Shown here: piece by piece, positions 1 to 64,000 of the stretch
How positions within the stretch are numbered: position 1 is the stretch's first letter
Layout of the letters: the number at the start of each line of letters is the position of its first letter
Sequence record: NC_101837.1
DNA length: 64,000 bases
Direction: 5' to 3' (one strand)
DNA from: a phage
The notes under the pieces: model-generated
What the model saw: the letters and a program-made list of their open reading frames with translations, nothing else
Told to the model about the DNA's origin: nothing
Databases searched by the model: none
Translations under genes and position numbers: made by a program

Positions 1-9626: not shown

Positions 9627-10630
9627 TATACCTCCTCAGTTTTGTCAACAACTCCACCCACTGTTTCCCCAAGGCCAAGCTCTGTAGTGTAATCACCACC
9701 TTCTATGGTGCCCTTATGATGCACCGTGATCACCTTATAGAAGCCTGTATATTGCTTGCTTTTAAGATAAATAGTGGACTCTGGGAGGATAGCTCCGTTA
9801 AGGCATGTGGTTACAGTAAGGCCAACATCCTCTCTCGGGTTTTTCTTTTTCTTTTTAGATGTCGAACCACCTTTGGCAGCAGCTTTAGCTTTTCGTTTTT
9901 TAGCAGGTTCTGGGTTTTTAGGGGTAGGAGATCCGTGCATCCCAGACTCTGCACTTATTTCAAACACAGAGTCTTTGAACCTTTTTCCAACCTTGGTCCA
10001 ATACAAAGCCCCATCCTGAACGCTAAATGTTGAGTTGGTCAGCCTTGCAAACCTGCGGAGGTTCTCTGCAGTGTTTCCAGAGAAAGCCATAGAGTATTGC
10101 AAAGTCTGGTTTCCAAAACCAACAACCCTACCTTTTGGCAAGTTCATATCCTTCAGTAGGTCATTAAGCACAGAGTTCAGAGGTGTACCTTTCTGATAAG
10201 ATCTTGTGCTTTGGCACTTAATGATGTTCTCAGTGCCATCCCCAAAGATGAACTTAGTTTTTCTGGTCGGACCTTCCCACCTGTCTTCAACAAACTCCAC
10301 AGTTCCGGAGAATATCAACTGGTTCTCATTATCATAGCCAGCTTCAAACATAACTGCAAGGGCATCAGCCTGATGCATATCCAGATAGTTAACTGTATCG
10401 TCAGACAGGTTGTAAACTGTCACATAACCTTTGTTTGGCTCTTTGGTATTGTCCTTTTGTATGTCAAACTCTATATTGGCAGCACCAGTGTCTGAGCTAA
10501 CTTCATAAACTCCGGAATCACTCTCCCCTTTCTTTTCAACAGATTTTGGGATATTGGTTTTTGATTTACCGCCATGTTCTACAGGACGACCAAACAATAA
10601 TCGCCATGTTCTACGTCTGTACTCTGCCAT
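9626..10630 (-). CDS. hypothetical baseplate/tail protein with poly-Lys/Ala low-complexity segment
   Basis: 334 aa; contains KKRKAKAAAKGGSTSKKKKK encoded by a (TTTTTC)n-like tract near 9840-9900. Confidence 0.45.
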   Translation of the reverse strand: MAEYRRRTWRLLFGRPVEHGGKSKTNIPKSVEKKGESDSGVYEVSSDTGAANIEFDIQKDNTKEPNKGYVTVYNLSDDTVNYLDMHQADALAVMFEAGYDNENQLIFSGTVEFVEDRWEGPTRKTKFIFGDGTENIIKCQSTRSYQKGTPLNSVLNDLLKDMNLPKGRVVGFGNQTLQYSMAFSGNTAENLRRFARLTNSTFSVQDGALYWTKVGKRFKDSVFEISAESGMHGSPTPKNPEPAKKRKAKAAAKGGSTSKKKKKNPREDVGLTVTTCLNGAILPESTIYLKSKQYTGFYKVITVHHKGTIEGGDYTTELGLGETVGGVVDKTEEV

Positions 10631-11010
10631 TATTCTAACCCTTGCTGTTCCTTGTAAAGATCAACCGGGGTGCCGTATACAAGTTGTAGCTCAGATCTCG
10701 CCCCAAGGTTATATCTTCCAACCCTGCCCCAATATTGATCGTCTTTAAACGACAGCGCCATCAATCTACCTTTCGGTAAATCGTCTCTGTAATGCAATCC
10801 GTCTAAAATATCTTGACAAGCTGTTACTTTTCTGGTTACTAAAGGGCTGTCACCTACCGGACCAAGAGATAACCACCAGGACTCATCCCTCTCATTCCAT
10901 TGCATACGCATTTCATACGTCTCATTGTCTAAAACAACACGCATGGTTTGATCAGGAAAGCCGTCAATGTCCCACACAAAGGTGATTATGCACCAATCTT
11001 TAAGTTCCAT
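10630..11010 (-). CDS. hypothetical tail protein
   Basis: 126-aa ORF translationally coupled in tail module. Confidence 0.4.
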   Translation of the reverse strand: MELKDWCIITFVWDIDGFPDQTMRVVLDNETYEMRMQWNERDESWWLSLGPVGDSPLVTRKVTACQDILDGLHYRDDLPKGRLMALSFKDDQYWGRVGRYNLGARSELQLVYGTPVDLYKEQQGLE

Positions 11011-11022
11011 TACACGCTCCCC

Positions 11023-11934
11023 TTATTTTCCGTTAACTTTGTTGTAGTTTCCCTGCTCAGATGGGACTATGGTAGAAGGTCTTCCATATTCCTGATAATA
11101 CCAATCCGCAGCAGATTGAGTAACACCGTTTTCATCCGTCCACATCATAGATTTGTAGGGCTGCCACTCTTCTGCGGCATTTGTGGATGCAGTGTCTGCA
11201 AATGCCCCTGTGTCCCTCTTGTTACCTACGTTACTGCCATTCTTACAGTCGTTGACAGCACCTTTTTGCTGGGTCTTGCCTACTTTCTTAGGGTTGCTGT
11301 ATACAGTTGCATTAACAACCTTGTTCAAGTAGAATGTGCGGAACTCTGTAAGTTCTACATCAAACACCATCGCAGCACCTTCACCAACAGACTTGTTGGC
11401 AGAAAGGCTGGTTATGATGTAGTTCTCAAGGAGTCTCTCCTCGGTAACCAAAGAAACCAACTGGCGCTTATTAATGATCTCAGTCAAAGCCTCCAGTGCA
11501 GCGCCTGGTCGCATAGACGCTGCAGGGTTTTTAGAGTCAGTATTCCTGTCAATGTAGTTTTGCTCATAGATTATATGTGGTGATGTATTTACCCTACCAG
11601 TAAAAGAAAATACACCATCTTTAATTACAGCGTGGTCTGACAGGGTAGATTTATCTTCCACCGCAAACCCAGTCTTATCAACAGAATGTTTGAAAGAGTA
11701 ATTCTCAACCTGATCGAAGATGATGGCAAGATCGTTAGTAAAGTTTTTACCCTTCATCTCCGTATTGCGACCACCATAGTTAAGACCGCTGACAAACATA
11801 GTGTACTTTACATCGCTTTCAGTTTGCTGTTCTGCCTTTTCAGCCTTTGGAGATTTAACCTCTTGAGGCTTGTACAGGTCTTTTTCATCAACTATATTGC
11901 TTGGCATAACCTCTCCAGGACACTCCGATACCAT
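11023..11934 (-). CDS. hypothetical tail protein
   Basis: 303-aa ORF immediately downstream of tape measure gene and its terminator. Confidence 0.45.
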   Translation of the reverse strand: MVSECPGEVMPSNIVDEKDLYKPQEVKSPKAEKAEQQTESDVKYTMFVSGLNYGGRNTEMKGKNFTNDLAIIFDQVENYSFKHSVDKTGFAVEDKSTLSDHAVIKDGVFSFTGRVNTSPHIIYEQNYIDRNTDSKNPAASMRPGAALEALTEIINKRQLVSLVTEERLLENYIITSLSANKSVGEGAAMVFDVELTEFRTFYLNKVVNATVYSNPKKVGKTQQKGAVNDCKNGSNVGNKRDTGAFADTASTNAAEEWQPYKSMMWTDENGVTQSAADWYYQEYGRPSTIVPSEQGNYNKVNGK

Positions 11935-11974
11935 CTAGATATTGTATCATAAAATAGCCGTTTTTACAACACCG

Positions 11975-12001
11975 ATAAAATAAAGGGGGCCGGAGCCCCC
12001 T
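11975..12001 (-). terminator. rho-independent terminator after tape measure gene
   Basis: Perfect GGGGGC-CGGA-GCCCCC hairpin followed on reverse strand by UUUUAUUUUAU. Confidence 0.6.
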
Positions 12002-12011
12002 GCACAGTTTA

Positions 12012-14348
12012 TTACCAAAGGTCGGTAGACATGAAGTTGATATCTTTATTGTTCTCCCACTCAAGTTTTGCATCAAATATTTTGTTAAACTCACCCTCAT
12101 CTATTGAAATCGTGATTTTCCCATCACTGATCTCTAAAGGTAGCATTTCCATAGTTCTTAATTGAGAGGCAAAACCAGGGCCACCTGGCAACGGAAGAGT
12201 CCCGCCCGGTAAGGTGTCCAAAGGATTAACAAATCCGTTACCTCCCGATATGATATCTTTGCGAATCATATCGCTGATAGTATCCAGCTGCTGATTTCTT
12301 TCACTTAGTGGGTTGTAACGGTCATTAAATAATTCCCCGGCGCTTAGTATTGTACCGATAATGCCCAGCTTACCGAGCAGACCAACTTTGCCACCAGGTG
12401 TCTTGAGGCCACCCCCACCTTTTCCTGCCGGAGCTCCACCACCAGATCCTTCTGTAGTAGCGGCACCTGCTACTCCAGCTGCACCCCTTAGAGAGCTAAG
12501 GAATTTAAAGGTTTTTACAAGCATAGATGCCATGACAAAACCTTTTGTTAGGGCGTTGACGACCAGCATGATGGCAGCAGCAAACCCTGCCCATTTAGCA
12601 TAGCTAAAGGTGTCATGAAGCTCTTCAGAATATTCCTTCGTCTTAGCTGTTATGAACCCCCATTTAATCCCCCATTCAAGGAAAAACATGCGGATCTTGA
12701 CTATAGTGTTGTTCAGTTCACCAACTACCCAGTTAAGGCCTCTCACAAACCCGCTAACAAAATCACCAGAGGCATCCCACACAAATTGCAGAGTCTCACC
12801 AGTGCGGATTAGTGTATAATAGAACTCTGTTAGTTCGTCAGACCAACGGGTGAACAGTTTCTGACGAGTCAGTTCGATAAAGGTTTTCAGTCTGTTTTCT
12901 GCCAGCACGTTAGACTTCTGCATTCTTTCATAACCAGCTGCAGATGCCTCGTTCATGTACTTAGCCACATACTTCATGATCTTGGCTGTTTTAACCTCAC
13001 CTTTCTTCATCATGTCCATGAACTGATCCATGGAGAGTTCAGAAAGACCAAAAGCCTCTTTGGTGGCCTTAATAAAAGGTTCGTATGCACCAGGCAATGC
13101 TTCAGCAAGTTGTTGCTTCAGTTCTTCGGACATTACCTGTCCTTTCCCGAGCATCTGTTGGATTGCCATAATACCGCGCTGGTATTTTACCTCATCGGCA
13201 CCATAAGCAGCAGCATACTGGGAGTATGCAGAAAACAGCTCATGCACTTCCTGATTTGTCATCTGGTTTTTGGCGTTTACCGACATCTGGGCGTAACCTT
13301 GAAGACCAGATTTGAGATCAAAACCAAGACGCATAGCCTCTTGCTGGACAAACGCAACCTCACTGTTGGCTTTGTTTGGATCTCCAGTGACAGCAGTAAG
13401 AGCAGCACTTGCCCCCTCCATCATGTGACCGGATCTGTTAACCGCAGCAAATCCAGAAAAAGCTGTATACGCAGCTGTTGCATTAATAACAGATCTACGT
13501 AAGTCTCTCATGGCATCGCCTAGTGTAAGCGTTTGGCTGGTGGCGCTTTTAAACCCAGACTGCAGCGCTGACAGGTGGGCGTTAAAGGTTGACTTCTTCA
13601 TCTCCCCGCGAGCAAACCTGGACTCTAACTCTGAGTATCCTGGCAAGCTTCCACGGAATCCGGCCCCATACTTGGCAGAAAGTCTTATCGCGGAGTTGTA
13701 GAGGTGGGTTCTCCTTGCCTCACGATCCGACATAAGCCTATTATCCATACCAGCTTTACTGTCTCTTCTTAGCTGTCTATGATAACGATTCATAGCGGCT
13801 GTCTGAGCTTTCACAAGGTTAGGGTCGGAAGCCACACCACCCATATTAGGGTTACCTGGGATATATTTGAAAGATTTGGCATTAGCCAAAACTCTTGCCT
13901 TAGGTGCCTTATAACCGCCGTAAGACACTGGTGCAGATTTGGCAGCCTTTTTGGCCTCTTTAGCTTGCTGCTGGTAGAACTTACGCATCCTAGCCATTTC
14001 TGGATTTTTAGCGGTAAGATTACCTACAGCTTGTTTACGTCTCGCATTCTCCCTACGTTCTATTGCAGCCCTTACTGCAGCCTCTTTCTTGGCCTGTGCT
14101 ACGCTCTCTCTGTGCAGTTTAGCATTTGCCTGAGATTGCTGTCTGGCAACCCGCTGCATTGTCTGCTGGGTTTTAACAGCTACCGCCTGCCATCTACTCA
14201 TGGGGTTGGCTGAGTTAAAATCCTCGCCCAGTTTCCTGAACTCCCTCCCAATACTGCGAATTTTCTCTACAGCTTTTTTGTAGGAGGAGTTCTCTATCTC
14301 AAAGCCAATCTTGTTGACTGTTGTGGCAACTATTTTGTTTGTAGCCAT
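12012..14348 (-). CDS. tail tape measure protein
   Basis: 778 aa, long predicted coiled-coil N-terminal half, Gly-rich segment (GAAGVAGAATTEGSGGGAPAGKGGGG), positioned after chaperone pair. Confidence 0.7.
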   Translation of the reverse strand: MATNKIVATTVNKIGFEIENSSYKKAVEKIRSIGREFRKLGEDFNSANPMSRWQAVAVKTQQTMQRVARQQSQANAKLHRESVAQAKKEAAVRAAIERRENARRKQAVGNLTAKNPEMARMRKFYQQQAKEAKKAAKSAPVSYGGYKAPKARVLANAKSFKYIPGNPNMGGVASDPNLVKAQTAAMNRYHRQLRRDSKAGMDNRLMSDREARRTHLYNSAIRLSAKYGAGFRGSLPGYSELESRFARGEMKKSTFNAHLSALQSGFKSATSQTLTLGDAMRDLRRSVINATAAYTAFSGFAAVNRSGHMMEGASAALTAVTGDPNKANSEVAFVQQEAMRLGFDLKSGLQGYAQMSVNAKNQMTNQEVHELFSAYSQYAAAYGADEVKYQRGIMAIQQMLGKGQVMSEELKQQLAEALPGAYEPFIKATKEAFGLSELSMDQFMDMMKKGEVKTAKIMKYVAKYMNEASAAGYERMQKSNVLAENRLKTFIELTRQKLFTRWSDELTEFYYTLIRTGETLQFVWDASGDFVSGFVRGLNWVVGELNNTIVKIRMFFLEWGIKWGFITAKTKEYSEELHDTFSYAKWAGFAAAIMLVVNALTKGFVMASMLVKTFKFLSSLRGAAGVAGAATTEGSGGGAPAGKGGGGLKTPGGKVGLLGKLGIIGTILSAGELFNDRYNPLSERNQQLDTISDMIRKDIISGGNGFVNPLDTLPGGTLPLPGGPGFASQLRTMEMLPLEISDGKITISIDEGEFNKIFDAKLEWENNKDINFMSTDLW

Positions 14349-14402
14349 GGTTTCCTCATAATAAAAAGGGCCAGATCCCAGAAAAGGAATCCGGCCCTTA
14401 GA

Positions 14403-14651
14403 TTATCCTCTCCTGCGCTTAGCTTTCGCAGCAGCTGCGGCAGCCTTCTGCTCCCGCTCCATTTCCCTGTTTTGGACGGTATCTAGGAATTCTTCGATAT
14501 CAAGATACTCACAGAGCTTCAGGAAATACGCCATATCTGCAAGATTTAGCGATTCAAAATTTTCCCCTTTGAAATTCTTGAGCACCCTACACCAAAGAAA
14601 GTCGAACCAGTTGAGTGAACTGTTCTTGGCTGCCCACTCACTGGCCCTCAC
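14403..14651 (-). CDS. tail assembly chaperone, downstream (-1 frame) segment
   Basis: Lies in -1 frame relative to 14663..15136 and that frame is open across the junction; position between tube gene and tape measure gene matches G/GT paradigm. Confidence 0.45.
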   Translation of the reverse strand: MRASEWAAKNSSLNWFDFLWCRVLKNFKGENFESLNLADMAYFLKLCEYLDIEEFLDTVQNREMEREQKAAAAAAKAKRRRG

Positions 14652-14662
14652 AACAACCTTGC

Positions 14663-15136
14663 TTATTCCTGCTCTTCCGGAGTCTGATCCAGGTTGTTCA
14701 CCTGCTGAATCATACCCATCTGCTGTAACATCTCCAGAAGGCTTCCTAAACCGTCTTGTGTGAAAAAACAGCCGTAGTTAACCTCCAGAACCTTACCTGC
14801 CAGCTTAATCATCTCCAGCAGATGCCCTGCAAACACAACATCTGGGTTAAGCTTATCCACACCATCTACGGTAATATCTTCGAACAAGATTTTAAATAAC
14901 TCTTCAATAGAGCTATCATCAAGTTCTTGGAACAGGTAAGCCAGAGCAGTAGGAAGGACCTCTGCCATATTCTGACCACCAGAGATAATAGATCCACCGA
15001 TAGCACCTAGCGGGACAGCCACAATCTTACCGATTTTAGGCATGTTTTTCATTGCTTTCATCGGTCCCCAGTGGGTGATCACAAAGTTGTGCCCTGCTAA
15101 ATCAATCTCTGTTGTAGGTCTAAAGTTTATAGCCAT
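14663..15136 (-). CDS. tail assembly chaperone (G-like)
   Basis: 157 aa, acidic C-terminus, immediately upstream of tape measure gene. Confidence 0.5.
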   Translation of the reverse strand: MAINFRPTTEIDLAGHNFVITHWGPMKAMKNMPKIGKIVAVPLGAIGGSIISGGQNMAEVLPTALAYLFQELDDSSIEELFKILFEDITVDGVDKLNPDVVFAGHLLEMIKLAGKVLEVNYGCFFTQDGLGSLLEMLQQMGMIQQVNNLDQTPEEQE

Positions 15137-15249
15137 TTTATAGCATCCTTATTAGTCATGTTGTGCACCATATTTGTGTATTTTACCATGATTATGGTGC
15201 ATTGTCAATTTAACCTTTCAAGCAATTCAAGAACGTGTGTCAAAACCAT

Positions 15250-15281
15250 AAAAGCAAAAAGCCTCACCCGAAGGTGAGGCT
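15250..15281 (-). terminator. rho-independent terminator after tail tube gene
   Basis: AGCCUCACC-CGAA-GGUGAGGCU hairpin followed on reverse strand by UUUUUGCUUUUAU. Confidence 0.6.
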
Positions 15282-15298
15282 TATGCTAAAGTGTGCCC

Positions 15299-15772
15299 TT
15301 AGATAATACCTGCAAGACCTGCGAGGCCAGTAAGAGCACCAGTGATGTTATCACGGTTGAGCCATGCATCCAGAATACCGATATCCCAGTCCAGCTGACC
15401 TACTTCGGTTCCGTAAGTCAGGTCAGGCTGTTTCTGGATCCAACCAATTGTGGAAATACCAGGACCCTGGCTACCTTCCAGCAGAACTGGGAAGAATACC
15501 AGACCAGTAATCGATGCCTGTTTCTGCCAGTCAGAAAGGTAAGCGTTCCATACAGAAGTGTTCTGCAAAGATACAGTCATAACACCAGATTGGTTACGAG
15601 ACAGGGCCGCAGACATTTCGCCATCCACACCAACGTGAGGGTAGATGTTGTCTTCGTTTCTTGAAACAACGATCTTGGTGTCAGCAGCGAAGCCAGTGAC
15701 ACGCTGCTGCATCAGGTACAGTTTGACCTTTTTAGGGTCATACGCATAAGGAGTTAAAATTTGAGTTTCCAT
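15299..15772 (-). CDS. tail tube protein
   Basis: 157 aa directly downstream of sheath-sized gene; order sheath-tube-chaperone-tape measure. Confidence 0.5.
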   Translation of the reverse strand: METQILTPYAYDPKKVKLYLMQQRVTGFAADTKIVVSRNEDNIYPHVGVDGEMSAALSRNQSGVMTVSLQNTSVWNAYLSDWQKQASITGLVFFPVLLEGSQGPGISTIGWIQKQPDLTYGTEVGQLDWDIGILDAWLNRDNITGALTGLAGLAGII

Positions 15773-15782
15773 CTAGTCTTCC

Positions 15783-17159
15783 TTATTCAGTCATTGCAAC
15801 AGCATTGGTGGATTTAGAACCAACTTTGTCCAGAAGGACGTTGATCCGGATACGAACGAAGTGCAGGGCGTTGTTATACACCAGTTCTACTTTCACACCT
15901 TCCAGAACACGAGCAGCCAACTGATTGGTTGGGATTTCTGCACGTTTAGGAACTGTGATGATCGGGTCGTAGAATACATTATTGTCTTCGTCAAAACCTG
16001 TCAGGATCGCACCATTCTTAATGCCAGTATTGATCGGGTTGTTCATCAGAACAGACTTGATAACCGGAAGATCATCATCAGACATCTTCATGCTTAAACC
16101 CATGTTGGAGCGACGATGCATGTACCCAAACATAGATTCTTCAGATCTGAACTTGATCCAGTGTGCAAAACGAATAGCGTCTGCATACTGACCTGAAGCA
16201 CACTTACCTTCCCAGAAAGCGCCAACACCGTTAATCATTCTGTAGAAGTTAACGTGGTTTTCCCAAATAGCCATACGCTGAGTTAAAGTCAGAGACGGTG
16301 CAATCACACCTGGCATCTGTTTTAAGTGCAAGCTGTCGCCGTAAGACGGATCGTTGGATGCCATAGCACCTATGATACCACCCTCCGGGAAGTCCTTATC
16401 TGCACGAGGATCGTACATGCCGACACTGTCATATTGTGCAGCTTTCAGTTTGGTGGCGATGTTATTATCTTTACCAGTCACATCTTCTGCAGTAGAGTAG
16501 ACATGCAGCTTGTAGTTAGCCTGAGCCCACTTAGCACATGCTTCAATGTCGGTGTGGTCTTCATGGCACAGGAAGTACCAATTGTCACGCTCAGCATTGA
16601 TCTTATCAACTACTGTAGAAGGTTTTTCAGCATTGGCGATATTTTTGATTGTATAGTTACCAGTATGGTAACCAACAGTACAGTCACCAGTGATGGTGAT
16701 AACACCATCAGCAGCCTCTACAGTGATATCGTCCAAGTTATCATCTGCTTCGATTTTAGTCTTCATTGACTCTGCAATCTGAGTTGCAGCTGTTCCACCA
16801 GAGATAGGGACTATCAAAGAGGTATTGTAGCTACCTTTTGCAATAGTCATTACGACATCGGTATCAGCTGCGGCAGCAATACCTTTAAAATCTACAGTGG
16901 TCTTTTCTTTGGCCTGTCTGCCGATCATAACGTATTGTGGAGGGAATACACCACCAAAAGCTTTTGCTGCAAACTCATACGCTGCAGAGCCTTGTGCGAA
17001 ACCATCTTCCACCATCTGATCCAGCTCTGCATATACGCGAGCTCGCTCAGTAAAGTTGTTGTGGATAGCGATGAACAGGGGAGTTTCGAAACCTACAGTG
17101 TCAATAGGCTGGGTTCCGAGGTTAACTGTAACATCTACCACTTTATCTAAATATGGCAT
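15783..17159 (-). CDS. tail sheath protein
   Basis: 458 aa, size and position typical of contractile-tail sheath; no motif confirmation. Confidence 0.5.
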   Translation of the reverse strand: MPYLDKVVDVTVNLGTQPIDTVGFETPLFIAIHNNFTERARVYAELDQMVEDGFAQGSAAYEFAAKAFGGVFPPQYVMIGRQAKEKTTVDFKGIAAAADTDVVMTIAKGSYNTSLIVPISGGTAATQIAESMKTKIEADDNLDDITVEAADGVITITGDCTVGYHTGNYTIKNIANAEKPSTVVDKINAERDNWYFLCHEDHTDIEACAKWAQANYKLHVYSTAEDVTGKDNNIATKLKAAQYDSVGMYDPRADKDFPEGGIIGAMASNDPSYGDSLHLKQMPGVIAPSLTLTQRMAIWENHVNFYRMINGVGAFWEGKCASGQYADAIRFAHWIKFRSEESMFGYMHRRSNMGLSMKMSDDDLPVIKSVLMNNPINTGIKNGAILTGFDEDNNVFYDPIITVPKRAEIPTNQLAARVLEGVKVELVYNNALHFVRIRINVLLDKVGSKSTNAVAMTE

Positions 17160-17231
17160 TTGTTTCCTCTTAATATCTGTGCACGGATATCAAACACGCA
17201 GTGTAATCATTACACTACACAATTATAACGA

Positions 17232-17783
17232 TTACTGACCACTGTCTGTAACCGCTTTACCAGAATTGGGTGAAGGGAAGTGTGTGGTTATTTCAGCCTT
17301 AATTCCCTGAAGATCCTCAAAAGCCCCAATGTCTGTTTCAACAAACCTTACGTTAAATGTCAGCATCACAGTGGCTCTATTTTCATACGTCTGCTTATTC
17401 AACGGCACTCTTTGAGGTGAGATTGTTGAATTGTTAGAGTAGGCAAAGCACGATCCCAGAGGGAAATACTTGTCATAAAACATTGGAAGGTTTATTGCTT
17501 GCAATACTCTGCTAAGTGCAGCATATGCCCTGCCACGATAAGCTGTTAACAGATAAGTAACAGTGTAGCTGTGGGTGACGTAAGCATTACCCTCCGCATC
17601 TTGAAACTCATTATCTTCCCAAGTGGTGGGATTGATCGCCAAGGTTTGTAAAAGCACAAACTCACCTTCCGGCTTCGGTATGGTAGAGCTTTCTGCCAGA
17701 ACTACAGTTCTTCCTGTGGCAACCTTGACAAGCTTAGCAATGGTTGTTTCAAGATCAGAAAAAACTTTTTCGAAAGCTTCCAT
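17232..17783 (-). CDS. hypothetical tail completion/terminator-region protein
   Basis: 183-aa ORF between head and sheath genes. Confidence 0.4.
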   Translation of the reverse strand: MEAFEKVFSDLETTIAKLVKVATGRTVVLAESSTIPKPEGEFVLLQTLAINPTTWEDNEFQDAEGNAYVTHSYTVTYLLTAYRGRAYAALSRVLQAINLPMFYDKYFPLGSCFAYSNNSTISPQRVPLNKQTYENRATVMLTFNVRFVETDIGAFEDLQGIKAEITTHFPSPNSGKAVTDSGQ

Positions 17784-18208
17784 CAGTCTTCTCCTTCAGG
17801 CTCTTCTACCACAAAAAATCTATATCTCCCACCACCAGAGGTAACATATGCATCGCATTTTAAAACGGTAAACCATTTCAAGTCACCACGGATGTCAGGC
17901 AGCTGAATTTGATCAGCCATTGCATATGTTCCTTCATCTGGACTATACAACTTGGTTGAGGAGTAGACTGTAAAAGCCTCGTACTGTCTGTCACCTTCTG
18001 GATTTATTTGAGAGGAGTAATCTTTAGCTGCCCTTCCTGTCAACGGCTGCACAACACACTCTAAGACATCAAACTCTTCATACTCAAGTTCTAACCCCTC
18101 GTTAGCAAAAGGACCACCAACTGTTTTGTTATACACTCTGTGGCGACCTTTGAATGTTTTACGGGGTATTAGCCTGTTCTTTCCTATCAGCTTATAACCT
18201 GCTGCCAC
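17783..18208 (-). CDS. hypothetical head-tail joining region protein
   Basis: 141-aa ORF, start/stop overlap with neighbour. Confidence 0.4.
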   Translation of the reverse strand: MAAGYKLIGKNRLIPRKTFKGRHRVYNKTVGGPFANEGLELEYEEFDVLECVVQPLTGRAAKDYSSQINPEGDRQYEAFTVYSSTKLYSPDEGTYAMADQIQLPDIRGDLKWFTVLKCDAYVTSGGGRYRFFVVEEPEGED

Positions 18209-18217
18209 TCAACCCCC

Positions 18218-18694
18218 TTATTTTTGCTGTCCAATTTTAAAGGTTGCAGATTCCAGCAGCACATCGTAATGCCGCATAGCCTCGTTGAAGCCCTTCTCTT
18301 GTGCCCACTGCTCACTAACAGTAGGGTTACTAAACTGACCAGCCTCAATAACAAACTGGATAGCTTTGGCCCCTGTGTCCCCCATCTGCTTAAGAATAGC
18401 CTCTGCACTTGATCCTCTAGCCATAGCTCTCAACAATTTTTCTGTCAAGGTCTGTAGTTGAGTGCTGTGAAATGCAAAAGCTGTCTCCATGAAATTGCGA
18501 ACAGGCAGCCCGTTCCAACCGAAGTTGTGAATGGCTGCCAATGTTGCCATATTTAAGCCTGACGGGTGAGGTTCGTCATAAAAGCCGTAGGTTATTGTTT
18601 TACTTTCAAGTCTCACAAGTTCTTTGTAGAAGCGATCTAAACGCTTTAGGTTGAACCTTGTTTGACATTTAACCTTTAGCATTATATCCCTCAC
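18218..18694 (-). CDS. hypothetical head-tail joining region protein
   Basis: 158-aa ORF in structural block. Confidence 0.4.
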   Translation of the reverse strand: MRDIMLKVKCQTRFNLKRLDRFYKELVRLESKTITYGFYDEPHPSGLNMATLAAIHNFGWNGLPVRNFMETAFAFHSTQLQTLTEKLLRAMARGSSAEAILKQMGDTGAKAIQFVIEAGQFSNPTVSEQWAQEKGFNEAMRHYDVLLESATFKIGQQK

Positions 18695-18735
18695 TAATGT
18701 ATTTTACCACAAAGATACATCAAAAGCAACAATTT

Positions 18736-19413
18736 TTAAAAACTGCGTTTGCGTCTTGGGTGGCGAGGAGGTTGGTTATTTAGACCGCTGATAGGTGTAA
18801 TCCCCTGGACATCGAACGGTCCGTTGCTGTTTTCATTAAATTTAACCCGAATTCCTTCGTCTACACGAACACCACCAATGATAATCATTCTGCTGTAAGC
18901 ATCTAGCTCAGAATCTACATAGTCTGGGTGTGCCAGCAGCCAATCAAGGAAATCCTTCCATTGGGCGTAGGAAGATCCACCACGAATCTCTATGGTCTCA
19001 TCACCTATTTTTTCCAGACGGGAAGTTATACTTGCATTACCGCTGGACACTTCCTGCATCATCAGCCACCGCACAAGCTGCACAAGCACATTGTACTTAA
19101 GTAGAGGTAGCTTATCAGGATCTGCCGGATAATTTAGTTTCAACTTCTCCATGTCAAGGAATGTTTTAATTACCTCATCAGGGAGGGTTTCCTCATCAAC
19201 ATTGCCAAGCAACAACCTCATAATATTAATAAGAGGTTGGTCTGGATCAGGTTCCGGAGGTACAGGATCTTCTTTTGGTGGTTCTTCTGGGGTATCGACT
19301 ACACCATCATGGTTAGGCGGTGACGGGATAATCTCTTCATCTTCATACCATGCCATTTGAAAATACCTCGTAAAAATAAAGCCCCATTCCTGATTTGGAA
19401 GGGGCCTTAACAA
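18736..19413 (-). CDS. hypothetical structural protein with Pro/Glu-rich segment
   Basis: 225 aa; PEEPPKEDPVPPEPDPDQP low-complexity tract. Confidence 0.4.
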   Translation of the reverse strand: MLRPLPNQEWGFIFTRYFQMAWYEDEEIIPSPPNHDGVVDTPEEPPKEDPVPPEPDPDQPLINIMRLLLGNVDEETLPDEVIKTFLDMEKLKLNYPADPDKLPLLKYNVLVQLVRWLMMQEVSSGNASITSRLEKIGDETIEIRGGSSYAQWKDFLDWLLAHPDYVDSELDAYSRMIIIGGVRVDEGIRVKFNENSNGPFDVQGITPISGLNNQPPRHPRRKRSF

Positions 19414-19415
19414 AA

Positions 19416-28828: not shown

Positions 28829-29174
28829 GTTTCCTCCATTATCACGTGATAGGTGGATTTTATCATAGCAAATACTGATTGTCAAGTTCGCCGCAGGGTG
28901 GTATTCCCTGCGACTTGTCCAGCGTCCTGGACCAGCAAGACCCAACAAGTGGGTTACCAGAGGCCTATTACCCGCGCTTCGGCTCGACCTTGTTACAGGT
29001 TGGCTGGGGTCACATCGTCATGTGCTGGCTGCCCCTACCATTTTAAGTGTGGTGCACTATCAAGCCCTCTAAGGGGAACTCAGCCTTCTCCGAACCCTGT
29101 TTCAAAGCATCCAGAGATAAAGCCATCAAATTCATCTTTAAATTGGATATTCATCATGATACACGAAAACAACC

Positions 29175-29417
29175 TCATTGTAAAGCACAAATAAATAAAA
29201 CATACTTAATTTGTTTGTTATCAGGCTCAGGGTAGAAGTAGAAGATCTTGCTATCACCGATCTGAACACCACCATCCCAACAACATAGCCCATAACCTGT
29301 ATTCATACAAGCTAAGTCGTTGGCAAAATCTATTGCATCATCCAGTGCACGAAATTCACCTTCATCTTCTAAATAATCCTCATTCATGGAACGAAAAACG
29401 AGCTTAACCTTAAACAT
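29175..29417 (-). CDS. hypothetical protein
   Basis: 80-aa ORF, minus-strand small-gene array. Confidence 0.35.
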   Translation of the reverse strand: MFKVKLVFRSMNEDYLEDEGEFRALDDAIDFANDLACMNTGYGLCCWDGGVQIGDSKIFYFYPEPDNKQIKYVLFICALQ

Positions 29418-29493
29418 AGCATTACCTGTAGACCTCGTAAGTTAAAATTGCATCACATCATATTGCAGATCTTATCAGGTAACACTATTTTTG

Positions 29494-29703
29494 TCAACAG
29501 ATTCCGGCCTTATCCTTCCTGTCTGCGTATTCTTTAATCGCAACCTCATCTGCATTAGTGACCAGGTCTTCAAAGTAACTCTCAAGCTCCTCGTCAATGT
29601 CAGGAGACCAGCCCTTTTTCCTGTCAGTGTGAATCGCAGACTTGTTAAACTTAGTACAGTTCTTTGCTACCGGATTGTTCATTAAGCACCCCTCAGCGTT
29701 CAT
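29494..29703 (-). CDS. hypothetical protein
   Basis: 69-aa ORF overlapping stop of upstream gene. Confidence 0.35.
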   Translation of the reverse strand: MNAEGCLMNNPVAKNCTKFNKSAIHTDRKKGWSPDIDEELESYFEDLVTNADEVAIKEYADRKDKAGIC

Positions 29704-30271
29704 AGTAAATCTTATTTAACATTACCTCATCCTTTGCAGAAAGGATATCTAGATATGCATCACCGAATCTACCTGCAACAACCTCTGCATGATACATCAC
29801 TTCGTTAATATCGTCAAGAGTGATAACTGGATGACCGTATCTCTCTGAGTATTGTCTCAGAGTGCGATGTAGGGAGTCATCATCATAGGCAGACTTTTTA
29901 ATATCGCAAACACGACGAATAGCCTTGATGTCGAAAAACCCTGTACGATACCAACCAAGAAAAAGGTTTCGTGCAGTGTCAACATCTACATCAATACCAT
30001 TAAGAACCTTATCTACAAGATAGCTGTCATCCTTTGGACCAGCTTCCTTAGTGCGAATGTAGTTGCCATCTTTTCCAGGTGACATCTCCTTCTCATCACC
30101 AACCTGCATGCCATCATTTGGCGGTGTTAGCCACTTATCCGGATGCTTACGATCACGAGCGTTAGAATGATTACGCTGGAAACCGGGCTTCCACTTGAAA
30201 GTTTTCTCCATCTGTTCTTCATTCTGATAACGTTTTGCAATCTTTTCACGGTCATCTTTGCGTGAACCCAT
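29693..30271 (-). CDS. hypothetical protein
   Basis: 192-aa ORF; first gene downstream of the long noncoding region 30272-30931. Confidence 0.45.
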   Translation of the reverse strand: MGSRKDDREKIAKRYQNEEQMEKTFKWKPGFQRNHSNARDRKHPDKWLTPPNDGMQVGDEKEMSPGKDGNYIRTKEAGPKDDSYLVDKVLNGIDVDVDTARNLFLGWYRTGFFDIKAIRRVCDIKKSAYDDDSLHRTLRQYSERYGHPVITLDDINEVMYHAEVVAGRFGDAYLDILSAKDEVMLNKIYYER

Positions 30272-30774
30272 AGCTGCCTCCTCTTCAAGTTATAGAAAAA
30301 CTCACTGTATCGCTTTGTAACGAGCTTTTCTATCAAACTGGTGCGATTGCATTACCTGGTATAGTTTATATAGCTGTGGAGCGATTTAGGGGCCTTCTTG
30401 TCAGTTTCCACACATAAACTTCATCCAAGCTCGCGCGGGAGACTCTCAACCGACTCCTTACGGCGCTGGCAAGCTTTCGTCGGTGGTCCACATCAGTGCT
30501 CGGCCTTTGGCCTGCGCTATCGCTTCGCTCCCACACATGTTAACAGACCTGCATGTATGAACTTCTGTTATTGTGTGCACCAAGGAGGCCCGGCATCTCG
30601 CCCCTCGTAGGCGAGTGCCAATGAAGGGCCGACACTGCCCATAGTAAGTAATAAATTTAAAACATGGTACTTAGGATCTAGTATATTCTACATAAGTTAA
30701 GTATATGTACTTAGTACCATAAGTACTAGATCTTTTATTTTTTATTATTTAGTTATTTTAGTTATATTCTTTAT

Positions 30775-30857
30775 GTGTCCGTATCACGGACAGTTAGTGT
30801 CCGTATTACGGGCAGATGTGTCCGCGTGACGGACAGTAGTGTCCGTATCACGGACAG
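30775..30857. repeat. array of four tandem 19-bp palindromic iterons (GTGTCCGTATCACGGACAG consensus), 21-22 bp period
   Basis: Copies at 30775, 30797, 30818, 30839; each an inverted repeat TGTCCGT-N3-ACGGACA; flanked upstream by AT-rich palindrome-containing tract 30651-30774. Confidence 0.85.
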
Positions 30858-30931
30858 TTAATAGTATCCGTTCCATGACGAACATAAAACATACGAATCC
30901 TTATAGTACAGATATTTAAGTTTTTACTGGT

Positions 30932-31282
30932 CTAACCAGTTGTTGACATCCGAATAACTTCTTCTGGTGGCAAAACTTTGGAAAATGTGCATCTTTTACC
31001 TCTCCCTTGTGTGGATGTTTCAACCACTCCTGCACATTCTAAAGTTTTAACGCACGCTGCTGCTTTTGTTTTCTTTATCCCAACATCTGCTGCAATTTTC
31101 CTTGTGCTTGGTGTGAAGCGTGAATTTCCTCCAAGCTTATACCAGTTGTGCAGGTAGCAGTATACGATCTTGTCATACAAGTCAAGAACAACAACCTCTC
31201 CAGTTGTGTCATTCAAAACTTTTGACATAGATAGTATTTCAAGGGGGACTTTAAGATATAGCAGCTTATCCCCATCTTTCAT
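30932..31282 (-). CDS. putative helix-turn-helix DNA-binding protein
   Basis: 116 aa; HTH-like segment TRKIAADVGIKKTKAAACVKTLECAGVV; stop lies ~75 bp from iteron array. Confidence 0.45.
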   Translation of the reverse strand: MKDGDKLLYLKVPLEILSMSKVLNDTTGEVVVLDLYDKIVYCYLHNWYKLGGNSRFTPSTRKIAADVGIKKTKAAACVKTLECAGVVETSTQGRGKRCTFSKVLPPEEVIRMSTTG

Positions 31283-31329
31283 ATCTCCTGATTCTCCTTG
31301 TGTGGCAATTTTCTTTAAAATAGCAGGGA

Positions 31330-31884
31330 TTACTCCCTGCTGTCAATATCAAAACTCATTGCAATACGGTATGCCTCTTCTAATGGTAAGAGTCTTCCCC
31401 ACACATCCCAACCGACATCAAGCTGCCTGCCAAACAACTGTTGTGTGGTTCCGTGAGCATGACCGAACAGTTGGACTGATCCGTGAGGCTTTCTGTTCCA
31501 CTTTGCAAACTGGTAATGGCTCATACAGATCAAATTCTTGTTGTGGCGAAGCTCGTAATAATCTACAACCTCATGACCGAACTCTTTCACAATTCTGACA
31601 GTCGTCCTTGTGTCATGGTTGCCACGAACAAGAATAATATGTCCGTTCAACATATTTAGAATATCTGGAAGTAAGTTGTTGATATTCTTATCATTAGTGC
31701 ACGCAATATCTCCCAAGTGGAACACAGTGTCTGCAGGTGACACAACAGAGTTCCACTCGGCGATGATTCCCGCATTCATACTGTCAAGATTGTGATCATA
31801 CTGAGATCTGTGTTTTTGACATGAATCAAACTCCATGACCCGCTGGTGGAGAAAGTGTGTGTCGCTTGTTACAAAGTATTTCAT
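31330..31884 (-). CDS. calcineurin-like metallophosphoesterase (candidate RNA 3'-phosphatase/cyclic phosphodiesterase)
   Basis: Motifs SDTHF (DxH), GDIA (GDxx), GNHD (GNH[DE]); start at internal ATG 31884 with GAGGA RBS just after stop of upstream gene. Confidence 0.6.
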   Translation of the reverse strand: MKYFVTSDTHFLHQRVMEFDSCQKHRSQYDHNLDSMNAGIIAEWNSVVSPADTVFHLGDIACTNDKNINNLLPDILNMLNGHIILVRGNHDTRTTVRIVKEFGHEVVDYYELRHNKNLICMSHYQFAKWNRKPHGSVQLFGHAHGTTQQLFGRQLDVGWDVWGRLLPLEEAYRIAMSFDIDSRE

Positions 31885-31891
31885 ACATTCC

Positions 31892-32302
31892 TCATTTAAG
31901 TTTAATGCAGTTTTTAAGCTGGCGTTCCATACGATCCACAACCTTGTCTGGAACATCATGAATGCTTTTATTACCGTGGCGGTTTTCAACCACGATCACG
32001 GTATAACTATACCCATGACTGATTGCCATGTCAACATATTCCTGCACATGTTTTTCTTTTGTAAACGTATTACTTACCACGATACGGTCGTATCCCATAC
32101 GCATCATATCTTCTACGTTATCTTTGCACCATTTTGCTGCGAGTGTTACTTTACTTGCATCCCAGTTGTAATTGCCGTCATCGTCATACCAGAACATGTC
32201 GTTCTCAAAATGTGGATACAGACCCTCTAAAGATAGCGCATTTGCCAGTGTTGATTTGCCAGACCCTGGTAGACCACGCACGATATATAGCATTTTAGAC
32301 AT
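31892..32302 (-). CDS. P-loop polynucleotide kinase-like protein
   Basis: Walker A GLPGSGKST; start at ATG 32302 preceded by GGAGGG; kinase-domain-sized; adjacent to phosphoesterase and divergent from RNA ligase. Confidence 0.55.
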   Translation of the reverse strand: MSKMLYIVRGLPGSGKSTLANALSLEGLYPHFENDMFWYDDDGNYNWDASKVTLAAKWCKDNVEDMMRMGYDRIVVSNTFTKEKHVQEYVDMAISHGYSYTVIVVENRHGNKSIHDVPDKVVDRMERQLKNCIKLK

Positions 32303-32402
32303 AGTGACCCTCCGTTTTAATTTCAACGGTAGTATACCTAACTGTTTTGTTAATTTCAAGTGTTGACACTAGGTTATTTGTGTGGCAGGATAGACTGACA
32401 AA

Positions 32403-33338
32403 ATGACAAATGAGGAACATATAATGAAGTATTTTAATGCAGACGACCTAGTTGACAAAGGTCTTGTAACCAGTAGGTATTACCCAGATCTCGGGTTAAA
32501 GATCTATAAATATGCTAGAAAAGTATTTTACAACAATTTATGGCATTTGTCCCCTCGTTTACTGGAGTGCCGAGGCATTGTTGTAGGTAATGAAGGAAAT
32601 GTTGTGGCATGGCCCTTCACAAAAGTGTTTAACTTGGGAGAAAACTCCACCAACCTGCCTGACAATAAGCTTGTGACTGCGGTAGAGAAAAAGAACGGAT
32701 TCCTTGGTGTGGTATCATCTCATAAAGGTGACCTATTGTTCTCAACAACCGGGTCTCTTGATTCTCCATATTGTAACCTTGCAAAGGAAACCATCCAAGA
32801 GCAATGTGGTAATTTAGATCTTATCAAGAAGGTTATGGGCAATGAAAACATGACATTCATGTTTGAAATTTGTCACCCTTCAGATCCGCATATTGTTCAA
32901 GAAGACCATGGCGCATATTTGATAGGTTGCAGATATAATGATTCTGGAATAATGCTACCAGAAGCAGCTTTAGATGGGATTGCCAAATACCTTGGTGCAA
33001 AACGTCCTCACACTGTGCGTGAAATCCCGTTCAGCTATGCAAAAGAATTAGCCGCAGAAACAAGGGGCGAAGGGTATATGATCCGTAAGCCTTACTACCC
33101 TTATGACCTGCAGCTGAAGATCAAGTCTCCATACTACCTGGCACGGAAGGCCGTAATGAGGGGTAAAGCTTGGAAGATTTGGGATGATGATATCTTTAAA
33201 CGTGTTGACGAAGAGTTTTACGGCATGGTAAACTTCATTCGTAACAATTACACAGAAGATGTGTGGAACTGCCTCCTGGAGCAGGAACGCCGTGAGATAC
33301 TTGACTGCTATTTCCACAACGAGGACTATATGCAATGA
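32403..33338 (+). CDS. RNA ligase, T4 Rnl1-like
   Basis: Segments LLECRGIVV, KVFNLGEN and VEKKNGFLG (Kx[DN]G nucleotidyl-transferase motif I) match my recollection of T4 RnlA; 311 aa. Confidence 0.65.
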   Translation: MTNEEHIMKYFNADDLVDKGLVTSRYYPDLGLKIYKYARKVFYNNLWHLSPRLLECRGIVVGNEGNVVAWPFTKVFNLGENSTNLPDNKLVTAVEKKNGFLGVVSSHKGDLLFSTTGSLDSPYCNLAKETIQEQCGNLDLIKKVMGNENMTFMFEICHPSDPHIVQEDHGAYLIGCRYNDSGIMLPEAALDGIAKYLGAKRPHTVREIPFSYAKELAAETRGEGYMIRKPYYPYDLQLKIKSPYYLARKAVMRGKAWKIWDDDIFKRVDEEFYGMVNFIRNNYTEDVWNCLLEQERREILDCYFHNEDYMQ

Positions 33339-33685
33339 AGAAGTTGATTGTGTGGCTGGATGACTTGAGAGATCCGTCAAATTACGGGCTCCAAGACGCT
33401 GTTTGGCTAAAGAATTCCTCCGAGTTTATAGATTTTATTAACGATAATAGAAAGCTCTACAGACGCGTTTCTGAGTGGCATATGGACAACGACCTTGGAG
33501 AGGTATTCGAAGGGTACGATTGCCTATCTATGTTGGAGGAAAAGTTTGTATTTGGTAAGCCTCCTGTAGTTGACAACGTGAAGATTTTCGTGCATACTTC
33601 TAACCCATCAGCGGCTCGTAAATTCATGCTTGCGGCTGACTCGTTTAAAAAGTTTGGAATAGAGATTAAACAAAACATCTACTGA
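33335..33685 (+). CDS. hypothetical protein, possibly flavodoxin/receiver-like fold
   Basis: 116 aa; start overlaps Rnl1 stop (ATGA); weak pattern similarity to CheY-like receiver (KKLIVWLDD...VHTSN...K) - speculative. Confidence 0.35.
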   Translation: MKKLIVWLDDLRDPSNYGLQDAVWLKNSSEFIDFINDNRKLYRRVSEWHMDNDLGEVFEGYDCLSMLEEKFVFGKPPVVDNVKIFVHTSNPSAARKFMLAADSFKKFGIEIKQNIY

Positions 33686-33693
33686 GGACACTT

Positions 33694-34455
33694 ATGCGAC
33701 GACTGATTGTTATCTCCGGTGCTGGTTTGAGTGCTGAATCTGGTATTCCCACTTTCCGATCTGGTAGCACTGCAATGTGGGAGAATTTCAGCATCGATGA
33801 GGTGTGCAACATCCACACCTTTGCCAAGAACTACTATAAGGTGCATGACTTTTACAATGCACGTCGTGTAGCTTTAGGCAGTGTTGAGCCTAACCTTGCA
33901 CATCTTCGGATCGCTGAGTGGTATTCCCGCTGGTCTGGTCGTGTGATCAACCTTACCACCAATGTAGATGATTTGCTGGAGCGTGCTGGTGTAAAACATG
34001 AAGATATTTTACATGTCCACGGGTATTTGCCAGAAATAGTCTATGAGGACGATGAAGGAAGTGACGTCATTAAGGACATTGGATACTCTGAGGTAGACGC
34101 AGGAAAGTATACCTGGGTTAAGCCTAATGTGGTGTTCTTCGGAGAAGTAGCTCCGAAGTATACAGACATGTATGACCTGTTGACTTCTCTTACGAGCAAT
34201 GATATGGTTATCCTTGTAGGGTGCTCCAACACAGTTATCAATTTTAACTGGGAGCTATTCCCTGCCTGCAATAAGGGAACAAAACTGCTGATCGTTAACA
34301 AATACGACTCACAGCAGCTAGGGGAGAATGGCATTTCACGTAGTGATATTTACCAATATGAGGATCGCGGCATCCCAGTTTGGTTTAACGGGGCGGTTGA
34401 TGCTTTCTCTGATAAAACATTCATTGAGACCGTAGAAAACTTTATGGAATTTTAA
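33694..34455 (+). CDS. Sir2-family (sirtuin-like) NAD-dependent enzyme
   Basis: Signature GAGLSAESGIPTFRSG, TTNVDDLLERAG, HVHG (catalytic His), KPNVVFFGE; no zinc-ribbon CxxC pairs. Confidence 0.8.
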   Translation: MRRLIVISGAGLSAESGIPTFRSGSTAMWENFSIDEVCNIHTFAKNYYKVHDFYNARRVALGSVEPNLAHLRIAEWYSRWSGRVINLTTNVDDLLERAGVKHEDILHVHGYLPEIVYEDDEGSDVIKDIGYSEVDAGKYTWVKPNVVFFGEVAPKYTDMYDLLTSLTSNDMVILVGCSNTVINFNWELFPACNKGTKLLIVNKYDSQQLGENGISRSDIYQYEDRGIPVWFNGAVDAFSDKTFIETVENFMEF

Positions 34456-34468
34456 AAGGAGACCTTTA

Positions 34469-35182
34469 ATGCTGAATACCAAATTAATTGACAACCTGGA
34501 AAAACTGTCCCAACCTGAAAACTACCTTTGGTCTGCCAACTGGGTGGAGAACTGGAACCGTGTGGCAGCTAAAGTGAAAAAATCATACACACCGTTCGAA
34601 TTACAGCTTAGCTTCATTGAGGAAGAGTTCAATGAAGTTTTGGAAGAGCTGGAGAAAGGTGATGGTGGAGATCACCTGCTAAAAGAGGCCTGCGATCTTC
34701 ACGTTGTCACAAGTTATGCCACTTATCTTGTTAATGACAATCACGAAAAGTGGTCAAGCCTGTTTGATAATCCACAGGGTCTTAAGTTCAAGATCGGTGA
34801 GTTCTATGATACCCTGATCGCTGCGAAAAACACACCTAAGCAAAGAGCGTCAGCTTACCGCTTAGCGGAGTTGTCAACAGCTTTGCTGTTCCAGCTTCGC
34901 GGCGATGTGTGCGGGATGATGCGTAAGGTTCTCAAATCGAATGACAGTAAGTTTGCACGGGTCAACCATCTACGGTATTCACACGGTGCCGGTGCAGATA
35001 TGCCTGCTGAACAACTCATCGAGTTGGAGATTAAAGATCTTGAGCGACGCTTTGATGGTAGATATGAAGGTTTTGTTGCTAAGGAAGAGTTCTACAACGG
35101 TAATAAAGTTATCATATTCCTTGACAGTAAAGGTAAGATCATGAAGCCTTCGAGCTTCAAGGATGTAACAGAGTATATTTAA
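34469..35182 (+). CDS. putative MazG-like all-alpha NTP pyrophosphohydrolase
   Basis: EEEFNEVLEELEKGDGGDHLLKEACDL resembles MazG E-x-x-E/D metal-binding helix pattern; 237 aa. Confidence 0.4.
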   Translation: MLNTKLIDNLEKLSQPENYLWSANWVENWNRVAAKVKKSYTPFELQLSFIEEEFNEVLEELEKGDGGDHLLKEACDLHVVTSYATYLVNDNHEKWSSLFDNPQGLKFKIGEFYDTLIAAKNTPKQRASAYRLAELSTALLFQLRGDVCGMMRKVLKSNDSKFARVNHLRYSHGAGADMPAEQLIELEIKDLERRFDGRYEGFVAKEEFYNGNKVIIFLDSKGKIMKPSSFKDVTEYI

Positions 35183-35215
35183 CAACATAGCCGGGATTAC
35201 CCGGCTTTACTTGTT

Positions 35216-35554
35216 GTGGAAAGTATGCAAGTGAGGCAGATAGTTATGTACAAGCACTCTAGAGATCTTGAAAACGATGCTGTGTTTGGGGATCAGATGA
35301 AAGAGTTGGTTAAACTCATAGGCAGGATAGAGGATAAGTTTGACACTAAGATCTACATCGACAGCAAAGTCTTCAACCACAAAATATGGACAAATCTGTG
35401 TGTTGGACTACATGGAGATAAAGATGTGGTAAATTTAGTTGTAATTAAGTTCATAGTGTGGCAGAATAAAACTATAAATTATTACGATCCACACCTGCTT
35501 GTTTACCCGATAAAAGACCTATTAGATAAGGAGGACTGCAATGCCGTTATTTAA
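35216..35554 (+). CDS. hypothetical protein
   Basis: 112-aa ORF in co-directional array. Confidence 0.4.
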   Translation: MESMQVRQIVMYKHSRDLENDAVFGDQMKELVKLIGRIEDKFDTKIYIDSKVFNHKIWTNLCVGLHGDKDVVNLVVIKFIVWQNKTINYYDPHLLVYPIKDLLDKEDCNAVI

Positions 35555-35810
35555 TCTTGCTAAACCTGTAGAAGCACACCAGTTTGACGGAAGCTCTTCA
35601 TCAGTATCTGATCTGCAACGGTGGATTGATACAGGTGTGTTTACATCGTCACCTGTTCGGACCAGAGATCTTCGTCGCATGTGTGAGCTTGTAGAGCCGT
35701 TTGGTAACCTAGTCTTGTACCAGGGAGATTGGTTAGTTGACTTTATGGGAGACTGGTTGGTAATGAGTAAAGAAGAGATGTTTAAAATTTTTAAGGAAGA
35801 GGCCGAGTAA
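35541..35810 (+). CDS. hypothetical protein
   Basis: 89-aa ORF; stop overlaps ligase start. Confidence 0.4.
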   Translation: MPLFNLAKPVEAHQFDGSSSSVSDLQRWIDTGVFTSSPVRTRDLRRMCELVEPFGNLVLYQGDWLVDFMGDWLVMSKEEMFKIFKEEAE

Positions 35811-37093
35811 TGCATCAAATCAAAACAACACTGTACGCACTGAATAAAGATGGCAGCTACCAACAGTGGAAAGTATTCACGGATGGTGATAAGGTTATCG
35901 TAGAGTTTGGCAAGCTTGATGGTAAACTGCAATACAAAGAGACGATCTGCACACCTAAGAACGTTGGTCGCGCCAATGAAACTACAGCTGAGCAACAGGC
36001 CGAGCTGGAAGCGATCAGTAAGTGGGAAAAACAGGTCCGACTTGGGTACGTGGAGAGTATGGAAGATTGTGAGCAAGGTGTTGATCTTCTACCCATGTTG
36101 GTGCATGACTACCTGAAGCGTGGCAAGGCACTTAAATTACCTTGCTGGATCTTGCGTAAGTTAGATGGCCTTCGTCTACTTGTTGTTTTCCAGAATGGTG
36201 AGCCTAAATTTATTTCCCGTGGTAATAAGTCCTACCCTATTCAAGGAAAGCTTCTGGAGCAACTTCGCTCTTTCCACCTAACCACCGGGATTAAACAGCT
36301 CGACGGAGAGCTCTATATTCATGGTCTTCCTCTGCAGAAAATAGTGTCTCTTGCTAAACGGTGGCGCACACAGGAAGAAATTCAGGCCGAGATCGATAAA
36401 GACTACAAGGCAGATAAAAAACGCCGTCAGGCTGCGATTAAGGCAGGTTTAGCAACATACAAAAACTTCAACAAGATGGACATTCCTGTTGATGTTGAGC
36501 CTGTTCGTGATGATTTGCGTTACGGAGGGTACTGCAGCTACGACTTGGAGTATCATATTTTCGATATTCCTAGCGATAAGGTGTGGTGGGATCCTGAAAC
36601 AGAGTCTGGACGCTGTAAGGATCTTATGGAGGCAAATGGTGCTATTGCTTCTTTGATGCTTGATCATATTAAGGTTGTTGATGCAGAGCTTGCATACACA
36701 GTTGATCGGTGCGAAGAGTCTGTTGGTATATTTATGTCTGAGGGATATGAAGGTACCATTATGCGTAACTTCTGTGGTAAATATGAGTATGGTCAGCGAA
36801 CATCTGAAGCATTGAAATGGAAAAAGTTCAACGACGCAGAGGTGAAAGTTATTGACGTTGAGAAAGATAAGAATGATGAAGGTGTTCTTATCTGTGTTGA
36901 CAAGGAAGGTGTTGTTGTTAAAATGAAGATGAAAGGCACGCACGAGGAGCGTAGCTATGACAGGATGCAGGAAATGATCGGCAAGTTTGTCACCTTCAAA
37001 TATCAAGCAAGGACAGAAGACAACAACTACCAATTCCCTGTCGGTATCTGCGTCCGAAATGTTAACCCAGACACTTGGGAGGTGCTGGAATGA
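35810..37093 (+). CDS. ATP-dependent DNA ligase
   Basis: 427 aa; motif I KLDGLR (KxDGxR) and OB-fold-sized C-terminal region. Confidence 0.8.
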   Translation: MHQIKTTLYALNKDGSYQQWKVFTDGDKVIVEFGKLDGKLQYKETICTPKNVGRANETTAEQQAELEAISKWEKQVRLGYVESMEDCEQGVDLLPMLVHDYLKRGKALKLPCWILRKLDGLRLLVVFQNGEPKFISRGNKSYPIQGKLLEQLRSFHLTTGIKQLDGELYIHGLPLQKIVSLAKRWRTQEEIQAEIDKDYKADKKRRQAAIKAGLATYKNFNKMDIPVDVEPVRDDLRYGGYCSYDLEYHIFDIPSDKVWWDPETESGRCKDLMEANGAIASLMLDHIKVVDAELAYTVDRCEESVGIFMSEGYEGTIMRNFCGKYEYGQRTSEALKWKKFNDAEVKVIDVEKDKNDEGVLICVDKEGVVVKMKMKGTHEERSYDRMQEMIGKFVTFKYQARTEDNNYQFPVGICVRNVNPDTWEVLE

Positions 37094-37217
37094 TGTAGGG
37101 AGGTTCAGTAGGTAACGGTAGCCAATTGAATGATGGTTTTTCAATTGGCACCTACATAACCACACTATGCAGTGTTGTTGATCGGGTTAGTTATGAGTAA
37201 ACTGGAGAGTATGAAAA

Positions 37218-37706
37218 ATGAAACTTGATAAAAATGTTCAACGAAAAGCTTTCTTGGATATGATCGCATATTCGGAAGGCACAGATAATGGTAGACAACC
37301 TACCAAGGATCGGGGGTACGATGTCATAGTCGGAGGCAAGCTGTTCAGCGATTACAGCAAGCATCCCGGTGTTTACGTTAAGCTAAATGCTAAGCTTACC
37401 TCCTCCGCTGCTGGGCGTTACCAGGTTTTGGAGAAGTTTGCTAAACACTACATGAAACAGTTAGGATTACCAGATTTTGGCCCTGACAGTCAGGACAAGA
37501 TTGCGTTGCAACTGATCCGTGAGTGCAAGGCTCTCGCCGACATTGATGAAGGGCGTATTCATCAGGCCATTTATAAATGCCGCAGCCGCTGGGCAAGCTT
37601 CCCACCACCGCCAGGGGCTGGAAAGCTGTACAATCAGCGAGCAGAAAGTATAGACAAGATGCTGGAGATCTTTAAGAAGGCAGGTGGAGTTGTTACAGAT
37701 GAGTAA
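37218..37706 (+). CDS. endolysin, lambda R-type lytic transglycosylase
   Basis: Near-colinear similarity to lambda R as recalled (QRKAFLDMIAYSEGTDNGRQ...GYDVIVGG...AGRYQ...); GGAGAG RBS. Confidence 0.85.
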   Translation: MKLDKNVQRKAFLDMIAYSEGTDNGRQPTKDRGYDVIVGGKLFSDYSKHPGVYVKLNAKLTSSAAGRYQVLEKFAKHYMKQLGLPDFGPDSQDKIALQLIRECKALADIDEGRIHQAIYKCRSRWASFPPPPGAGKLYNQRAESIDKMLEIFKKAGGVVTDE

Positions 37707-38382
37707 CGGGATTGACTGGTGGAGTGTCTTTAGATACGATACAGGCACTGGAAGGTTGTTTTGGAAGTCCCCACCAAAAAACAAACCTCAACTGATGGGA
37801 AAGGAGGCTGGATGTACTAACATGGACGGGTACAGGGATATAATCTATCGCGGCGTGCATTACTACAGGCATAGATTGGTGTGGGAGATGCATTATGGAC
37901 CAATTCCAGAAGGGTACGAAGTTGATCACATAAAGCCACTTTTCTATTCCGATGGTGTTGCTGATGACAGGATAGAAAACCTACAACTGTTAACACCAGA
38001 AGAAAACGCAAAAAAGGCGGCAGATGACGGATGCCTGGCACGCAAGATACCTAAATCTAACACTGGACACTTGGGTGTATATTTTCATGCTAGAACTGGA
38101 AGGTATGCTGCTTTTGGTAAGGTAGGTCATTACTATAAGAAAGACCTAGGAGAATACGATACCTTAGAAGAGGCCCTTGCTGCTCAAAAGTCTTTTGAAA
38201 GTGGCACGTTTGTCAGGGAATATCGTGGACAGCCTTTAGGGAGGGATAAATCTAGAGGTGTCAGATTTGAAGCAGATAGGGGCAAATGGAAAGTAACTTT
38301 CAGAGGAAAAACGCTAGGCAGGTTTGACACCAAAGAGTCTGCTGAAGCGTGTTACGCAAAGGCTCTTGCTGAAAGATTGTAA
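37699..38382 (+). CDS. HNH homing-endonuclease-like protein with AP2-type DNA-binding repeats
   Basis: HNH core YRHRLVWEMHYGPIPEGYEVDHIKP...NLQLLTPEEN; two AP2-like segments (GVYFHARTGRYAAFG; GVRFEADRGKWKVTFRGK); alternative GTG start 37684. Confidence 0.75.
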   Translation: MSNGIDWWSVFRYDTGTGRLFWKSPPKNKPQLMGKEAGCTNMDGYRDIIYRGVHYYRHRLVWEMHYGPIPEGYEVDHIKPLFYSDGVADDRIENLQLLTPEENAKKAADDGCLARKIPKSNTGHLGVYFHARTGRYAAFGKVGHYYKKDLGEYDTLEEALAAQKSFESGTFVREYRGQPLGRDKSRGVRFEADRGKWKVTFRGKTLGRFDTKESAEACYAKALAERL

Positions 38383-38450
38383 CAGTATCATTGACATGAC
38401 CACACGGACGTGGTATTGTTACCTCATACAATGTTAGGGAGGGTTTAACC

Positions 38451-38657
38451 ATGAAAGATTTTCTGTTGGCAATTTTGTTCATGGCAGCATGTCTGGCCTG
38501 TGGTGTCGTGTTTGCAGGTGAAACAGCGTATCTTGTCGATGTATATCGGGACAATGGTAAACGTATTTGCCTTTATGAGACAAGCCAAGGTGAGCTCTAC
38601 GAGCTTGTGAAACAAGGCGAGGCAGGTTCCTGCCCTCGCACCCATTTCTTTGAATAA
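38451..38657 (+). CDS. small secreted/lipoprotein-like protein
   Basis: 68 aa; N-terminal hydrophobic signal with Cys (LFMAACLACGVVFA). Confidence 0.35.
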   Translation: MKDFLLAILFMAACLACGVVFAGETAYLVDVYRDNGKRICLYETSQGELYELVKQGEAGSCPRTHFFE

Positions 38658-38666
38658 GGGGGATAC

Positions 38667-39131
38667 GTGGAAGACGGACGTTTAATGAAGTCTGAACGCA
38701 GGCTTATTGTGCAACTGATCCCAGAAACAGCTTGGTATAATAACCTCCGAAACGCTGTAAAGAAGAGTGAGTGGGATAAGATCCGCAAGAAGTGCTATAG
38801 AGAAGCCAACTACACCTGTGAGGTGTGCGGCGGTAAAGGCAGCAAACACCCAGTGGAGTGTCATGAACTTTACACTTTCGAAGAGGGAGTGATCCGGCTT
38901 GTCGGACTGATAGCGTTGTGCCCAGATTGTCACACATCTGTGCATCCTGGGTTAGCAAATATCCGTGGAAAGTATGCTCAGGCAGTTAGTCAGTTGGCTA
39001 AGGTGAATAAGATCACCAAGGGTATGGCAGAGGCGTATTACCGAGACTGCTTTGCAGAGTGGCGTGAGCTTAGTAAAGTTCCAGAATGGAAGACTGACTT
39101 TTCGTGGATAGAGGGTTACCTTGATGGCTAA
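38667..39131 (+). CDS. putative zinc-finger His-Me (HNH-like) nuclease
   Basis: CEVCG...HPVECHELY...CPDCH arrangement typical of HNH/zinc-ribbon nucleases. Confidence 0.4.
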   Translation: MEDGRLMKSERRLIVQLIPETAWYNNLRNAVKKSEWDKIRKKCYREANYTCEVCGGKGSKHPVECHELYTFEEGVIRLVGLIALCPDCHTSVHPGLANIRGKYAQAVSQLAKVNKITKGMAEAYYRDCFAEWRELSKVPEWKTDFSWIEGYLDG

Positions 39132-39414
39132 GAAACCTTTAAAAGAGAAATTTGATAAGACAGCTTTTGTATTCGATACACCTCTGGACGACATCATCAG
39201 AGGTATGCAATCCTTGTATCGGAAGGCTGAATCTGAGCAGTTGTCTGAATCAGAACTTTACTGGCTTGGTTGGTGGGAGTTAAACCTGCCTAAAGCTGAA
39301 AGTTCTTGTCTGAGAACTGTTAAAACGTGCGCCCAAGAAAACGCTGCACTTGGAATCTACCACAAAAGGAAAAGATCAACAAAAAGCTCTCCAAGAAAGA
39401 CCAAAAAGTCTTGA
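39121..39414 (+). CDS. hypothetical protein
   Basis: 97-aa ORF overlapping upstream stop. Confidence 0.35.
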   Translation: MMAKKPLKEKFDKTAFVFDTPLDDIIRGMQSLYRKAESEQLSESELYWLGWWELNLPKAESSCLRTVKTCAQENAALGIYHKRKRSTKSSPRKTKKS

Positions 39415-39440
39415 CAAAAGTGTTATTAATCTGATATTAT
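39411..39440 (+). promoter_or_regulatory. sigma70-type promoter candidate
   Basis: TTGACA (39411-39416), 18-bp spacer, TATTAT (39435-39440), then ATCGG; upstream of 39474 gene with AGGAGA RBS. Confidence 0.45.
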
Positions 39441-39473
39441 CGGTCAGATATCTATAAACTAGGAGAACTAGAT

Positions 39474-39782
39474 ATGCTTAAAATTTTTATTGTTGAAGAT
39501 AAAGATATTGTCCAGTTGTATGCAAACGAGAATCATAAAGGTATGATTCTGAAGAAGGCAAGCAACCTTCATGAAAACACAATTCAACCTGGCGATGTAA
39601 TTAAGATCTGTGGTTATATGATATCAGACTCCTTGATGAAAATAACCCACCACTGGGGGTCTAATCCGTTCCTTTTTGAAAAGTATTGGGATGTTGAGTC
39701 ACTTATTGCAGAGAGTGATGATGCATTCCATTACAGCATCCAACCATCTTGCAGAATAACTAACAGGAGGGTCTTTGAGTAG
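39474..39782 (+). CDS. hypothetical protein
   Basis: 102-aa ORF with promoter and RBS. Confidence 0.4.
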   Translation: MLKIFIVEDKDIVQLYANENHKGMILKKASNLHENTIQPGDVIKICGYMISDSLMKITHHWGSNPFLFEKYWDVESLIAESDDAFHYSIQPSCRITNRRVFE

Positions 39783-40914
39783 AGAATATCCACTTATTGA
39801 GTCCATAGATTGTCTGGCTGATCTTCTTGAACCTGACGCTATAGTTTATTATGACTTCGATCAGGTTGCATATCAAGCTGCAGCAAGTTGTGAAAAAAGG
39901 ACAATTGAGGTAACACACAAAGCCTCCGGACGTAAGAAGATGTTTAAAACACGAACAGAGTTCTGGGGGCGGCAGAAGAACACCGTTGGTGGTTGGTTAA
40001 AAGCTGAGAATACCAACCGTGAAGCTGCATGTAAAAAGGCTGGCAAGGAGTTTATTCCGTGGACACGAGAAGATTTCGATGTCTTGGATATCCAAACCCC
40101 TGATCCTGTAGAGAACTGCTTGCACACAATTAAGTGTAAAGCTAATGCAGTCCTTAATTATCTCGGTATTCCGGAAGATCGGTGCGTGGGGGTACTTGGA
40201 GGCACAGGTAATTTCAGACTAGATCTTCCCATGCCGGAAAGATATAAAGCCAACCGTAACAATACTCTTCGACCACTGCTGCTTGGAGATGCAAGACAGT
40301 ATCTCCAAAAGCAGTATAATGCTCAAGTGATCAACGGTATCGAGGCTGACGACTGGTTAGCTATCCAGCAATTTGAAGGTTGGAACCACTACCAAAAAAC
40401 AGGTAAGTTCAACAAGTTTATTATCTCTATTGATAAGGACCAAAGAACACTACCGGGGCTTGTGTTCGATCCCATGCGAAACGATAAGGGAGATTTTGTA
40501 AGAGAAACCCCTATGCTGATCGATAACGGTATGGGGAACATCTTCATGAAGCCTAATGGAGAGGTTGGTGGTTACGGAATGCTGTTCTTCGGATACCAAA
40601 TGCTGTGTGGTGACTCTGCTGACAACATTAAGCCGTATCAAGGACTTATCGGTAAGGGTAAGTTCGGAGATGCCTCAGCATTCTACCTACTGTCTCAGTG
40701 CAGCACTCCAAAGGAGATGTGGGTGGCTATTATTGATCAGTACAAGAAGTGGTTCCCAAAAGGTGTTGTTAAGTATACTGACTTCAATGGTATTGATCGT
40801 AGAATTTCCGTAGGTCAGTGGATGAGTATAATTTTTGACTGTTTGTATATGAAGCGAACATTCAATGATCAAACAAAACTTGTTAACGTTCTTAGAAATG
40901 TTGGAGCAATTTGA
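39775..40914 (+). CDS. 5'-3' exonuclease / flap endonuclease (T5 D15 / RNase H-like)
   Basis: Colinear motifs RYKANRNN, GIEADDWLAI, SIDKDQRTL, MLCGDSADNIKPYQGLIGKGKFG matching FEN family signature order. Confidence 0.7.
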   Translation: MSREYPLIESIDCLADLLEPDAIVYYDFDQVAYQAAASCEKRTIEVTHKASGRKKMFKTRTEFWGRQKNTVGGWLKAENTNREAACKKAGKEFIPWTREDFDVLDIQTPDPVENCLHTIKCKANAVLNYLGIPEDRCVGVLGGTGNFRLDLPMPERYKANRNNTLRPLLLGDARQYLQKQYNAQVINGIEADDWLAIQQFEGWNHYQKTGKFNKFIISIDKDQRTLPGLVFDPMRNDKGDFVRETPMLIDNGMGNIFMKPNGEVGGYGMLFFGYQMLCGDSADNIKPYQGLIGKGKFGDASAFYLLSQCSTPKEMWVAIIDQYKKWFPKGVVKYTDFNGIDRRISVGQWMSIIFDCLYMKRTFNDQTKLVNVLRNVGAI

Positions 40915-41246
40915 TGACTAAAAATTCTGTAGATAACGCAATTATGGAAGCTGTTTTTGAGGATGATCACACAACAGGGGCACTTAAAACAAAAAATACA
41001 TTCGTTGTTGCCACAGGTATGTGGCGGTTGTATGAAGATGACACCATTTCATACATCCTGTACACGGATGATTACGCAGATGACCGTGTATGGTCTGCTG
41101 TTTTAAAAGAGGATTGTGAGCTGATTGAGGGCGAGCGGTTATGCATGTTCACCAGTGTGGAAACAGATGTTAAGCTTTGCTCTCTCGTCTTGTTCAAAGA
41201 TAAGGCTTATGCTCCTGATGAAGGAGAGGAGGACGAGGAAGCATGA
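40911..41246 (+). CDS. hypothetical protein
   Basis: 111-aa acidic ORF. Confidence 0.4.
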   Translation: MMTKNSVDNAIMEAVFEDDHTTGALKTKNTFVVATGMWRLYEDDTISYILYTDDYADDRVWSAVLKEDCELIEGERLCMFTSVETDVKLCSLVLFKDKAYAPDEGEEDEEA

Positions 41247-41872
41247 GAGAGCGTCTATTATCCATAGACCAGTCGTTGACACACACAGCTTGCGTTGTAT
41301 GGGACGATGGAAAGCCTGTTCATAAGGTTGTGTTACGAACTCAAAGCTCATCTGCAAAAGAGAAGAAACCAGGGACGGTTTCTTTTGCAACAGCTGCTGA
41401 GCGTATTGACTGGATCTGCAAACAGGTCAGGTATTATATCCACACGTACGGCGTTGACACCGTAGTTATGGAAGGGCTTTCCTTTGGATCACGCGGAGAT
41501 GCCACACGTGAACTGGCTGGGTTGTTTTACGGTCTTGAAGTTATGCTTTGGGATGCTTTAGCTGATTGTGAAAATGACGGCCTGTTTAAGGTCCACACAG
41601 TGACACCAACAACTGCCAAAAAGTTTGCTCGTAGTCATCTTCCTGAGGAACTTGCTTTCGAGGAGAAGAAAAAGCTTGACAAAAAGACAGGTAAAGAGCA
41701 TACTGTGAAGAAACCTGTTACGATGGATAAAAAGTTGATGGTTAAGGCCTGCGAAGTATCTGAACCTGGGTTCCTAGATGGGATCAATTTGGTACAAGGT
41801 AAGGCCGATCTCGCAGATGCTTATTGGATAGGCAGGGCGCATCTGGAGGGATTATCGCAAAGCGTAAAATAA
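41243..41872 (+). CDS. putative RuvC-fold Holliday junction resolvase
   Basis: N-terminal LSIDQSLTHTACVVWD, mid VVMEGLSFGSRG, C-terminal ADLADAYWIG resemble RuvC-like resolvase pattern. Confidence 0.4.
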   Translation: MRERLLSIDQSLTHTACVVWDDGKPVHKVVLRTQSSSAKEKKPGTVSFATAAERIDWICKQVRYYIHTYGVDTVVMEGLSFGSRGDATRELAGLFYGLEVMLWDALADCENDGLFKVHTVTPTTAKKFARSHLPEELAFEEKKKLDKKTGKEHTVKKPVTMDKKLMVKACEVSEPGFLDGINLVQGKADLADAYWIGRAHLEGLSQSVK

Positions 41873-42429
41873 GAAAGAGAGCTGTCAAAGCCCCCGTTCA
41901 TAACGGGTGGTTAAAAGATTCTAAGGACATAGCCAACTTTCGAAAAGAATTGTCAGAGGAGCAGGATGGTCTTGATCCGATCTTGTGCGAGCCACTTCGT
42001 AAGCCTTGTTTGGATCATGACCATCTGACTGGTCGTTGCAGGGGTGTTTTGTCACAATGCACTAATACCTTTGAGGGGTATGTGCTTAAATACTGGATGA
42101 AATACTGTAACGAGTATACAGATTGCAGTTTATCAGAGGCGTTGCGCCGGATGGCTGACTATTTGGAGAAAGACTACAGCGACTTCCCGCTCCACAAAAA
42201 CTACAGAGATGATATGACAAAGTTCTTGAGGAGATGCTCTAAAGCTACGATCATTGCACGAGCAGAATCAGATCTCAATCTTGTCATTAATCCAGAGTGC
42301 ACCAAGCATGAGGCTATTGAGTTCTACATGCAAGAGTTTATAAAGAAAACTGAGGAGAGAGATTTCTATGGGGATGAAAAAGGTATTCAATCCTTGCGAC
42401 TCAGTCCTGATCAGGATGAAATACCGTAA
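41824..42429 (+). CDS. endonuclease VII-family (His-Me finger) nuclease
   Basis: CLDHDHLTGRCRGVLSQCTNTFEG matches T4 endo VII core (CLDHDH...RGxLCxxCNxxEG); ORF-track start is TTG overlapping upstream gene by 49 nt, true start uncertain. Confidence 0.65.
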   Translation: MDRQGASGGIIAKRKIRKRAVKAPVHNGWLKDSKDIANFRKELSEEQDGLDPILCEPLRKPCLDHDHLTGRCRGVLSQCTNTFEGYVLKYWMKYCNEYTDCSLSEALRRMADYLEKDYSDFPLHKNYRDDMTKFLRRCSKATIIARAESDLNLVINPECTKHEAIEFYMQEFIKKTEERDFYGDEKGIQSLRLSPDQDEIP

Positions 42430-42589
42430 CTGGAAAGGTGTTGTTGCAGATCGCTGCGTTACTGAGCCTAATTTATGGTTTGGCTCTACAGAGTATCATA
42501 AAGAAGAGCAGTGGTTGATGCGTGCCTTCGATGTAGACAAGGGCGAATATCGTGACTTCGCTTTAAAAGACATTCTTCAGTTTTACTAA
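42368..42589 (+). CDS. hypothetical protein
   Basis: 73-aa ORF overlapping 3' end of previous gene. Confidence 0.3.
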   Translation: MGMKKVFNPCDSVLIRMKYRNWKGVVADRCVTEPNLWFGSTEYHKEEQWLMRAFDVDKGEYRDFALKDILQFY

Positions 42590-42601
42590 GGAATCTTAAC
42601 G

Positions 42602-43585
42602 ATGATGACAAAGTTAACTCTTGAGCAAATTTTAACACTAAAGCAACAGGGATACACTAATAGACAAATTGCTCGTGAATTTTTAGGCCGTGAGTCACGT
42701 GAGAGCTGGATCCGACTACAGCTTAAACGTGCACAGGAGAATATGTCAGAGATTGTAGGAGAAGCAACGGAGCGCTTCCTTGAAGAGCACAAAGGTGCTA
42801 AAGTTTGGGTGTATGATACAGAGACATCTCCAACAAACGGCTGGTTCTTTGGGCACTATAAGACCAACATTCAAACCTGCGGTATTGAAATTATGCCCTA
42901 CATGCTAACTTTCGCAGGTAAGTGGTTAGACAGTCCTAGTGTGGTTGACTGCGCTCTTCCCGATTACAAAATGTGGGATGAGGATATTCACAATGATCTC
43001 GAATTGATTCAGGATTTGTGGTATTATCTAGATAAATGTGATGTCGCAGTAGCCCACAATTCAGGTTTTGACTGTGGGTGGGCCAACCAACGATTTGCAT
43101 TTCACGGGTTGCCTCCAACAAGCCCCTACAAAGAGGTTGACACCCTTAAAATGATCAAGAAGGCATTCCGTTTGAATGCAAACACTTTGGAGTATGCATG
43201 CAAATACTTCCAACTGGCCCGACAGAAACTGATTGATCACACATTTGAAATGTGGATCAAGTGTGTCCATGGTGATCTTGAGGCATTTAAACAGATGCGG
43301 GAGTATAATGTTGGTGATATCCTGTCTCTGGAAGGACTGTATTTGCTGGCTCGCCCGTTTGCTAAGCAGCACCCAAACATGTCATTGTACTATCAAGACG
43401 AGGAGCCAAAAGTTCGTTGTCCACGCTGTGGTGGAGAACACCTTCACGAGGAAGAAGCTTTGGCGTATACTCAACTGAGTGCATTTAAAACATACCGCTG
43501 CGAAGGTTGTGGATCTGTTGTTCGTGACCGTAACAACATCCGCACCAGAGAAGAAATGAAAAACACCCTGATTCAGATAATCTAA
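42602..43585 (+). CDS. DnaQ-like (DEDD) 3'-5' exonuclease with N-terminal HTH and C-terminal zinc ribbon
   Basis: Exo I VYDTETS, Exo II VAHNSGFDCGW, Exo III YNVGD; N-terminal LKQQGYTNRQIAREF HTH-like; C-terminal CPRCG...CEGCG. Confidence 0.55.
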   Translation: MMTKLTLEQILTLKQQGYTNRQIAREFLGRESRESWIRLQLKRAQENMSEIVGEATERFLEEHKGAKVWVYDTETSPTNGWFFGHYKTNIQTCGIEIMPYMLTFAGKWLDSPSVVDCALPDYKMWDEDIHNDLELIQDLWYYLDKCDVAVAHNSGFDCGWANQRFAFHGLPPTSPYKEVDTLKMIKKAFRLNANTLEYACKYFQLARQKLIDHTFEMWIKCVHGDLEAFKQMREYNVGDILSLEGLYLLARPFAKQHPNMSLYYQDEEPKVRCPRCGGEHLHEEEALAYTQLSAFKTYRCEGCGSVVRDRNNIRTREEMKNTLIQII

Positions 43586-43600
43586 CAATTATAGGGAGGC

Positions 43601-44449
43601 TTGCGCCTCCCTTTTCCTCTTGGAGGCACTTTGAGCAAGAAAGAGTCCAACGACAAATACTACACAAACCCTGAGTATGCAGAATATCTTGTTGGTAAAG
43701 TAAAAGATAAGTATGGGAATTGTGCATACGTTGAGCCTTCTGCTGGAAGGGGTTCTTTTTCAAAACTATTTTCAGAGATACTGTCGTACGATTTAGTACC
43801 AGATCCTGAATTTGAAGGACCAACACCGTGCATTCAGGCAAACTTCTTGGAGGTGCATCCCAAGGCAGATGTCTTCATAGGTAACCCACCATTTGGCAAG
43901 AATTCATCCTTAGCTTGCAAATTCTTTAACCATTGTGCATCATTGCTAGAGCTTGGAGGGGCTATAGCCTTCATCTTGCCACGGACATTTGAAAAAATAT
44001 TTTTTGCAAACAAACTGGACATGTCGATGCACCTTGTCTACAGCGAAAGGTGCCCTAAGAATTCGTTTTTACTTAATGGCAAACCTTATGACGTGCCATG
44101 TGTTTTCCAAATTTGGGAGAAAAAGGCGTGCAATAGGGATCCTGTAGAGATTGGAGAGAATAAGTTATTTTCTTTTAGCACACCAGATGACTACGACTTC
44201 TGTGTAAGACGTGTTGGGTATAATGCTGGAAAAGTATTGGGGGATGATGACCCAAAATCTGAAGAATCAACATATTTCATAAAATCTTTAGTTGACGGTG
44301 TTGACAGAGTGTTTGCTGAATGCTATTCTTCTTTTCAAGAAGAAGCAGGTAAGACTGCTGGAATGAAGAGTATAGGTAAGAAAGAACTACAATACATTTT
44401 GGAGACCAGGTATGATCAAAAGCATAGACTTGACCAAAGAACTTACTGA
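43601..44449 (+). CDS. DNA N6-adenine methyltransferase
   Basis: Motif I YVEPSAGRGSF and motif IV GNPPFG. Confidence 0.65.
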   Translation: MRLPFPLGGTLSKKESNDKYYTNPEYAEYLVGKVKDKYGNCAYVEPSAGRGSFSKLFSEILSYDLVPDPEFEGPTPCIQANFLEVHPKADVFIGNPPFGKNSSLACKFFNHCASLLELGGAIAFILPRTFEKIFFANKLDMSMHLVYSERCPKNSFLLNGKPYDVPCVFQIWEKKACNRDPVEIGENKLFSFSTPDDYDFCVRRVGYNAGKVLGDDDPKSEESTYFIKSLVDGVDRVFAECYSSFQEEAGKTAGMKSIGKKELQYILETRYDQKHRLDQRTY

Positions 44450-44870
44450 TGCAAAAGCTTTTGGTGAGACAGCGGTACAAAGAGGACAGGCGATGGGACT
44501 GGCACTACCTTTCGTCTTAAAAGAGCACTTTACAGATTTTCAACTTATCAAAGGTGATAAGGGAATGCTTATCCTGGAGCATAAGTTGAGTAAGAAACGC
44601 TATAAAGTCGTTTTTAATTCTAAAGCTCCAACAAAACTGGGATTCAGAACTTACAATCTTAACCCATCCTACACTAAGGGTGTTGGAAGGGTAGAACAAC
44701 AGCATTTCAGTGCCAGAGCTTCTTTAGCCCCTTTGATGCTAAATTTCTCAGGGGTGGCTTTAGGATACCTTGATAAGAAAAGGGTTCTTCATGTTCGTTT
44801 CACAGACTTTGTAACGCTTTTAGCTAACAACGAGGTTGATGAGAAGGGACGTGTAAAAACAAACTTCTAA
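44412..44870 (+). CDS. hypothetical protein
   Basis: 152-aa ORF. Confidence 0.4.
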   Translation: MIKSIDLTKELTDAKAFGETAVQRGQAMGLALPFVLKEHFTDFQLIKGDKGMLILEHKLSKKRYKVVFNSKAPTKLGFRTYNLNPSYTKGVGRVEQQHFSARASLAPLMLNFSGVALGYLDKKRVLHVRFTDFVTLLANNEVDEKGRVKTNF

Positions 44871-44885
44871 TAACGCATAGTATGA

Positions 44886-45089
44886 TTGGAGACCGAAATG
44901 ACACTAGAGTTAACAATTCCAGACAGCTTTTCAGAAAACTTTATCCCAGAAATGATGAGTAAGATGCGATCATTGCTTGATCAGATTGAGGAGGCTGTTT
45001 GGGAAGACGATGCTGTAGTGGCTAACGAGCTGGTAGATAAGTGTAAAAGTATTATTGATGCAGTTGAAGAATACCACGGAGGTTTTTAA
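44886..45089 (+). CDS. hypothetical protein
   Basis: 67-aa acidic ORF, coupled to downstream gene. Confidence 0.35.
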   Translation: METEMTLELTIPDSFSENFIPEMMSKMRSLLDQIEEAVWEDDAVVANELVDKCKSIIDAVEEYHGGF

Positions 45090-45703
45090 TGGATATTATT
45101 GTTCTTAACGCCCCACCCAGCAGTGGTAAGGATCACATTGCAGATCTCTTGTTGGAAGCTATTCCTAACTCACACCACCGTGAGGTTAAGGAAATGCTCT
45201 TCAGTGTGGCAATTAAGGCAGCTGGTGTAACTCCTCAACTCTGGAATGCACTTTATGACCGCCACTACAAAGAAGAGCCTTGCCCTTTCTTAATGATAGA
45301 CGGCAAGCATGTTTCTCCGCGAGAATGGATGATCCATTGTAGTGAAGATCTGATTAAACCTATCTTTGGTGAAGATGCTTTCGGTAAAGCCGCAGTCGCA
45401 TCTTTGAAGAAAGATTTTCCTGAAAGTAAAGGGGTTATTGTTTACTCCGATGGTGGATTTAAAGAGGAGCTGGCATGCCTTAGCGAGTACGCATACAGCA
45501 CAGGTGGAGATCTGTTGTTGTTCCGTATTCACCGTGTAGGATATGACTGGGGAAATGATTCCAGAACCTATCTAAGTCTGGAAAAGAACGGAATAAAAGG
45601 GGTTGAGTTTGATGTTGTAAACCCTGAAGGTGCACCTTGGGAGTGTGCATCGGAGATTGTGTGCAAGTATATTGATGCTAAAGAGGCCCAAGAAGAATGT
45701 TAA
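45089..45703 (+). CDS. putative deoxynucleoside monophosphate kinase
   Basis: P-loop-like LNAPPSSGKD near N-terminus; sits in nucleotide-metabolism block. Confidence 0.45.
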   Translation: MDIIVLNAPPSSGKDHIADLLLEAIPNSHHREVKEMLFSVAIKAAGVTPQLWNALYDRHYKEEPCPFLMIDGKHVSPREWMIHCSEDLIKPIFGEDAFGKAAVASLKKDFPESKGVIVYSDGGFKEELACLSEYAYSTGGDLLLFRIHRVGYDWGNDSRTYLSLEKNGIKGVEFDVVNPEGAPWECASEIVCKYIDAKEAQEEC

Positions 45704-46290
45704 TCGGAATTGATGTAGATTTGACACTGGTAGATTCAGGAACAGCATGGTGGGAGTGGTTGGAGCGTTTGTATGGTCCAGCCAGTAAGACAGTCGCTAA
45801 ACCTTCTAACGGACTGATGTATTACGATCTGTCAAAGTATTGGCCTGATCGCCCCAAAGAAAACATCATAGGGCCTTTTGATTTCTGGAGTGACCCGTTC
45901 CTTTACGACTTTCTTAAGCCTGAAGAGGGGGCTATTGAGGTTATGAAAGATTTGGTGGCTCGTGGTCACAAGCTTGCGTTTATCTCGGTATGCAAGAAAG
46001 GTCACCTTGCATCTAAATCAAGGTTCTTAAAGCGTTGGACCAGTGATTTTATGGATCTGGACGATCACACCCAGGGCCACGGATTCTACGCCACACATTT
46101 CAAAGGGAATGTGGCTGTAGATGTTATAATTGACGACAGGCATGAATACCTGAACCAATTCGCTTCACGACCTGAAGTTATTAAAATCCTAAAAGATACG
46201 CCTTATGAGCAATTCGAGGAGTTAAAGGTCAGTATTGACTATGCCGCTAATAGCTGGTATAAAATAGGAAAGTTTTTAGAAGGTATTTGA
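45697..46290 (+). CDS. HAD-family 5'(3')-deoxyribonucleotidase-like hydrolase
   Basis: N-terminal IGIDVDLTLVDS (DxDxT motif), later VIIDDR. Confidence 0.55.
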   Translation: MLIGIDVDLTLVDSGTAWWEWLERLYGPASKTVAKPSNGLMYYDLSKYWPDRPKENIIGPFDFWSDPFLYDFLKPEEGAIEVMKDLVARGHKLAFISVCKKGHLASKSRFLKRWTSDFMDLDDHTQGHGFYATHFKGNVAVDVIIDDRHEYLNQFASRPEVIKILKDTPYEQFEELKVSIDYAANSWYKIGKFLEGI

Positions 46291-46291
46291 A

Positions 46292-46492
46292 ATGGGCAGA
46301 TGTTCTAAAGGTGGCGATCCTGTAGTCAGATACGGAGACTGGCTAGAGGTATATAATCTGGAGGGAAAGCTAGTGTATGCTTCCAGGATCACCCAGGATA
46401 TGTGCTCTGATATGTTTAACAGGTACCTTGCATTTAAGGCCAACATAAACCCAGACGAAATTTCCAAAATTAAAACAAGGAGAGCTAAATAA
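46292..46492 (+). CDS. hypothetical protein
   Basis: 66-aa ORF. Confidence 0.35.
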   Translation: MGRCSKGGDPVVRYGDWLEVYNLEGKLVYASRITQDMCSDMFNRYLAFKANINPDEISKIKTRRAK

Positions 46493-47475
46493 TGCTAAAA
46501 CTGTGCACTGCAAAGATTATTGCTGACAGCATTTCCGAGAAAGGTAAGCGTATAACCACTTTTGAGCTAGAGTATCCTAGAATCATTCACTCTGAACTCA
46601 TGACACACCGAGTTTTCAGCAGAAACGCCATGTCCTCTCGTGCAGTACCTGTTAACAAAATGCTGCAGCAGGTTGTGGAAAATCCTGCAATGCCAGTTCG
46701 TTTTGGTGTAAACCAGCGAGGTATGGAGGATGGTGGCGATCACGATCAGAAGATCCGTGTAGAGTATACTGATCTTGAGTTCTCTCCTGAAGAGTTCTGG
46801 AAAGAAGCTGCCAAAAATGCAGCCTGGCATGCAGAGAAGTTCGCACTTGCTGGTTACCATAAGCAAGTATGTAACCGCTTAGTGGAGCCTTTTCAGCGCA
46901 TGAAAACAGTTGTAACAAGCACCGAGTGGAATAATTTTTTCCACCTCCGTTGCTGGCACGATGCGGATCCTACGATTCAGATGTTGGCTAATTGTATGTG
47001 GGAGGCTCTTGGGAATAGCACTCCTGAAATCCTTAAACCGGGTCAATGGCACACCCCATATGTAGAGCACGTTTATTTGGACGGAGAGTTTAACTACGCT
47101 GTGCGTGACACAGAAGGAAAGCTCTGCATTCTCGATACTAAAGAAGCTCTGTCTATCAGTGCTAGTTGCTGTGCACAAGTATCTTATCGAAATATTGACA
47201 GCACGTTTGAAAAGGCAGACAGCGTGGCTAAAAAATTGATTGGTGGGGATCGTATTCATGCAAGCCCTTACGAGCACCAGGCAACACCCATGGATCACGA
47301 TAACGCAATGGAACGTTTAAACTACTACCTGTCTTCATGTGAAATCACACAAGACATCAGTACTTGGCAGGAAGGTGTAACCCATCAAGACCGTGATGGT
47401 AAATTCTGGTCTGCCAACTTTTGTGGGTGGGTTCAGCACAGACAACTGCTTAATAACCACTTCGTGAAAGGTTAA
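46492..47475 (+). CDS. thyX: putative flavin-dependent thymidylate synthase (ThyX-like)
   Basis: ThyX-like motif THRVFSRNAMSSRA (RHR-x7-S pattern with T for first R); 327 aa is longer than typical ThyX. Confidence 0.5.
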   Translation: MLKLCTAKIIADSISEKGKRITTFELEYPRIIHSELMTHRVFSRNAMSSRAVPVNKMLQQVVENPAMPVRFGVNQRGMEDGGDHDQKIRVEYTDLEFSPEEFWKEAAKNAAWHAEKFALAGYHKQVCNRLVEPFQRMKTVVTSTEWNNFFHLRCWHDADPTIQMLANCMWEALGNSTPEILKPGQWHTPYVEHVYLDGEFNYAVRDTEGKLCILDTKEALSISASCCAQVSYRNIDSTFEKADSVAKKLIGGDRIHASPYEHQATPMDHDNAMERLNYYLSSCEITQDISTWQEGVTHQDRDGKFWSANFCGWVQHRQLLNNHFVKG

Positions 47476-47504
47476 TCCTATCACAGCGATAGGTAACTTT
47501 TGTG

Positions 47505-47533
47505 TTGACTAATAGTATTAGATAATCTATAAT
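47505..47533 (+). promoter_or_regulatory. sigma70-type promoter
   Basis: TTGACT (47505-47510), 17-bp spacer, TATAAT (47528-47533); followed by 7-bp stem-loop GGCUCAC/GUGAGCC at transcript 5' end. Confidence 0.55.
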
Positions 47534-47573
47534 AATGGCTCACTTTGTTAGTGAGCCAGAAATGGAGACAGAT

Positions 47574-48035
47574 ATGAGTAATGTTATGATTCCTAAAAAG
47601 ACATTTATTTCAGTTACTTTGGATTTCCTATCTACCGTTCCCGGGTTTAACGTTCGCACACGAAACGGTCTCCGAGCTGCACTCTTTGCCGTAGGGTTTG
47701 ATTTAAAAAGTATTGATGTTCTTCGTGGAAAAAACGTTCGATGCAAAAATAAGCCAACACATTATCGAAAGGCAGATGTATTTGCTGGTGTCATGCGTGC
47801 AGACTTTAGATACCCGCAAATGTATAACGGTGTAGATATTTTAGACGTAGATAAAGCACCCGGTGAGGCAATGCTTGTGCAAGATCTTCCGTATGATATC
47901 CCTGTAGAGGATCGTGTTAATGTAAGAAAGTATACAAAACAATCTGAAAAGGCTGAAGATATTCATATTGTTGATGAACCTTTCAATTTTGAAGATCTGC
48001 ATCGCCTGGAAAAATTATTCGGTATTGAAAGCTAA
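47574..48035 (+). CDS. hypothetical protein
   Basis: Start moved to ATG 47574 (GGAG RBS) because track start 47535 sits immediately after the -10 box. Confidence 0.4.
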   Translation: MSNVMIPKKTFISVTLDFLSTVPGFNVRTRNGLRAALFAVGFDLKSIDVLRGKNVRCKNKPTHYRKADVFAGVMRADFRYPQMYNGVDILDVDKAPGEAMLVQDLPYDIPVEDRVNVRKYTKQSEKAEDIHIVDEPFNFEDLHRLEKLFGIES

Positions 48036-48045
48036 GGTGGTGAAG

Positions 48046-48276
48046 ATGAGTCATAACTCCAAGTGGAAGGATCTTGGTTTTGCAAGTCGGGCAGAGTATG
48101 TTGGTTGGCTTTGGTTCAATGGCCTGACAAACGATATTAAAATGTATGATGATGTCTATTATGACGAGTATACAGGTAAAATTATAAATATCTCTGTAGA
48201 AGAGGATACTTTTATCCAGCAAGATACTGATACCTGCCTTGATAAATACGTTAGTGAAGTGGAGGAAGCAAATTGA
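48046..48276 (+). CDS. hypothetical protein
   Basis: ATG 48046 preceded by AAGGTGG; stop overlaps nrdA start. Confidence 0.4.
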   Translation: MSHNSKWKDLGFASRAEYVGWLWFNGLTNDIKMYDDVYYDEYTGKIINISVEEDTFIQQDTDTCLDKYVSEVEEAN

Positions 48277-50588
48277 TCACCAAGGTAATTAAAAGCAACG
48301 GATGTGAAGTGGCATTCGATCCAGAACGTTTAAATAAGGCAGCTATTTTCGGTGACGACGGTAACGGCAATTGGTCACATATTGCACTGGATGCCTACAA
48401 GCGGTTGTATGATGGATGTACAACCAAAGAAGTTAACCAAGCTATTATAGACTCTTGTGTTAGCCGTAAAGACGAAGCACATTCCCGTATGGCTGGTCGT
48501 GTTCTTATTGGTCAGATTTATAAAGAGGCTTTTGGAGGGTTTACAAAGATCCCTTCCTTACCATCATTTTACAATACCATGGTTGAGAAAGGGTATTGGG
48601 AGGATATGGGCTATAGCTTTACCGAGCTAAACACTTTAGACGCTGTTATTGACCACAGTAAAGATCTCGGTTATGGCTATGCAGTCCTTAAACAGTTTCG
48701 CGACAAATACGGGATCAAGGATACTCTTAAAGACACCCTGTTTGAATCTCCCCAGATGATGTTTATGGGGATAGCAATGGCTGTCATGAAGAATATGCCG
48801 AAAGAACGTCGTATCAACGATGTTGTAAAATTATACACTTATCTGTCCGACTTAAAGATCAATGCCCCGACACCGTACTTAAACGGGCTGCGCACAGGTA
48901 AGACAGGGTATGCATCTTGTTGTGTAATAAAAGCTGACGATACAGCAAAATCTATTGGTGTGGCACGTGAAGTTGCGTACACAATGACGGTTAACCAAGC
49001 AGGTATCGGCTACTACTTATCCTCAAGATCTGCAGGCGATGGTGTTCGTGGTAACACTATTAAACATATGGGTAAGATTCCATATTATCGAGGTATTGAT
49101 GCTGGTGTTAAGGAGAACAGACAACAATCACGTGGCGGTTCTGCAACAGTATCATTCCTTGCACTGGACCCGCAGATTGATGAGCTAATCCGTTTGAGAA
49201 ACCCTATGACTGTTGCTTCAAAAAGAATCAACACCATGGACTACTCCATCGGTATTAATAGGTCGTTTATCAACCGTGTGGCTAAGAATTTAGATTGGAT
49301 GCTTGTTTCTTATAAGCACGCTCCTCAACTGCATGAGGGTATCTTCACCATGTCTATGGAGGAGTTCGATGCAGAGGTTGAGCGTATTGCTAAAGATGAC
49401 AGTATTCCTAAAACATGGATCCGAGCCAGAGATCTTGCTGTTGAACTGATCACGCAGCGTACTGAGGTGGGAAGGCTGTATGTATACTGGACAGATGAGA
49501 TGAATAGACATACACCTTTTAAAGATGTGATCTATTCAAGTAACCTGTGTGCAGAAATAGCCCTCCCGACAAAAGGCTATTCAGATATGCGTAATATCTT
49601 CAAGTACGATGCTGATGATGGAGAGGTTGCATTGTGCTTCCTGTCATCTCTTGTAGCTGGAAGGGTTACTCCAGAGGAGTATGAGGATGTTGCATACTAC
49701 ACGGTGCTTATGATTGACAATGTTATGGAAATCATGACATATCCGTATGAAAATATGGAAAGCACAGTTAAAAAACGCAGATCCATCGGGGTTGGCCTTA
49801 CCAATGTTGCACATTTTATTGCCAGCCACAAGGTTACTTACGGGTCTCCTGAAAGTAAACAGCTCGTTCACGATCTTGCAGAACTTCACAGCTACAGCTT
49901 GCATAAGGCAAGTTTACGGTTGGCAAAAGAGCGTGGTGTCTGCGAGTGGATGCATAAAACAAAATATCCAGAAGGTTGGTTACCAATCGACACCTATAAC
50001 AAAGAGGTCGATAGCGTGGTGAAAGATCCTTCTCTTAAACAGGATTGGGAAGGGTTACGTAAAGAAATCATTGAGAATGGTGGGCTACGTAATAGCGTTC
50101 TTGAAGCATATATGCCTAATGAAAGCTCTTCGCTGGCAACAAACACCACTAACGGGGTTTATCCTGTCCGTGAGCACATTATCTTTAAAAAGTCGCCACA
50201 AGGGCAGGTGCTGTTTATCGTTCCTGACTATGATGAGTTGAAAGAGTATTACACCTCGGCTTGGGACGTTGATACTAACGACATGATCGATATGTATGCC
50301 GTGATTCAAAAATTCACAGGTCAGGCAATCAGCGCGGATTTATACATAGACTACACCAAGTTGAAAGATGGTAAAATTTCAATGAAGGAGCAGTTAGGGT
50401 ACCTTATCCGTGCCACTAAATTCGGGATGAAGACATGGTATTATTTAAACTCTAGGGTTGGTGCTGGTGACTCCTTGGCAGAGGAACTTCATGCCAAGAA
50501 ACAGGCTGAAGATGAAACCAGAAAGAACTATCCTTTGATTGCAGATAGTTCAGTTGAAGATCCGTATTGCGAAAGCTGTGCACTATAA
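48273..50588 (+). CDS. nrdA: ribonucleoside-diphosphate reductase large subunit (class Ia)
   Basis: N-terminal ATP-cone (VIKSNGCEVAFDPERL), active-site NLCAEIALPT, C-terminal redox Cys pair (YCESCAL); TTG start with GGAGGAAG RBS. Confidence 0.9.
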   Translation: MITKVIKSNGCEVAFDPERLNKAAIFGDDGNGNWSHIALDAYKRLYDGCTTKEVNQAIIDSCVSRKDEAHSRMAGRVLIGQIYKEAFGGFTKIPSLPSFYNTMVEKGYWEDMGYSFTELNTLDAVIDHSKDLGYGYAVLKQFRDKYGIKDTLKDTLFESPQMMFMGIAMAVMKNMPKERRINDVVKLYTYLSDLKINAPTPYLNGLRTGKTGYASCCVIKADDTAKSIGVAREVAYTMTVNQAGIGYYLSSRSAGDGVRGNTIKHMGKIPYYRGIDAGVKENRQQSRGGSATVSFLALDPQIDELIRLRNPMTVASKRINTMDYSIGINRSFINRVAKNLDWMLVSYKHAPQLHEGIFTMSMEEFDAEVERIAKDDSIPKTWIRARDLAVELITQRTEVGRLYVYWTDEMNRHTPFKDVIYSSNLCAEIALPTKGYSDMRNIFKYDADDGEVALCFLSSLVAGRVTPEEYEDVAYYTVLMIDNVMEIMTYPYENMESTVKKRRSIGVGLTNVAHFIASHKVTYGSPESKQLVHDLAELHSYSLHKASLRLAKERGVCEWMHKTKYPEGWLPIDTYNKEVDSVVKDPSLKQDWEGLRKEIIENGGLRNSVLEAYMPNESSSLATNTTNGVYPVREHIIFKKSPQGQVLFIVPDYDELKEYYTSAWDVDTNDMIDMYAVIQKFTGQAISADLYIDYTKLKDGKISMKEQLGYLIRATKFGMKTWYYLNSRVGAGDSLAEELHAKKQAEDETRKNYPLIADSSVEDPYCESCAL

Positions 50589-50595
50589 TTTTAAA

Positions 50596-50614
50596 GGGGC
50601 TTCGGCCCCATTTT
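50596..50614 (+). terminator. hairpin/attenuator-like terminator between nrdA and nrdB
   Basis: GGGGC-UUCG-GCCCC hairpin followed by AUUUU. Confidence 0.45.
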
Positions 50615-50626
50615 AGAGGTAGAATA

Positions 50627-51715
50627 ATGGCTGTATTTAATGCTGAGAACACCGCTCATAAAACTGGTGACTATCCGCTGTTTCTGGGACAGCAAATGGG
50701 TATGTACGACTCTATCAACAAAAAATATCCACAACTGTTTGAACTATACAAAAAACAAAAAGAGCAAGATTGGGCAGAGGATGAAGTGGATTTGTCGCAA
50801 TCTATTTCAGATTTTGTAACATGCTCAAAGTCAACTTATGACGTGATGGTGCAGACCTTGATGTGGCAATGGGAGGCTGATAGCGTTGCGGCAAGATCGA
50901 TCATCTGCCTCTTTTCACCATTCATCACTAATAGTGAGCTTTTCACTCTATTGATGAAACAGTCAGAGATTGAAGTTCTTCACGCACTAACTTACTCAGA
51001 GATTGTTAGACAATGCCTCCCTAATGCCCGTGAGATTATAGAAGAGATTCAGGAAAACCAAAACGTTCTGAGCAGATCCGGAGTTATTGTCAAATACATG
51101 CAAGAGCTTGAGGTTATTGGTGCAAAATACCGACTGGATCCTTCTAGTGTTGAAGAAGATGTTGTGCGGAAATGCATTCTTAGAGCGCTTTTTGCACTTT
51201 TAGCTCTGGAAAGTATTGAGTTTATTGCAAGTTTTGCATGCACTTTCGCAGTAGCTGAACAGGGTATCTTTGTTCAGGTGGCGCAGCTTGTTCAAAAAAT
51301 CATGCTTGACGAAATGCTACATTCGAAAGGTGATTTTGCCATCATTGATATCTTGCTTAATGATCCCGCATGGGAGAAAAGCTTCCTTGAGATAAAGGGG
51401 GAGTTAAAAGAGATTCTTGATGAAGTACGAACCAAAGAGTACGGTTGGAGTGACTATATTTTCAGCGAAGGAAGAGCGATTATAGGTCTTAACTCACCGT
51501 TGCTTAAAGAGTGGGTTGACTATAACTGCTCACCGATTTATGATTACTACGACATCGACAAAGACTTTGTGCCGCCAACAAAGGACCCGCTACCGTTTAT
51601 GCAGGTGTGGATGAAACCTTCATTGCAACAGACGGCGAACCAAGAAATGTCGAACACTGACTACCGCGTCAACACAACTGTTAACGACGCTGAAGAAGAA
51701 ATTTGGGAGTTTTAA
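50627..51715 (+). CDS. nrdB: ribonucleoside-diphosphate reductase small subunit
   Basis: Start at ATG 50627 (MAVFNAEN...) with GAGG RBS; ferritin-like diiron protein size; adjacent to nrdA. Confidence 0.8.
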   Translation: MAVFNAENTAHKTGDYPLFLGQQMGMYDSINKKYPQLFELYKKQKEQDWAEDEVDLSQSISDFVTCSKSTYDVMVQTLMWQWEADSVAARSIICLFSPFITNSELFTLLMKQSEIEVLHALTYSEIVRQCLPNAREIIEEIQENQNVLSRSGVIVKYMQELEVIGAKYRLDPSSVEEDVVRKCILRALFALLALESIEFIASFACTFAVAEQGIFVQVAQLVQKIMLDEMLHSKGDFAIIDILLNDPAWEKSFLEIKGELKEILDEVRTKEYGWSDYIFSEGRAIIGLNSPLLKEWVDYNCSPIYDYYDIDKDFVPPTKDPLPFMQVWMKPSLQQTANQEMSNTDYRVNTTVNDAEEEIWEF

Positions 51716-51718
51716 TAT

Positions 51719-51997
51719 ATGAGCTGCGAAAAATCTTTTTTCATCATCATTTACGGTAAGGATAACTGCCCACATTGTGTCAGAGCAAAAGAATTTGCAA
51801 TCAGCAAAGGTCTGCCTTTTGTATATAAGACACTTGGCGAGGGCTACACAAAAGAAGAGCTTATTGAGAAGTGTAGTCCAATCGTCCCCAGAACGTTGCC
51901 GCAGATCTTCTTAGAAAGCGATCTTGACAGTGTCCATATAGGCGGTGCAGACGATTTCATCTCTTTTGTTAAGAATGGTTTTGGAGAGAAAAAGTGA
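51719..51997 (+). CDS. glutaredoxin/NrdH-like redoxin
   Basis: 92 aa; CPHC active-site motif (YGKDNCPHCVRAKEF). Confidence 0.7.
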   Translation: MSCEKSFFIIIYGKDNCPHCVRAKEFAISKGLPFVYKTLGEGYTKEELIEKCSPIVPRTLPQIFLESDLDSVHIGGADDFISFVKNGFGEKK

Positions 51998-52854
51998 AAG
52001 TTGTAAAACGGGACGGTAGAGAAGAGTTTTATAACGGAATTAAGGTGATCAAGGCGGCAGAGTCCGCCTTACTTGAGTCTGGACATACTGAAGAAGAAGC
52101 TTACCGGATAGCTTGTGCAGTTAATGAAGTTGTTGCTAACAATCTACCAACCGACCAGTGCACGATCTCTGTAAAAAATATCCATATCCTTGTTGAAGAT
52201 GCTCTTATGGATATGGGTTTAAAATGTGCAGCCAGAGAATACATCCAGTATAGACAGACAAGAGATAATAACAGAGAGGCAGGTGGAAAACTGCTTGCAG
52301 ATATTAGTGGCTTCTTGGATCGAACTTGTGATGAATTTACAAAAGAAAACGCAAATAAGCCTACTAATCATGTACACACTCATCGCGACCTGCTTGCAGG
52401 CATCCTTAGCAAACACCTTGCATCAACACAGATCCTGCCAGACCGTGTTTCAGAAGAGCACAATAAAGGCTTCATCCATGTGCATGATCTTGACTACTTG
52501 ATCAGTCCGTTAACAAACTGTTGTTTGGTAAATTATCCAGATATGTTGGAAAACGGATTCAACATTGGCAACGCCCATGTCAGTAAGCCGAAGTCAATAG
52601 GGGTTGCAACAACAATCCTTAGTCAAATCTCTAGCGCGGTAGCTAGTGCTCAATATGGTGGTCAGACTATGAGCCATATTGATCATTATCTGGCACAGTA
52701 TGCTGAAGCAACCTATGAGAAGAACCTTAAATTTTGCCAGGAACATTGGTTGCCGGATGCTGAAACTGTTGCAATGCAAATGACAGATAAAGACGTGTTT
52801 GACAGCATGCAGACGTTGCTTTATCAGATCAACACACTAACCTCGGTAAACGGT
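51994..52854 (+). CDS. nrdD: anaerobic ribonucleoside-triphosphate reductase NrdD, exon 1
   Basis: GTG start; ATP-cone (VVKRDGREEF), conserved class III RNR segments; frame hits stop only because intron begins at 52855. Confidence 0.8.
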
Positions 52855-53111
52855 TAACAAACTGGCCGTTTTAAAACTCTGCTAACCTCAGTATGAGGGG
52901 TCAGCTGATCGCTGGCTAACGGGGAACGCTAAGGCGAAAGCTATGCCAATCCCGTGACTAGCTTCACAAGGAGTGAGGCGGTTGTAACGACTAACCTTTT
53001 GGTGTAGGGATTATGGAAGATTCCGAAACGCAGGGGTCTGATTAAGAATCACACGGTGTGATTTCAGGCAAGAGATAGTCTGGCCTTGTGGAAACATAAG
53101 GGTGGGGACCG
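52855..53111 (+). other. group I self-splicing intron (ORF-less) interrupting nrdD
   Basis: 5' exon ends in U (52854); intron ends in G (53111); internal guide GCCGUU (52865-52870) pairs with exon AACGGU including U.G; P7-like GACUAG/CUAGUC-type elements; NrdD sequence ...NTLTSVNG|QTPFITLS... continuous after removal. Confidence 0.75.
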
Positions 53112-54374
53112 CAAACCCCTTTTATCACATTAAGTTTAGGTTTGGACACTTCGGTCTTTGGTAGAATGATTACCAAAAATTACTTGAAAGTCCACAAAAT
53201 GGGTCTTGGTGAAGAACGTATCACACCTGTGTTCCCTAAAGTGCTGTTCTTCCTGGAAGAGGGTGTCAACATGAACCCTGGGGATCCTAACTATGATTTG
53301 AAACGATTAGCTCTGGAATGCTGTGCAGAACGTATCTATCCTGACTTCGTATCTGTACCACTAAATAGAAAAGTGACAGGCTCGACAGATGGCAAAGTAA
53401 CTAGCATGGGTTGCAGGAGTTTTCTTAGCAAATACAATGACTTGGAAACAGGCGAGGAGAAATACCTTGGCAGATTTAACTTAGGCGTTGTTAGCCTTAA
53501 CCTGCCAATGATTGCGGCAAAAGCTAAGACGGAAGGTGTTGATTTCTTTGCAGTTCTTGACGAATACTTGGATCTTGCATATGAGGCTCACCTTGTAAGG
53601 GTTAACCGTCTAAAAGGAACAAAGGCAGGGCAGAACCCCATCATGTGGTGTGAAGGCGCTCTTGCTCGCCTGGATCCTGAAGAGAGTATTGATAAACTCT
53701 TCTATGACGGGTACGCTTCCATCAGTATTGGGTATATTGGTGTGTATGAAACCTGTCAGATTTTGGGCAGAGAGGGTGACAAGGCTTTAGCTCTTGGAAT
53801 CCTTCAGCACATGAGAGATGCTTGTGAGCGATACAAGAAGGAAAGTAGACTAGCATTTAGCTTGTACGGCACTCCTTCTGAGAGTCTATGCTATAAAGCT
53901 GCAACCTGTCTGGATCGTGAATATCCGGAAGTGTTGAAGCACGAGCATGAATATCTCACCAACAGTTTCCATCAGCCAGTGTGGATAAATAGCTCTCCTT
54001 TTGATAAGTGGGAGTATGAGGAAGGTTTTGCTATGATCTCCTCTGGTGGCAACATTGGATACGTAGAGACACCTAACCTGAAAAACAACCTGGATGCTTT
54101 AGAGGCTCTTGTTGACTTCGGGTATAAACATATTATGTATTTTGGTATTAACCAACCTGTGGATAAATGTCTCAAGTGTGGTTTCTCTGGTGAGTTCAGT
54201 GCAACAGCTAAAGGGTTCTGCTGCCCTGCGTGCGGATGCCACGATGAACAATATATCTCAGTGATCCGAAGAGTGTCTGGATATCTTTCCAGTCCTAACT
54301 CCCGTCCTTACAATAAAGGTAAGCAAGCGGAAGTTATCGAGCGAGTTAAGCACTACGGAAGTTGTGGTTGCTGA
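53112..54374 (+). CDS. nrdD: anaerobic ribonucleoside-triphosphate reductase NrdD, exon 2
   Basis: Frame open from 53100; ITPVFPK...EEGVN..., C-terminal zinc-ribbon CLKCG...CPACG and glycyl-radical region. Confidence 0.8.
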   Translation, partial: QTPFITLSLGLDTSVFGRMITKNYLKVHKMGLGEERITPVFPKVLFFLEEGVNMNPGDPNYDLKRLALECCAERIYPDFVSVPLNRKVTGSTDGKVTSMGCRSFLSKYNDLETGEEKYLGRFNLGVVSLNLPMIAAKAKTEGVDFFAVLDEYLDLAYEAHLVRVNRLKGTKAGQNPIMWCEGALARLDPEESIDKLFYDGYASISIGYIGVYETCQILGREGDKALALGILQHMRDACERYKKESRLAFSLYGTPSESLCYKAATCLDREYPEVLKHEHEYLTNSFHQPVWINSSPFDKWEYEEGFAMISSGGNIGYVETPNLKNNLDALEALVDFGYKHIMYFGINQPVDKCLKCGFSGEFSATAKGFCCPACGCHDEQYISVIRRVSGYLSSPNSRPYNKGKQAEVIERVKHYGSCGC

Positions 54375-54438
54375 TACTTGACAAAAGCCACAAGGATGTG
54401 GCACTATACAGATGTTTAGGGAAGTTAGGAAACAAGAA

Positions 54439-55404
54439 ATGGCTAAATTATCAACAGAAGAGTTTATAGAGAAGGCGAAAATCATTCACGGTTATAAATA
54501 CGATTACACGAAAACAGTGTACGTGGATTGCTATGCGAAGGTTTGCATTACCTGCCAAATCCATGGGGATTTTATGCAAGCACCTTGTAAACACTTGCAA
54601 GGTCGTGGTTGTCCTTTTTGTGCAAAACTTTCTCGTGCTGCAAAGTGTAATAAAGGTCTTAAATTTGTAGAAAGGGCCAAAGAAATCCATGGAGATAAAT
54701 ATGACTACTCTCTCGTATACTACAAGACTTGCAAAGACAGGGTAGAAATAATCTGCAACACTTGTGGAAATCACTTTACACAGACACCTGATAACCATAT
54801 AAATTTGAAAAGAGGTTGTCCAGTTTGCAAGGGGTCAAGAATCTCACAAAGTAAAACATCACCACACGAAAAGTGGGTTGAGTCCATAAGAAGTAGAAAT
54901 CCTTATGTTGAGATATTGGAAGAAATTATTGGGTGGGATAAGAAAGTCCTGTGCTGCTGTAAAGGTTGTAGCCACACATGGTTAACCGTACCAAGCAGTC
55001 TTAAGCAGGGACATGCTTGCCCTAGATGCGCTAAAACAGGATTTTTATCACACGATAACGGAAAACTCTACATTATGGTTGATGATCCAGAAGTACCTAC
55101 ATTTATGAAAATAGGGGTCAGTCATAATGAAAGTAAGCGAAGAGACCAGATACTTAAAAGTGCACAAAGATCTAGAGCTGGTATCCGCGATCTTCACATA
55201 GTGAAAACGTTGGAAGGATCAACTGAAAACATGCTGGCTGTAGAAAAATCTATGCACAAAGCCTTCAGTAAATATAAAATAAACTTCCCTGTAAAATTTG
55301 ATGGTAGTACCGAATTCTTTAACTACAGACCTGAAGTGTTCAGTATGGTAGAATCAGCGCACAGAGAGATTTGTTGTAAACATAGGACAGGTAATAACCT
55401 GTAG
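54439..55404 (+). CDS. GIY-YIG-superfamily (T5orf172-like) nuclease with N-terminal zinc-finger repeats; putative free-standing homing endonuclease
   Basis: C-terminal GKLYIMVDDPEVPTFMKIGVSHNESKRRDQIL resembles T5orf172/MUG113 motif; N-terminal repeated IHGxKYDY...CxxC...GCPxC units; start at ATG 54439 (AGGA RBS). Confidence 0.55.
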   Translation: MAKLSTEEFIEKAKIIHGYKYDYTKTVYVDCYAKVCITCQIHGDFMQAPCKHLQGRGCPFCAKLSRAAKCNKGLKFVERAKEIHGDKYDYSLVYYKTCKDRVEIICNTCGNHFTQTPDNHINLKRGCPVCKGSRISQSKTSPHEKWVESIRSRNPYVEILEEIIGWDKKVLCCCKGCSHTWLTVPSSLKQGHACPRCAKTGFLSHDNGKLYIMVDDPEVPTFMKIGVSHNESKRRDQILKSAQRSRAGIRDLHIVKTLEGSTENMLAVEKSMHKAFSKYKINFPVKFDGSTEFFNYRPEVFSMVESAHREICCKHRTGNNL

Positions 55405-55452
55405 AGCCATATATCAACCTTTAAACATGTTATAAACTAAAGGAGGTGCAGC

Positions 55453-55569
55453 ATGTCATCAGGCATTTATAAAATTTGCAAGTGTGGTTGTCGTTGCAAT
55501 CTTCGTTGGTGCAAGGCACTGGACGATTTTATTTGGCATTGCCCTGAATGTGATACGGAGTATCTATGA
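55453..55569 (+). CDS. small cysteine-rich (zinc-ribbon-like) peptide
   Basis: 38 codons, strong AAAGGAGGTG RBS, 8 Cys (CKCGCRC...WHCPEC), stop overlaps nrdG start (ATGA); below ORF-track size cutoff. Confidence 0.4.
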   Translation: MSSGIYKICKCGCRCNLRWCKALDDFIWHCPECDTEYL

Positions 55570-56039
55570 ACATTGTCGGATACACAGAAGTATCTTACAC
55601 AGAAGGGCCAGGTATTAGAACTGCCTTGTGGGTATCTGGGTGCCCACACGCTTGCCCTGGTTGCTTTAATCAGGCATTTTGGTCAAAAGATAAGGGGAGG
55701 GAGTTCACTGAAGAAGATTTGCAAAAAATCTTGTCAGATCTGGATAACCCGTCTGTGTGCGGTATCTCTCTGCTGGGTGGAGAACCCTTAGCATACTATA
55801 ATGAGCCAGGTATTATTAGCCTGATGGAGAAAATTAAGGAAAAATTTGGTGACAAGAAAACTATTCTTGTATATACTGGGTTCACATTTGACCATATCTC
55901 TAGTGATGTTCTTAAACTGGCTGATATCATCATTGACGGTAAGTATGTAAAAGATTTACCAACCAAGAAACCGTTCCGAGGCAGTGATAACCAAAGAATG
56001 TTTAAAAAAGTATCAGGCGGTTGGGTTCAGGTAGACTAG
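55566..56039 (+). CDS. nrdG: anaerobic ribonucleotide reductase activating protein
   Basis: Radical-SAM cluster motif CPHACPGC (CxxxCxxC) near N-terminus; 157 aa; adjacent to nrdD. Confidence 0.85.
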   Translation: MNIVGYTEVSYTEGPGIRTALWVSGCPHACPGCFNQAFWSKDKGREFTEEDLQKILSDLDNPSVCGISLLGGEPLAYYNEPGIISLMEKIKEKFGDKKTILVYTGFTFDHISSDVLKLADIIIDGKYVKDLPTKKPFRGSDNQRMFKKVSGGWVQVD

Positions 56040-56042
56040 TTG

Positions 56043-56072
56043 TTGACAAAGCTTTGTTTAGATAGGTATAAT
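56043..56072 (+). promoter_or_regulatory. sigma70-type promoter (AGTTGTTGACA family)
   Basis: TTGACA (56043-56048), 18-bp spacer, TATAAT (56067-56072), then TATCG; drives small basic ORF and downstream genes. Confidence 0.5.
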
Positions 56073-56103
56073 TATCGTAAAATGAAAGCAGAGGAGGTGC
56101 CAA

Positions 56104-56217
56104 ATGGCTAAAAAAGCCTTGAAGAAGGCGTACAAGAAAGAGATTGCGCTTGAGCTTAAGAAAAAACACAAGCGTGAAAAGAAACATCATGAAGATGAAG
56201 AGGGGGTGCAACAGTGA
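56104..56217 (+). CDS. small highly basic peptide
   Basis: 37 codons (MAKKALKKAYKKEIALELKKKHKREKKHHEDEEGVQQ), GAGGAGGTG RBS, stop overlaps GTG start of next ORF. Confidence 0.35.
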   Translation: MAKKALKKAYKKEIALELKKKHKREKKHHEDEEGVQQ

Positions 56218-56564
56218 CACAAGAACGTATCGATTTGGCTAATAAGTTTGTAGACCTCATTTTGCCACGGTTAGTTACTCAACATGCAGATGCTATTTCT
56301 ACTAATCTTGATGGCTTACGCCTAATGCTGAATCGCACAGATGACCCTCGTATTCGGGCTGATTTAGAAGCCTCTGCCAACAAACTGGAAAAGTTCTTGC
56401 AAGTAGACACGCAAGAAGCCTTGCACAAGATTATGGTGGAAGGTTTCTCTAAAGAATTTACCATTAAAGAGCTTAAGGAGCTGATCCACCAAGAAGAGAT
56501 GAATATCCGAGTTCAGGCTGTTGCAAGCAGCATGGAAGCGGCTATTGAAAAACTGTTGCAGTAA
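56214..56564 (+). CDS. hypothetical protein
   Basis: 116-aa ORF (GTG start), predicted helical. Confidence 0.4.
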   Translation: MTQERIDLANKFVDLILPRLVTQHADAISTNLDGLRLMLNRTDDPRIRADLEASANKLEKFLQVDTQEALHKIMVEGFSKEFTIKELKELIHQEEMNIRVQAVASSMEAAIEKLLQ

Positions 56565-56602
56565 AAGTACTTGGCACATCTCAATCTGAAAGGAGTCCCA
56601 AC

Positions 56603-57391
56603 ATGGGTCGAGCTAAAGAAACAAAACGCATGCGTGATGAAGCTAGAGAGGCTCGCAAATCTGATCGCCTGCGTAAGGCTGCTGAGAAATTTGCTGACGA
56701 AAGAGAGCACACCGCTCCAGCTCTCCGACCAATGAATAAGAAGCAGCAAAAGTATCTTGATTATCTAGGGTCACGTAAGATTATTATTGTAAACGGCGTG
56801 TTTGGATCCGGTAAGACATTTATGGCATCTGCATATGCAGGTGATCTTCTGCGTAAGAACGAGATTGATAAGATCATTGTTGCACGTCCTTACGTCCAGA
56901 CAGGAAAGACTTCAGGATTTAAACCCGGAAATGCAATGCAGAAACTGTGGCCCTATCTTCGAAGCATGATGGACACGATTTGTCGTCGTGTTGGCAAAGG
57001 TGCTTTTGCCGCAATGCTGGGAGACGGTCAGAACAGTCGTATCGAGATTTGTGAAGTTGAAAGCATTCGTGGTCGTAGTTTCGATGAGCGATGCTTTGTC
57101 CTGATTGACGAGGCACAGCAAACTAACCCTGAAGAAATGTTGTCAATTATCACAAGGATCTCTGATCAAGCCACCCTTGTAATTATGGGTGATAATAGCC
57201 AACGTGACATCCCTGGTAAATCTGGCCTTGCATGGGTGACGGATTTCTTTACTCGTCATCCAGATCCTGAGGTTGGAATGATCAGCTTTGATAGTCCAGA
57301 CGATGTCGTTCGTTCCGGGTTGGGTCGTCAAATCGCACTCAATCTTATTGAGGATCGTGCAAATCATATTTGGACCCCTGTTTCCGAGTAA
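56603..57391 (+). CDS. phoH: PhoH-like ATPase
   Basis: Walker A GVFGSGKTF, Walker B-like VLIDEAQ, PhoH-family length (262 aa). Confidence 0.75.
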   Translation: MGRAKETKRMRDEAREARKSDRLRKAAEKFADEREHTAPALRPMNKKQQKYLDYLGSRKIIIVNGVFGSGKTFMASAYAGDLLRKNEIDKIIVARPYVQTGKTSGFKPGNAMQKLWPYLRSMMDTICRRVGKGAFAAMLGDGQNSRIEICEVESIRGRSFDERCFVLIDEAQQTNPEEMLSIITRISDQATLVIMGDNSQRDIPGKSGLAWVTDFFTRHPDPEVGMISFDSPDDVVRSGLGRQIALNLIEDRANHIWTPVSE

Positions 57392-57435
57392 TACAGAAGG
57401 GTGGTTATTCCACCCTTAAATATCTAAAACAGTTG

Positions 57436-57464
57436 TTGACAAACAGGTAAGCTTTAGATATTAT
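57436..57464 (+). promoter_or_regulatory. sigma70-type promoter (AGTTGTTGACA family)
   Basis: TTGACA (57436-57441), 17-bp spacer, TATTAT (57459-57464), then TATCGG; preceded by hairpin AAGGGUGG/CCACCCUU after phoH. Confidence 0.5.
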
Positions 57465-57494
57465 TATCGGACAAGACAAGGAGAAGGAGATAGT

Positions 57495-57806
57495 ATGGCT
57501 ACAATACAAGAGAGACTGAATAAAATATACTGCCTGTTTGTCTATAACGGCGAGACAATTTTGGCAAATAAAGGATCCAAGAATGTGTGGATCAAGGACA
57601 GCGGTGGTAATATAATCAACTTAGCGTTGCTACGTGAGCGCCGACACAGATTCTTTATCGAGTCTCGAATTATTGAAAGCAGCACTTGCTACAGAACAGG
57701 CGATAAAGTAATTGTTGACAATGATACGTGGTATGTGGTAGATTGGCAATCATTGAGTTGTGATGCTTCTGACAATCGTAAGTACTCCATAGTGATTGCT
57801 AAATAA
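57495..57806 (+). CDS. hypothetical protein
   Basis: 103-aa ORF with GGAGAAGGAG RBS. Confidence 0.4.
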   Translation: MATIQERLNKIYCLFVYNGETILANKGSKNVWIKDSGGNIINLALLRERRHRFFIESRIIESSTCYRTGDKVIVDNDTWYVVDWQSLSCDASDNRKYSIVIAK

Positions 57807-57866
57807 AGGTAAATGTGAATCAGGTTTAAATAAATAGCTTTCAACTTCCAATATTAAGGATTTCTC

Positions 57867-58916
57867 ATGAATTTAACACCTCGCAGCACCATGGTACACG
57901 GCATGAAAGAAAAACAGAACGGTTTCGAACCTATGAGTAATAAAATGTTTGGTATGCCGGGCGGTATCATGGAAACATACAGCTACCCAACACCTGTTGT
58001 TGACCACGTTCTTTATATCGACGATTTGGAGGACCTGCAGGATCATATGTCTCGTCTGCAGACGATCCGTATGGCTCAGCCGGAAGAAAGCATTCGTGTG
58101 ATCATCAATAGCCCTGGTGGTTGCGTGCACATTGCAATGGCCTATCTGCAGGCATTCCGCGAGTCTCAGGCAAGCGTTGTTGCACATGCTGAAGGGATGT
58201 GCTGCTCTGCTGGAACAATCTTATGGCTTGGTTGCAAAGAACGTACTGTGGCTCCGGACACAGAATTTATGTTCCACTACTATCAAGGTGGCACTTATGG
58301 TAACGGTGTTAACATGAATACTCAGGTCAGCTACTGGAAAAAACGTTTTGAACACCTGATCGAAAAATACTACGGTGGGGTGCTGACAGAAGATGAGATC
58401 GCATCCATCACAGCTGGTGGCGAAGTGTGGTTGGACGGAGAAGAGTTGGCAGCACGCACTGGAGCTATTATTCTGGATGAAGGCAACATACAACGCATCC
58501 AGAACGGACAAAAACCGAAAAAGCTTCTGGCAAAAGGTGATGAAGAAGGCGTGTTAGGTGAAGCAGGTCTTCCGGAGATTCATCAGTGCACATCTTTAGA
58601 TGAGTTAGTTCATGCTGTTGAATCTGCAAAAGCGGGTGGTTCGAAAGGTGATGTTCACACTGTGTTCCTGAATCTGCAGATGGAAAGTGGCGAGACCGTC
58701 CGAATTGCCCTGGGTGAGATTACTTCAGAAGATCTGCAGAGATTCTCTGTCGTTGAACTTCAGGATATTCTGTCTCAATTGAAGACTACTCTGAACGGCG
58801 GTGAAGAGGTTAAGGTGAAAGATAAGACTCGCAAGCGTCTTGTGGACAATATTATTAAAACAGCAAAAGAGCTCAATGAAAAAATCCTTGGTGCAGGAAT
58901 TGTCGAAGAAGCTTAA
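57867..58916 (+). CDS. ClpP/S14-family serine peptidase (possible prohead protease) with C-terminal extension
   Basis: ClpP-like motifs INSPGG, GMCCSAG (Ser), MFHYYQGG (His); AAGGA RBS; followed by strong terminator. Confidence 0.6.
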   Translation: MNLTPRSTMVHGMKEKQNGFEPMSNKMFGMPGGIMETYSYPTPVVDHVLYIDDLEDLQDHMSRLQTIRMAQPEESIRVIINSPGGCVHIAMAYLQAFRESQASVVAHAEGMCCSAGTILWLGCKERTVAPDTEFMFHYYQGGTYGNGVNMNTQVSYWKKRFEHLIEKYYGGVLTEDEIASITAGGEVWLDGEELAARTGAIILDEGNIQRIQNGQKPKKLLAKGDEEGVLGEAGLPEIHQCTSLDELVHAVESAKAGGSKGDVHTVFLNLQMESGETVRIALGEITSEDLQRFSVVELQDILSQLKTTLNGGEEVKVKDKTRKRLVDNIIKTAKELNEKILGAGIVEEA

Positions 58917-58929
58917 ACATTAATTCTAA

Positions 58930-58950
58930 AGCCCTCTTCGGAGGGCTTTT
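58930..58950 (+). terminator. rho-independent terminator
   Basis: AGCCCUC-UUCG-GAGGGCU hairpin followed by UUUUAU. Confidence 0.6.
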
Positions 58951-58967
58951 ATGATCTGGAGATTTGC

Positions 58968-59501
58968 ATGACTTGTGCTAGAAAACCTGATGAACAACGT
59001 AACGCCTACGATGAGTATGTGACACCGGAATGGTGTGCAGAAGGGCTGTATGACCTTATTCCGTTCCCAGAAGACTGGACCTACTTAGAGCCTTGCAGGA
59101 ATAGTGCCTCAGGTGTGTTCTACTCCCGTATGCCGTTAGGATCTGCATGGGGAGAAATCCAAGAAGGTGTTGACTATCTGAATACAGAATACAACCATGT
59201 TGACTGTATTATCACCAACCCGCCGTACAGCCTGGCTCGTGAGTTTGTGAACAAGGCGTTGAAAGATGCCGACGTAGTTATTATGCTTTTGCGTCTTAAT
59301 TTTCTGGAAAGCAAAGCCAGATTTGAATGGTGGCTTGATAATGCACCTACTACTGTGATCACAATATCTAAGCGTCCATCATTTCAATCAAACGGCAGAA
59401 CTGACGGGCAAGCATATGCATATTTTGTGTGGGATAAGAAAAACCGTTTAGACTTGCCGCCGTTTATGTGGTTGGCACCCCCAGAGGTAGACCTGAAATG
59501 A
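58968..59501 (+). CDS. DNA N6-adenine methyltransferase (small)
   Basis: Motif IV ITNPPYS; N-terminal YVTPEW; 177 aa. Confidence 0.6.
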   Translation: MTCARKPDEQRNAYDEYVTPEWCAEGLYDLIPFPEDWTYLEPCRNSASGVFYSRMPLGSAWGEIQEGVDYLNTEYNHVDCIITNPPYSLAREFVNKALKDADVVIMLLRLNFLESKARFEWWLDNAPTTVITISKRPSFQSNGRTDGQAYAYFVWDKKNRLDLPPFMWLAPPEVDLK

Positions 59502-59782
59502 AAATGAGTGCTAAGGACAAATTACACCAGCTAGCGCTAAAACGCCCTGTAACGCTCCCTGACGAGCTTAACTCCATTTATGATGCGATTGTAGGGGAGA
59601 TACAAAATAAAGCGTTAGCAGGCTTTCTGGGGTGCGGATTTTCGATAAATCTACCCTCGCATCTCTCAGATTACTTCCCGCACATTGTTGGAGATTTAAG
59701 GGCAGGAGGTCTGCAGGTAGATGTTGTTGGCATCTCCCCAGAGAAAAATAATACGGTTGCCTACTTGACAGTAACCTGGTAG
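59498..59782 (+). CDS. hypothetical protein
   Basis: ATG 59498 overlaps MTase stop (ATGA); track frame 59468..59782. Confidence 0.35.
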   Translation: MKMSAKDKLHQLALKRPVTLPDELNSIYDAIVGEIQNKALAGFLGCGFSINLPSHLSDYFPHIVGDLRAGGLQVDVVGISPEKNNTVAYLTVTW

Positions 59783-59818
59783 TTGTGTATTGTTGTTTTC
59801 AACAAGAGGGGGTCATTT

Positions 59819-60058
59819 ATGTACAAGTCATTTTCAATCTACTCAAGACAGGCGAAACACTACACAGAGATCCTGATCACTCAGAAAAAATCTGTGGAAG
59901 GTGAGTGGGAATATCACCATAAAATGTTGCGTCCAGACTGGGTTTTTGATAGACTTATTGCTATGATCCCTCTCGGAGAAGTATACCCTCTGACAGCCCA
60001 TCGCGATGCTTGGGATTTAATTGATTACATAGATTCATTTAAGGAGCCTAGATTATGA
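59819..60058 (+). CDS. hypothetical protein
   Basis: ATG 59819 with AGAGGGGG RBS; track frame 59783..60058. Confidence 0.35.
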   Translation: MYKSFSIYSRQAKHYTEILITQKKSVEGEWEYHHKMLRPDWVFDRLIAMIPLGEVYPLTAHRDAWDLIDYIDSFKEPRL

Positions 60059-60453
60059 AGATTGAGATTACTAAAGAAGGTAAGAAAGTGTCCGGCAACT
60101 ATGCAACAGTAATTCGGGATTTAATGTTTGAAGCCACCAAGATCGGTACATCTAAAGTTGGTCAAACTGTTAGTGTGAAAAGTAATATCTCCACAGGAGA
60201 GAAGGTATTCATTGTGGTCAAAGGGCAGGATCCCGTGGAAGGAACAGTGGGCCGAGGTGGCTACCTGTGCATTTCTGAAGAGCCGCGTATGTTAGTGGCT
60301 GACGCTACTATGGGTGGGAAACGTGTGTGCGAGGCGGATGAGGTAATGATTATCCAACCTGTTGATCCAGATGACCCAGCAACTTGGGTGGTAGGAAATG
60401 AAATCTTCTCTTTAGAAGAGTTATCCTTCCCAGCACCGCGCTCTGTTCAGTAA
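60055..60453 (+). CDS. hypothetical protein
   Basis: 132-aa ORF, start overlaps upstream stop. Confidence 0.4.
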   Translation: MKIEITKEGKKVSGNYATVIRDLMFEATKIGTSKVGQTVSVKSNISTGEKVFIVVKGQDPVEGTVGRGGYLCISEEPRMLVADATMGGKRVCEADEVMIIQPVDPDDPATWVVGNEIFSLEELSFPAPRSVQ

Positions 60454-60490
60454 TAATTTATCTTACCAGGGACGGTAGGTAGGAGGTAGC

Positions 60491-60724
60491 ATGAAAGTTA
60501 AATTTCTTACAGATTTAGGGTACCCTTCCTTGGTTGACTGTGTTGGTAAAATTGTGGAAGCAAAACGGCTATCTGCAAACGAGAATGTTGTCCTGGTTAA
60601 AGGGAAGGATTTACTAGCTGCAGGTGCAGAGTCTGGCAGGATCTCTCCTGATTATATGTATTACCTATCTTTAAGTAATCTGCCAGAGCGAGGCGGTAAA
60701 GGCCTTGAAGTTGTGGAGGAGTGA
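60491..60724 (+). CDS. hypothetical protein
   Basis: 77-aa ORF with GGAGG RBS. Confidence 0.4.
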   Translation: MKVKFLTDLGYPSLVDCVGKIVEAKRLSANENVVLVKGKDLLAAGAESGRISPDYMYYLSLSNLPERGGKGLEVVEE

Positions 60725-61254
60725 CAGGTATGCTTCTGATTAACTGGGAAGACCTCTATGGGGACAAAGACCCTGTTGCGTTTGTTGATCGTAGGTGGAG
60801 ATACACTGAAGAACAACTGGCGGCAAAAAATCTAACTGCAAAACGCAGAAAGATCATCCAGTGCAAGTACAAATACGCACAGTTTGCTGCAAAAGTGTCT
60901 CCACAAATCGAGAGCTTTGTGCTTAAATTGTATGACGAGTACCTCAAATCCAAATTGGATTTTGTGCAGGTGTACCGTGCACAGGTACGACCAGATACCA
61001 ACATGTGTAGATGGAAGGTTGTTTGTGAAGGTAAAGATTTGCCGCTCAGCTTGACAATTGAGTGGCGTTATGGGTATCATGAGTGTGGTCTGTATGATAT
61101 TTGGGATGTCATTGTAGATCCTGCTAAGCATCTGAACACAGAGGAGCTGGAATATATCAATAAGGTTATTCTCGATATGTTTTTCAGCTACACACATGAA
61201 AACTCTGAGAAAGAACGGGATAATTTTCTTGACACCCTCAGCGACCATTTGTAG
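60721..61254 (+). CDS. hypothetical protein
   Basis: 177-aa ORF, start overlaps upstream stop. Confidence 0.4.
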   Translation: MTGMLLINWEDLYGDKDPVAFVDRRWRYTEEQLAAKNLTAKRRKIIQCKYKYAQFAAKVSPQIESFVLKLYDEYLKSKLDFVQVYRAQVRPDTNMCRWKVVCEGKDLPLSLTIEWRYGYHECGLYDIWDVIVDPAKHLNTEELEYINKVILDMFFSYTHENSEKERDNFLDTLSDHL

Positions 61255-61257
61255 TAT
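61229..61257 (+). promoter_or_regulatory. sigma70-type promoter candidate
   Basis: TTGACA (61229-61234), 17-bp spacer, TAGTAT (61252-61257), upstream of 61285 gene with GGGAGG RBS. Confidence 0.4.
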
Positions 61258-61284
61258 ACAATTTAACCTACAAAGGGAGGACCA

Positions 61285-61512
61285 ATGAGTATAAATGTTG
61301 TGCTAATAGGTTACCTGGTAATGTCCGTTATAACAGCGGTATTCTTGACAGGTGTATGCATCGTGTCCAGACGAAGGGTGAAGTTTGATGATTTTATCAC
61401 CATCATCACTGCTGCACCTTTTTGGCCTGTTGTTATCTTCATCGTAATAATGTGCCTAGTTGATTACTACAAGAATATCAGGAAGGAGAGTAGGGATGGA
61501 GACCGCACCTAA
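61285..61512 (+). CDS. small membrane protein (two predicted TM helices)
   Basis: 75 aa; hydrophobic segments VVLIGYLVMSVITAVFLTGVCIV and IITAAPFWPVVIFIVIMCLV. Confidence 0.45.
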   Translation: MSINVVLIGYLVMSVITAVFLTGVCIVSRRRVKFDDFITIITAAPFWPVVIFIVIMCLVDYYKNIRKESRDGDRT

Positions 61513-61648
61513 AACTATCTATACTGTTCTTAAAGAGATTGCGTTCTACGCAGATCTTAGCCAGGCACCTTTATGGGAAAAGAGCATGTATTTAAAATGG
61601 TGCGTTAATTTAGGGAGACCTTCCAGTGTTTCAAGCCATGTTTATTGA
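61496..61648 (+). CDS. hypothetical protein
   Basis: ATG 61496 with AGGAG RBS, overlaps end of membrane-protein gene; track frame 61460..61648. Confidence 0.3.
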   Translation: METAPKTIYTVLKEIAFYADLSQAPLWEKSMYLKWCVNLGRPSSVSSHVY

Positions 61649-61713
61649 GATGCTATCTGGGATATTGTTACTGGTAGCCATCTTAGGTGGTGCAGTTCTG
61701 ATGTATAACTATC

Positions 61714-61917
61714 TTGAAAAAGGAGACAGCAATGGTAAAAAATAAATCTTTAGAGCAGGCTGAAAACCTTCTCCACGAGCTGGTAAAGGAGTGGAAAGTT
61801 GAATACTCAGATTTTAATGCACGAGAGGGTGAAGATTATTGGCCTACGGAGCGCTCAGAGGGCGAATGGTATCAAGATTTTATAGAGTGGTTATATCAGA
61901 CGTGCGATGAGGGGTGA
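61714..61917 (+). CDS. hypothetical protein
   Basis: 67-aa ORF. Confidence 0.35.
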   Translation: MKKETAMVKNKSLEQAENLLHELVKEWKVEYSDFNAREGEDYWPTERSEGEWYQDFIEWLYQTCDEG

Positions 61918-62384
61918 CGATGTTTGTTAAATATGTAAAAACGTGCCTCAACAGTCTTGGCAGAGAGCATTGGTACACCTTGCTTGAAAAAGGGGAAATT
62001 TTAACAAAATCTGGAAAGATAACTTTGATACCTCTTGATAGTAAAGGTAAAGACCCGTCACGACTTGTTATAGATGATTACGTTACAGGTGTGACGTTCG
62101 AGGTCTCTGTGGAGAGGTTAATACGCAGAGCTGGCGGCCCTTATGACCGAAGAGAGTATGTTTTCGATTCCGTTACAGAGATGGGGGAGCATCCGTCTTT
62201 AATGTTCAGGATGGTAATCAGAGATATGAGGTCATCTATAGATAGGATCGTAAAGGACATTAAGGAACCTTTTAGAGTAAAAGTTAAGAAGTTTTTCGAT
62301 TCTAAGATTAACATACTCGCCGTTGCACTAGGTGTAGTTCAACTTCTGTTAATTTTGCACTATTTTGAACTACTATTTAAGTAG
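61914..62384 (+). CDS. hypothetical protein with C-terminal hydrophobic segment
   Basis: 156 aa; C-terminal ILAVALGVVQLLLILHYF. Confidence 0.4.
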   Translation: MTMFVKYVKTCLNSLGREHWYTLLEKGEILTKSGKITLIPLDSKGKDPSRLVIDDYVTGVTFEVSVERLIRRAGGPYDRREYVFDSVTEMGEHPSLMFRMVIRDMRSSIDRIVKDIKEPFRVKVKKFFDSKINILAVALGVVQLLLILHYFELLFK

Positions 62385-62446
62385 TAGTTGAGATATGGCA
62401 CAAAGGATGTGCCATAGTGAAATAAACTAAGAAAGAGGTAGAGAGA

Positions 62447-62794
62447 ATGCCAAAGATTAAAACGTTATTACTGTGGGTAGCTGTTTTAGCTTTTATAGGG
62501 TACTGGACTTGGGAAACTGAATTAAAAGATATCGGATATACCAGTCTTGAGAGCAAGGCGTGCATTGGCATAACCGATGCGTTCAGGCAAAATGCTATGG
62601 ATCATGAATGTGTTGATGCAGATATAGATGAGAAACTGTCTAAGGACAAAGATTTTTACCATGGGCATGCTTTACTTGATAGTGGTGACACTGTAGAGTT
62701 CTGGTCGTGGTTTCGTGAAGATGGAACAATAAAAACAGCAGTAAAGATCTCTAACAAAGAGTTAATGCTGTTGCAGCAAAAGGAGGCTCAATGA
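62447..62794 (+). CDS. hypothetical protein with N-terminal signal/TM segment
   Basis: 115 aa; N-terminal LLLWVAVLAFIGYWTW. Confidence 0.4.
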   Translation: MPKIKTLLLWVAVLAFIGYWTWETELKDIGYTSLESKACIGITDAFRQNAMDHECVDADIDEKLSKDKDFYHGHALLDSGDTVEFWSWFREDGTIKTAVKISNKELMLLQQKEAQ

Positions 62795-63078
62795 TCTGGA
62801 TATCCTATGCTGATGGTACCATGCTGTATACTGCAGGTACCAGATATGAAGTTCAGGAGAACGATAAAAAATTTATCGTAAAAACATTTGACAAGGACGA
62901 CAACCTTTTGCTAGAATTGACTTACAAAGTTGGAGAGGTATCCAATATCCAGTTGGATTGTGGTCATAAAGATAATCCACTCAAAAAACCTGGAGTAGGT
63001 AAGGCTTCAGAAGAACGTCTGTCTCGTATTGCAGAAAGCGTTTCTCCCCAAAAATCTAAGAAGAGGACTAGAAAATGA
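62791..63078 (+). CDS. hypothetical protein
   Basis: 95-aa ORF, overlapping start/stop. Confidence 0.35.
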   Translation: MIWISYADGTMLYTAGTRYEVQENDKKFIVKTFDKDDNLLLELTYKVGEVSNIQLDCGHKDNPLKKPGVGKASEERLSRIAESVSPQKSKKRTRK

Positions 63079-63269
63079 AAAACTTACGTTTTAACACTTA
63101 TTACTACAACACATTGAATGATTTGTATTATATTGTTCGAAGTAAAAGTCCTGAAACAGTCCTATTCTGCCGCGAACCTTTCAAAGGGGAGGAAGTAGAG
63201 TCTGAGATGAATGTTAGCCAGATCACCTCTTTGTTGCTCTCAGGCGCAATGGAAGAAGCAATATTCTAA
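63075..63269 (+). CDS. hypothetical protein
   Basis: 64-aa ORF, overlapping start/stop. Confidence 0.35.
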   Translation: MKNLRFNTYYYNTLNDLYYIVRSKSPETVLFCREPFKGEEVESEMNVSQITSLLLSGAMEEAIF

Positions 63270-63287
63270 ACCAGGCAGGAGGGTTTT

Positions 63288-63476
63288 ATGAAGCACTATT
63301 GCCTGTCTGGTAGAATGGGTGCAGATTGTGATTGGGTTTTCTTAAAACTTGTCAGCATTCGAGAGTTCATCCCAGAGGAAGAGCAAGAAAGCGAGCTGAT
63401 GTCATGGATCAACCATTACGGTAACACTTTTCGGCATGTTAAGGTAGAAGAGTTGCCAAGCGAGGCTGAATTATGA
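63288..63476 (+). CDS. hypothetical protein
   Basis: 62-aa ORF. Confidence 0.35.
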   Translation: MKHYCLSGRMGADCDWVFLKLVSIREFIPEEEQESELMSWINHYGNTFRHVKVEELPSEAEL

Positions 63477-63769
63477 AACTTTTTGAGTGGTTTAAAAAGT
63501 TTAAATATAAAGCTGTAGCCATCGTGCCGTGGTCCATTCAGTGGGTTGATGAAGGTGGTCTACCGATACCTGGTGACAAAGATACTGGGTACTGGATTAT
63601 GATGGAGAACGGGTTTGGAAAGCGAAAGTATACGTGCACAAACTCTACTCGATCTGCACTTAATAGAGTGCCTGGTTACAAACTTATGGTTGTGTGGAAA
63701 ATGTCAGGCGTGCCTCCAGCCAATGCTCAATTTCTTACTGACAATCCGACCACGGTAGAGGGAGATTGA
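63473..63769 (+). CDS. hypothetical protein
   Basis: 98-aa ORF, overlapping start/stop. Confidence 0.35.
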   Translation: MKLFEWFKKFKYKAVAIVPWSIQWVDEGGLPIPGDKDTGYWIMMENGFGKRKYTCTNSTRSALNRVPGYKLMVVWKMSGVPPANAQFLTDNPTTVEGD

Positions 63770-63771
63770 TA

Positions 63772-64000
63772 ATGAAAAAGATTAACAGTAGTGAAGTAGA
63801 GTTTAAACTTGTCGGAAAAGGCACTTACTGGGAAGTTCGTCAAAAGGTATATTTGTTCGGTCTTATTCCCTACTGGTCTAAATTCTACTGGGGAGCTAAC
63901 GAGTTGGGAAGATACGCCACCAAATCAATGGCACTTATTGGTATAGCAGAGTACATTGCAGCCCGAGACAGGGTTGGAACCACTTATTACTACACTGCTG
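63772..64000 (+). CDS. hypothetical protein, 5' part only (runs off right edge)
   Basis: ATG 63772 with GAGGGAG RBS; frame open to end of window. Confidence 0.35.
   Translation, partial: MKKINSSEVEFKLVGKGTYWEVRQKVYLFGLIPYWSKFYWGANELGRYATKSMALIGIAEYIAARDRVGTTYYYTA

Follow-up and report, generated by a model that had tools for sequence, protein, structure and literature searches.

The intron-encoded I-HmuI of Bacillus phage SPO1 is described as a nicking enzyme. In the T4 systems, where free-standing homing endonuclease genes (HEGs; the HNH-type MobA-E and the GIY-YIG-type SegF and SegG) are inserted between conserved genes, the enzyme is expected to cut the neighbouring gene of a genome that lacks the HEG. 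Such T4-type genes show presence/absence polymorphism in close relatives and co-conversion of the adjacent gene, and they adjoin genes of nucleotide metabolism or replication. In the HNH-AP2 homing endonuclease family, for which a 2005 publication by Wessler is reportedly another source, an N-terminal HNH domain is followed by C-terminal AP2, and the genes lie in phages beside conserved genes and at recombination boundaries. Two studies cite Magnani et al. (Plant Cell, 2004) for this family (PMC5714182, PMC10448857). Jablonska et al. (2017, PMC5714182) defined group 2 of the His-Me fingers (zf-His_Me_endon/HNH_3), and the pairing of HNH_3 with AP2 is among the architectures recognised for HEGs (PMC5714182, group 2; PMC10448857). 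In the T4 Mob proteins the partner of HNH_3 is a zinc finger and not AP2 (PMC10448857), the HNH domains of the "IPA-HNH" genes of Vibrio phage ICP1 are too divergent for Pfam HNH_3 (Barth et al. 2023, PMC10448857), and HEGs have been reported at the boundaries of phage genetic exchange (PMC10448857).

The gene studied here lies in a window of 64,000 nucleotides from an rV5-like phage of E. coli (Vequintavirus) that is 99.8% identical to rV5_ev147. An earlier note had placed an HNH-AP2 gene directly against the endolysin gene, and an open reading frame of 227 aa indeed occupies exactly positions 37699-38382 of the plus strand, encoding an N-terminal beta-rich region, an HNH_3 domain, and two AP2-like repeats. 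Its ATG (37699-37701) falls within the final codons of the endolysin ORF and overlaps the endolysin stop (TAA, 37704-37706) by 8 nt, so that the gene begins inside its neighbour, as the note had allowed. A longer version starting from a GTG at 37684 is possible, but the ATG and the 8-nt overlap are conserved in two homologues with 80-81% identity (L017 and L018), and the GenBank CDS uses the same ATG. GenBank already labels the identical CDS of phage RudolfGeigy "putative homing endonuclease"; in rV5_ev147 and YN3 the same gene is entered as "hypothetical protein". A profile search matched the protein to PHROG 99, "HNH endonuclease" (E 6e-49), and NCBIfam has no model for it. A literature search brought up neither rV5_ev147 nor a description of this gene, and the window has no paralogue of it elsewhere. 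The stretch GGTGGAG, 8 nt 5' of the ATG (37684-37690, plus strand), resembles a Shine-Dalgarno sequence and is made by conserved Gly-Gly-Val codons of the endolysin, which suggests that translation of the HEG may be coupled to that of the endolysin. We also looked around the start for an RNA hairpin that could sequester the ribosome-binding site; the fold is no better than that of shuffled sequence (z -0.47), and we therefore claim no translational control.

Alignment with HEG-less phages reveals an inserted segment of 687 nt (37701-38387, plus strand) that replaces the TGA stop of the endolysin gene; the alignments were read by eye and the boundaries are ambiguous by a few nt. The junctions are precise, with the last endolysin codon on one side and the -35 box of promoter P90 on the other, and the total difference in length between carriers and HEG-less phages is 699 nt. 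P90, the sigma-70-type promoter of the next gene (TTGACA-17-TATTGT, 38391-38419, plus strand, from a promoter scan and the rV5 annotation), is annotated in phage rV5 at 3 nt past the endolysin stop, is conserved whether or not a genome has the HEG, and marks where homology resumes to the right of the insertion. Among about 124 related Vequintavirus records, 10 carry the HEG; an uninterrupted endolysin-promoter junction is seen in 74 records, the type phage rV5 among them. Polymorphism at a single site with precise junctions is what a free-standing HEG is expected to produce at the endolysin-downstream junction, the comparison that the earlier note had proposed. The refuting case named in the note, a gene found here in every relative and with some conserved role other than that of a nuclease, does not hold: most close relatives, rV5 included, do without the gene, which is therefore dispensable.

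The endolysin gene itself (37218-37706, plus strand) is of the lambda R type (PHROG 90, E 3e-52; 58% identity to lambda R), and protein alignment shows that it is chimeric. Residues 1-127 are of the rV5 type, the 5' part of the carrier gene being 99.5% identical to that of the HEG-less phage naam, and residues 128-162 are of the type that adjoins this HEG in distant phages; the gene measures 489 nt in the window and 471 nt in HEG-less phages. The replaced 3' end (37594-37698, plus strand), delimited by alignment and blastn, comprises 105 nt with 63% identity to HEG-less relatives and 15 nt of indels (two indels). In the phage collection, the linkage of this tail to the HEG is perfect: blastn matches of at least 96.7% identity come from the 10 carriers and from no HEG-less record. 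The tail matches the endolysins that precede the 80-81% identical HEG copies in two distant phage backbones, and at the nucleotide level it has diverged from L017 and L018 (75-76%) just as far as the HEG has (73-80%). The foreign 3' end is thus probably a co-conversion tract, i.e., donor DNA copied in alongside the HEG. The alignment shows a tract on the left side only; on the right, the flank is too conserved for one to be visible.

The history of the cassette differs from that of its surroundings. It is 99.9-100% identical between carriers whose flanks share 93.7-97%, and the flanks of carriers are closest to those of HEG-less relatives, not to one another: the left flank of the window is 99.0% identical to that of naam (HEG-less) and 93.7% to that of isim, a carrier with which it shares a cassette at 99.9%. 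The left flanks of RudolfGeigy, a carrier, and JeffSchatz, which lacks the HEG, are 99.4% identical. Such a mismatch, together with co-conversion, characterises HEGs as a class. The 80-81% identical homologues keep the same 8-nt overlap behind endolysins with the "FPPPPGAGKLY..." tail, and they sit in two distant, rearranged backbones, in one between an nrdA-adjacent gene and nrdD, in the other after a phosphoesterase homologue. The association of the HEG with the endolysin 3' end is hence kept across three different genome neighbourhoods. All carriers and homologues that we examined have an intact ORF of 227-231 aa, and the ORF is under purifying selection, with dN/dS of 0.08-0.2 in all informative pairwise comparisons, over synonymous divergence of up to about 1.5. 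IMG/VR yielded distant relatives only (30-47% identity), without informative context. In its insertion between conserved genes, its polymorphism among close relatives, and the co-conversion of its neighbour, the locus resembles those of the T4-type HEGs, from which it differs in adjoining an endolysin gene.

The earlier note had reported a complete HNH motif, and our searches bear this out. Pfam HNH_3 matches residues 55-104 (37861-38010, plus strand) with 52.5 bits, above the gathering cut-off of 24.8 (E 3.7e-14), a strong match that sets the protein apart from the IPA-HNH proteins of ICP1. The predicted catalytic motif D-H...N...N is intact, and its residues (D76, H77, N94, N103) are invariant or nearly so in a 17-sequence family alignment. 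The family profile matches I-HmuI (PDB 1U3E) over residues 12-110 (E 1e-5), the motif of I-HmuI aligning column by column with the DH...NL...N of the profile. The same structure is the best Foldseek match in the PDB, with a probability of 1.00 but an E-value of only 1.7e-3 and TM scores of 0.30-0.38. Single-sequence phmmer against PDB sequences gave no matches, I-HmuI and the AP2 structures being reached by the family profile only. The AlphaFold2 model of this region has strands at 74-77 and 95-98 and a helix at 100-109, the arrangement of the beta-beta-alpha-metal fold. An unusual loop of 11 residues, KPLFYSDGVAD, separates DH from DRIENL, and the block of residues 81-90 has lower model confidence (mean pLDDT 64). 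Like I-HmuI, the protein has an N-terminal beta region followed by HNH_3; unlike I-HmuI, to which it is about 23% identical, it is encoded by a free-standing gene and ends in two AP2-like repeats. Profile, motif, and predicted fold place it among the HNH_3, I-HmuI-like His-Me finger proteins, with a putative metal-dependent DNA nicking or cleavage activity.

The two AP2-type repeats that the earlier note had also read in the sequence stand on structural and profile evidence, although not on the Pfam cut-off. Against Pfam AP2 (PF00847) the full-length sequence reaches 26 bits (E 1.1e-5; cut-off 33.3), repeat 1 alone 17.1 bits (E 0.0067, within residues 112-175), and repeat 2 alone 20.6 bits (E 5.6e-4, within residues 176-227); both repeats are therefore sub-threshold by Pfam's own standard. 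In the AlphaFold2 model (mean pLDDT 78.5, with low-confidence inter-domain linkers) a three-strand sheet followed by a helix occurs twice, at residues 127-168 and 189-225. Repeat 1 (about residues 123-168; 38065-38202, plus strand) has strands at 127-130, 135-142, and 146-153 and a helix at 156-168, and repeat 2 (about residues 183-225; 38245-38373, plus strand) has strands at 189-191, 196-201, and 204-209 and a helix at 212-225. Foldseek matched the two-AP2 factor WRINKLED1 (WRI1, 7wq5; probability 1.00) and AtERF1 (1gcc; probability 0.87, rmsd 2.4 over 45 columns). The family profile matched the solved AP2 structures of WRI1 (E 9e-8), TEM1 (E 2.6e-4), and ERF096 (E 0.021), all of which cover repeat 1. 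Predicted structure and profile matches to solved AP2 domains thus support two C-terminal AP2-like repeats with a putative role in DNA binding. The protein shares the domain order and the setting of the HNH-AP2 family, in which most of the retrieved relatives of about 165-180 aa have one AP2 copy. The second copy is found in this HEG and its close homologues, and the family alignment over repeat 2 is spanned only by these and by a longer protein of 369 aa (P0011).

We consider it likely that the gene is a free-standing HEG of the HNH_3/I-HmuI-like His-Me finger group with a tandem AP2 module, spreading by homing, as the earlier note had proposed; the polymorphism, the precise insertion, the linked foreign tail, and the mismatch between cassette and flanks all point this way. 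Homing would take place in mixed infections with a related HEG-less phage. The HEG would be co-transcribed with the endolysin gene and its translation coupled to that of the endolysin; the enzyme would bind DNA through its N-terminal beta region and both AP2 repeats and would nick or cut close to where the endolysin 3' end meets P90. Our guess, from the sequence, is that the cleavage site in HEG-less genomes spans CTGGATTGA/TCATTGACAT or is close to it. The break would then be repaired with the HEG-carrying genome as template, which would bring in the HEG and flanking donor sequence, and the carrier would be protected by the splitting of the site by the insertion, by its differing endolysin tail, or by both.

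The precise insertion, the linked foreign tail, and a history at odds with the flanks show that the element has really moved. General recombination, which is rampant in these mosaic genomes, could shift the cassette without nuclease action, and the HEG could be a passenger that no longer homes, its target gone or its nuclease inactive. The strong mosaicism all around the locus would suit such a passenger, as would the 11-residue loop in the HNH motif with its lower-confidence block. Yet a passenger is unlikely to have kept its catalytic D-H...N...N and a dN/dS of 0.08-0.2 over such synonymous divergence, to have stayed with the endolysin 3' end in three genome neighbourhoods, and to be more conserved than its flanks. 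Purifying selection would equally be expected of a domesticated nuclease or DNA-binding protein kept for a role useful to the phage, possibly the exclusion of co-infecting relatives, the degradation of host DNA, or an AP2-mediated regulation of P90. The position directly upstream of this promoter and the known co-option of HEG-related proteins (PMC10448857) favour domestication, which we nevertheless hold to be somewhat less likely still: the gene is dispensable, marker exclusion would be a consequence of homing-type cleavage and no true alternative, and we found no sign of a regulatory role.

A presence/absence pattern by itself does not give the direction of the event, and distant Vequintavirinae-like phages contain close homologues; both points would be compatible with a HEG ancestral to Vequintavirus that was deleted in most lineages instead of gained by invasion. 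We rejected such an ancestral gene with multiple losses as highly improbable because deletion cannot turn the carrier tail into the HEG-less tail, given their 63% identity and two indels. The carrier endolysin is, moreover, chimeric, its 5' part being of the rV5 type and its 3' part foreign, and carriers are not mutual closest relatives in their flanks.

The endolysin locus of Vequintavirus looks like a hot spot for such genes, which fits the HEG reading: two other HNH genes, 30-35% identical to this one, are found next to other endolysin alleles. Both (bas59_0189 of EduardKellenberger, with the upstream gene of HMD-6, and gp92 of SophiaRose) are of the HNH_3 type with AP2-like C-terminal parts and abut the endolysin gene. 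One lies upstream of it; the other, downstream, follows an endolysin of 51% identity. Each goes with an endolysin allele of its own, and the downstream gene ends in GATTGA, the letters that close the rV5-type endolysin gene. EduardKellenberger has a murica-type endolysin whose downstream site is empty. A broader reading, possible in our view but tentative, is that the locus is a three-way battleground of unrelated HNH-AP2 HEGs, each locked to its own endolysin allele: the rV5-type 5' part with the foreign tail and this HEG, the murica/V18 allele with the upstream HEG, and the SophiaRose allele with the third, downstream HEG. Gene conversion driven by HEGs, and not selection on lysis, may then have diversified endolysin C-termini and exchanged them between phage species, and the tandem AP2 module could also bind at P90 and link the activity of the HEG with expression of the membrane-protein gene that follows.

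Elsewhere in the genome, the GIY-YIG-like gene mentioned in the earlier note corresponds to a T5orf172/zinc-finger ORF (54412-55404) in a segment of 1033 nt that is absent from RudolfGeigy; this comparison upholds a further selfish element, although a regex search for the canonical GIY...YIG motif gave nothing convincing. The intron that the note had listed left a weak group I signal in nrdD, sub-threshold and from a focused Rfam search only; with the gathering thresholds of Rfam, no intron came up.

For annotation, the "hypothetical protein" of rV5_ev147 and YN3 is the gene called a putative homing endonuclease in other records; past annotation, the importance of the finding is small. As a hot spot of recombination, the endolysin region of rV5-like phages is unsuited to phylogeny, and it is worth bearing in mind for therapeutic cocktails that mix such phages. 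The BASEL phages RudolfGeigy (Bas52), with the HEG, and JeffSchatz (Bas55), without it, have flanks that are 99.1-99.4% identical overall and are a ready-made pair for a study of homing.

The ORF at 37699–38382 (plus strand, 227 amino acids by ORF call) is probably a homing endonuclease gene, and we refer to it as the HEG. It lies directly behind the endolysin ORF (37218–37706, plus strand), which is of the lambda R type (PHROG 90, E = 3e-52; 58% identity to lambda R). The earlier note had placed its start inside that gene or at its stop, and it does begin inside the gene's end: its ATG (37699–37701) falls within the final endolysin codons, the two ORFs overlap by 8 nt (local sequence ...GTT GTT ACA GAT GAG TAA), and the endolysin stop codon is contained in HEG codons 2–3. 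These coordinates agree with the GenBank CDS of the same gene in related phages. A G-rich GGTGGAG (37684–37690, plus strand), 8 nt 5' of the ATG and encoded by endolysin Gly-Gly-Val codons, looks like a ribosome-binding site for the HEG. We looked for a regulatory RNA structure at the start codon and found none, and the GC content of the gene (44.5%) does not differ from that of the genome (43.5%).

The complete HNH motif noted earlier is borne out by a Pfam HNH_3 match to amino acids 55–104 (52.5 bits, cut-off 24.8, E = 3.7e-14), by a match to PHROG 99, "HNH endonuclease" (E = 6e-49), and by D76, H77, N94, and N103, which show little or no variation when the protein is aligned with 16 homologues from databases. 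The profile of the family alignment matches the homing endonuclease I-HmuI, whose structure is solved (1u3e), at E = 1e-5, and its DH...NL...N motif aligns with the I-HmuI motif column by column. The two AP2-type repeats, also proposed in that note, are supported by fold and profile evidence, not by the Pfam threshold: Pfam AP2 gives 26 bits for the whole protein, below the cut-off of 33.3, and 17.1 bits (E = 0.0067) and 20.6 bits (E = 5.6e-4) for the repeats scored singly. In the AlphaFold2 model (mean pLDDT 78.5), a predicted beta-beta-alpha nuclease core comes first, and a three-strand sheet with a helix is predicted twice (amino acids 127–168 and 189–225). Foldseek searches of the PDB with this model retrieved I-HmuI, the DNA-bound two-AP2 plant factor WRINKLED1, and the GCC-box domain of AtERF1, and the family profile matches WRI1 (E = 9e-8) and TEM1 (E = 2.6e-4). 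In a viral structure library, 216 proteins match the model at E ≤ 0.001, the best-scoring named ones being mostly HNH or homing endonucleases. The pairing of an HNH_3 nuclease with AP2 domains is recognised as a homing-endonuclease architecture and falls in His-Me finger group 2, as does I-HmuI (PMC5714182). The HNH-AP2 family has been discussed with citation of Magnani et al. 2004, and HEGs are documented at the borders of regions that phages have exchanged (PMC10448857).

Escherichia phage rV5_ev147 matches the window region at 99.8% identity, and other Vequintavirus genomes match it at 93.7–98.9%. Twenty "Campylobacter phage" records (MG065644–MG065682, host given as C. jejuni) also match it; those among the listed matches are about 96–98% identical to E. 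coli Vequintavirus genomes, and the host label looks doubtful. Comparison of the endolysin-downstream junction across relatives, suggested in the earlier note, separates carriers from empty sites. A tblastn search of 50,697 phage records found the HEG protein at ≥96.5% identity in only 10 (rV5_ev147, rV5_ev156, rV5_ev158, rV5_ev168, nimi, RudolfGeigy, isim, two records of FV3, and YN3), the next match being below 45% identity. The uninterrupted junction, of the type seen in phage naam, is present in 74 records (at least 80% of its length covered). The type phage rV5 has this empty site, in which a 471-nt endolysin gene is followed after 3 nt by the annotated sigma-70 promoter of the next gene, P90.

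We read the anatomy of the insertion from alignments of carriers with the HEG-less phages naam and JeffSchatz. The left flank is 96–100% identical to JeffSchatz per 100-nt window through 37593, and naam diverges slightly earlier, from about 37547. The final 105 nt of the endolysin gene (37594–37698) form a divergent tract (63% identity, indels of 9 and 6 nt). It is followed by a 687-nt segment (37701–38387), found only in carriers, which takes the place of the TGA stop. Homology restarts at the −35 region, TCATTGACAT, of a TTGACA-17-TATTGT promoter (38391–38419, plus strand), and the net length difference between carriers and HEG-less phages is 699 nt. At ≥96.7% identity, the divergent tail is confined to the 10 carrier records; endolysin genes of the murica/V18 group match it at 83% over 88 nt. 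Over 37547–37593, which encodes HQAIYK, JeffSchatz has the window sequence, its rV5-type tail starting precisely at 37594, and naam differs at about 11 positions; this pattern may reflect the parental background or be left over from a previous conversion or loss event.

The window endolysin is a chimera, with amino acids 1–127 of rV5 type (the first 183 nt are 99.5% identical to naam) and a foreign tail (amino acids 128–162) that shares 29 of 35 residues with the endolysin on contig L017 and 18 of 35 with that of naam, counted by hand in the alignment. In a large protein database we found two further HEG homologues, P0002 and P0003, at 80–81% identity. On their contigs (L017, L018, and L019), the homologue lies behind a 158–160-amino-acid endolysin with the same 8-nt overlap, and in each case the entire endolysin belongs to the murica/V18 type, with the tail FPPPPGAGKLY[N/D]QR...KKAGGVVVDG. 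Nucleotide identity to L017 and L018 is 75–76% for the tail and 73–80% for the HEG, an equal divergence that fits a single co-inherited unit. At the DNA level L017 and L018 matched no known phage; their other proteins are 39–79% identical to window proteins, in a different gene order, and in L018 the endolysin–HEG pair lies between a homologue of an nrdA-adjacent gene and nrdD. The window, L017, and L018 share this overlapping arrangement, so that the association of the HEG lineage with the 3' end of this endolysin family is conserved across three genome neighbourhoods. Most simply, an rV5-type genome would have received the HEG from a donor that had the other type of endolysin.

The cassette of endolysin 3' end and HEG (37561–38387) is 99.9–100% identical among the window, RudolfGeigy, isim, and rV5_ev168, while their 2-kb left flanks are only 93.7–97.0% identical. 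The closest left flank is that of HEG-less naam for the window (99.0%) and of HEG-less JeffSchatz for RudolfGeigy (99.4%); hence, the cassette has a history different from that of its surroundings. An ancestral gene that was repeatedly lost does not fit these incongruent flanks, nor the chimeric endolysin. A domesticated function is unlikely because most relatives, including rV5, lack the gene. The idea of a passive relic that is no longer active is weakened by the conserved site association and by purifying selection on the protein: no carrier examined has a disrupted ORF, and dN/dS is 0.08–0.2 in all pairwise comparisons, including pairs at dS 1.0–1.6. The precise polymorphism, the linked foreign flank, and the flank-incongruent history support a free-standing homing endonuclease beside a conserved gene, as originally suggested.

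How such a gene would move can be proposed from what is established for free-standing HEGs (the Seg and Mob genes of T4) and for I-HmuI. By analogy, the protein would be made from the endolysin transcript, use its N-terminal beta region and both AP2 repeats to bind DNA, and nick or cut the genome of a co-infecting HEG-less relative near the point where the endolysin 3' end meets P90. Repair by recombination would then copy the HEG and adjacent donor sequence into the cut genome. The left crossover would lie in the conserved KCRSRWAS-coding stretch of the endolysin gene and the right one at the conserved downstream promoter, leaving the foreign tail as a co-conversion tract. As a guess, the target could be CTGGATT[G/A]AT..TTGACATAACCA, since this sequence, which spans the insertion point, is common to HEG-less alleles of both endolysin types and is split by the insertion.

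Other HNH genes abut other endolysin alleles in Vequintavirus. HMD-6 and EduardKellenberger, of the murica/V18 group, carry a different gene of 238 amino acids upstream of the endolysin (L004 1788–2504 and L006 1427–2143). SophiaRose has a third one (L020 1746–2507; 253 amino acids), which occupies the same intergenic position as the HEG, downstream of an endolysin of 51% identity; its ORF terminates in GATTGA-TCATTGACAT, as the rV5-type endolysin does. The three proteins are 30–35% identical to one another. V18 (L005 821–2143) has a murica-type endolysin, but no HNH gene precedes it, and a ligase ORF longer by 39 nt continues straight into the start of the endolysin gene. A deletion may therefore have removed both the HEG and the 3' end of the ligase gene.

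The earlier note had also pointed to a GIY-YIG-like gene and an intron as further selfish elements. A 330-amino-acid ORF (54412–55404, plus strand) matches T5orf172 (E = 5.5e-6) and the treble-clef zinc finger DUF4379 (E = 7e-7); it is likely the gene then called GIY-YIG-like. It lies in a 1033-nt segment (54408–55440) directly after nrdD that is missing from RudolfGeigy, and probably represents another homing-endonuclease-like gene, also polymorphic. The intron is a sub-threshold signal: no group I intron reached the Rfam gathering threshold in the window, and the match in nrdD (52845–53101, plus strand, within about 52209–54376) reaches 29.3 bits, where the gathering score is 50 (E = 9e-5, with 3.5 kb searched). 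BASEL annotates the RudolfGeigy nrdD CDS as a join of two pieces. A HEG-less intron beside a free-standing T5orf172 gene would resemble "collaborative homing" arrangements. A second HNH protein (38667–39131, plus strand; 154 amino acids, CxxC...CxxC type; PHROG 5200, E = 4.5e-72) has a weak match to the HNH region of IscB. It does not share the polymorphism of the HEG: all related phages examined, including rV5 (gp087), carry its gene, the one exception being V18, in which this region is disrupted. The label "homing endonuclease" in some records is probably wrong. Rfam identifies a cluster of five tRNA genes at 27583–28392 (minus strand), and six are annotated in related records.

The HEG is a typical free-standing gene of the HNH-AP2 type, whose past mobility is well supported by comparison, and it holds nothing unexpected to a specialist. 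It is already annotated, as a putative homing endonuclease in RudolfGeigy (bas52_0205) and a putative HNH endonuclease in FV3, nimi, and isim (hypothetical in rV5_ev147 and YN3). What is added here is the evidence for a chimeric endolysin, the second AP2 copy, and the view of the endolysin locus as a hot spot for multiple HEGs.

What the first reader, a model, noticed from the sequence alone, without database searches (positions are those of the whole stretch)
41243..42429. Two junction-resolving nuclease candidates encoded back to back with a 49-nt frame overlap
A RuvC-fold-like ORF (41243..41872) is followed by an endonuclease VII-type His-Me finger ORF whose only in-frame start codons are TTG (41824, inside the upstream gene, or 41950). 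The downstream frame is -1 relative to the upstream one. This is either two independently translated resolvases, a misplaced start, or a fusion via recoding; I found no convincing slippery site.
Basis: seen in the sequence. Interest (0 to 1): 0.35.

Follow-up and report, generated by a model that had tools for sequence, protein, structure and literature searches.

The report
Endonuclease VII gene starts at ATC
In this rV5-like coliphage a RuvC-type and a T4 endonuclease VII-type junction nuclease are two separate, adjacent genes, and the second almost certainly begins not at the annotated TTG but at a rare, evolutionarily conserved ATC start codon four bases after a strong ribosome-binding site hidden in the end of the first gene.

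Summary
In detail: 41243..41872 is a RuvC-fold nuclease and 41824..42429 holds a full-length T4 endonuclease VII homologue in the -1 frame, with TTG 41824 and TTG 41950 the only canonical in-frame starts. The window is a Vequintavirus (rV5-like phage). Comparison with about 14 distinct relatives gives the reading. Wherever endo VII overlaps the RuvC 3' end, an Ile codon (ATC, sometimes ATA) lies 4 nt (6 nt in L026) after GGAGG/GGGGG; one Vibrio phage has only a weak AAGGTG. Four nt is this phage's modal RBS spacing. Selective constraint switches from the RuvC frame to the endo VII frame at that codon. Twelve of 17 such loci have no canonical start upstream. A 92%-identical relative has an in-frame TAG just after the TTG. 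Relatives with ATG/GTG start at the homologous residue (MARRYRKR vs window I-AKRKIRKR). The real CDS is therefore most likely 41854..42429, a 19-nt overlap, with a near-cognate AUC start probably coupled to RuvC translation. A frameshift fusion is rejected: no conserved slippery site, no downstream structure, no fused homologues, and a stop codon or +1 frame in some relatives. RefSeq rV5 (ATT) and PVP-SE1/GAP31 (ATC) already annotate non-canonical starts, without discussion in the rV5 paper I could read. Moderately interesting; no protein evidence.

The parts
41243..41872 (+). RuvC-like Holliday-junction resolvase gene (209 aa). Its last ~6 codons are unconstrained read-through over the endo VII 5' end.
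   Evidence: phrog_159 3.8e-39. AF2 pLDDT 92, with RuvC structures as the top 13 PDB hits. Invariant D9/E77/D189/D192. RuvC-frame synonymous/nonsynonymous counts fall to 3/14 and 0/26 after the ATC.
41845..41850 (+). Shine-Dalgarno sequence GGAGGG for the endo VII gene, embedded in RuvC codons L-E-G.
   Evidence: GGAGG/GGGGG is found at 4 nt (6 nt in L026) before the ATH codon in the overlap relatives, except Vibrio phage 496E54-1, which has only AAGGTG at about 7 nt. A 4-nt spacing is the mode for real starts in this window: 9 of 22, of which 7 are ATG.
41854..41856 (+). Proposed initiation codon ATC (AUC, near-cognate) of the endo VII gene.
   Evidence: ATC or ATA sits at the homologous position in about 14 distinct relatives. 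Constraint switches frames at this codon. It aligns with the Met of ATG-starting relatives. PVP-SE1 and GAP31 GenBank records annotate this ATC.
41854..42429 (+). Endonuclease VII CDS as re-delimited (191 aa): basic N-terminal tail, His-Me finger, C-terminal helical domain.
   Evidence: PF02945. T4 endo VII 1e7d 8.6e-17 over residues 10-154. AF2 pLDDT 88 with Foldseek hits to T4 endo VII only, TMt 0.70-0.74. Invariant D54 H55 H57 N71 E74.
41857..41907 (+). Lys/Arg-rich N-terminal tail of endo VII (AKRKIRKRAVKAPVHNG), translated and conserved in kind.
   Evidence: In Seuna/Mydovirus relatives, synonymous/nonsynonymous counts over the tail are 49/20 in the E7 frame against 7/62 and 11/59 in the other two frames. 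Equivalent tails follow ATG in ChuuTotoro, H101, UPEC06 and L028.
41824..41826 (+).
   Evidence: No SD upstream. In the 92%-identical L010 an in-frame TAG follows it after two intervening codons. There is no E7-frame constraint between it and the ATC: 6 synonymous against 74 nonsynonymous. It is absent in Seunavirus and other lineages.
41851..41853 (+). ATT, the start chosen in the RefSeq rV5 record (gp093); not conserved.
   Evidence: NC_011041 gp093 starts at this codon. It is replaced by TTT, TAT, GAT, GCT, AGT, CCT in relatives. Its spacing from GGAGG is only 1 nt.
41866..41872 (+). A_AAA_TAA: the only candidate -1 P-site slip site, at the RuvC stop; rejected as a programmed site.
   Evidence: Not conserved: no equivalent in L011, L025 or L026. 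No significant downstream structure, z = -1.16.
42368..42589 (+). Next small gene (phrog_3715), overlapping the disordered, unconserved endo VII C-terminus by 62 nt.
39411..39440 (+). Sigma-70-like promoter (the one annotated as P93 in the rV5 RefSeq record), the likely start of the operon carrying exonuclease, RuvC-like, endo VII and the DnaQ-like exonuclease.
   Evidence: 11/12 match with an extended -10 TG. Annotated as a promoter in the same position relative to the flanking genes in NC_011041. Function is inferred, not shown.
43593..43612 (+). Terminator-like hairpin ending the operon.
   Evidence: 8-bp stem with 6 GC pairs followed by a T-run. Inferred.

Best explanation
Two separate junction-processing nucleases are encoded in one operon. 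The RuvC-like gene (41243..41872) is translated normally from ATG.

The endonuclease VII gene is translated on its own, not from TTG 41824 but from the near-cognate codon AUC at 41854. That codon lies 4 nt after a GGAGG(G) Shine-Dalgarno sequence that sits inside the last codons of the RuvC-like gene. The product is a 191-aa protein beginning fMet-AKRKIRKR, and the true overlap is 19 nt.

Shown by sequence comparison:
- the SD-N4-ATH arrangement is conserved;
- coding constraint switches frames at that codon;
- canonical alternatives are absent in most relatives.

Inferred:
- the weak start keeps this potentially toxic nuclease at a few percent of what an AUG would give;
- initiation depends largely on ribosomes delivered by, or terminating from, RuvC translation. 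In other lineages the same ATH codon forms ATAG, TAATC or TAATA stop/start overlaps, the near-cognate versions of the classical ATGA/TAATG coupling motifs.
For: (1) GGAGG/GGGGG followed after 4 nt (6 nt in L026) by ATC or ATA is found wherever endo VII overlaps the RuvC 3' end. The lineages are: rV5-like, the L011-14 clade, Seunavirus, Mydovirus, L021, L022, L024, L025/pEa55, L026, L033 and L034. Vibrio phage 496E54-1 also has the ATC, but only a weak AAGGTG about 7 nt upstream.

(2) 12 of 17 such loci have no ATG/GTG/TTG between the upstream in-frame stop and the ATH. In L026 the ATC is one codon after an in-frame stop, and in the Vibrio phage it follows one directly.

(3) L010 is 92% identical in endo VII and has an in-frame TAG after the TTG. 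It also has TTT in place of ATT, but keeps ATC.

(4) Synonymous/nonsynonymous codon differences switch frame at the ATC.
- In the 45 nt upstream, the E7 frame gives 17/59 and the RuvC frame 49/18.
- At +3..+18, the E7 frame gives 14/4 and the RuvC frame 3/14.
- At +21..+84, the E7 frame gives 49/20 against 7/62 and 11/59 in the other frames.
These are the Seuna/Mydovirus counts; the rV5-like group trends the same way.

(5) Relatives with canonical starts begin at the homologous residue with the same basic tail: ChuuTotoro TAATG (MARRYRKR), H101 ATGA (MRTRKRKK), UPEC06 ATG, L028 ATG and CR3 GTG.

(6) GGAGG + 4 nt is the modal RBS geometry of this phage's own genes: 9 of 22, of which 7 are ATG.

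(7) In L024, L025 and L026 the last two bases of the ATH lie beyond the RuvC stop. They are therefore free of RuvC constraint, yet remain ATC/ATA.

(8) AUA/AUC/AUU initiate at about 1-2% of AUG in E. coli and yield N-terminal Met (Hecht et al., bioRxiv 10.1101/063800).

(9) Curators of rV5 (ATT) and of PVP-SE1/GAP31 (ATC) independently chose non-canonical starts here.
Against: There is no protein-level or ribosome-profiling evidence; everything is comparative inference.

The rV5-like and L011-14 clades do keep in-frame TTG/GTG codons upstream, so minor N-terminally extended isoforms cannot be excluded in the window itself.

A single GGAGG-N4-ATH is not statistically unusual on its own: there are 3 in the window.

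The Vibrio phage lacks a GGAGG-type SD, so the SD part of the pattern is not universal.

The syn/nonsyn counts are pairwise over related sequences and so are not independent, and the overlap segment is short. They carry no formal significance test.

The dose-limiting and coupling parts of the explanation are inference. Toxicity of endo VII over-expression is from my own knowledge of T4 gp49 and was not tested here.
Confidence: 0.8

Rival explanations
1. The database annotation is right for rV5-like phages: endo VII starts at TTG 41824, giving a 201-aa protein with a lineage-specific 10-residue extension and a 49-nt overlap.
For: It is the only canonical start upstream of the conserved domain in the window. 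Most GenBank records annotate it. P0001 and P0002 keep an open frame from it.
Against: No SD precedes it. In the 92%-identical L010 an in-frame TAG follows it after two intervening codons. The 10 codons show no E7-frame constraint: 6 synonymous against 74 nonsynonymous, while the RuvC frame gives 31/53. There is no equivalent codon in Seunavirus, Mydovirus, L021-L026 or L034.
Confidence: 0.07
2. Initiation is at ATT 41851, as in the RefSeq rV5 record, rather than at ATC 41854. This is also near-cognate, giving a 192-aa product.
For: AUU is the only non-canonical start verified in E. coli, in infC and pcnB. The rV5 curators chose it. L021 also has ATT-ATC.
Against: ATT is not conserved: L010 has TTT and L011 has TAT, with GAT, GCT, AGT and CCT elsewhere. 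It lies only 1 nt after GGAGG, whereas this phage's genes favour 4 nt.
Confidence: 0.08
3. A programmed -1 ribosomal frameshift near the RuvC stop (A_AAA_TAA, 41866-41872, possibly stimulated by the upstream GGAGGG as in dnaX) makes a RuvC-endo VII fusion protein.
For: The frame relation is -1. A four-A run lies directly before the stop. An SD-like element lies 15 nt upstream. Several relatives also have A-runs in the overlap.
Against: - There is no X_XXY_YYZ heptamer.
- No slippery sequence at all is present in L011, L025 or L026.
- An in-frame stop in the E7 frame one codon before the ATC in L026 leaves no room for a shift.
- Vibrio phage 496E54-1 has endo VII in the +1 frame.
- ChuuTotoro and H101 have plain ATG starts.
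- E7-frame constraint starts at the ATC, upstream of the A-run.
- There is no significant downstream RNA structure.
- None of 48 endo VII homologues (129-201 aa) or 33 RuvC-like homologues (157-230 aa) is a fusion.
Confidence: 0.03
4. Endo VII starts downstream at TTG 41950, and the basic region is untranslated spacer.
For: It is a canonical start lying after the RuvC stop.
Against: It would remove residues that match the phrog_423 profile from aa 29 and the nearly invariant Trp. The region upstream of the equivalent position in relatives evolves as coding sequence in the E7 frame: 49/20 against 7/62 and 11/59.
Confidence: 0.02

Closest known systems
Near-cognate AUU initiation of E. coli infC and pcnB
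   Same: A non-AUG/GUG/UUG codon of the AUH class, preceded by a Shine-Dalgarno sequence, is used as the start and conserved. Expected output is low: AUA/AUC/AUU give about 1-2% of AUG.
   Different: Here the codon is AUC or AUA rather than AUU. The gene is a phage nuclease. The start lies inside or at the end of an upstream gene. No autoregulatory logic such as IF3 sensing for infC is known, and no experimental verification exists.
Classical translational coupling by overlapping stop/start (ATGA, TAATG)
   Same: Relatives show ATAG (L033, L034), TAATC (L024, L026) and TAATA (L025, pEa55) junctions, with an SD inside the upstream gene. True ATGA/TAATG forms occur in H101 and ChuuTotoro.
   Different: The G of the start codon is replaced. 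In the window the start lies 16 nt upstream of the stop, a 19-nt overlap. Coupling would therefore need either upstream-gene ribosomes unmasking the site or back-scanning after termination.
Phage T4 endonuclease VII (gp49)
   Same: Homologous over essentially its full length: 1e7d residues 10-154 at 8.6e-17, Foldseek TMt 0.70-0.74. The D-H-x-H…N…E catalytic motif is conserved.
   Different: The four Zn-ligand cysteines of T4 are not conserved (the ligand identities come from my own knowledge). An extra approximately 20-residue Lys/Arg-rich N-terminal tail is present, and the start is AUC. T4 instead limits gp49 by nested starts and transcript-specific control (Barth et al. 1988, seen only as a citation; not read).
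Bacterial and lactococcal-phage RuvC resolvases (PF02075; PDB 4ld0, 1hjr, 4ktw)
   Same: RNase H-like fold, with RuvC structures as the top 13 PDB matches. An invariant D/E/D/D set is present.
   Different: About 50 residues longer, with an inserted beta-hairpin at 139-158. It falls below Pfam detection, and only distant homologues carry PF02075.
Programmed -1 frameshift fusions (dnaX, phage tail chaperone G/GT)
   Same: A -1 frame relation, an upstream SD-like element and an A-run at the junction.
   Different: There is no conserved slippery heptamer, no stimulatory structure and no conserved frame relation across relatives.

Membership tests
T4 endonuclease VII family (Pfam PF02945) | Sequence match above the curated threshold | tested here: met
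   31.6 bits against a cutoff of 23.6; phrog_423 6.6e-37; T4 endo VII 1e7d 8.6e-17.
T4 endonuclease VII family (Pfam PF02945) | His-Me finger catalytic residues (T4 D40, H41, H43, N62, E65) | tested here: met
   D54, H55, H57, N71 and E74 (191-aa numbering) are invariant in 24 and 32 sequences and align to the T4 LDHDH…N..EG motif.
T4 endonuclease VII family (Pfam PF02945) | Four-cysteine structural zinc site (T4 C23, C26, C58, C61; ligand identities from my own knowledge) | tested here: not met
   No invariant Cys in A1 or A4. The T4 cysteines align to D, L, S and V/T. This is a divergent sub-clade, but the fold match is retained.
T4 endonuclease VII family (Pfam PF02945) | Full-length architecture including the C-terminal helical dimerisation domain | tested here: met
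   The profile aligns to T4 residues 10-154 of 157. Foldseek aligns 157 columns at TMt 0.70-0.74.
T4 endonuclease VII family (Pfam PF02945) | Cleavage of branched DNA | not testable with these tools
   Needs biochemistry.
RuvC Holliday-junction resolvase family | RNase H-like RuvC fold | tested here: met
   AF2 pLDDT 92.2. The top 13 PDB hits are RuvC (4ld0 3.5e-7, TMt 0.74-0.78), including phage bIL67 RuvC.
RuvC Holliday-junction resolvase family | Acidic catalytic tetrad (E. coli D7, E66, D138, D141; from my own knowledge) | tested here: met
   D9, E77, D189 and D192 are invariant in 21 relatives, in the motifs xDQS, xxE and DxxDA. In the 31-protein set E77, D189 and D192 are invariant and D9 nearly so. 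The residue-to-residue mapping is by motif pattern, not by superposition.
RuvC Holliday-junction resolvase family | Pfam PF02075 match above threshold | tested here: not met
   No Pfam hit at E <= 0.1. The PDB profile hit to RuvC 7w8d is only E = 0.17. Distant homologues P0079 and P0080 carry PF02075, and phrog_159 scores 3.8e-39.
Near-cognate (AUH) bacterial start codons | SD at functional spacing upstream of the codon | tested here: met
   GGAGG + 4 nt, the mode for this phage's genes.
Near-cognate (AUH) bacterial start codons | Coding constraint begins at the codon and no canonical alternative can explain it | tested here: met
   Frame switch in syn/nonsyn counts. 12 of 17 loci have no upstream canonical start, and L010 has a TAG after the TTG.
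Near-cognate (AUH) bacterial start codons | N-terminal fMet peptide or an initiating-ribosome footprint at the codon | not testable with these tools
   The rV5 proteomics was done on purified phage particles, and the paper does not mention this protein or its start codon (PMC3606486).
Programmed -1 ribosomal frameshift fusion | Conserved slippery heptamer in the zero frame | tested here: not met
   Only A_AAA_TAA in the window, with none in L011, L025 or L026.
Programmed -1 ribosomal frameshift fusion | Downstream stimulatory RNA structure | tested here: not met
   The z-score for 41873-41960 is -1.16, and 22 of 200 shuffles fold at least as well.
Programmed -1 ribosomal frameshift fusion | Open -1 frame across the shift site and a conserved frame relation in relatives | tested here: not met
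   L026 has an E7-frame stop one codon before the ATC. Vibrio 496E54-1 has the E7-frame stop directly before the ATC, and there endo VII is in the +1 frame.

The most novel reading that the evidence does not exclude
The AUC/AUA start is not a tolerated defect but a selected control device. In this reading, endo VII synthesis is made obligatorily dependent on translation of the RuvC-like gene, either by termination-reinitiation or by ribosome-mediated unmasking. It is also held at about 1% of an AUG-driven level, fixing a large RuvC:endo VII ratio. Because AUH codons are the ones IF3 discriminates against, its output could be sensitive to IF3 status and so rise late in infection. That would make this a conserved phage counterpart of the infC AUU logic, spread across Vequintavirinae and related marine phages.
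Probability: 0.3. Interest if true: 0.55.

Novelty: new member of a known kind. Interest (0 to 1): 0.4.

Why it matters
According to Hecht et al., verified non-canonical start codons in E. coli number only two, infC and pcnB, both AUU. Here an AUC/AUA start appears to have been kept across phage lineages whose RuvC-like proteins are only 28-50% identical. It toggles to ATG in a few sister lineages and governs a structure-specific nuclease that is probably harmful in excess. That gives a clean, testable natural case of start-codon choice used to set protein dose and to couple two nucleases.

There is also a practical point. More than 100 GenBank rV5-like records annotate this gene inconsistently: from the TTG, from the ATT, or as a 92-aa fragment that has seeded its own PHROG family. 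The correct 5' end matters for anyone expressing the enzyme.

It does not change the understanding of junction resolution itself.

Tried and rejected
- Pfam scan of the RuvC-like ORF: no hit. Its identity had to come from PHROGs, conserved residues and the predicted fold.
- Profile search of the RuvC alignment against PDB sequences: only a marginal RuvC hit, E = 0.17.
- Frameshift hypothesis: I looked for slippery sites in every relative, for downstream structure, and for fused proteins from both the endo VII and the RuvC side. All were negative.
- RBS occlusion by local RNA structure around the SD and ATC: nothing beyond shuffles, z = 0.97 and -0.22.
- An internal promoter for endo VII: one 10/12 sigma-70-like match at 41676-41704, but the total number of promoter-like sites in the region is not above the shuffles. 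Not pursued.
- Short megablast of the junction to see variation among 84 rV5-like records: all are 96-98% identical, which was uninformative beyond showing that the junction is conserved and annotated inconsistently.
- Literature: the rV5 paper does not mention the start codon. No paper links Vequintavirinae with non-canonical starts or an ATC start codon with this gene. The PVP-SE1 genome paper (PMC3194984) is not held. Three searches failed on syntax.
Full report
**What is there.** The window is an rV5-like myovirus (Vequintavirus). Positions 41000-42700 are 98.5-99.4% identical to Escherichia phages JohannBauhin, APECc02, naam and many others. The two ORFs exist exactly as described:
- 41243..41872 (209 aa, ATG start);
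- 41824..42429 (201 aa, TTG start), overlapping by 49 nt, with the second in the -1 frame.

TTG 41824 and TTG 41950 are the only ATG/GTG/TTG codons in frame before the conserved domain.

**Identity of the two proteins.** The upstream protein has no Pfam hit. Other evidence places it in the RuvC family:
- It matches phrog_159, 'RuvC-like Holliday junction resolvase', at 3.8e-39.
- D9, E77, D189 and D192 are invariant across 21 relatives. In the 31-protein set E77, D189 and D192 are invariant and D9 nearly so.
- Its AlphaFold model (pLDDT 92.2) has RuvC resolvases as its top 13 PDB matches. Examples are 4ld0 at E = 3.5e-7 with TM 0.74-0.78 on the target, and lactococcal phage RuvC 4ktw.

It is about 50 residues longer than bacterial RuvC, with an inserted beta-hairpin at 139-158.

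The downstream protein is a full-length homologue of T4 endonuclease VII:
- It passes Pfam Endonuclease_7 (31.6 bits, cutoff 23.6) and phrog_423 (6.6e-37).
- A family profile hits T4 endo VII 1e7d at 8.6e-17 over residues 10-154 of 157.
- Its model (pLDDT 88) matches T4 endo VII and nothing else.
- The catalytic D-H-x-H…N…E residues are invariant.
- The four T4 zinc-ligand cysteines are not conserved.

**Where the second gene starts.** GenBank records disagree:
- Most use the TTG.
- RefSeq rV5 gp093 starts at ATT 41851.
- PVP-SE1 and GAP31 start at an ATC.
- Some records call only a 92-aa C-terminal fragment, which has become phrog_29095.

I collected the junction from GenBank relatives and from 80 IMG/VR loci. 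I analysed every locus that carries both genes.

Wherever endo VII overlaps the 3' end of the RuvC-like gene, an Ile codon lies 4 nt (6 nt in L026) after GGAGG or GGGGG. The lineages are:
- rV5-like phages
- the L011-14 clade
- Seunavirus
- Mydovirus
- L021
- L022
- L024
- L025/Erwinia pEa55
- L026
- L033
- L034

The codon is ATC in most and ATA in L025/pEa55, L033 and L034. The distantly related Vibrio phage 496E54-1 also has the ATC, but with only a weak AAGGTG about 7 nt upstream. In the window this arrangement is GGAGG-GATT-ATC, with the ATC at 41854.

Four nucleotides is also the modal GGAGG-to-start spacing of this phage's own genes: 9 of 22, of which 7 are ATG. The non-conserved ATT at 41851 is only 1 nt from GGAGG.

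Twelve of the 17 loci have no canonical start anywhere between the upstream in-frame stop and this codon. In L026 the ATC is one codon after an in-frame stop, and in the Vibrio phage it follows one directly. L010, whose endo VII is 92% identical to the window's, has a TAG in frame after the TTG (two codons between them) and TTT in place of ATT, but keeps the ATC.

Lineages with a canonical start begin at the homologous residue with the same Lys/Arg-rich tail:
- Serratia phage ChuuTotoro: TAATG, MARRYRKR
- Pseudoalteromonas phage H101: ATGA, MRTRKRKK
- UPEC06: ATG
- L028: ATG
- CR3: GTG

The window reads I-AKRKIRKR at the same position.

**Coding-constraint test.** The table counts codon differences as synonymous/nonsynonymous.

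| Group and segment | Endo VII frame | RuvC frame or other frames |
|---|---|---|
| Seuna/Mydovirus, 45 nt before the ATC | 17/59 | 49/18 (RuvC) |
| Seuna/Mydovirus, +3..+18 (overlap) | 14/4 | 3/14 (RuvC) |
| Seuna/Mydovirus, +21..+84 (up to the first downstream canonical start) | 49/20 | 7/62 and 11/59 (other two frames) |
| rV5-like group, 45 nt before the ATC | 6/74 | 31/53 (RuvC) |
| rV5-like group, +3..+18 (overlap) | 12/18 | 0/26 (RuvC) |

Constraint therefore passes from the RuvC frame to the endo VII frame at the ATC. The basic tail is translated, which rules out TTG 41950. The ten codons after TTG 41824 are not under endo VII-frame constraint. These are pairwise counts over related sequences and the overlap segment is short, so the pattern is clear but carries no formal significance.

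**Fusion by recoding.** I looked for it and reject it, for these reasons:
- The only candidate in the window is a P-site slip on A_AAA_TAA (41866-41872).
- There is no X_XXY_YYZ heptamer.
- L011, L025 and L026 have nothing slippery.
- L026 leaves no room for a shift.
- In the Vibrio phage the endo VII frame is +1, not -1.
- Some relatives simply use ATG.
- Constraint in the endo VII frame begins upstream of the A-run.
- The downstream RNA folds no better than shuffles, z = -1.16.
- None of 48 endo VII homologues (129-201 aa) or 33 RuvC-like homologues (157-230 aa) is a fusion.

**Mechanism, and what is inferred.** The best-supported reading is independent initiation of endo VII at AUC 41854 with initiator tRNA, giving a 191-aa protein and a 19-nt overlap.

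In E. coli, AUA, AUC, AUU and CUG initiate at about 1-2% of AUG and give an N-terminal Met. Only infC and pcnB (both AUU) are verified non-canonical starts (Hecht et al., bioRxiv 10.1101/063800).

In L024-L026 the last two bases of the ATH lie beyond the RuvC stop. They are not constrained by the RuvC frame, yet stay ATC/ATA. Sister lineages toggle between ATG and ATH: H101 versus the Vibrio phage, and ChuuTotoro versus L026. The weak codon therefore looks maintained rather than forced.

I infer that it limits the dose of a nuclease that is harmful in excess. That point is from my own knowledge of T4 gp49 and was not tested here.

All ATH starts occur in overlap with the RuvC 3' end. Some form ATAG, TAATC or TAATA junctions, which mirror the classical ATGA/TAATG motifs. 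I therefore infer translational coupling to RuvC. Neither inference is shown.

The two genes appear to sit in one transcription unit, from a strong sigma-70-like promoter at 39411-39440 (annotated as P93 in rV5) to a terminator-like hairpin at 43593-43612. The minus strand holds only short ORFs of 83 aa or less in this region.

**Comparison with what is known, and novelty.** It works like the AUU starts of infC and pcnB combined with ordinary overlap coupling. It is not a recoding event.

Curators of rV5, PVP-SE1 and GAP31 had already placed non-canonical starts here, so the fact is partly present in annotation. The rV5 paper does not mention it (PMC3606486). My literature searches found nothing on it. 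The PVP-SE1 paper could not be read.

I rate it a new member of a known kind, of moderate interest (0.4). It is a well-supported, deeply conserved AUC/AUA start and a useful annotation correction, but it is purely computational and not a new mechanism.

Noticed in passing
window 41854-42429; alignments A1 and A4: This clade of endonuclease VII lacks the four zinc-ligand cysteines of T4 endo VII. They align to D, L, S and V/T, and no Cys is invariant. The catalytic residues and the full T4 fold are kept, and a Lys/Arg-rich N-terminal tail of about 20 residues that T4 lacks is added.
   Followed up: partly
window 42151-42429 (aa 110-201 of the 201-aa ORF): phrog_29095, a 92-aa 'endonuclease' family, matches end to end at 1.3e-63. 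It is evidently built from truncated calls of this same gene starting at its first internal ATG, so it is an annotation artefact that became a family.
   Followed up: partly
GenBank MG0656xx records: About 20 records named 'Campylobacter phage', with host given as C. jejuni, are 96-99% identical to E. coli rV5-like phages across this region. The host label or sample purity looks doubtful.
   Followed up: no
window 42368-42589: The next small ORF (phrog_3715, with a weak sub-threshold WYL-like similarity) overlaps the endo VII 3' end by 62 nt. The endo VII residues concerned (172-191) are unconserved and have pLDDT < 50. Relatives annotate different starts for the small gene.
   Followed up: no
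window 43593-43631: The longest-ORF start of the N6-adenine methyltransferase (TTG 43601) lies inside a terminator-like hairpin (43593-43612). GenBank relatives start it at TTG 43631, which has GGAGG + 4 nt. The 5'-exonuclease gene (39775) is another TTG start with the same GGAGG + 4 geometry.
   Followed up: partly
L007 (CR3) 2162-2704; L008 (UPEC06) 2057-2710: In Certrevirus and UPEC06-like phages an extra gene of unknown function (about 180-217 aa) is inserted between the RuvC-like and endo VII genes, and endo VII there uses GTG/ATG. The CR3 RefSeq start (GTG 2706) looks about 19 codons too short; GTG 2649 after GGAGG + 6 nt restores the conserved MAIRTGRRRR tail.
   Followed up: partly
window 41657-41716 (RuvC-like residues 139-158): The RuvC-like protein carries a lysine-rich beta-hairpin insertion that is shortened or missing in the CR3/UPEC06/L026 and Aeromonas-phage lineages, and is about 50 residues longer than bacterial RuvC. 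Its role is unknown.
   Followed up: no

Follow-up and report, generated by a model that had tools for sequence, protein, structure and literature searches.

Ever since T4, phage genes for ribonucleotide reductase have been known to harbor self-splicing introns; in T4 itself, nrdD carries a 1033-nt intron with a GIY-YIG ORF (I-TevII). In the Vequintavirus phages of the BASEL records (HeinrichReichert MZ501073, AlexBoehm, and RudolfGeigy) nrdD contains an intron that is 99.6% identical to the one described here and occupies the same site. These records present nrdD as a two-piece join, so that the intron is implied by the join only. The junction of HeinrichReichert (3361 joined to 3619) yields a predicted protein identical to the GenBank joined coding sequences QXV79969.1, QXV75731.1, and QXV84261.1. 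The BASEL authors state in general terms that intron boundaries were defined by comparative genomics and report no splicing test (PMC8594841), the rV5 paper describes introns in the terminase gene only (PMC3606486), and in the related Vequintavirinae phage CB7 HNH introns in other genes are spliced in vivo as judged by RT-PCR (PMC7344957). A literature search for an rV5 or FV3 nrdD intron returned nothing relevant, and no splicing experiment on the intron studied here was found.

Here we analyze positions 52855..53111 of a 64,000-nt stretch of DNA from an rV5-like coliphage (Vequintavirus), a stretch that we refer to as the window. We consider it very likely that this segment is an IA2-like group I intron that restores nrdD by ordinary guanosine-initiated self-splicing. 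The nrdD intron is already known at the level of annotation, and because sister genomes already annotate the exact junction and the category is a classic one, we regard the finding as an ordinary one.

A 257-nt insertion in nrdD and its exact junction

The nrdD gene of the window lies directly downstream of nrdAB and has its best match in phage HeinrichReichert (98.4% identity). (The window also contains a cluster of five tRNA genes at 27583..28392 on the minus strand, one of them scoring 29.9 bits and having a long variable arm; such a cluster is ordinary for rV5-like phages.) Two ORFs on the plus strand, 51994..52857 and 53142..54374, are the N- and C-terminal parts of one class III NrdD. 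The upstream ORF comprises an ATP-cone followed by positions 1-154 of the NRDD Pfam domain, and the downstream ORF comprises NRDD positions 156-562 followed by Gly_radical. Deletion of 52855..53111 (257 nt) results in a continuous frame of 707 codons with the junction ...NTLTSVNG^QTPFITLSLG... (a caret marks the splice junction throughout). Spliced at 52854^52855 and 53111^53112, the protein aligns gaplessly with T4 NrdD (1h78: ..SSNGQTPFVTITFG..), and the alignment across the junction is also gapless with a second solved NrdD, 9d3x. An earlier note, made from the letters of the window, had assigned both ORFs to one protein family, had proposed this deletion and this junction, and had matched the junction to a conserved segment of T4 NrdD; each of these proposals is borne out. 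Alternative 3' splice sites after G53100, G53102, and G53105 were rejected, as they would add two to four residues found in no NrdD.

In most public records, including the BASEL ones, nrdD is annotated as starting 71 codons downstream of the GTG at 51994. The additional upstream part (51994..52206) has an ATP-cone match of 4.4e-14 and aligns with a solved NrdD from residue 1, and the 707-aa form is the one annotated in phage nimi. The shorter annotated starts are probably wrong.

Comparison of alleles at the insertion site places the junction to the nucleotide. In all seven of the intron-less Vequintavirus alleles that were fetched, the exact insertion point reads AACGGG^CAAAC, and the target in intron-less nimi-type nrdD is ...GTCAACGGGCAAACTCC.... 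In seven of seven intron-bearing alleles AACGGT is followed by the intron, placing a U at position -1. Over the 18 nt that precede the site, FV3 differs from the intron-less alleles solely by this G-to-T change at -1; through the synonymous change from GGG to GGT the exon gains the U required at a group I 5' splice site. Exon 1 of the window ends in U52854, the intron ends in G53111 (omega-G), and the introns of relatives also end in G. The internal guide at intron positions 11-16 (GCCGUU) pairs with exon AACGGU, with a U52854.G52865 wobble at the 5' splice site. The terminal U and G, the guide 10 nt into the intron with its wobble pair, and the ORF-less length of 257 nt had all been read correctly in the earlier note.

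Fold of the intron and its covariation

The covariance-model search that the earlier note had suggested as a check gave a result that depends on the threshold. At the gathering threshold (50 bits) RF00028 had no match in the window, whereas a permissive local search with the same model returned a full-length match at 52845..53101 with 29.3 bits (E = 1.6e-5). RF00028 assigns 105 bits to the proven T4 nrdD intron, which served as a control. The difference between 105 and 29 bits argues that the general model fits the family of the nrdD intron poorly, and we therefore built an explicit structural model that comprises P1, P3, two hairpins, P4-P6, P7, P7.1/P7.2, P8, and P9 (Table 1).

Table 1. Coordinates in the window of the nrdD exons, the intron, and the elements of the modelled fold (intron position 1 = window 52855)
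Feature	Position	Strand	Remarks
nrdD exon 1	51994..52854	+	GTG start; 287 codons; ATP-cone and N-terminal NRDD; ends ...AAC GGU
Group I intron	52855..53111	+	257 nt; no ORF; in-frame UAA first, omega-G 53111 last
nrdD exon 2	53112..54374	+	420 codons and stop; begins CAA ACC CCU (QTP); remaining NRDD domain, glycyl-radical domain, C-terminal Zn-Cys motifs
P1	52849..52870	+	exon AACGGU and intron UA (52849..52856) with guide UGGCCGUU (52863..52870)
P3 5' strand CUCUGC	52877..52882	+	intron 23-28; partner 53030..53035
Two hairpins	52886..52914	+	intron 32-44 and 48-60; between P3 5' strand and J3/4-P4
P4-P5-P5a-P6-P6a domain	52919..52982	+	intron 65-128; GAAA loop on P5a; P4 invariant in the family
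P7 5' strand A(C)GACUA	52987..52993	+	intron 133-139; bulged C52988; inside R element GUUGUAACGACUAA
P7.1 and P7.2	52994..53024	+	intron 140-149 and 153-170
P3 3' strand GCAGGG	53030..53035	+	intron 176-181
P8 hairpin	53036..53069	+	intron 182-215; loop holds an HNH endonuclease ORF in sister phages
J8/7 AAGAGA and P7 3' strand UAGUCU (S element)	53070..53081	+	
P9 hairpin CCUUGUG-GAAA-CAUAAGG	53084..53101	+	intron 230-247
Possible hairpin GGGG/CCCC	53104..53119	+	53104..53107 with 53116..53119; 3' splice site in 8-nt loop

All 76 modelled pairs are canonical, and unconstrained minimum free energy folding recovers 68 of the 70 that are not part of the pseudoknot. The fold has a z-score of -4.15, with none of 200 shuffles as stable. 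Among near-identical copies of the intron there are few SNPs in stems, and the pair is preserved in every case. Covariation was assessed in nine full-length family sequences from different genes: standard pairs fill 95.0% of pair cells, compared with 36-42% after sliding of the partners, and 51 of the 76 pairs have changed in a compensatory manner, compared with 7-13 in the slid controls. No shuffle out of 500 attained these counts, which are biased towards the model because the alignment was fitted to its structure; the helices can, however, also be recognized in the raw sequences of the relatives. In P1, six of the eight pairs covary with the host exon, and P3 is 100% paired, with compensatory changes in four of its six pairs (CUCUGC/GCAGGG, CACGGU/GCCGUG, CGUGGU/GCCACG, UGUGGU/GCCACA, CUGUGU/GUACAG, and UCGGGU/GCCCGA). 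The P3-P8 and P4-P6 domains and the P3/P7 pseudoknot characteristic of group I introns are all present and supported by covariation. The claim of the earlier note that the segment is a group I intron in nrdD is thus upheld by the thermodynamics of the fold, by covariation in relatives, and by the identity of the predicted proteins to GenBank joined coding sequences.

With respect to P7, one of the two strands named in the earlier note survived. The UAGUC at 53076..53080 is the 3' side (which occupies intron positions 222-227), but its partner is GACUAA at 52989..52994 rather than the proposed GACUAG, a string of the P6 region (52956..52961) that relatives do not conserve. We place the 5' strand at 52987..52993 because the conserved R element is located there. 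In alignments with the RF00028 consensus and with T4, both the bulged P7, A(C)GACUA with UAGUCU, and J8/7, AAGAGA, agree with expectation, the consensus for J8/7 being AAGAUAUAGUC. In the model, G52989-C53080 is expected to be the guanosine-binding pair. P7.1 and P7.2 are peripheral helices typical of subgroup IA.

Two other pairings were discarded. The RF00028 alignment puts the 5' strand of P3 at intron positions 56-63, beside P4; the HNH-type allele described below and all relatives instead pair 23-28 with 176-181, with compensatory changes. An extra 3-bp helix between GGC (60-62) and GUC (182-184) would use bases of P8, to which 182-187 belong, and the pairing is absent in the relative L014. 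P10 amounts to 2 bp only in the window intron. The possible hairpin around the 3' splice site is GGAG/CUCC in HNH-type alleles, which constitutes one compensatory change, and relatives that reside in other genes do not share it; because there are two haplotypes only, this support is weak. The pairing may be a coincidence or may serve in local control of splicing or translation.

Relatives of the intron and sister alleles

A core-motif scan of viral contigs identified 24 loci, and the same scan of bacterial genomes identified 3 metagenome-assembled contigs only. Relatives reside in capsid-like and peptidase-like genes, in another nrdD, and in dnaE of Bacillus phage S4-2. With a covariance model built from window-type copies of the intron, ORF-less relatives score 46-105 bits and the T4 nrdD intron 31.5 bits. 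The ORF-less relatives (IMG/VR L011, L014, L016, L023, L025, and L030, and S4-2 dnaE) have the architecture of the window intron and share its core motifs (GCUAACGGGGAA...CCAAUCCCGU, ACGACUA, and GAAGAUAUAGUC), but they occupy other genes or sites, their P1 is fitted to each host exon, and their variable helices differ in sequence. A family member in the T4-like contig L029 occupies the identical nrdD site (TTNG^QQPF).

As in subgroup IA2, P7.1/P7.2 lie between the 5' strand of P7 and the 3' strand of P3. The intron departs from that subgroup in having no P2, the gap between P1 and P3 being 6 nt, and in having two covariation-supported hairpins that separate the 5' strand of P3 from GCUAA (J3/4)-P4. 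As modelled, the nrdD intron is IA2-like without P2. Neither P3.1/P3.2 as named elements nor a P2-less layout with two hairpins was found in the searchable literature, and we simply record this layout and do not claim it to be novel. That the window intron belongs to a formally undescribed, phage-borne structural subclass of IA introns strikes us as unlikely; were it so, the position of the family below the curated Rfam threshold would mean that standard annotation misses it systematically.

Roughly two thirds of about 120 public Vequintavirus nrdD genes have no insert, while 13 records have the ORF-less intron and 29 an HNH form. Identity among the 13 ORF-less copies is 99.2% or higher but only 95-98% among their exons, a pattern that would fit either recent spread or strong constraint. 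The HNH form (FV3, EmilHeitz, FFH2, and slur16; 797-798 nt) is inserted at the same site as the window intron, is about 87% identical to it over the 141 nt from P1 to the 5' half of P7, and has J8/7, P7, and P9 in common with it. It differs in having a 177-aa HNH endonuclease ORF in the loop of P8, where the window intron has no ORF; its P8 (GCUCUA...UAGAGU) overlaps the AUG and the stop codon of that ORF. The sequences of P7.1 and P8 also differ between the two forms, as does P3 (CUCUCC/GGAGAG in the HNH form versus CUCUGC/GCAGGG), which argues that the ORF-less form is a sibling lineage rather than a fresh deletion. (The motif GAAAGGCAGAG was tried as the 3' region of P3 in the HNH-type intron and rejected, the true 3' strand being GGAGAG, just before the start of the ORF.)

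Several other records bear on intron occupancy of nrdD. Phage V18 (KY683736; L004, 1640..1660 and downstream) has exon flanks of the intron type that are 97-98% identical to those of the window and has no intron. Its junction, AACGGT^AACCCC, is two bases (CA) short, there are more small indels in exon 2, and the gene, which is unannotated in its record, is apparently frameshifted; either the intron was lost imprecisely and the gene then decayed, or the assembly is poor. In phage phi92 (FR775895) the NG^Q site is unoccupied even though the Gly codon there is GGT, and the phi92 nrdD is annotated as a 'spliced variant' in a two-piece join, which places an intron elsewhere in the gene. A second site, SMG^CRSFLS, lies directly before the Cys of the MGCRSF motif, which we take to be the active-site cysteine of NrdD. 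In 241Ecol014PP (L003, ~3919..4670) an intron with an HNH ORF occupies it, L023 is at the same site, and L029 appears to use it as well, since its exon-2 frame departs from NrdD at PMG^. The window-type covariance model also gives a group I-like match of 28 bits at 2277..2501 of L013, downstream of the first intron. Counting the T4 site, NG^Q, and SMG^C, intron sites in phage nrdD number at least three. (Note that about 19 records labelled 'Campylobacter phage', MG0656xx, host C. jejuni, are >90% identical to coliphage rV5-like nrdD; their host label looks doubtful.)

Probable splicing and mobility, and comparison with T4

From this anatomy we infer that splicing would take the ordinary group I course. 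The nrdD gene would be transcribed as a single precursor in which the intron adopts the P1-P9 fold, including the P3/P7 pseudoknot. Free guanosine bound in P7 would then attack after U52854, the U of the P1 U.G pair, and the 3'-OH of exon 1 would attack after the terminal G53111, joining the exons into a mature mRNA for the 707-aa NrdD. On unspliced RNA, the in-frame UAA formed by the first three bases of the intron would stop ribosomes.

If instead the insert were never spliced, NrdD could consist of two assembling polypeptides, as reported for NrdA of Aeromonas phage Aeh1, which is split by mobE. Both halves of nrdD are indeed intact ORFs, and unspliced precedents are discussed in PMC7344957. 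However, the junction offers no start codon; the earliest candidate is the TTG at 53142, from which translation would drop the conserved QTPFITLSLG. The ribozyme core held by the insert is also complete and has the support of covariation, and a U at -1, relevant only to splicing, is strictly linked to the presence of the intron. With no start at the junction, a conserved segment lost, and the -1 U tied to the intron, a true split gene is extremely improbable.

The insert could also be a degenerate relic that no longer splices, in which case nrdD would be a pseudogene and the class I enzyme encoded by nrdAB, just upstream, would suffice. The intron has no endonuclease and a weak P10, and the nrdD of V18 looks frameshifted. 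Moreover, nrdD is not required in aerobic culture, where a dead intron could be carried for a while. Against this, P3, P4, P7, and J8/7 are intact, the stem SNPs among the copies all preserve pairs, and the exons are open and conserved in each of the records read directly (the window, HeinrichReichert, 241Ecol014PP, CM1, EmilHeitz, and FV3). Given an intact core and two open exons in the intron-bearing records that were read, we judge a dead relic to be very improbable, and we favor a self-splicing group I intron.

As to mobility, such an intron would probably be maintained through vertical inheritance together with recombination during mixed infection; a weaker possibility is that it is mobilized in trans by the endonuclease-like gene downstream of nrdD. 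This gene (54412..55404, plus strand, 330 aa) starts 37 nt after nrdD, and its product has treble-clef zinc-finger repeats (DUF4379) together with T5orf172/MUG113 and matches the PHROG 681 'endonuclease' (8.5e-55). The gene resembles a mobile, free-standing endonuclease gene. Phage WalterGehring alone has a copy of 98.6% identity, which is annotated as a 'putative homing endonuclease', and Mangalyan has one of 91%; partly related genes, alike in the 3' half only (~78% identity), are also found in the intron-less phages naam, A142, and D1. The BASEL records of HeinrichReichert, AlexBoehm, and RudolfGeigy lack this gene after nrdD; HeinrichReichert has the intron without it.

The finding is chiefly of practical value. 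In many rV5-like GenBank records nrdD is listed as two or three genes. With the junction confirmed, these are correctable, the records of CM1, bov10K2, SophiaRose, navn, and 241Ecol014PP among others. There is also a gap in detection, in that the general group I model of Rfam misses the family of the window intron at its curated cut-off. The Vequintavirus nrdD locus, at which nearly identical genomes have no intron, an ORF-less one, or one with an HNH ORF, is a convenient natural system for the study of homing, co-conversion, and intron loss.

The T4 nrdD (sunY) intron, a member of subgroup IA2, shares with the window intron the host gene, the conserved region in which it is inserted, and the order P7-P7.1-AGUA-P7.2-GAAA-P3'-P8-J8/7-P7'. 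The parallel that the earlier note drew with T4 held as far as the T4 intron has an endonuclease ORF and the window intron has none; it did not extend to the position of the insertion. The T4 intron splits QAYE^YEV, 11 codons (33 nt) upstream of NG^Q, and we therefore rejected the T4 site as that of the window intron, which, being 33 nt off and without an ORF, is not the mobile nrdD/I-TevII intron of T4. The T4 intron has a normal P2 and a P3 that directly abuts J3/4, whereas the window intron has neither.

Follow-up and report, generated by a model that had tools for sequence, protein, structure and literature searches.

A probable free-standing homing endonuclease gene of the T5orf172 type between nrdD and nrdG of an rV5-like coliphage

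We found that positions 54439–55404 of the window, by which we mean the whole 64-kb stretch of phage DNA under analysis, most probably hold a free-standing homing endonuclease gene (HEG) of the T5orf172 branch of the GIY-YIG superfamily, acting by the mechanism proposed below; we put the probability of this reading at roughly 0.78. The window belongs to a Vequintavirus, an rV5-like phage of E. coli. We class the gene with the free-standing HEGs described by Barth et al. (2023), as a recently mobile member of an already known type. Beside RNR genes, T5orf172 HEGs that carry repeated CapR/DUF723-type zinc fingers are a common finding (PMC10448857).

In the proposed mechanism, the HEG would be expressed by read-through from the nrdD–nrdG operon, as we assume, and its product would bind DNA through three tandem Cys4 zinc-finger modules. 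The C-terminal GIY-YIG-fold domain would then cut the HEG-less allele of a co-infecting relative near the empty slot. Based on two mapped conversion tracts, the cut is predicted to fall between ~90 bp upstream (last nrdD codons) and ~100 bp downstream (Cys-rich ORF) of the insertion point. Repair by recombination from the HEG-bearing genome would copy the ~1-kb cassette with tens of bp of flank, and the HEG-bearing allele, in which the cassette stands in place of ~22 bp of the spacer, would thereby be immune.

The cassette and its product

The features of the locus, all on the plus strand, are as follows.

51994..54374 (+): nrdD, the upstream flank, with exon 1 at 51994-52854 and exon 2 at 53112-54374 (ORF list, relatives' annotation)
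52855..53111 (+): ORF-less group I intron in nrdD, a 257-bp insertion (exact indel versus intron-less JeffSchatz; Rfam RF00028)
54376..55557 (+): recombination (conversion) tract in which the window follows WalterGehring (SNP phasing and sliding-window identity)
54387..54402 (+): conserved hairpin GCCACAAGGATGTGGC, directly upstream of the insertion point (alignment, terminator scan)
54408..55440 (+): HEG cassette, a 1033-bp insertion versus HEG-less relatives (pairwise BLAST and alignments with HeinrichReichert and JeffSchatz)
54439..55404 (+): HEG coding sequence, 321 aa plus stop (ORF list), with an alternative upstream ATG at 54412
54451..54624 (+): zinc-finger module 1, aa 5-62, IHGYKYDY helix and CITC...CPFC, DUF723-like
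54655..54831 (+): zinc-finger module 2, aa 73-131, IHGDKYDY and CNTC...CPVC
54859..55032 (+): zinc-finger module 3, aa 141-198, CKGC...CPRC, of the DUF4379 kind
55036..55392 (+): T5orf172/MUG113 (predicted GIY-YIG-fold) domain, aa 200-318
55453..55569 (+): conserved Cys-rich ORF of 38 codons (MSSGIYKICKCGCRCNLRWCKALDDFIWHCPECDTEYL) between the HEG and nrdG, overlapping the nrdG start
55566..56039 (+): nrdG (class III RNR activase), the downstream flank (ORF list, relatives' annotation)

A first, sequence-only reading of this DNA had placed the gene between nrdD and nrdG, and this placement holds: nrdD exon 2 ends at 54374 and nrdG occupies 55566–56039, with the Cys-rich ORF also intervening. 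This small ORF lies outside the cassette and is context here; it is annotated in relatives, was converted together with the HEG and shows unusual variability from one relative to another, at 89–97% identity versus 97–100% in the neighbouring genes. The cassette replaces ~22 bp (TATTATTGACACACAGTGAGCT) of the empty nrdD–nrdG spacer, and the flanks of the empty-slot relatives HeinrichReichert and JeffSchatz are ~93–99% identical to those of the window. The left edge of the slot is marked by the hairpin GCCACAAGGATGTGGC, which is present in all aligned allele types except type B (I29, CM1 and navn). Type B replaces the 3′ end of nrdD, and the standard end is kept in JEP1. A promoter and terminator scan returned nothing above shuffled expectation and found no promoter for the HEG. 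A dense patch of SNPs in nrdD (54215–54272) was considered as a target or immunity site and rejected, as each of its two haplotypes is found both in the presence and in the absence of every HEG type, and the window itself has the 'HEG-less' haplotype.

The open reading frame extends from 54412 to 55404 on the plus strand. Its start codon is likely ATG 54439, because an AGGA stands 8 nt upstream and the N-termini of homologues align there, reading M-(A/R)-K-L-(S/T)-T-E-E-F from the Met of this codon. The upstream ATG 54412, which the GenBank annotators of the orthologue chose, has no Shine-Dalgarno sequence. The orthologue, bas51_0186 of phage WalterGehring ('putative homing endonuclease'), shares 98% amino acid identity with the HEG protein. 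A tblastn search found no second copy of the gene in the 64-kb window. The minus-strand ORF at 54451–54798 (115 aa) is taken as a probable shadow ORF of the HEG.

The N-terminal part of the protein contains three Cys4 units (aa 5–62, 73–131 and 141–198). Three or more Cys/His units of an IHGxKYDY kind had been proposed from the sequence; the count of three stands, but the units are not identical, and the IHGxKYDY helix is found in modules 1 and 2 only and is absent from module 3. Module 1 is modelled by AF2 with a pLDDT of ~95, and DUF723 and DUF4379 domains are on record for the 98%-identical protein P0001. Pfam DUF4379 matches the HEG protein at 30.0 bits (cut-off 24.5) in two stretches, the better of which is aa 97–132 in module 2, where the Cys, Gly and Pro columns are conserved. 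Module 3 appears to join, in frame, the first half of one module to the final CPxC knuckle of the module after it. In the protein alignment of slot alleles, the allele shared by the window and WalterGehring has one module fewer than those of Mangalyan and JEP1, and the DNA match to Mangalyan is broken at 54923–55018. By analogy with CapR (PMC10448857), the HEG product would bind DNA via these modules.

The C-terminal domain scores above the cut-offs of two Pfam families: T5orf172 (PF10544), with 27.3 bits against 20 over aa 210–300 and profile positions 3–92 of 101, and MUG113 (PF13455), with 24.2 bits against 22.3. The protein also matches PHROG 681, 'endonuclease', with E = 4e-54. The predicted fold has the GIY-YIG core, a three-stranded β-sheet flanked by helices (β-β-α-β-α), and matches the GIY-YIG nucleases SLX1 and I-TevI. 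The assignment to a T5orf172/GIY-YIG-type protein with an N-terminal zinc-finger array is thus borne out by the Pfam models, PHROG 681 and the predicted fold, and the C-terminal T5orf172/MUG113 motif on which it had been based, YIMVDDPEVPTFMKIGVSHNESKRRDQIL, is found at aa 211–239.

The GIY-YIG catalytic constellation consists of a Tyr in β1, a Tyr in β2, an Arg in α1, a Glu in the helix after β3 and an Asn after that. In the HEG protein, the candidate catalytic residues are Y211, K224, R234, E269 and N282, mapped by secondary-structure order, spacing and conservation rather than by residue-level superposition. Across 50 homologues, Y211, K224, G226, R234 and E269 are invariant and N282 is nearly so. 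The second Tyr of the motif, that of 'YIG', is replaced by the invariant Lys (K224), and Y211, R234, E269 and N282 are at the expected structural positions. An hhalign comparison of the family alignment with the I-TevI catalytic domain gave no alignment for the nuclease domain, and a phmmer search of the HEG protein against PDB sequences gave chance-level matches only (best E = 0.096). Nuclease activity is what we infer from the sequence and from ICP1 Odn, the sole T5orf172 domain that we found with DNA cleavage in vitro and an inactive Glu-to-Ala mutant (E180A; PMC8263062).

Polymorphism, transfer and allelic diversity

A scan of IMG/VR with NrdG yielded two loci only, and the GenBank phage collection was used for the survey instead, giving 121 Vequintavirus records. 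A homologue of the HEG occurs in ~26 of the 121 (slot position checked in 10 of these 26 and presumed in the others), and ~95 show none. Among the 60 listed rows classified by span, about half have an empty slot and no intron. Comparison of the nrdD–nrdG interval across relatives, which the sequence-only reading had suggested as a check for presence/absence polymorphism, reveals a precise one, the 1033-bp cassette standing against ~22 bp.

Two recombination tracts bear on how the cassette travels. The first is in the window itself, which is a mosaic: it is 100% identical to JeffSchatz up to ~52300 and 100% identical to CM1 over ~52700–54280, resembles WalterGehring only at 54376–55557, and then is again 100% identical to JeffSchatz. 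Within the tract 54376–55557 the window is like the HEG-bearing WalterGehring and unlike its otherwise closest HEG-less backbones. The second tract, the cleaner case, is in the metagenomic contig L015, whose HEG is 99.6% identical to that of Mangalyan; outside the HEG region the L015 backbone is 81–86% identical to Mangalyan and 74–92% to the window (backbone identity in this case is also summarised as about 88%). A sister contig, L007, has flanks 99.0–99.6% identical to those of L015 and is without the 1204-bp cassette, with 18 bp in its place. L015 is Mangalyan-like from ~85 bp left of the cassette to 15–100 bp right of it (donor-like SNPs from 3882 to ~5182–5271, cassette at 3966–5169). The flank in both mapped tracts of this allele group is thus at most ~120 bp.

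As judged from these sequence comparisons, the gene has clearly moved between phages recently, alone and not carrying the nearby intron; the direction of transfer, read from the same comparisons, is presumptive. Polymorphism, allele diversity, transfer and short co-converted flanks are population signatures of homing, and they agree with the earlier description of the gene as free-standing and of homing type. Ordinary recombination during co-infection, with no targeted break, could also have produced the mosaic pattern. Even for ICP1, experiments have yet to confirm that T5orf172 genes home (PMC10448857).

Divergent alleles of at least four types occupy the slot, with 98/72, 52, 47 and 44% amino acid identity, and the CM1 copy, of type B, is frameshifted. 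In the protein alignment, the slot alleles differ by whole zinc-finger modules. We raise a tentative extension, which is speculative and rather doubtful as a whole: the nrdD–nrdG spacer of Vequintaviruses may be one slot contested by at least four T5orf172 alleles, their arrays reshuffled module by module, each rearrangement retargeting the enzyme, and the alleles displacing one another and invading empty sites. Such HEG-versus-HEG turnover, if true, would account for the hypervariable small ORF and for the nrdD 3′ end beside the slot.

In this reading of the alleles, that of JEP1 looks like a chimera and that of the window like an in-frame fusion minus one module.

The nrdD intron and competing explanations

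The ORF-less intron that had been read in nrdD is real. It is an exact 257-bp indel relative to JeffSchatz, follows U and ends in G, and its excision restores the NrdD frame, joining SVNG to QTPF. The Rfam group I model RF00028 matches it with 29.3 bits and E = 2e-4, short of the gathering score of 50. The HEG ATG lies 1327 bp beyond the intron 3′ end, in accord with the ~1.3 kb previously given. The ORF-less intron is present, at least 99% identical, in 13 records, and an HNH-bearing sister form in 28. WalterGehring and Mangalyan, the nearest HEG relatives, have the HNH-ORF form, 87.5% identical in the ribozyme core. Because the cores share only 87.5% identity, we rejected a recent origin of the ORF-less intron by deletion from the HNH-bearing one. 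In one phage with exons 73–90% identical, the ORF-less intron is 98% identical, and something therefore moves it. We regard it as a separate, older passenger of the same mobile-element hotspot, not mobilised by the HEG.

The alternative that survives best, though it is improbable, gives the HEG a part in moving the intron by co-conversion. The enzyme would cut near its own slot, and occasional long tracts would drag the intron, 1.3–1.5 kb away, into intron-less genomes, which would help the ORF-less intron persist; T4 MobE mobilises the nrdB intron with its defunct I-TevIII exactly so (PMC2790892). The CM1-like block that contains the intron in the window would suit such a long tract, running from ~150 bp upstream of the intron to ~54280, where the type-B HEG-associated sequence of CM1 begins. 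Both mapped tracts of this allele group are, however, short, and genomes with the intron and without the HEG are common. Carriage of T5orf172 genes is nominally higher with the ORF-less intron (5 of 13 records) than in the rest (21 of 108), but this enrichment is not significant: the genes occur in 5/13 genomes that have the ORF-less intron, 5/28 that have the HNH form and 16/80 that have neither (Fisher p = 0.15 and 0.64), in records that are phylogenetically non-independent and with slot and intron status verified for part of the 26 carriers.

It is unlikely, somewhat more so than co-conversion of the intron, that the gene has no homing function, or has lost it, and serves instead in repression, like CapR, or as a nuclease that, like Odn, attacks a satellite or competing phage, or persists as an inactive relic moved by general recombination. 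Domestication of T5orf172 and zinc-finger proteins is known, in one case giving a repressor (CapR, PMC8096241) and in another a nuclease directed at a satellite (Odn, PMC8263062), and a further point on this side is the Lys in place of the second motif Tyr. The gene is nevertheless dispensable, judging by the ~95 of 121 relatives without a homologue; the slot holds its divergent alleles and a frameshifted copy; the candidate catalytic residues are invariant across the 50 homologues; and the recombination breakpoints hug the cassette in two independent cases. These are signatures of a selfish element and not of a fixed host-beneficial gene. A role as a weapon against co-infecting relatives is compatible with homing.

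Least probable is collaborative homing, which the sequence-only reading had raised and in which the enzyme would cut intron-less nrdD at the intron site, ~1.5 kb upstream, so that intron and HEG are copied together. In its favour are the ORF-less intron 1.3 kb upstream of the HEG, the evident movement of that intron, and precedents, namely psbA/F-CphI, the T7-like phages and a T5orf172 gene of ICP1 that adjoins a terminase intron without an ORF (PMC10448857). In addition, an intron is present at the site in every carrier of this allele group so far (the window, WalterGehring/L014, Mangalyan and L015), although a sample of four to five genomes, partly independent, carries little weight, and contig L016 ends before the intron site.

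Independent assortment, separate recombination blocks and entry of the HEG into genomes already bearing another form of the intron all speak against it. No intron is present in 16 of the 26 HEG carriers (verified in three of the 16, I29, phiWec189 and typing phage 14, and for the rest taken from absence in a megablast intron search), and 8 of the 13 carriers of the ORF-less intron have no HEG in the slot (Fisher p = 0.15). Two intron forms, 87.5% identical in the core, occur among carriers of this one allele group. In the window, the intron lies in the CM1-identical block (~52700–54280) and the HEG in the separate WalterGehring-like block (54376–55557). The ORF-less intron is already present in L007, the sister contig without the HEG, and the L015 tract ends more than 1.4 kb from the intron. 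The intron site was thus already occupied in the L015 lineage and therefore was not the site cleaved in that transfer, for which, on the sequence comparison, collaborative homing is largely refuted.

Relation to known systems and significance

The closest match to the free-standing HEG proposed here is the set of T5orf172 HEGs of ICP1 and other phages (Barth, Dunham & Seed 2023, NAR Genom Bioinform, PMC10448857), which likewise have a C-terminal T5orf172 domain and N-terminal tandem CapR/DUF723-type modules, as 'beads on a string'. They too are free-standing and vary among isolates, with frameshifted or in-frame-deleted alleles, and they lie beside essential genes, with RNR genes in 33% of neighbourhoods, and at genetic-exchange boundaries; one ICP1 copy adjoins an ORF-less intron. 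The present case differs in its host group, E. coli Vequintavirus, with ~34% identity to the Vibrio phage proteins, and in offering one intergenic slot with at least four divergent alleles and two tracts mapped to tens of bp. WalterGehring bas51_0186 (MZ501111; BASEL collection) is in the same slot and orientation and is known by annotation only; its surroundings differ in that the nrdD intron is the HNH-bearing form and that two additional small ORFs and a divergent nrdG lie downstream.

Odn of ICP1 (Gp88; eLife 2021, PMC8263062) has a T5orf172 domain with the conserved Arg and Glu, but it carries a RepA_N DNA-binding domain and no zinc-finger array, and is an anti-satellite weapon rather than a homing element. 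T4 MobE (Wilson & Edgell 2009, PMC2790892) is likewise a promoterless free-standing HEG between two RNR genes (nrdA/nrdB), with a group I intron without a working endonuclease in the adjoining RNR gene. MobE, however, is of the HNH family, nicks nrdB and drives trans-homing of the intron, whereas the tracts mapped here exclude the intron. A free-standing HEG adjoining a gene with an ORF-less group I intron is also found in F-CphI and the psbA intron of cyanophage S-PM2 and in T7-like phages (Zeng et al. 2009, Bonocora & Shub 2009, as cited in PMC10448857); in those collaborative systems the enzyme cuts the intron site and intron and HEG travel together, whereas here they assort independently. 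Compared with I-TevI and the T4 Seg proteins, the domain order is reversed, with the nuclease at the C-terminus, KIG stands for YIG and the DNA-binding modules are of other kinds; similarity to these proteins was not detectable in sequence (hhalign against I-TevI).

We consider the locus a clean, well-documented example rather than a discovery, a zinc-finger/T5orf172 gene in a common group of therapeutic-candidate coliphages. The gene behaves as a recently mobile homing element, with its predicted target narrowed to ~200 bp. For annotation, some of the mosaicism near the RNR operon can be put down to this gene; its presence is not to be taken as evidence that it mobilises the ORF-less intron. 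The locus offers matched phages with and without the HEG that can be cultured on E. coli K-12 (WalterGehring of the BASEL collection versus HeinrichReichert and JeffSchatz), and its several natural alleles with different zinc-finger arrays are material for testing homing and how the modules read DNA. If the slot is indeed contested among these alleles, the locus would be a natural, tractable system for the recognition code of zinc-finger modules.

The probable endonuclease gene between nrdD and nrdG

The window comes from an rV5-like coliphage of the genus Vequintavirus, and its segment 51900–56200 matches 121 phage records at 90–99% identity. A probable homing endonuclease gene (HEG) sits in the nrdD–nrdG spacer, a position that we call the slot.

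Gene order around the slot (window positions)
48273–50588, nrdA
50567–51715, nrdB
51719–51997, glutaredoxin
51994–52854, nrdD exon 1
52855–53111, group I intron, 257 nt
53112–54374, nrdD exon 2
54439–55404, + strand, HEG ORF
55453–55569, conserved 38-codon Cys-rich ORF
55566–56039, nrdG
56603–57391, phoH

On sequence criteria the HEG ORF is a genuine gene. Its ATG at 54439 has AGGA 8 nt upstream and homologue N-termini begin at the matching Met; an upstream ATG, equivalent to 54412, is the start chosen by GenBank annotators of the orthologue. The HMM search suggested in the sequence-only reading matched T5orf172, together with DUF4379 (treble-clef zinc finger) and MUG113, all above the curated Pfam cut-offs, and PHROGs assigns the protein to family 681 ‘endonuclease’ (4e-54). 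The repeated Cys/His units of that reading are present as three CxxC...CPxC units (aa 5–62, 73–131 and 141–198), but the accompanying IHGxKYDY helix occurs in units 1 and 2 only. The C-terminal domain (aa ~200–318) does contain the T5orf172/MUG113 motif.

An AlphaFold2 model built on an alignment of 50 homologues has a mean pLDDT of 89. Y211, K224, G226, R234 and E269 are invariant among these homologues and N282 is nearly so; K224 replaces the second Tyr of the superfamily (YIG). From the model we infer that the conserved residues occupy the GIY, YIG, Arg, Glu and Asn positions in β-β-α-β-α order; a sequence-profile comparison of the family with I-TevI was uninformative for residue mapping. 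In the T5orf172 protein Odn of phage ICP1, the domain cleaves DNA in vitro and a Glu-to-Ala mutant is dead (PMC8263062). On this evidence, the assignment to a predicted GIY-YIG-like zinc-finger nuclease class holds. In many metagenomic proteins (e.g., P0025, P0071, P0078 and P0107), DUF723/DUF4379 zinc-finger arrays are joined to a different nuclease domain, PF04480 (DUF559/Vsr-like), which makes the DNA-binding array a portable module common to nuclease families.

The insertion is precise: 1033 bp (54408–55440) replaces ~22 bp (TATTATTGACACACAGTGAGCT) of the HEG-less phages HeinrichReichert and JeffSchatz. The left edge of this cassette lies directly 3′ of a conserved hairpin (54387–54402) downstream of the nrdD stop, and the right edge directly 5′ of the AGGAGG of the small Cys-rich ORF. 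This ORF encodes seven Cys (MSSGIYKICKCGCRCNLRWCKALDDFIWHCPECDTEYL), and its end overlaps the start codon of nrdG (ATGA). Most Vequintaviruses examined have it; contig L008 gave no DNA match, and the records of phiWec189 and typing phage 14 do not annotate it. At 89–97% identity it is more variable than the neighbouring genes. Its product may bind zinc and act as a small partner protein of the class III RNR. WalterGehring (L001 5704–6093) and Mangalyan (L003 ~5876–6266) have ~390 bp extra between the small ORF and nrdG, holding two small ORFs; this segment is another variable cassette within the same hotspot. The 5′ part of nrdG is strongly divergent in both phages, with ~25% of the window nrdG alignable, at 84–88%.

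Presence, absence and allele types among relatives

We surveyed the phage collection with the minimal allele as query and read the spans for 60 listed records. About half of these carry neither intron nor HEG, and the remainder have an ORF-less intron alone, an HNH-bearing intron alone or various combinations. Aligned across relatives, the nrdD–nrdG interval is polymorphic for presence and absence: a HEG homologue of at least 44% identity occurs in ~26 of the 121 records (tblastn), with the slot position confirmed in the 10 regions fetched. The slot HEGs sort into at least four allele types.

Allele types (amino acid identity to the window protein)
Type A, window and WalterGehring, 98%
Type A′, Mangalyan, with one extra zinc-finger module, 72%
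Type B, I29, navn and CM1, 52%
Type C, phiWec189, 47%
Type D, SophiaRose and typing phage 14, 44%

The nuclease domains are conserved, and the zinc-finger arrays vary in number and order. By sequence, the JEP1 slot gene looks chimeric and the window/WalterGehring allele looks like two modules fused in-frame; the CM1 copy has a frameshift. T5orf172 HEGs of ICP1 and other phages follow the same pattern, with RNR genes among their commonest neighbours (PMC10448857). The WalterGehring orthologue (bas51_0186 of this BASEL phage, 98%) is already annotated ‘putative homing endonuclease’.

Just downstream of phoH, navn (L005 7833–8094+) and SophiaRose (L006 7261–7520+) carry a second zinc-finger/T5orf172 gene, whose product shares 42–45% identity with the window protein across the zinc-finger modules. 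In the window, the equivalent position (~57392–57494) is empty and no second HEG copy was found. Nineteen unannotated ‘Campylobacter phage’ records (MG0656xx, e.g., MG065647, MG065659 and MG065662), with Campylobacter jejuni as stated host, are 92–98% identical to E. coli Vequintaviruses here, and their host attribution looks doubtful.

The nrdD introns

The sequence-only reading placed an ORF-less group I intron near the HEG, and the features of the 257-bp element indicate that it is genuine. It is an exact indel relative to intron-less nrdD, is preceded by U and ends in G, and its excision restores the frame (...SVNG|QTPF...); the Rfam group I match has E = 2e-4, below the gathering score. 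This intron occurs at ≥99% identity in 13 of the 121 records and a sister intron with an HNH ORF, whose core is only 87.5% identical, in 28; no match to either intron was obtained in the other 80. The ORF-less intron appears to have moved horizontally without an endonuclease of its own, because window 52855–53111 is 98% identical to the metagenomic contigs L007 (4054–4310) and L015 (2166–2422) while the exons are only 73–90% identical. Candidates for what moved it are the sister intron's HNH protein working in trans, HEGs nearby, or simply recombination.

A second site (window ~53411/53412, after codon 100 of exon 2) is empty in the window. It holds a ~750-bp insert with a 510-bp ORF, annotated HNH in JEP1, in navn (L005 3013–3771) and JEP1 (L013 3562–4311), and an ORF-less 251-bp insert in the divergent L007 (4611–4861) and L015 (2723–2973). 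Therefore, introns insert at two independent sites in nrdD, and at both sites ORF-bearing as well as ORF-less forms occur. The nrdD C-terminal zinc-ribbon patch (54215–54272) is sharply dimorphic (CCPACGCHDEQY versus VCPECGNHEEGT, ~30 substitutions in 58 bp) among phages, whether or not they have an intron or a HEG, and resembles an ancient recombination cassette within the gene.

Movement of the HEG and of the intron

SNP phasing and identity comparison reveal that the window is a mosaic of relatives around the HEG.

Closest relatives of window segments
Up to ~52300, JeffSchatz (no intron, no HEG), 100%
~52700–54280, intron included, CM1, 100%
54281–54366, HeinrichReichert-like
54376–55557, cassette and small ORF, WalterGehring-like
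~55560–55800, JeffSchatz, 100%

A second, clearer event is recorded in L015, whose HEG is 99.6% identical in DNA to that of Mangalyan in a backbone only 74–92% identical to the window and, outside the HEG region, 81–86% to Mangalyan. L007 has flanks 99.0–99.6% identical to L015 and 18 bp opposite its 1204-bp cassette; by SNP phasing, L015 is in the Mangalyan state from ~85 bp left to 15–100 bp right of the cassette. From these two independent events, we conclude that conversion tracts hug the cassette. If they are homing events, the break is predicted to fall between the last nrdD codons and the small ORF, ~200 bp of the empty (HEG-less) allele.

Occasional long conversion tracts might drag the intron along, and MobE, the T4 HEG between nrdA and nrdB, is a precedent for an intron carried in this way (PMC2790892); for this locus the model is possible but unsupported. 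The sequence-only reading had raised collaborative homing, in which the HEG cuts intron-less nrdD and so mobilises the ORF-less intron, and this is not supported. Slot HEGs are carried by 5 of 13 ORF-less-intron, 5 of 28 HNH-intron and 16 of 80 no-intron-match records, so that every combination exists (intron-less carriers were verified in I29, phiWec189 and typing phage 14), and the association is not significant in these 121 non-independent records (Fisher p = 0.15 and 0.64). Type A/A′ carriers seen so far, 4–5 partly independent genomes, do all have some intron at the site (L016 ends before it), but in L015 this is because the background lineage already had the intron; its insertion site was therefore not the one cut in that event, and the tract ends >1.4 kb away. 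Furthermore, the window has the intron in one recombination block and the HEG in another, and the nearest HEG relatives hold the HNH-bearing intron form. Barth et al. 2023 discussed T5orf172 genes adjoining ORF-less introns and put forward HEG turnover as an alternative explanation to collaborative homing (PMC10448857).

Precise insertion, allelic variety, horizontal transfer and short conversion tracts together argue for a free-standing GIY-YIG-type HEG, which falls in the zinc-finger/T5orf172 class of the same study (PMC10448857). Experimental proof of homing by any T5orf172 gene is still absent (PMC10448857). The value of the locus is chiefly as a tractable test system: phages with and without the HEG can be grown on E. 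coli K-12, there are several natural HEG alleles, and the interval predicted to contain the target is narrow.

Follow-up and report, generated by a model that had tools for sequence, protein, structure and literature searches.

A candidate portable zinc-ribbon mini-gene lodged between nrdD and nrdG in Vequintavirus coliphages

Introduction

What is the 38-codon, cysteine-rich reading frame that ends on the start codon of nrdG, and does its place between the two genes of the class III (anaerobic) ribonucleotide reductase (RNR) mean that its product works with that enzyme? We address this question in a stretch of phage DNA of 64,000 nucleotides (the window; sequence record NC_101837.1), in which a first-pass annotation had picked out the reading frame as an unannotated gene translationally coupled to nrdG, with a product that might be a partner of the anaerobic RNR system. 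Here we call the reading frame the mini-gene and its product the mini-protein. Small helpers encoded in nrd clusters include YfaE, a 2Fe-2S ferredoxin of the class Ia system, and NrdI and NrdH of the class Ib system; we know of no dedicated small helper for class III RNR.

Results and discussion

Anatomy of the mini-gene and its junction with nrdG

The mini-gene, which encodes a seven-cysteine mini-protein of PHROG 20137, occupies positions 55453..55569 (+, stop codon included). It runs from an ATG at 55453 to an in-frame TGA at 55567-55569 and its product of 38 aa is MSSGIYKICKCGCRCNLRWCKALDDFIWHCPECDTEYL. Its Shine-Dalgarno sequence, AAGGAGGTG at 55440..55448 (+), is indeed as strong as had been proposed, being a 9-nt complement to the 3' end of 16S rRNA. 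The GGAGG within it ends at 6 nt from the ATG, which is a normal spacing, and AGGAG(G) is found at an equal distance from the mini-gene ATG in all relatives.

Downstream, the stop of the mini-gene lies over the start of nrdG (55566..56039, +), which encodes the class III RNR activase of 157 aa (Pfam Fer4_12, E 9.5e-43, and Radical_SAM). This overlap, also claimed by the first-pass annotation, can be read directly from the sequence as ATGA at 55566..55569 (+), the mini-gene TGA and the nrdG ATG having three bases in common. The same ATGA occurs in phages of the window type and in a sister lineage, and with a DNA ligase gene as the downstream partner in the podophage vB_EcoP_ACG-C91 (hereafter ACG-C91). 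The last codons of the mini-gene, ACG GAG TAT CTA, contain a GGAG in codons T35-E36 (55557..55560, +) that forms a ribosome-binding site for the next gene, with a 5-nt spacer to the nrdG ATG. Codons were read for 12 relatives, all of which encode E36 by GAG and none by GAA, and the E36 residue is kept in 16 of 16. Given this GGAG inside the mini-gene, coupling is not the sole route to nrdG translation. Translational coupling, as claimed, may operate where the ATGA overlap occurs (window type, sister lineage); the claim is weakened by nrdG having its own GGAG and by the overlap being missing from 33 of 117 Vequintavirus records. A programmed frameshift fusion to NrdG, whose gene lies in the -1 frame, was set aside after a check by eye in which no canonical slippery heptamer was visible near the end of the mini-gene.

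Coding status and conservation

We compared 16 different nucleotide versions of the mini-gene, obtained from GenBank, IMG/VR, metagenomes and Logan assemblies. The mini-gene frame is the only frame that is free of stops in all 16 relatives, and within 27 indel-free core codons of the 16 versions the variable sites are distributed over codon positions 1/2/3 as 8/3/19. Pairwise Nei-Gojobori dN/dS ratios (calculated for 12 of the 16 versions) ranged from 0.03 to 0.2, and synonymous sites are saturated in comparison with the sister lineage. Judged from these sequence comparisons, the mini-gene is clearly a genuine protein-coding gene under strong purifying selection.

The sister lineage, known from contigs of ~133 kb, encodes 53-54-aa forms of the mini-protein with a Lys/Glu-rich N-terminal tail; identity to the window is ~84% for the mini-protein core, 52-55% for NrdG and 82% for NrdD. 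Invariant positions across the family comprise the seven cysteines, NLRW of the first predicted strand, L23-D24-D25, I27-W28, P31 and E36-Y37. H29 is replaced by Tyr in three relatives (ACG-C91, L013 and L030) and is thus no conserved ligand.

Distribution and annotation

The window belongs to Vequintavirus, the genus of rV5-like E. coli myophages, with which this region shares 95-99% identity. A tblastn search with the peptide returned 121 phage records at an identity of at least 80%, nearly all of them at 87-97% over the full length. The mini-gene is present in ~119 of ~120 Vequintavirus records, and a neighbouring core gene (PhoH-like) was found in 120 records; as these two counts are about equal, the mini-gene is essentially universal in the genus. 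Conservation in related phages had been put forward as a check on whether the reading frame is real, and its outcome is affirmative: the frame is kept in essentially every Vequintavirus genome, in addition to being the sole open frame among the 16 compared versions. Within Vequintavirus and the sister lineage its position is always between nrdD and nrdG. Scans of IMG/VR and metagenomes yielded Vequintavirus-like contigs and ACG-C91 only, and the E. coli chromosomes that we searched gave no match.

Two sets of database records bear unexpected source labels. About 18 GenBank 'Campylobacter phage' records (MG0656xx) share 95-97% identity with this region of an E. coli Vequintavirus, and the sole plasmid match, in PLSDB, is a 137.5-kb E. 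coli 'plasmid' (CP057073.1) in which the mini-gene adjoins nrdG. These records are probably mislabelled or contaminant Vequintavirus genomes.

The mini-gene had been described as unannotated, which is correct for the size-limited list of reading frames available to the first-pass annotation and does not hold for public databases. Many relatives in GenBank annotate it as a 117-nt CDS for a 'hypothetical protein' (for example I29_105, bas55_0180 and the CDS of rV5), and the annotated CDS of rV5-like relatives are 87-97% identical to it and occupy the same genomic position as in the window. The mini-protein also matches the phrog_20137 HMM over its entire length (E 2e-30, 105.5 bits, residues 1-38 against profile positions 1-38 of 38). 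RefSeq and PHROG both label it 'ribonucleotide reductase', a label that is without homology support in the sequence searches described below and that appears to have been taken over from the neighbouring genes. In the literature, including the rV5 genome paper (PMC3606486) and the Certrevirus CB7 paper (PMC7344957), we found no mention of the mini-gene.

Cysteine pattern, homology searches and predicted fold

The first-pass annotation counted eight cysteines arranged like a small zinc ribbon (CKCGCRC...WHCPEC). The count is seven (C9, C11, C13, C15, C20, C30 and C33), and the ribbon-like arrangement fits two invariant knuckles and the ribbon likeness of the medium-confidence structural models. 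Four cysteines form the N-terminal cluster C9-K-C11-G-C13-R-C15 (55477..55497, +), in which we propose the first zinc knuckle together with spare cysteines; all four are invariant in the family alignment and in ACG-C91, and the cluster takes the form C-x2-C-x-C-x-C in the 41-54 aa variants (SophiaRose and P0001-P0007). The fifth invariant cysteine, C20 (55510..55512, +), closes the NLRWC strand, which corresponds to the first strand predicted by AlphaFold2 (AF2; residues 16-20). The proposed second knuckle is the CPxC motif C30-P-E-C33 (55540..55551, +), whose C, P and C are invariant and which lies between predicted strands 2 and 3. Two knuckles as in a zinc ribbon are thereby present, C9-x-C11 and C30-P-x-C33, with all their cysteines invariant; ~15-20 residues are expected between such knuckles.

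Searches for homologues outside the family were negative throughout. Pfam gave no match to the 38-aa form (E up to 1) or to the 41- and 53-aa variants (E up to 10), and no significant match to the mini-protein was found among Pfam, NCBIfam and PDB sequence profiles, including those of rubredoxin and YfaE-like ferredoxins. Profile searches returned motif-level echoes only, namely 'IWHCPKC' of eL43, the DnaJ finger and haloarchaeal CPxCG proteins. Resemblance to rubredoxin is limited to the CxxCG / CPxC knuckle motifs, the spacer of the mini-protein being shorter, and can be taken as a lead only. Neither the Pfam domains of NrdD (PF13597, Gly_radical) nor those of NrdG (Fer4_12, Radical_SAM) were matched. 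A word-indexed search of 5.8 billion proteins with the 41-aa SophiaRose variant as query retrieved 8 clusters, all belonging to the mini-protein family, and among 1.84 billion representative proteins, searched exhaustively with an HMM, only members of that family were found.

Structure prediction used a shallow alignment of 9 sequences and gave models of medium confidence. Mean AF2 pLDDT was 62.9 (window form) and 76.8 (41-aa CxxC variant); both models have a small antiparallel sheet, with the CPxC at the turn that joins the last strands, and the strands are predicted at residues 16-20, 25-30 and 35-37. Foldseek searches of the PDB with these models returned almost only zinc ribbons as best matches (the Rpb9/C11 N-terminal ribbon, Thermus thermophilus ZifS (8yoz) and the N-terminal ribbon of a NUDIX hydrolase (3cng)). 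TMq was 0.70-0.76 and rmsd 0.9-1.3 A across 32-34 columns; for so short a domain, E values were no better than 0.15. As is predicted for the mini-protein, these ribbons have two Cys knuckles flanking a small antiparallel sheet. They differ from it in sequence, with 15-30% identity over ~33 columns and no Pfam or PDB profile match between them, and in metal-site layout, the window mini-protein having a CxC as its first knuckle and three additional invariant cysteines. Taken together, the AF2 models and the Foldseek matches make a zinc-ribbon-like, metal-stabilised fold the best structural reading, and the predicted fold is most likely a zinc ribbon of the Rpb9/ZifS type. From the sequence, the seven cysteines may be compatible with a Zn(Cys)4 site plus three spare residues, with a binuclear site or with an Fe-S cluster, and the three extra invariant cysteines suggest that the metal site is perhaps no simple Zn(Cys)4.

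Genomic contexts in phages that encode nrdD and nrdG

Two arrangements of the mini-gene occur within Vequintavirus. In the window type, shared with the sister lineage, the ATGA of the mini-gene lies over the nrdG start. In the rV5 or nomine type, which accounts for the 33 of 117 GenBank Vequintavirus records without the overlap and includes the type phage rV5/V5, the mini-gene stops with TAA and is followed by 152 nt and then by a 78-aa ORF (phrog_3249) that overlaps nrdG. The nrdG allele of the rV5 type is 53% identical to that of the window, and DNA homology between the two types ends within the last few bases of the mini-gene. Across these two nrdG alleles the mini-protein is 97% identical, with one residue different.

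One genus thus holds two nrdG alleles that are only 53% identical, which can be seen by comparing nomine (L015 2000-2974) or rV5 with positions 55453-56039 of the window. The recombination breaks between the alleles lie at the mini-gene stop and in the interior of the nrdG 3' end, where the C-terminal residues are almost identical. The 78-aa ORF of the rV5-type module is called 'putative minor capsid protein' in several records, which is probably a mislabel.

Beyond these phages, relatives that have nrdD and nrdG lack the mini-gene. In A5-4, a member of the Vequintavirinae, and in the phi92-like phage W22, the nrdD stop directly overlaps the nrdG start, and it is into a once direct junction of this kind that the mini-gene has been inserted. 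The mini-gene is absent, with nrdG present, from A5-4, W22, Maroon, ph2-2 and L014. In a Felix O1-like phage, a T4-like phage and an IMG/VR relative we found no Cys-rich mini-ORF ending at most 300 nt upstream of nrdG, and no functional analogues were found upstream of nrdG in the other phage groups inspected.

A homologue in a podophage and the variable slot that holds it

The one occurrence in an unrelated phage type is in ACG-C91, a podophage of the genus Vectrevirus with a genome of 43.7 kb. Its homologue, MSVFKICKCGCRCNLRWCKALDDVIWYCPKCNTEYL, keeps all seven cysteines and is encoded between the nucleotide kinase and DNA ligase genes (L004 3998-4108); it is 80% identical to the window mini-protein over 35 aligned residues and matches the phrog_20137 HMM at E 4.9e-23. 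As at the window nrdG, an ACGGAG...ATGA leads over the start of the downstream gene, in this case DNA ligase. DNA similarity to the window is confined to the ORF, from ATG to ATGAAYAT, and includes many synonymous differences (dS ~0.9-1.4, dN/dS ~0.08-0.14). We looked for nrdD and nrdG in the ACG-C91 genome and both are absent.

In Vectrevirus podophages, a variable slot with interchangeable mini-ORFs separates the nucleotide kinase gene from the DNA ligase gene. The slot is empty in LL11 (L022; ...GATATGAATATC...). In K1E it holds a 38-aa ribbon of the form CPNC...CHSC (L020 699-815) and in vB_EcoP_B a 57-aa ORF of phrog_15259 (L021 699-872), both unrelated in sequence to the window mini-protein and both terminating in a ribosome-binding site and an ATGA over the ligase start. 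Of the three slot occupants, two are zinc-ribbon-like peptides of 36-38 aa from unrelated families. The K1E and vB_EcoP_B mini-ORFs share the cassette anatomy of the mini-gene (ATG at the upstream stop, 3' ribosome-binding site and ATGA), although they are positional analogues only, and the true homologue of the mini-gene in that slot is that of ACG-C91.

The gap between nrdD and the mini-gene

On its upstream side, the mini-gene of the window is preceded by a free-standing homing-endonuclease-like gene (54412..55404, +; phrog_681), whose product combines a T5orf172 C-terminal domain with repeated DUF4379 treble-clef fingers and which lies between nrdD and the mini-gene. The nrdD/mini-gene gap is a landing site for free-standing homing-endonuclease genes of several families: T5orf172-type in I29 and nomine, GIY-YIG in SophiaRose and DUF723 in L008, with no endonuclease gene in the gap in Murica and JeffSchatz. 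In relatives free of the endonuclease, homology to the window begins at 55441, which places the insertion point just 5' of the mini-gene Shine-Dalgarno sequence. The mini-gene is intact and unchanged with or without an upstream endonuclease gene.

Alternative explanations

The gene order itself suggests, by analogy with other nrd clusters, a dedicated class III RNR accessory, which could be a zinc or Fe-S partner that gives NrdG electrons or metal, or one that stabilises NrdD, possibly acting on host NrdDG as well. This would account for the strict nrdD-nrdG position in ~119 Vequintavirus records and the sister lineage, for the ATGA coupling to nrdG in most Vequintavirus records, and for seven invariant cysteines beside a radical-SAM Fe-S enzyme. 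The conservation level of the mini-protein is moreover close to that of NrdD. The podophage occurrence does not speak wholly against it, since ACG-C91 infects E. coli, a host with NrdDG of its own. YfaE, NrdI and NrdH are, like the mini-protein, small, possibly metal-binding and encoded in an nrd gene cluster; however, the mini-protein has no homology to them, nor to rubredoxin, ferredoxin or any RNR component, and its distribution does not track nrdDG. The co-occurrence with nrdD and nrdG across phages fails both ways: all the other nrdDG phage groups that we inspected, among them close relatives in the subfamily with nrdD abutting nrdG, have nrdG without the mini-gene, and the mini-gene is found before DNA ligase in ACG-C91, a phage without nrdDG. 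Even inside Vequintavirus, 33 of 117 records, that of rV5 among them, have the mini-gene uncoupled from nrdG, and the mini-protein keeps 97% identity where the nrdG alleles share only 53%. These observations do not sustain the proposal of an anaerobic RNR partner made by the first-pass annotation, and we consider a dedicated accessory unlikely.

Two further explanations were considered. A domesticated or decaying fragment, either of a homing-endonuclease finger (DUF4379-type C-x2-C...CPxC) or of a duplicated C-terminal zinc ribbon of NrdD, is suggested by endonuclease genes of several families inserting immediately upstream and by the CxxC...CPxC pattern, with similar spacing, that endonuclease fingers and the NrdD ribbon show. 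Yet hhalign gave a probability of 0.45% (E 0.13) against the window endonuclease and 1.1% against the window NrdD, on which we rejected paralogy with either; there is no Pfam DUF4379 (PF14311) match, the mini-gene is intact with and without an endonuclease gene, and strong purifying selection is incompatible with decay, so that an origin as a relic is very improbable. The peptide could instead be incidental to a cis-acting ORF, serving as a ribosome-loading leader for nrdG or as a Cys-codon-rich attenuator at a hairpin and T-run (55506-55530). Pointing that way are the ATGA overlap with the nrdG GGAG inside the mini-gene, a terminator annotated inside the mini-gene in the Murica record, a 7-pair hairpin followed by ACGATTTTAT (55506-55522, from a pattern scan) and alternating Cys codons just upstream of it. 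What varies freely among relatives, however, is the synonymous sites, and what is conserved is the amino acids; the mini-gene stays intact when uncoupled from nrdG, and ACG-C91 has lost the T-run and kept the protein. Terminator-like sites number 6 against 4.1 +/- 2.4 in shuffles and are thus not enriched, the RNA fold of the 171 nt at 55430-55600 has a z of -0.30, no better than shuffles, and Rfam (E up to 1, positions 51000-57000) gives no match at the mini-gene. On the weak unenriched hairpin, the fold score, the Rfam result and the loss of the T-run we rejected the leader-peptide or attenuator reading, which we regard as scarcely credible. An RNA element or terminator as such was likewise dismissed, the Murica terminator being the weak hairpin at 55506-55522 with a site count not above shuffles.

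A portable accessory gene as the preferred reading

We favour, at a probability of roughly 60%, the reading that the mini-gene is an autonomous zinc-ribbon accessory gene, portable and lodged in the nrdD-nrdG gap. On the sequence data, it is a genus-core gene of Vequintavirus; it would be translated into the 38-residue seven-cysteine mini-protein, which is predicted to fold as a metal-stabilised zinc ribbon with the N-terminal CxC/CxxC cluster as knuckle 1 and the CPxC as knuckle 2; the three further invariant cysteines could bind a second metal or form a shared cluster. The gene behaves as a self-contained cassette, with its own Shine-Dalgarno sequence at the 5' end and, at the 3' end, a GGAG and ATGA that may restart translation of the next gene. 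This cassette came to lie between nrdD and nrdG, genes that overlap directly in related phages, and in the window it would be co-transcribed with the nrd operon, where the ATGA overlap and the internal GGAG imply that nrdG translation may start by re-initiation or from the GGAG. The mini-protein most likely binds a macromolecule that E. coli infections have in common, which would be a host factor or else a conserved component of DNA or nucleotide metabolism; we infer action through binding a partner, and both known contexts (the nrd operon and the ligase of ACG-C91) are blocks of nucleotide/DNA-metabolism genes. It is probably no dedicated NrdG subunit, as the lack of co-variation with nrdG alleles, the absence from nrdDG phages elsewhere and the presence in ACG-C91 argue against one.

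Some observations count against this reading. Its constant nrdD-nrdG position is also what a class III RNR link would predict, and ACG-C91 represents one transfer event in one genome, whose host still has NrdDG. A rather improbable reading, which would carry more consequence, is that a seven-cysteine protein with a binuclear zinc or Fe-S centre represents a first small helper dedicated to class III RNR, acting on conserved NrdD or NrdG surfaces of both phage and host; this would explain both the fixed place in the nrd operon and the survival in a podophage relying on host NrdDG.

The mini-gene is already in public annotation and in PHROGs, its predicted fold is of the commonest small metal-binding kind, and it can be viewed as one uncharacterised member of that kind; its cross-family occurrence and cassette design are neat and not surprising for phage mosaicism. 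If the portable accessory gene is the true explanation, it adds another uncharacterised phage micro-protein of a very common fold, and the value is mainly practical: the 'ribonucleotide reductase' label in databases would be corrected, and a stop/start overlap with an enzyme gene would serve as no evidence of partnership. The cassette design would let the mini-gene enter tightly packed genes of unrelated coliphages with the downstream gene not silenced. Its weight would be greater if the target of the mini-protein is dNTP synthesis under anaerobic conditions, or a host function common to both phage types.

Neighbouring features of the nrd region

The nrdD gene of the window is split over two ORFs (region 51994-52857 / 52845-53101 / 53142-54374); the 3' part (53142..54374, +) carries the Pfam domains NRDD and Gly_radical. 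The nrdD gap gives a full-model Rfam match to Group I intron RF00028 (29.3 bits, E 1.5e-4) that is below the gathering score of 50. In FV3 an HNH endonuclease gene lies between the two nrdD pieces; in L009 nrdD falls into three pieces, separated by an HNH gene and by one more ORF that is uncharacterised. The NrdD of the window ends in ...VKHYGSCGC (54360-54374), with six residues and two cysteines more than the ...EKHF/EKHV ends of A5-4 and W22. Directly after nrdG, a perfect sigma-70 consensus promoter (TTGACA, 18-nt spacer, TATAAT; 12/12) is found at 56043-56072 (+). It is followed at 56104-56217 (+) by a Lys-rich 37-aa ORF (phrog_7670), below the size cutoff, and the ORF after that begins with a GTG that overlaps the stop of the 37-aa ORF.

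Follow-up and report, generated by a model that had tools for sequence, protein, structure and literature searches.

For phage rV5, P118, P121, P93 and P106/107 have been listed as predicted sigma-70 promoters (Table S4 of Kropinski et al. 2013, PMC3606486), P118 and P121 having been found by MEME combined with inspection (PMC3606486). In the sister genus Certrevirus, a putative early/middle promoter was described as AAAA(N3-4)TGTTGAC(N17-19)TATAAT, with -10, -35 and UP elements (Buttimer et al. 2020, PMC7344957). T4-type phages carry PeSLs, composite promoter-terminator motifs (Arbiol et al. 2010, PMC2839356; Comeau et al. 2014, PMC4122927). The literature searched contained no mapping of transcript 5' ends (TSS or RNA-seq) for Vequintavirinae, rV5 or PVP-SE1.

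The DNA analyzed here, a stretch of 64,000 nucleotides referred to as the window, belongs to a Vequintavirus (an rV5-like coliphage) of the murica-like lineage. Its promoters are orthologous to those predicted in rV5 and occupy the same junctions: the promoter at 56043 is the equivalent of P118 (nrdG|ORF118), that at 57436 of P121 (phoH|ORF121), that at 39411 of P93 (ORF92|93) and that at 47505 of P106/P107 (thyX|ORF107). In GenBank, NC_011041 lists these rV5 promoters as "regulatory" features, and the record for phage Gotham also annotates them, the Gotham equivalent of the 56043 promoter having been predicted by PhagePromoter. The elements at 56043 and 57436 are real, ordinary and already known as predictions of host-type sigma-70 promoters. 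rV5 P121 shares 46 identical nucleotides with the window copy, including AAAACAGTTGTTGACA...TATTATTATCGGA. In contrast, P118 differs between the two phages: the window has AGTTG where rV5 has AATCG and TATCG where rV5 has TGTCG, the 3' half of the spacer is different, and the leader in the window contains two additional A residues. These differences are what give the 56043 and 57436 promoters the appearance of an extended common motif.

Anatomy and setting of the predicted 56043 and 57436 promoters

The first-pass annotation had described promoter-like sequences at about 56037-56077 and 57431-57470, and both are present as described. The first (56043-56072, plus strand) consists of TTGACA at 56043-56048, an 18-bp spacer and TATAAT at 56067-56072, and agrees with the consensus at 12/12 positions. 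The second (57436-57464, plus strand) has TTGACA at 57436-57441, a 17-bp spacer and TATTAT at 57459-57464, an 11/12 match. Each thus combines an exact TTGACA with a near-consensus -10 that has A2 and T6, at a spacing of 17 +/- 1 bp, and within the 46-64 kb interval they rank as the best and joint second-best sigma-70 sites. Both lie in non-coding gaps (56040-56103 and 57392-57494) and are followed by co-oriented genes: a 37-aa Lys-rich ORF (ATG at 56104), ORF119 and phoH after the 56043 promoter, and ORF121 (ATG at 57495), a ClpP-like protease and a methyltransferase after the 57436 promoter. An extended -10 (TG at -15/-14) is absent from both. An Rfam scan of 55500-58000 gave no matches at E <= 1, so no known leader or riboswitch lies behind these promoters.

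Each -35 hexamer is contained in the same 11-mer, AGTTGTTGACA (56038-56048 and 57431-57441), and each -10 is directly followed by TATCG (56073-56077 and 57465-57469). The segments concerned, TATCGTA at 56073-56079 and TATCGGA at 57465-57471 (both plus strand, the latter within a TAT-TAT-TAT repeat), are probably simply the discriminator plus the likely start base, with +1 predicted at the A at about 56079 and the A at about 57471.

Chance was controlled for with order-2 Markov simulations and by comparing the strands co-oriented and anti-oriented with the genes. Promoter-like sites occur at a co-oriented to anti-oriented ratio of 30:8 in the window and 76:18 in rV5, about 4:1. That the elements are of the host sigma-70 type, as had been proposed, is borne out by this bias in position and strand, by the invariance of the -35 and by the independent predictions of the rV5 paper and GenBank.

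The remaining sites that had been grouped with these two, at 39411, 47505, 61229, 32363 and 30938, all exist, but the extended-motif family they were thought to form is reduced to two members: AGTTG together with TATCG is found only at 56043 and 57436. The 39411 promoter (39411-39440, plus strand; TTGACA-18-TATTAT) has AAGTC upstream (AAAAAGTC), and its TATCG overlaps the -10; its hexamers are identical in rV5, S127 and WM. At 47505 (47505-47533, plus strand; TTGACT-17-TATAAT) and at 61229, the hexamers alone are held in common. A hairpin with a 9-bp stem (47536-47558, -15.2 kcal/mol) stands at the 5' end of the transcript predicted from 47505. The site at 61229-61257 (plus strand; TTGACA-17-TAGTAT, consensus 10/12) is a weaker candidate. 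Its TTGACA is retained, but the -10 has degenerated in S127 (CAGTGT) and WM (AAGTGC), so its status as a promoter is doubtful or lineage-specific. At the RNA ligase gene, where the rV5 paper expected a promoter and listed none (PMC3606486), there is a candidate at 32363-32391 (plus strand) composed of TTGACA, a 17-bp spacer ending in TGG, and CAGGAT, an arrangement of the extended -10 type. Its TTGACA and TGG are kept, the S127 version being TGGCAAAAT, and it stands back to back with the minus-strand equivalent of rV5 P81 (TTGAAA-17-TATACT, -35 from 32359). TG at -15/-14 is present here and at 38391 and 62888.

Constraint on the hexamers, the flanks and the A-tract

Orthologues in 11-14 related phages were compared, with GenBank phage records as the main source; a PhoH-based search of IMG/VR gave four loci. 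Divergence was counted at eight intergenic promoters, comparing the window with a small set of three genomes (rV5, S127 and WM). In this set the -35 hexamer shows 0/144 differences versus 49/417 (11.8%) in the spacers (p = 4e-7). The five bases upstream of the -35 (13/120, 10.8%; p = 0.87) and the five after the -10 (10/120, 8.3%; p = 0.33) diverge at the spacer rate. The -10 hexamer (12/144 differences) likewise cannot be told apart statistically from the spacer (p = 0.28), a result to which indel artefacts and the decay of the 61229 site contribute. Among the 12 orthologues of each promoter TTGACA is invariant, even in a clade in which the neighboring intergenic DNA is largely unalignable. 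Those of the 56043 promoter retain TTGACA and TATA(A/C)T amid variable flanks, and conservation of the 57436 promoter extends through Vequintavirus and to a clade whose PhoH is 85% identical.

The bases that make the two window promoters look alike behave differently. The AGTTG position is occupied in orthologues by AATCG, AATTG, AACTG, AACTA, TTGG and others, and the TATCG position of the 56043 promoter by TGTCG, TAGCG, TGCCA or TAACT; at this promoter both blocks vary even within the genus. At the 57436 promoter, S127 and 10C2 lack one TAT; this 3-bp deletion shifts TATCG, so that CGAAC follows the -10 there. The spacer stretch TTTAGATA is common to both promoters but does not keep register with either hexamer, and Gotham has GTGTAGATA instead. 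A separate regulator site should be conserved and held in a fixed register, and none of these segments is. Across the 76 rV5 sites the positions after the -10 carry no information content, and no family-wide enrichment of TATCG was seen. Since the extra common bases are not conserved in related phages, they give no sign of an added regulatory site.

The suggestion of such a site does survive in one respect: although the AGTTG/TATCG extension is not conserved, an UP-like A-tract is real at the family level. At the 57436 promoter the proximal UP-like element is AAAACAGTTG (57426-57435, plus strand), made up of an A-tract at 57426-57429 (about -45 to -42) and then TG beside the -35; nearly all P121 orthologues retain both tract and TG, those of the divergent IMG/VR clade among them. 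From -45 to -38 this promoter reads AAAACAGT, conserved in orthologues, and the 56043 promoter reads GTAGACTA, with no tract. E. coli UP-element promoters, for example rrnB P1, have an A/T tract between -40 and -60, with a proximal consensus of AAAAAARNR at -46 to -38. Here too an A-tract, at about -45 to -40, adjoins a consensus -35, but it is a short tract of the proximal type only, with no distal subsite. The rV5 genome has 30 co-oriented and 5 anti-oriented occurrences of AAAA(N2-6)TTGACA, versus 3.3 expected in total. The only extra signals over the 76 sites are weak: the A-tract (about -45 to -40), a preference for S (G or C) and avoidance of T at -36, and TG at -15/-14, with TGn before the -10 in about half.

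The segment 57426-57464 fits the Certrevirus consensus exactly, as AAAA-N4-TGTTGAC-N18-TATTAT, and is the sole match to the whole consensus in the window; rV5 has five co-oriented sites. The coding-direction strand of rV5 is enriched in TGTTGACA and in A-tract-TTGACA. In Vequintavirus, however, TG and the A-tract are weak preferences, 24/53 sites having G at -36 and 36% having four or more A residues within -46 to -40, and the 56043 promoter matches only TGTTGAC...TATAAT, with no A-tract.

Explanations for the shared bases

We consider it very probable that the 56043 and 57436 elements are strong promoters for unmodified host E-sigma70 and that their extra identity is not a separate binding site. 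The identity itself is real enough. With 21/34 flank positions identical, they are the most similar of 702 site pairs (Bonferroni binomial p ~0.03), and the next-best pairs score 20 and 19. For rV5, where 4367 pairs were ranked by similarity, P118 and P121 fall outside the top 8. Both this similarity and the copy number of the 11-mer are somewhat above simple chance models.

One way to account for the resemblance is that the promoters belong to a mobile or recombining PeSL-like cassette, or that gene conversion took place between neighbors 1.4 kb apart, which we regard as unlikely. Directly after the phoH stop and upstream of the 57436 promoter lies a stem-loop, AAGGGTGG-TTATT-CCACCCTT (57397-57417, plus strand; RNAfold -13.7 kcal/mol), which is conserved in Vequintavirus orthologues and is probably a weak terminator closing the upstream transcription unit. 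As in a PeSL, a stem-loop and a near-perfect TTGACA-N17-TATAAT promoter are joined at a gene-module junction (57397-57464), and the 57436 element does combine a stem-loop, an A-tract and a near-consensus promoter. Moreover, the junction that follows phoH is a site of insertion or deletion, with about 0.9 kb inserted in two IMG/VR relatives and another gene carried in Mydovirus and Seunavirus, and the 57436 promoter is nearer to the window-type 56043 promoter than to the rV5-type. Unlike in PeSLs, however, the copies have no repeated cassette-level homology, and the surrounding DNA is not a hyperplastic region but a conserved nucleotide-metabolism block. No stem-loop precedes the 56043 promoter, whose upstream flank is taken up by the end of nrdG. 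Furthermore, the runs common to the two promoters are short (<=13 nt) and out of register, and the differences from the rV5/FV3 type are scattered single substitutions with no transferred patch. Mean pairwise flank identity among the promoter sites is 9.5 +/- 2.8 of 34; this equals the base-composition expectation, and there is therefore no genome-wide cassette homology. A PeSL-type cassette as a family was rejected for want of such homology and in view of the promoter that has no stem-loop.

The idea that AGTTGTTGACA...TATCG is the binding site of a phage-encoded or host regulator, co-regulating a set of early promoters, draws on the top rank of the 56043/57436 pair and on the 11-mer itself. 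The window contains four exact copies versus ~0.1 expected, which places it among the three most repeated 11-mers, each with four copies, and rV5 has a further copy at 106348, in a 2.6-kb non-coding region. The copy at 30938-30948 (plus strand), which had been noted as lacking a recognizable -10 and does lack one, is 78 bp from the iteron array, and such a regulator might also act there. This copy, however, runs antisense to the final codons (M-S-T-T-G-stop) of a replication initiator gene (30932-31282, minus strand), and the copy at 9643-9653 (minus strand) lies in sense within coding sequence (G-V-V-D-K) at the 3' end of the baseplate-hub gene, where it reads TTGACA-12-TATAATG and the Shine-Dalgarno sequence and ATG of the gene that follows overlap its TATAAT. 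Half of the four copies thus lie in coding DNA with no usable -10, and both were rejected as promoters. AGTTGTTGACA was also rejected by eye as a DnaA box or IHF site, being a poor match to their consensus sequences. The 11-mer is missing from both promoters in S127 and, in WM, is present only at P121. About 0.3 AGTTG promoters per window are expected by chance, calculated from the base frequencies of the family. Together with the loss of AGTTG and TATCG in 56043 orthologues, flanks that diverge at the spacer rate, the displaced TATCG of S127 and 10C2 and the lack of any family signal after the -10, these observations make a regulator site very unlikely. Equally improbable is a version confined to the murica-like lineage, in which a phage or host DNA-binding protein recognizes AGTTGTTGACA at the two strong promoters, the iteron/putative origin and the baseplate-hub 3' end; if true, that protein would tie the two strong promoters to replication or to a temporal switch.

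That the matches are chance look-alikes in AT-rich DNA, unused as promoters, is scarcely credible: at a loose threshold the excess over shuffles is indeed weak (47 sites versus 37.6 +/- 6.3), but the 12/12 and 11/12 scores, the 4:1 strand bias, the intergenic location and a -35 that is invariant amid diverged flanks all argue against it.

Proposed function and significance

On the reading we prefer, that of ordinary promoters for the unmodified host polymerase, sigma region 4 would bind TTGACA and sigma region 2 would bind TATAAT or TATTAT, 17-18 bp apart, and at the 57436 promoter the A-tract probably contacts the alpha C-terminal domain in UP-like fashion. Transcription would start at an A ~7 nt after the -10 and yield leaders of 24-25 nt with strong Shine-Dalgarno sequences. 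Because it lies downstream of a terminator-like hairpin, the 57436 promoter is predicted to open a new transcription unit comprising ORF121, the ClpP-like protease and the methylase. The 56043 promoter may boost or re-initiate transcription of the small basic ORF, ORF119 and phoH after nrdG. Like these polymerase contacts and start sites, we infer the strength of the two promoters and their early or middle timing from sequence. Their shared AGTTG, TTTAGATA and TATCG would then be a lineage-specific coincidence, produced by a few point changes over weak family preferences.

The importance of these elements goes little beyond annotation. The comparison provides a list of constrained promoter positions, in which the -35 hexamer is constrained absolutely and the flanks and spacer are unconstrained. 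It also illustrates that a few lineage-specific substitutions can yield a visually striking extended motif. It further confirms that, throughout its nucleotide-metabolism block, this rV5-like phage depends on host promoters close to consensus.

Two predicted host-type promoters around phoH

By megablast, the window belongs to the genus Vequintavirus (rV5-like coliphages), and more than 100 phage records match it at 91-99% identity; coordinate offsets place its rV5 counterpart at ~33.1-96.8 kb. Transcription is leftward from 1 to ~32360 (structural genes, tRNAs, replication initiator, kinase/phosphatase) and rightward at ~32400-64000 (RNA ligase, DNA ligase, nucleases, thyX, nrdAB, nrdDG, phoH, ClpP-like protease, methylases). 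The first-pass annotation reported nearly identical promoter-like sequences at 56037-56077 and 57431-57470, and both are indeed present on the plus strand. The first reads TAGTTG-TTGACA (56043-56048), an 18-bp spacer, TATAAT (56067-56072) and TATCGTA, and falls within the 64 bp that separate the nrdG stop codon (56037-56039) from the ATG at 56104 of a 37-codon Lys-rich ORF, which is followed by ORF119 and phoH. The second reads AAAACAGTTG-TTGACA (57436-57441), 17 bp, TATTAT (57459-57464) and TATCGGA, and sits in the 103-bp phoH-ORF121 gap (ORF121 ATG at 57495), downstream of a stem-loop at 57397-57417 (-13.7 kcal/mol). Among the sigma-70 matches in 46-64 kb, the first ranks top and the second shares second place.

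These elements are real and are ordinary predicted promoters of host type, already in the literature and databases. The rV5 genome paper predicts both as sigma-70 promoters, P118 (TTGACAAAGCTTTGTTAAGTTGGTTATAAT) and P121 (AAAACAGTTGTTGACAAACAGGTAAGCTTTAGATATTATTATCGGA), and P093 and P107 as the counterparts of the sites at 39411 and 47505 (PMC3606486, Table S4); its authors describe such promoters as scattered genome-wide and propose a separate late motif (PMC3606486). NC_011041 annotates the rV5 promoters as "regulatory" features, and the phage Gotham counterparts were predicted by PhagePromoter. Promoter status is also reflected in orientation. Scanning the entire rebuilt rV5 genome and the window (-35 at least 5/6, -10 at least 4/6, total at least 10/12) gave 76 sites co-oriented with genes versus 18 anti-oriented in rV5, and 30 versus 8 in the window. 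In 11 relatives with orthologues of the two promoters (rV5, FV3, S127, 10C2, WM, JEP1, Gotham and four IMG/VR contigs), TTGACA is invariant and the -10 stays T-A-x-x-x-T; in three of the four contigs PhoH identity is only 85% and intergenic DNA is largely unalignable. A promoter before the small ORF is also present in Mydovirus and Seunavirus, where phoH is tightly packed with no promoter directly downstream.

Relatives have insertions where phoH meets the ORF121 promoter: two IMG/VR relatives (3300045988 contigs, 2286-3204) have ~0.9 kb of extra DNA there, and Mydovirus and Seunavirus a 633-639-bp gene, annotated as DprA-like in Seunavirus. Further upstream, a 330-aa ORF (54412-55404, plus strand) lies between nrdD and nrdG, where rV5 has three small ORFs. 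Alignment of many relatives to the window begins only at ~55922, which puts a mosaic boundary within nrdG or shortly before its start. Within nrdD (51994-54374), a 257-bp insertion relative to rV5 (52845-53101, plus strand) splits the reading frame into ORFs at 51994-52857 and 53142-54374. The insertion gives a full-length match to the Rfam group I intron model (29.3 bits, E = 1.3e-5, below the gathering score) and probably represents a group I intron lacking an ORF; T4 nrdD likewise has a group I intron, and the split nrdD of WM contains an HNH endonuclease gene.

Constraint outside the hexamers

Conservation beyond the hexamers, AGTTG upstream and TATCG downstream, had been taken as a sign of an added regulatory site shared by a promoter family. 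The listed sites do exist, but apart from 39411, which also shares an A-tract and whose TATCG overlaps the -10, they have only the hexamers in common, so the "extended" motif belongs to two sites rather than to a family. The proposed regulatory site is not supported. Among relatives of the 56043 promoter, AGTTG is replaced by AATCG, AATTG, AACTG, AACTA, TTGG or TTGA, and TATCG by TGTCG, TAGCG, TGCCA, TAACT or TAGCT; in the 57436 promoter of S127 and 10C2, one TAT is gone from the TAT-TAT-TAT repeat, leaving CGAAC next to the -10. When eight intergenic plus-strand promoters were compared with rV5, S127 and WM, the -35 hexamer showed 0/144 differences (0%; Fisher p = 4e-7 against spacer) and the spacer 49/417 (11.8%). 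Positions -40 to -36 (13/120, 10.8%, p = 0.87) and the first 5 nt after the -10 (10/120, 8.3%, p = 0.33) diverged at about the spacer rate, and both extra blocks therefore evolve like unconstrained spacer.

Information content across the 76 rV5 sites gave only weak signals beyond the hexamers: position -36 (G32, C24, A14, T6; 0.28 bit), A enrichment at about -45 to -40, and TG at -15/-14 (T 39/76, G 40/76), with no signal in the 20 bases downstream of the -10. Against control TTGACA occurrences, T was avoided at -36 (p = 0.002) and A stood out at -43 (p = 0.003). In rV5, AAAA(N2-6)TTGACA has 30 co-oriented and 5 anti-oriented occurrences versus 3.3 expected in total, and TGTTGACA has 25 and 8 versus 6.3 expected; TA...T-TATCG is not enriched. 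Of the original interpretation only the UP-like A-tract holds, and a published precedent exists for it in Certrevirus, the sister genus: Buttimer et al. read the consensus AAAA(N3-4)TGTTGAC(N17-19)TATAAT as early/middle promoters made up of -10, -35 and UP elements (PMC7344957). The window element at 57426-57464 fits this consensus exactly.

The two promoters are the most similar of 702 pairs of promoter-like sites in the window, with 21 of 34 flank positions identical (runners-up 20 and 19; mean 9.5, SD 2.8; Bonferroni-corrected binomial p ~0.03). The rV5 versions fall outside the top 8 of 4367 pairs. The exact 11-mer AGTTGTTGACA has four copies in the window versus ~0.1 expected, and is one of three 11-mers with four; two of its copies lie inside coding DNA and were ruled out as promoters. 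S127 lacks it at both promoters, and WM keeps it at P121 only. Relative to both hexamers, the shared TTTAGATA is out of register, and it is reduced to TAGATA in Gotham, the closest relative at the 56043 site; the FV3, rV5 and IMG/VR-a types differ from the window type there by scattered single substitutions. From the base preferences of the sites, chance alone is estimated to give ~0.3 promoters with AGTTG per window. We conclude that the resemblance is a mild lineage-specific coincidence atop a weak tendency of the family to have T/G ahead of the -35 and A behind it.

Other promoter-like sites

The sites at 39411 and 47505 are well conserved; 61229 is doubtful, since S127 and WM keep TTGACA but lose the -10. 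A perfect 9-bp-stem hairpin (47536-47558, plus strand; TGGCTCACT-TTGTT-AGTGAGCCA, -15.2 kcal/mol), kept in rV5, S127 and WM, begins 3 nt past the -10 of the 47505 promoter and so would form the extreme 5' terminus of the mRNA, where it might act as an operator or a 5' stabiliser. The small-ORF region of rV5 (~108-116 kb, outside the window) has many near-consensus promoters with GC-rich hairpins 10-15 nt past the -10 (e.g., GGCGGGAAAACTTCCCGCC and GGGGGGCAACAAGCCCC), a recurrent arrangement missing from Table S4 (PMC3606486). Inside ORF121, TTGACA-18-TAGATT preceded by TG (57715-57744, plus strand; TAGACT in relatives) lies ~120 nt upstream of the ClpP-like gene and is kept in all relatives, which is uninformative because it is within coding sequence.

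The plus-strand site at 32363, listed with a weaker -10, is a better candidate than was thought: TTGACA-17-(TGG)CAGGAT is of the extended -10 type (S127 reads TGGCAAAAT). Divergent promoters lie back to back at 32354-32391 around the palindrome GTGTTGACAC, the minus-strand partner (TTGAAA-17-TATACT) matching rV5 P81. The 32363 site is a plausible candidate promoter for the RNA ligase gene, for which the rV5 paper expected a promoter yet listed none (PMC3606486). Four tandem 21-22 bp repeats (GTGTCCGTATCACGGACAGTTA; 30775-30860), each with an internal palindrome, sit in a 400-bp non-coding gap adjoining the replication initiator gene (30932-31282, minus strand) and resemble the iterons of an origin, here a putative one.

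Predicted operation of the two promoters

Both hexamers would be recognised by host E-sigma70, and the conserved A-tract at 57436 probably gives added alpha-CTD contact. TATCG(T/G)A would comprise the discriminator and the likely +1 A (~56079 and ~57471), predicting leaders of ~25 nt whose Shine-Dalgarno sequences are GAGGAGG or AAGGAG. The upstream unit probably ends at the hairpin behind phoH, so that the 57436 promoter would open a unit of ORF121, the ClpP-like protease and methylase.
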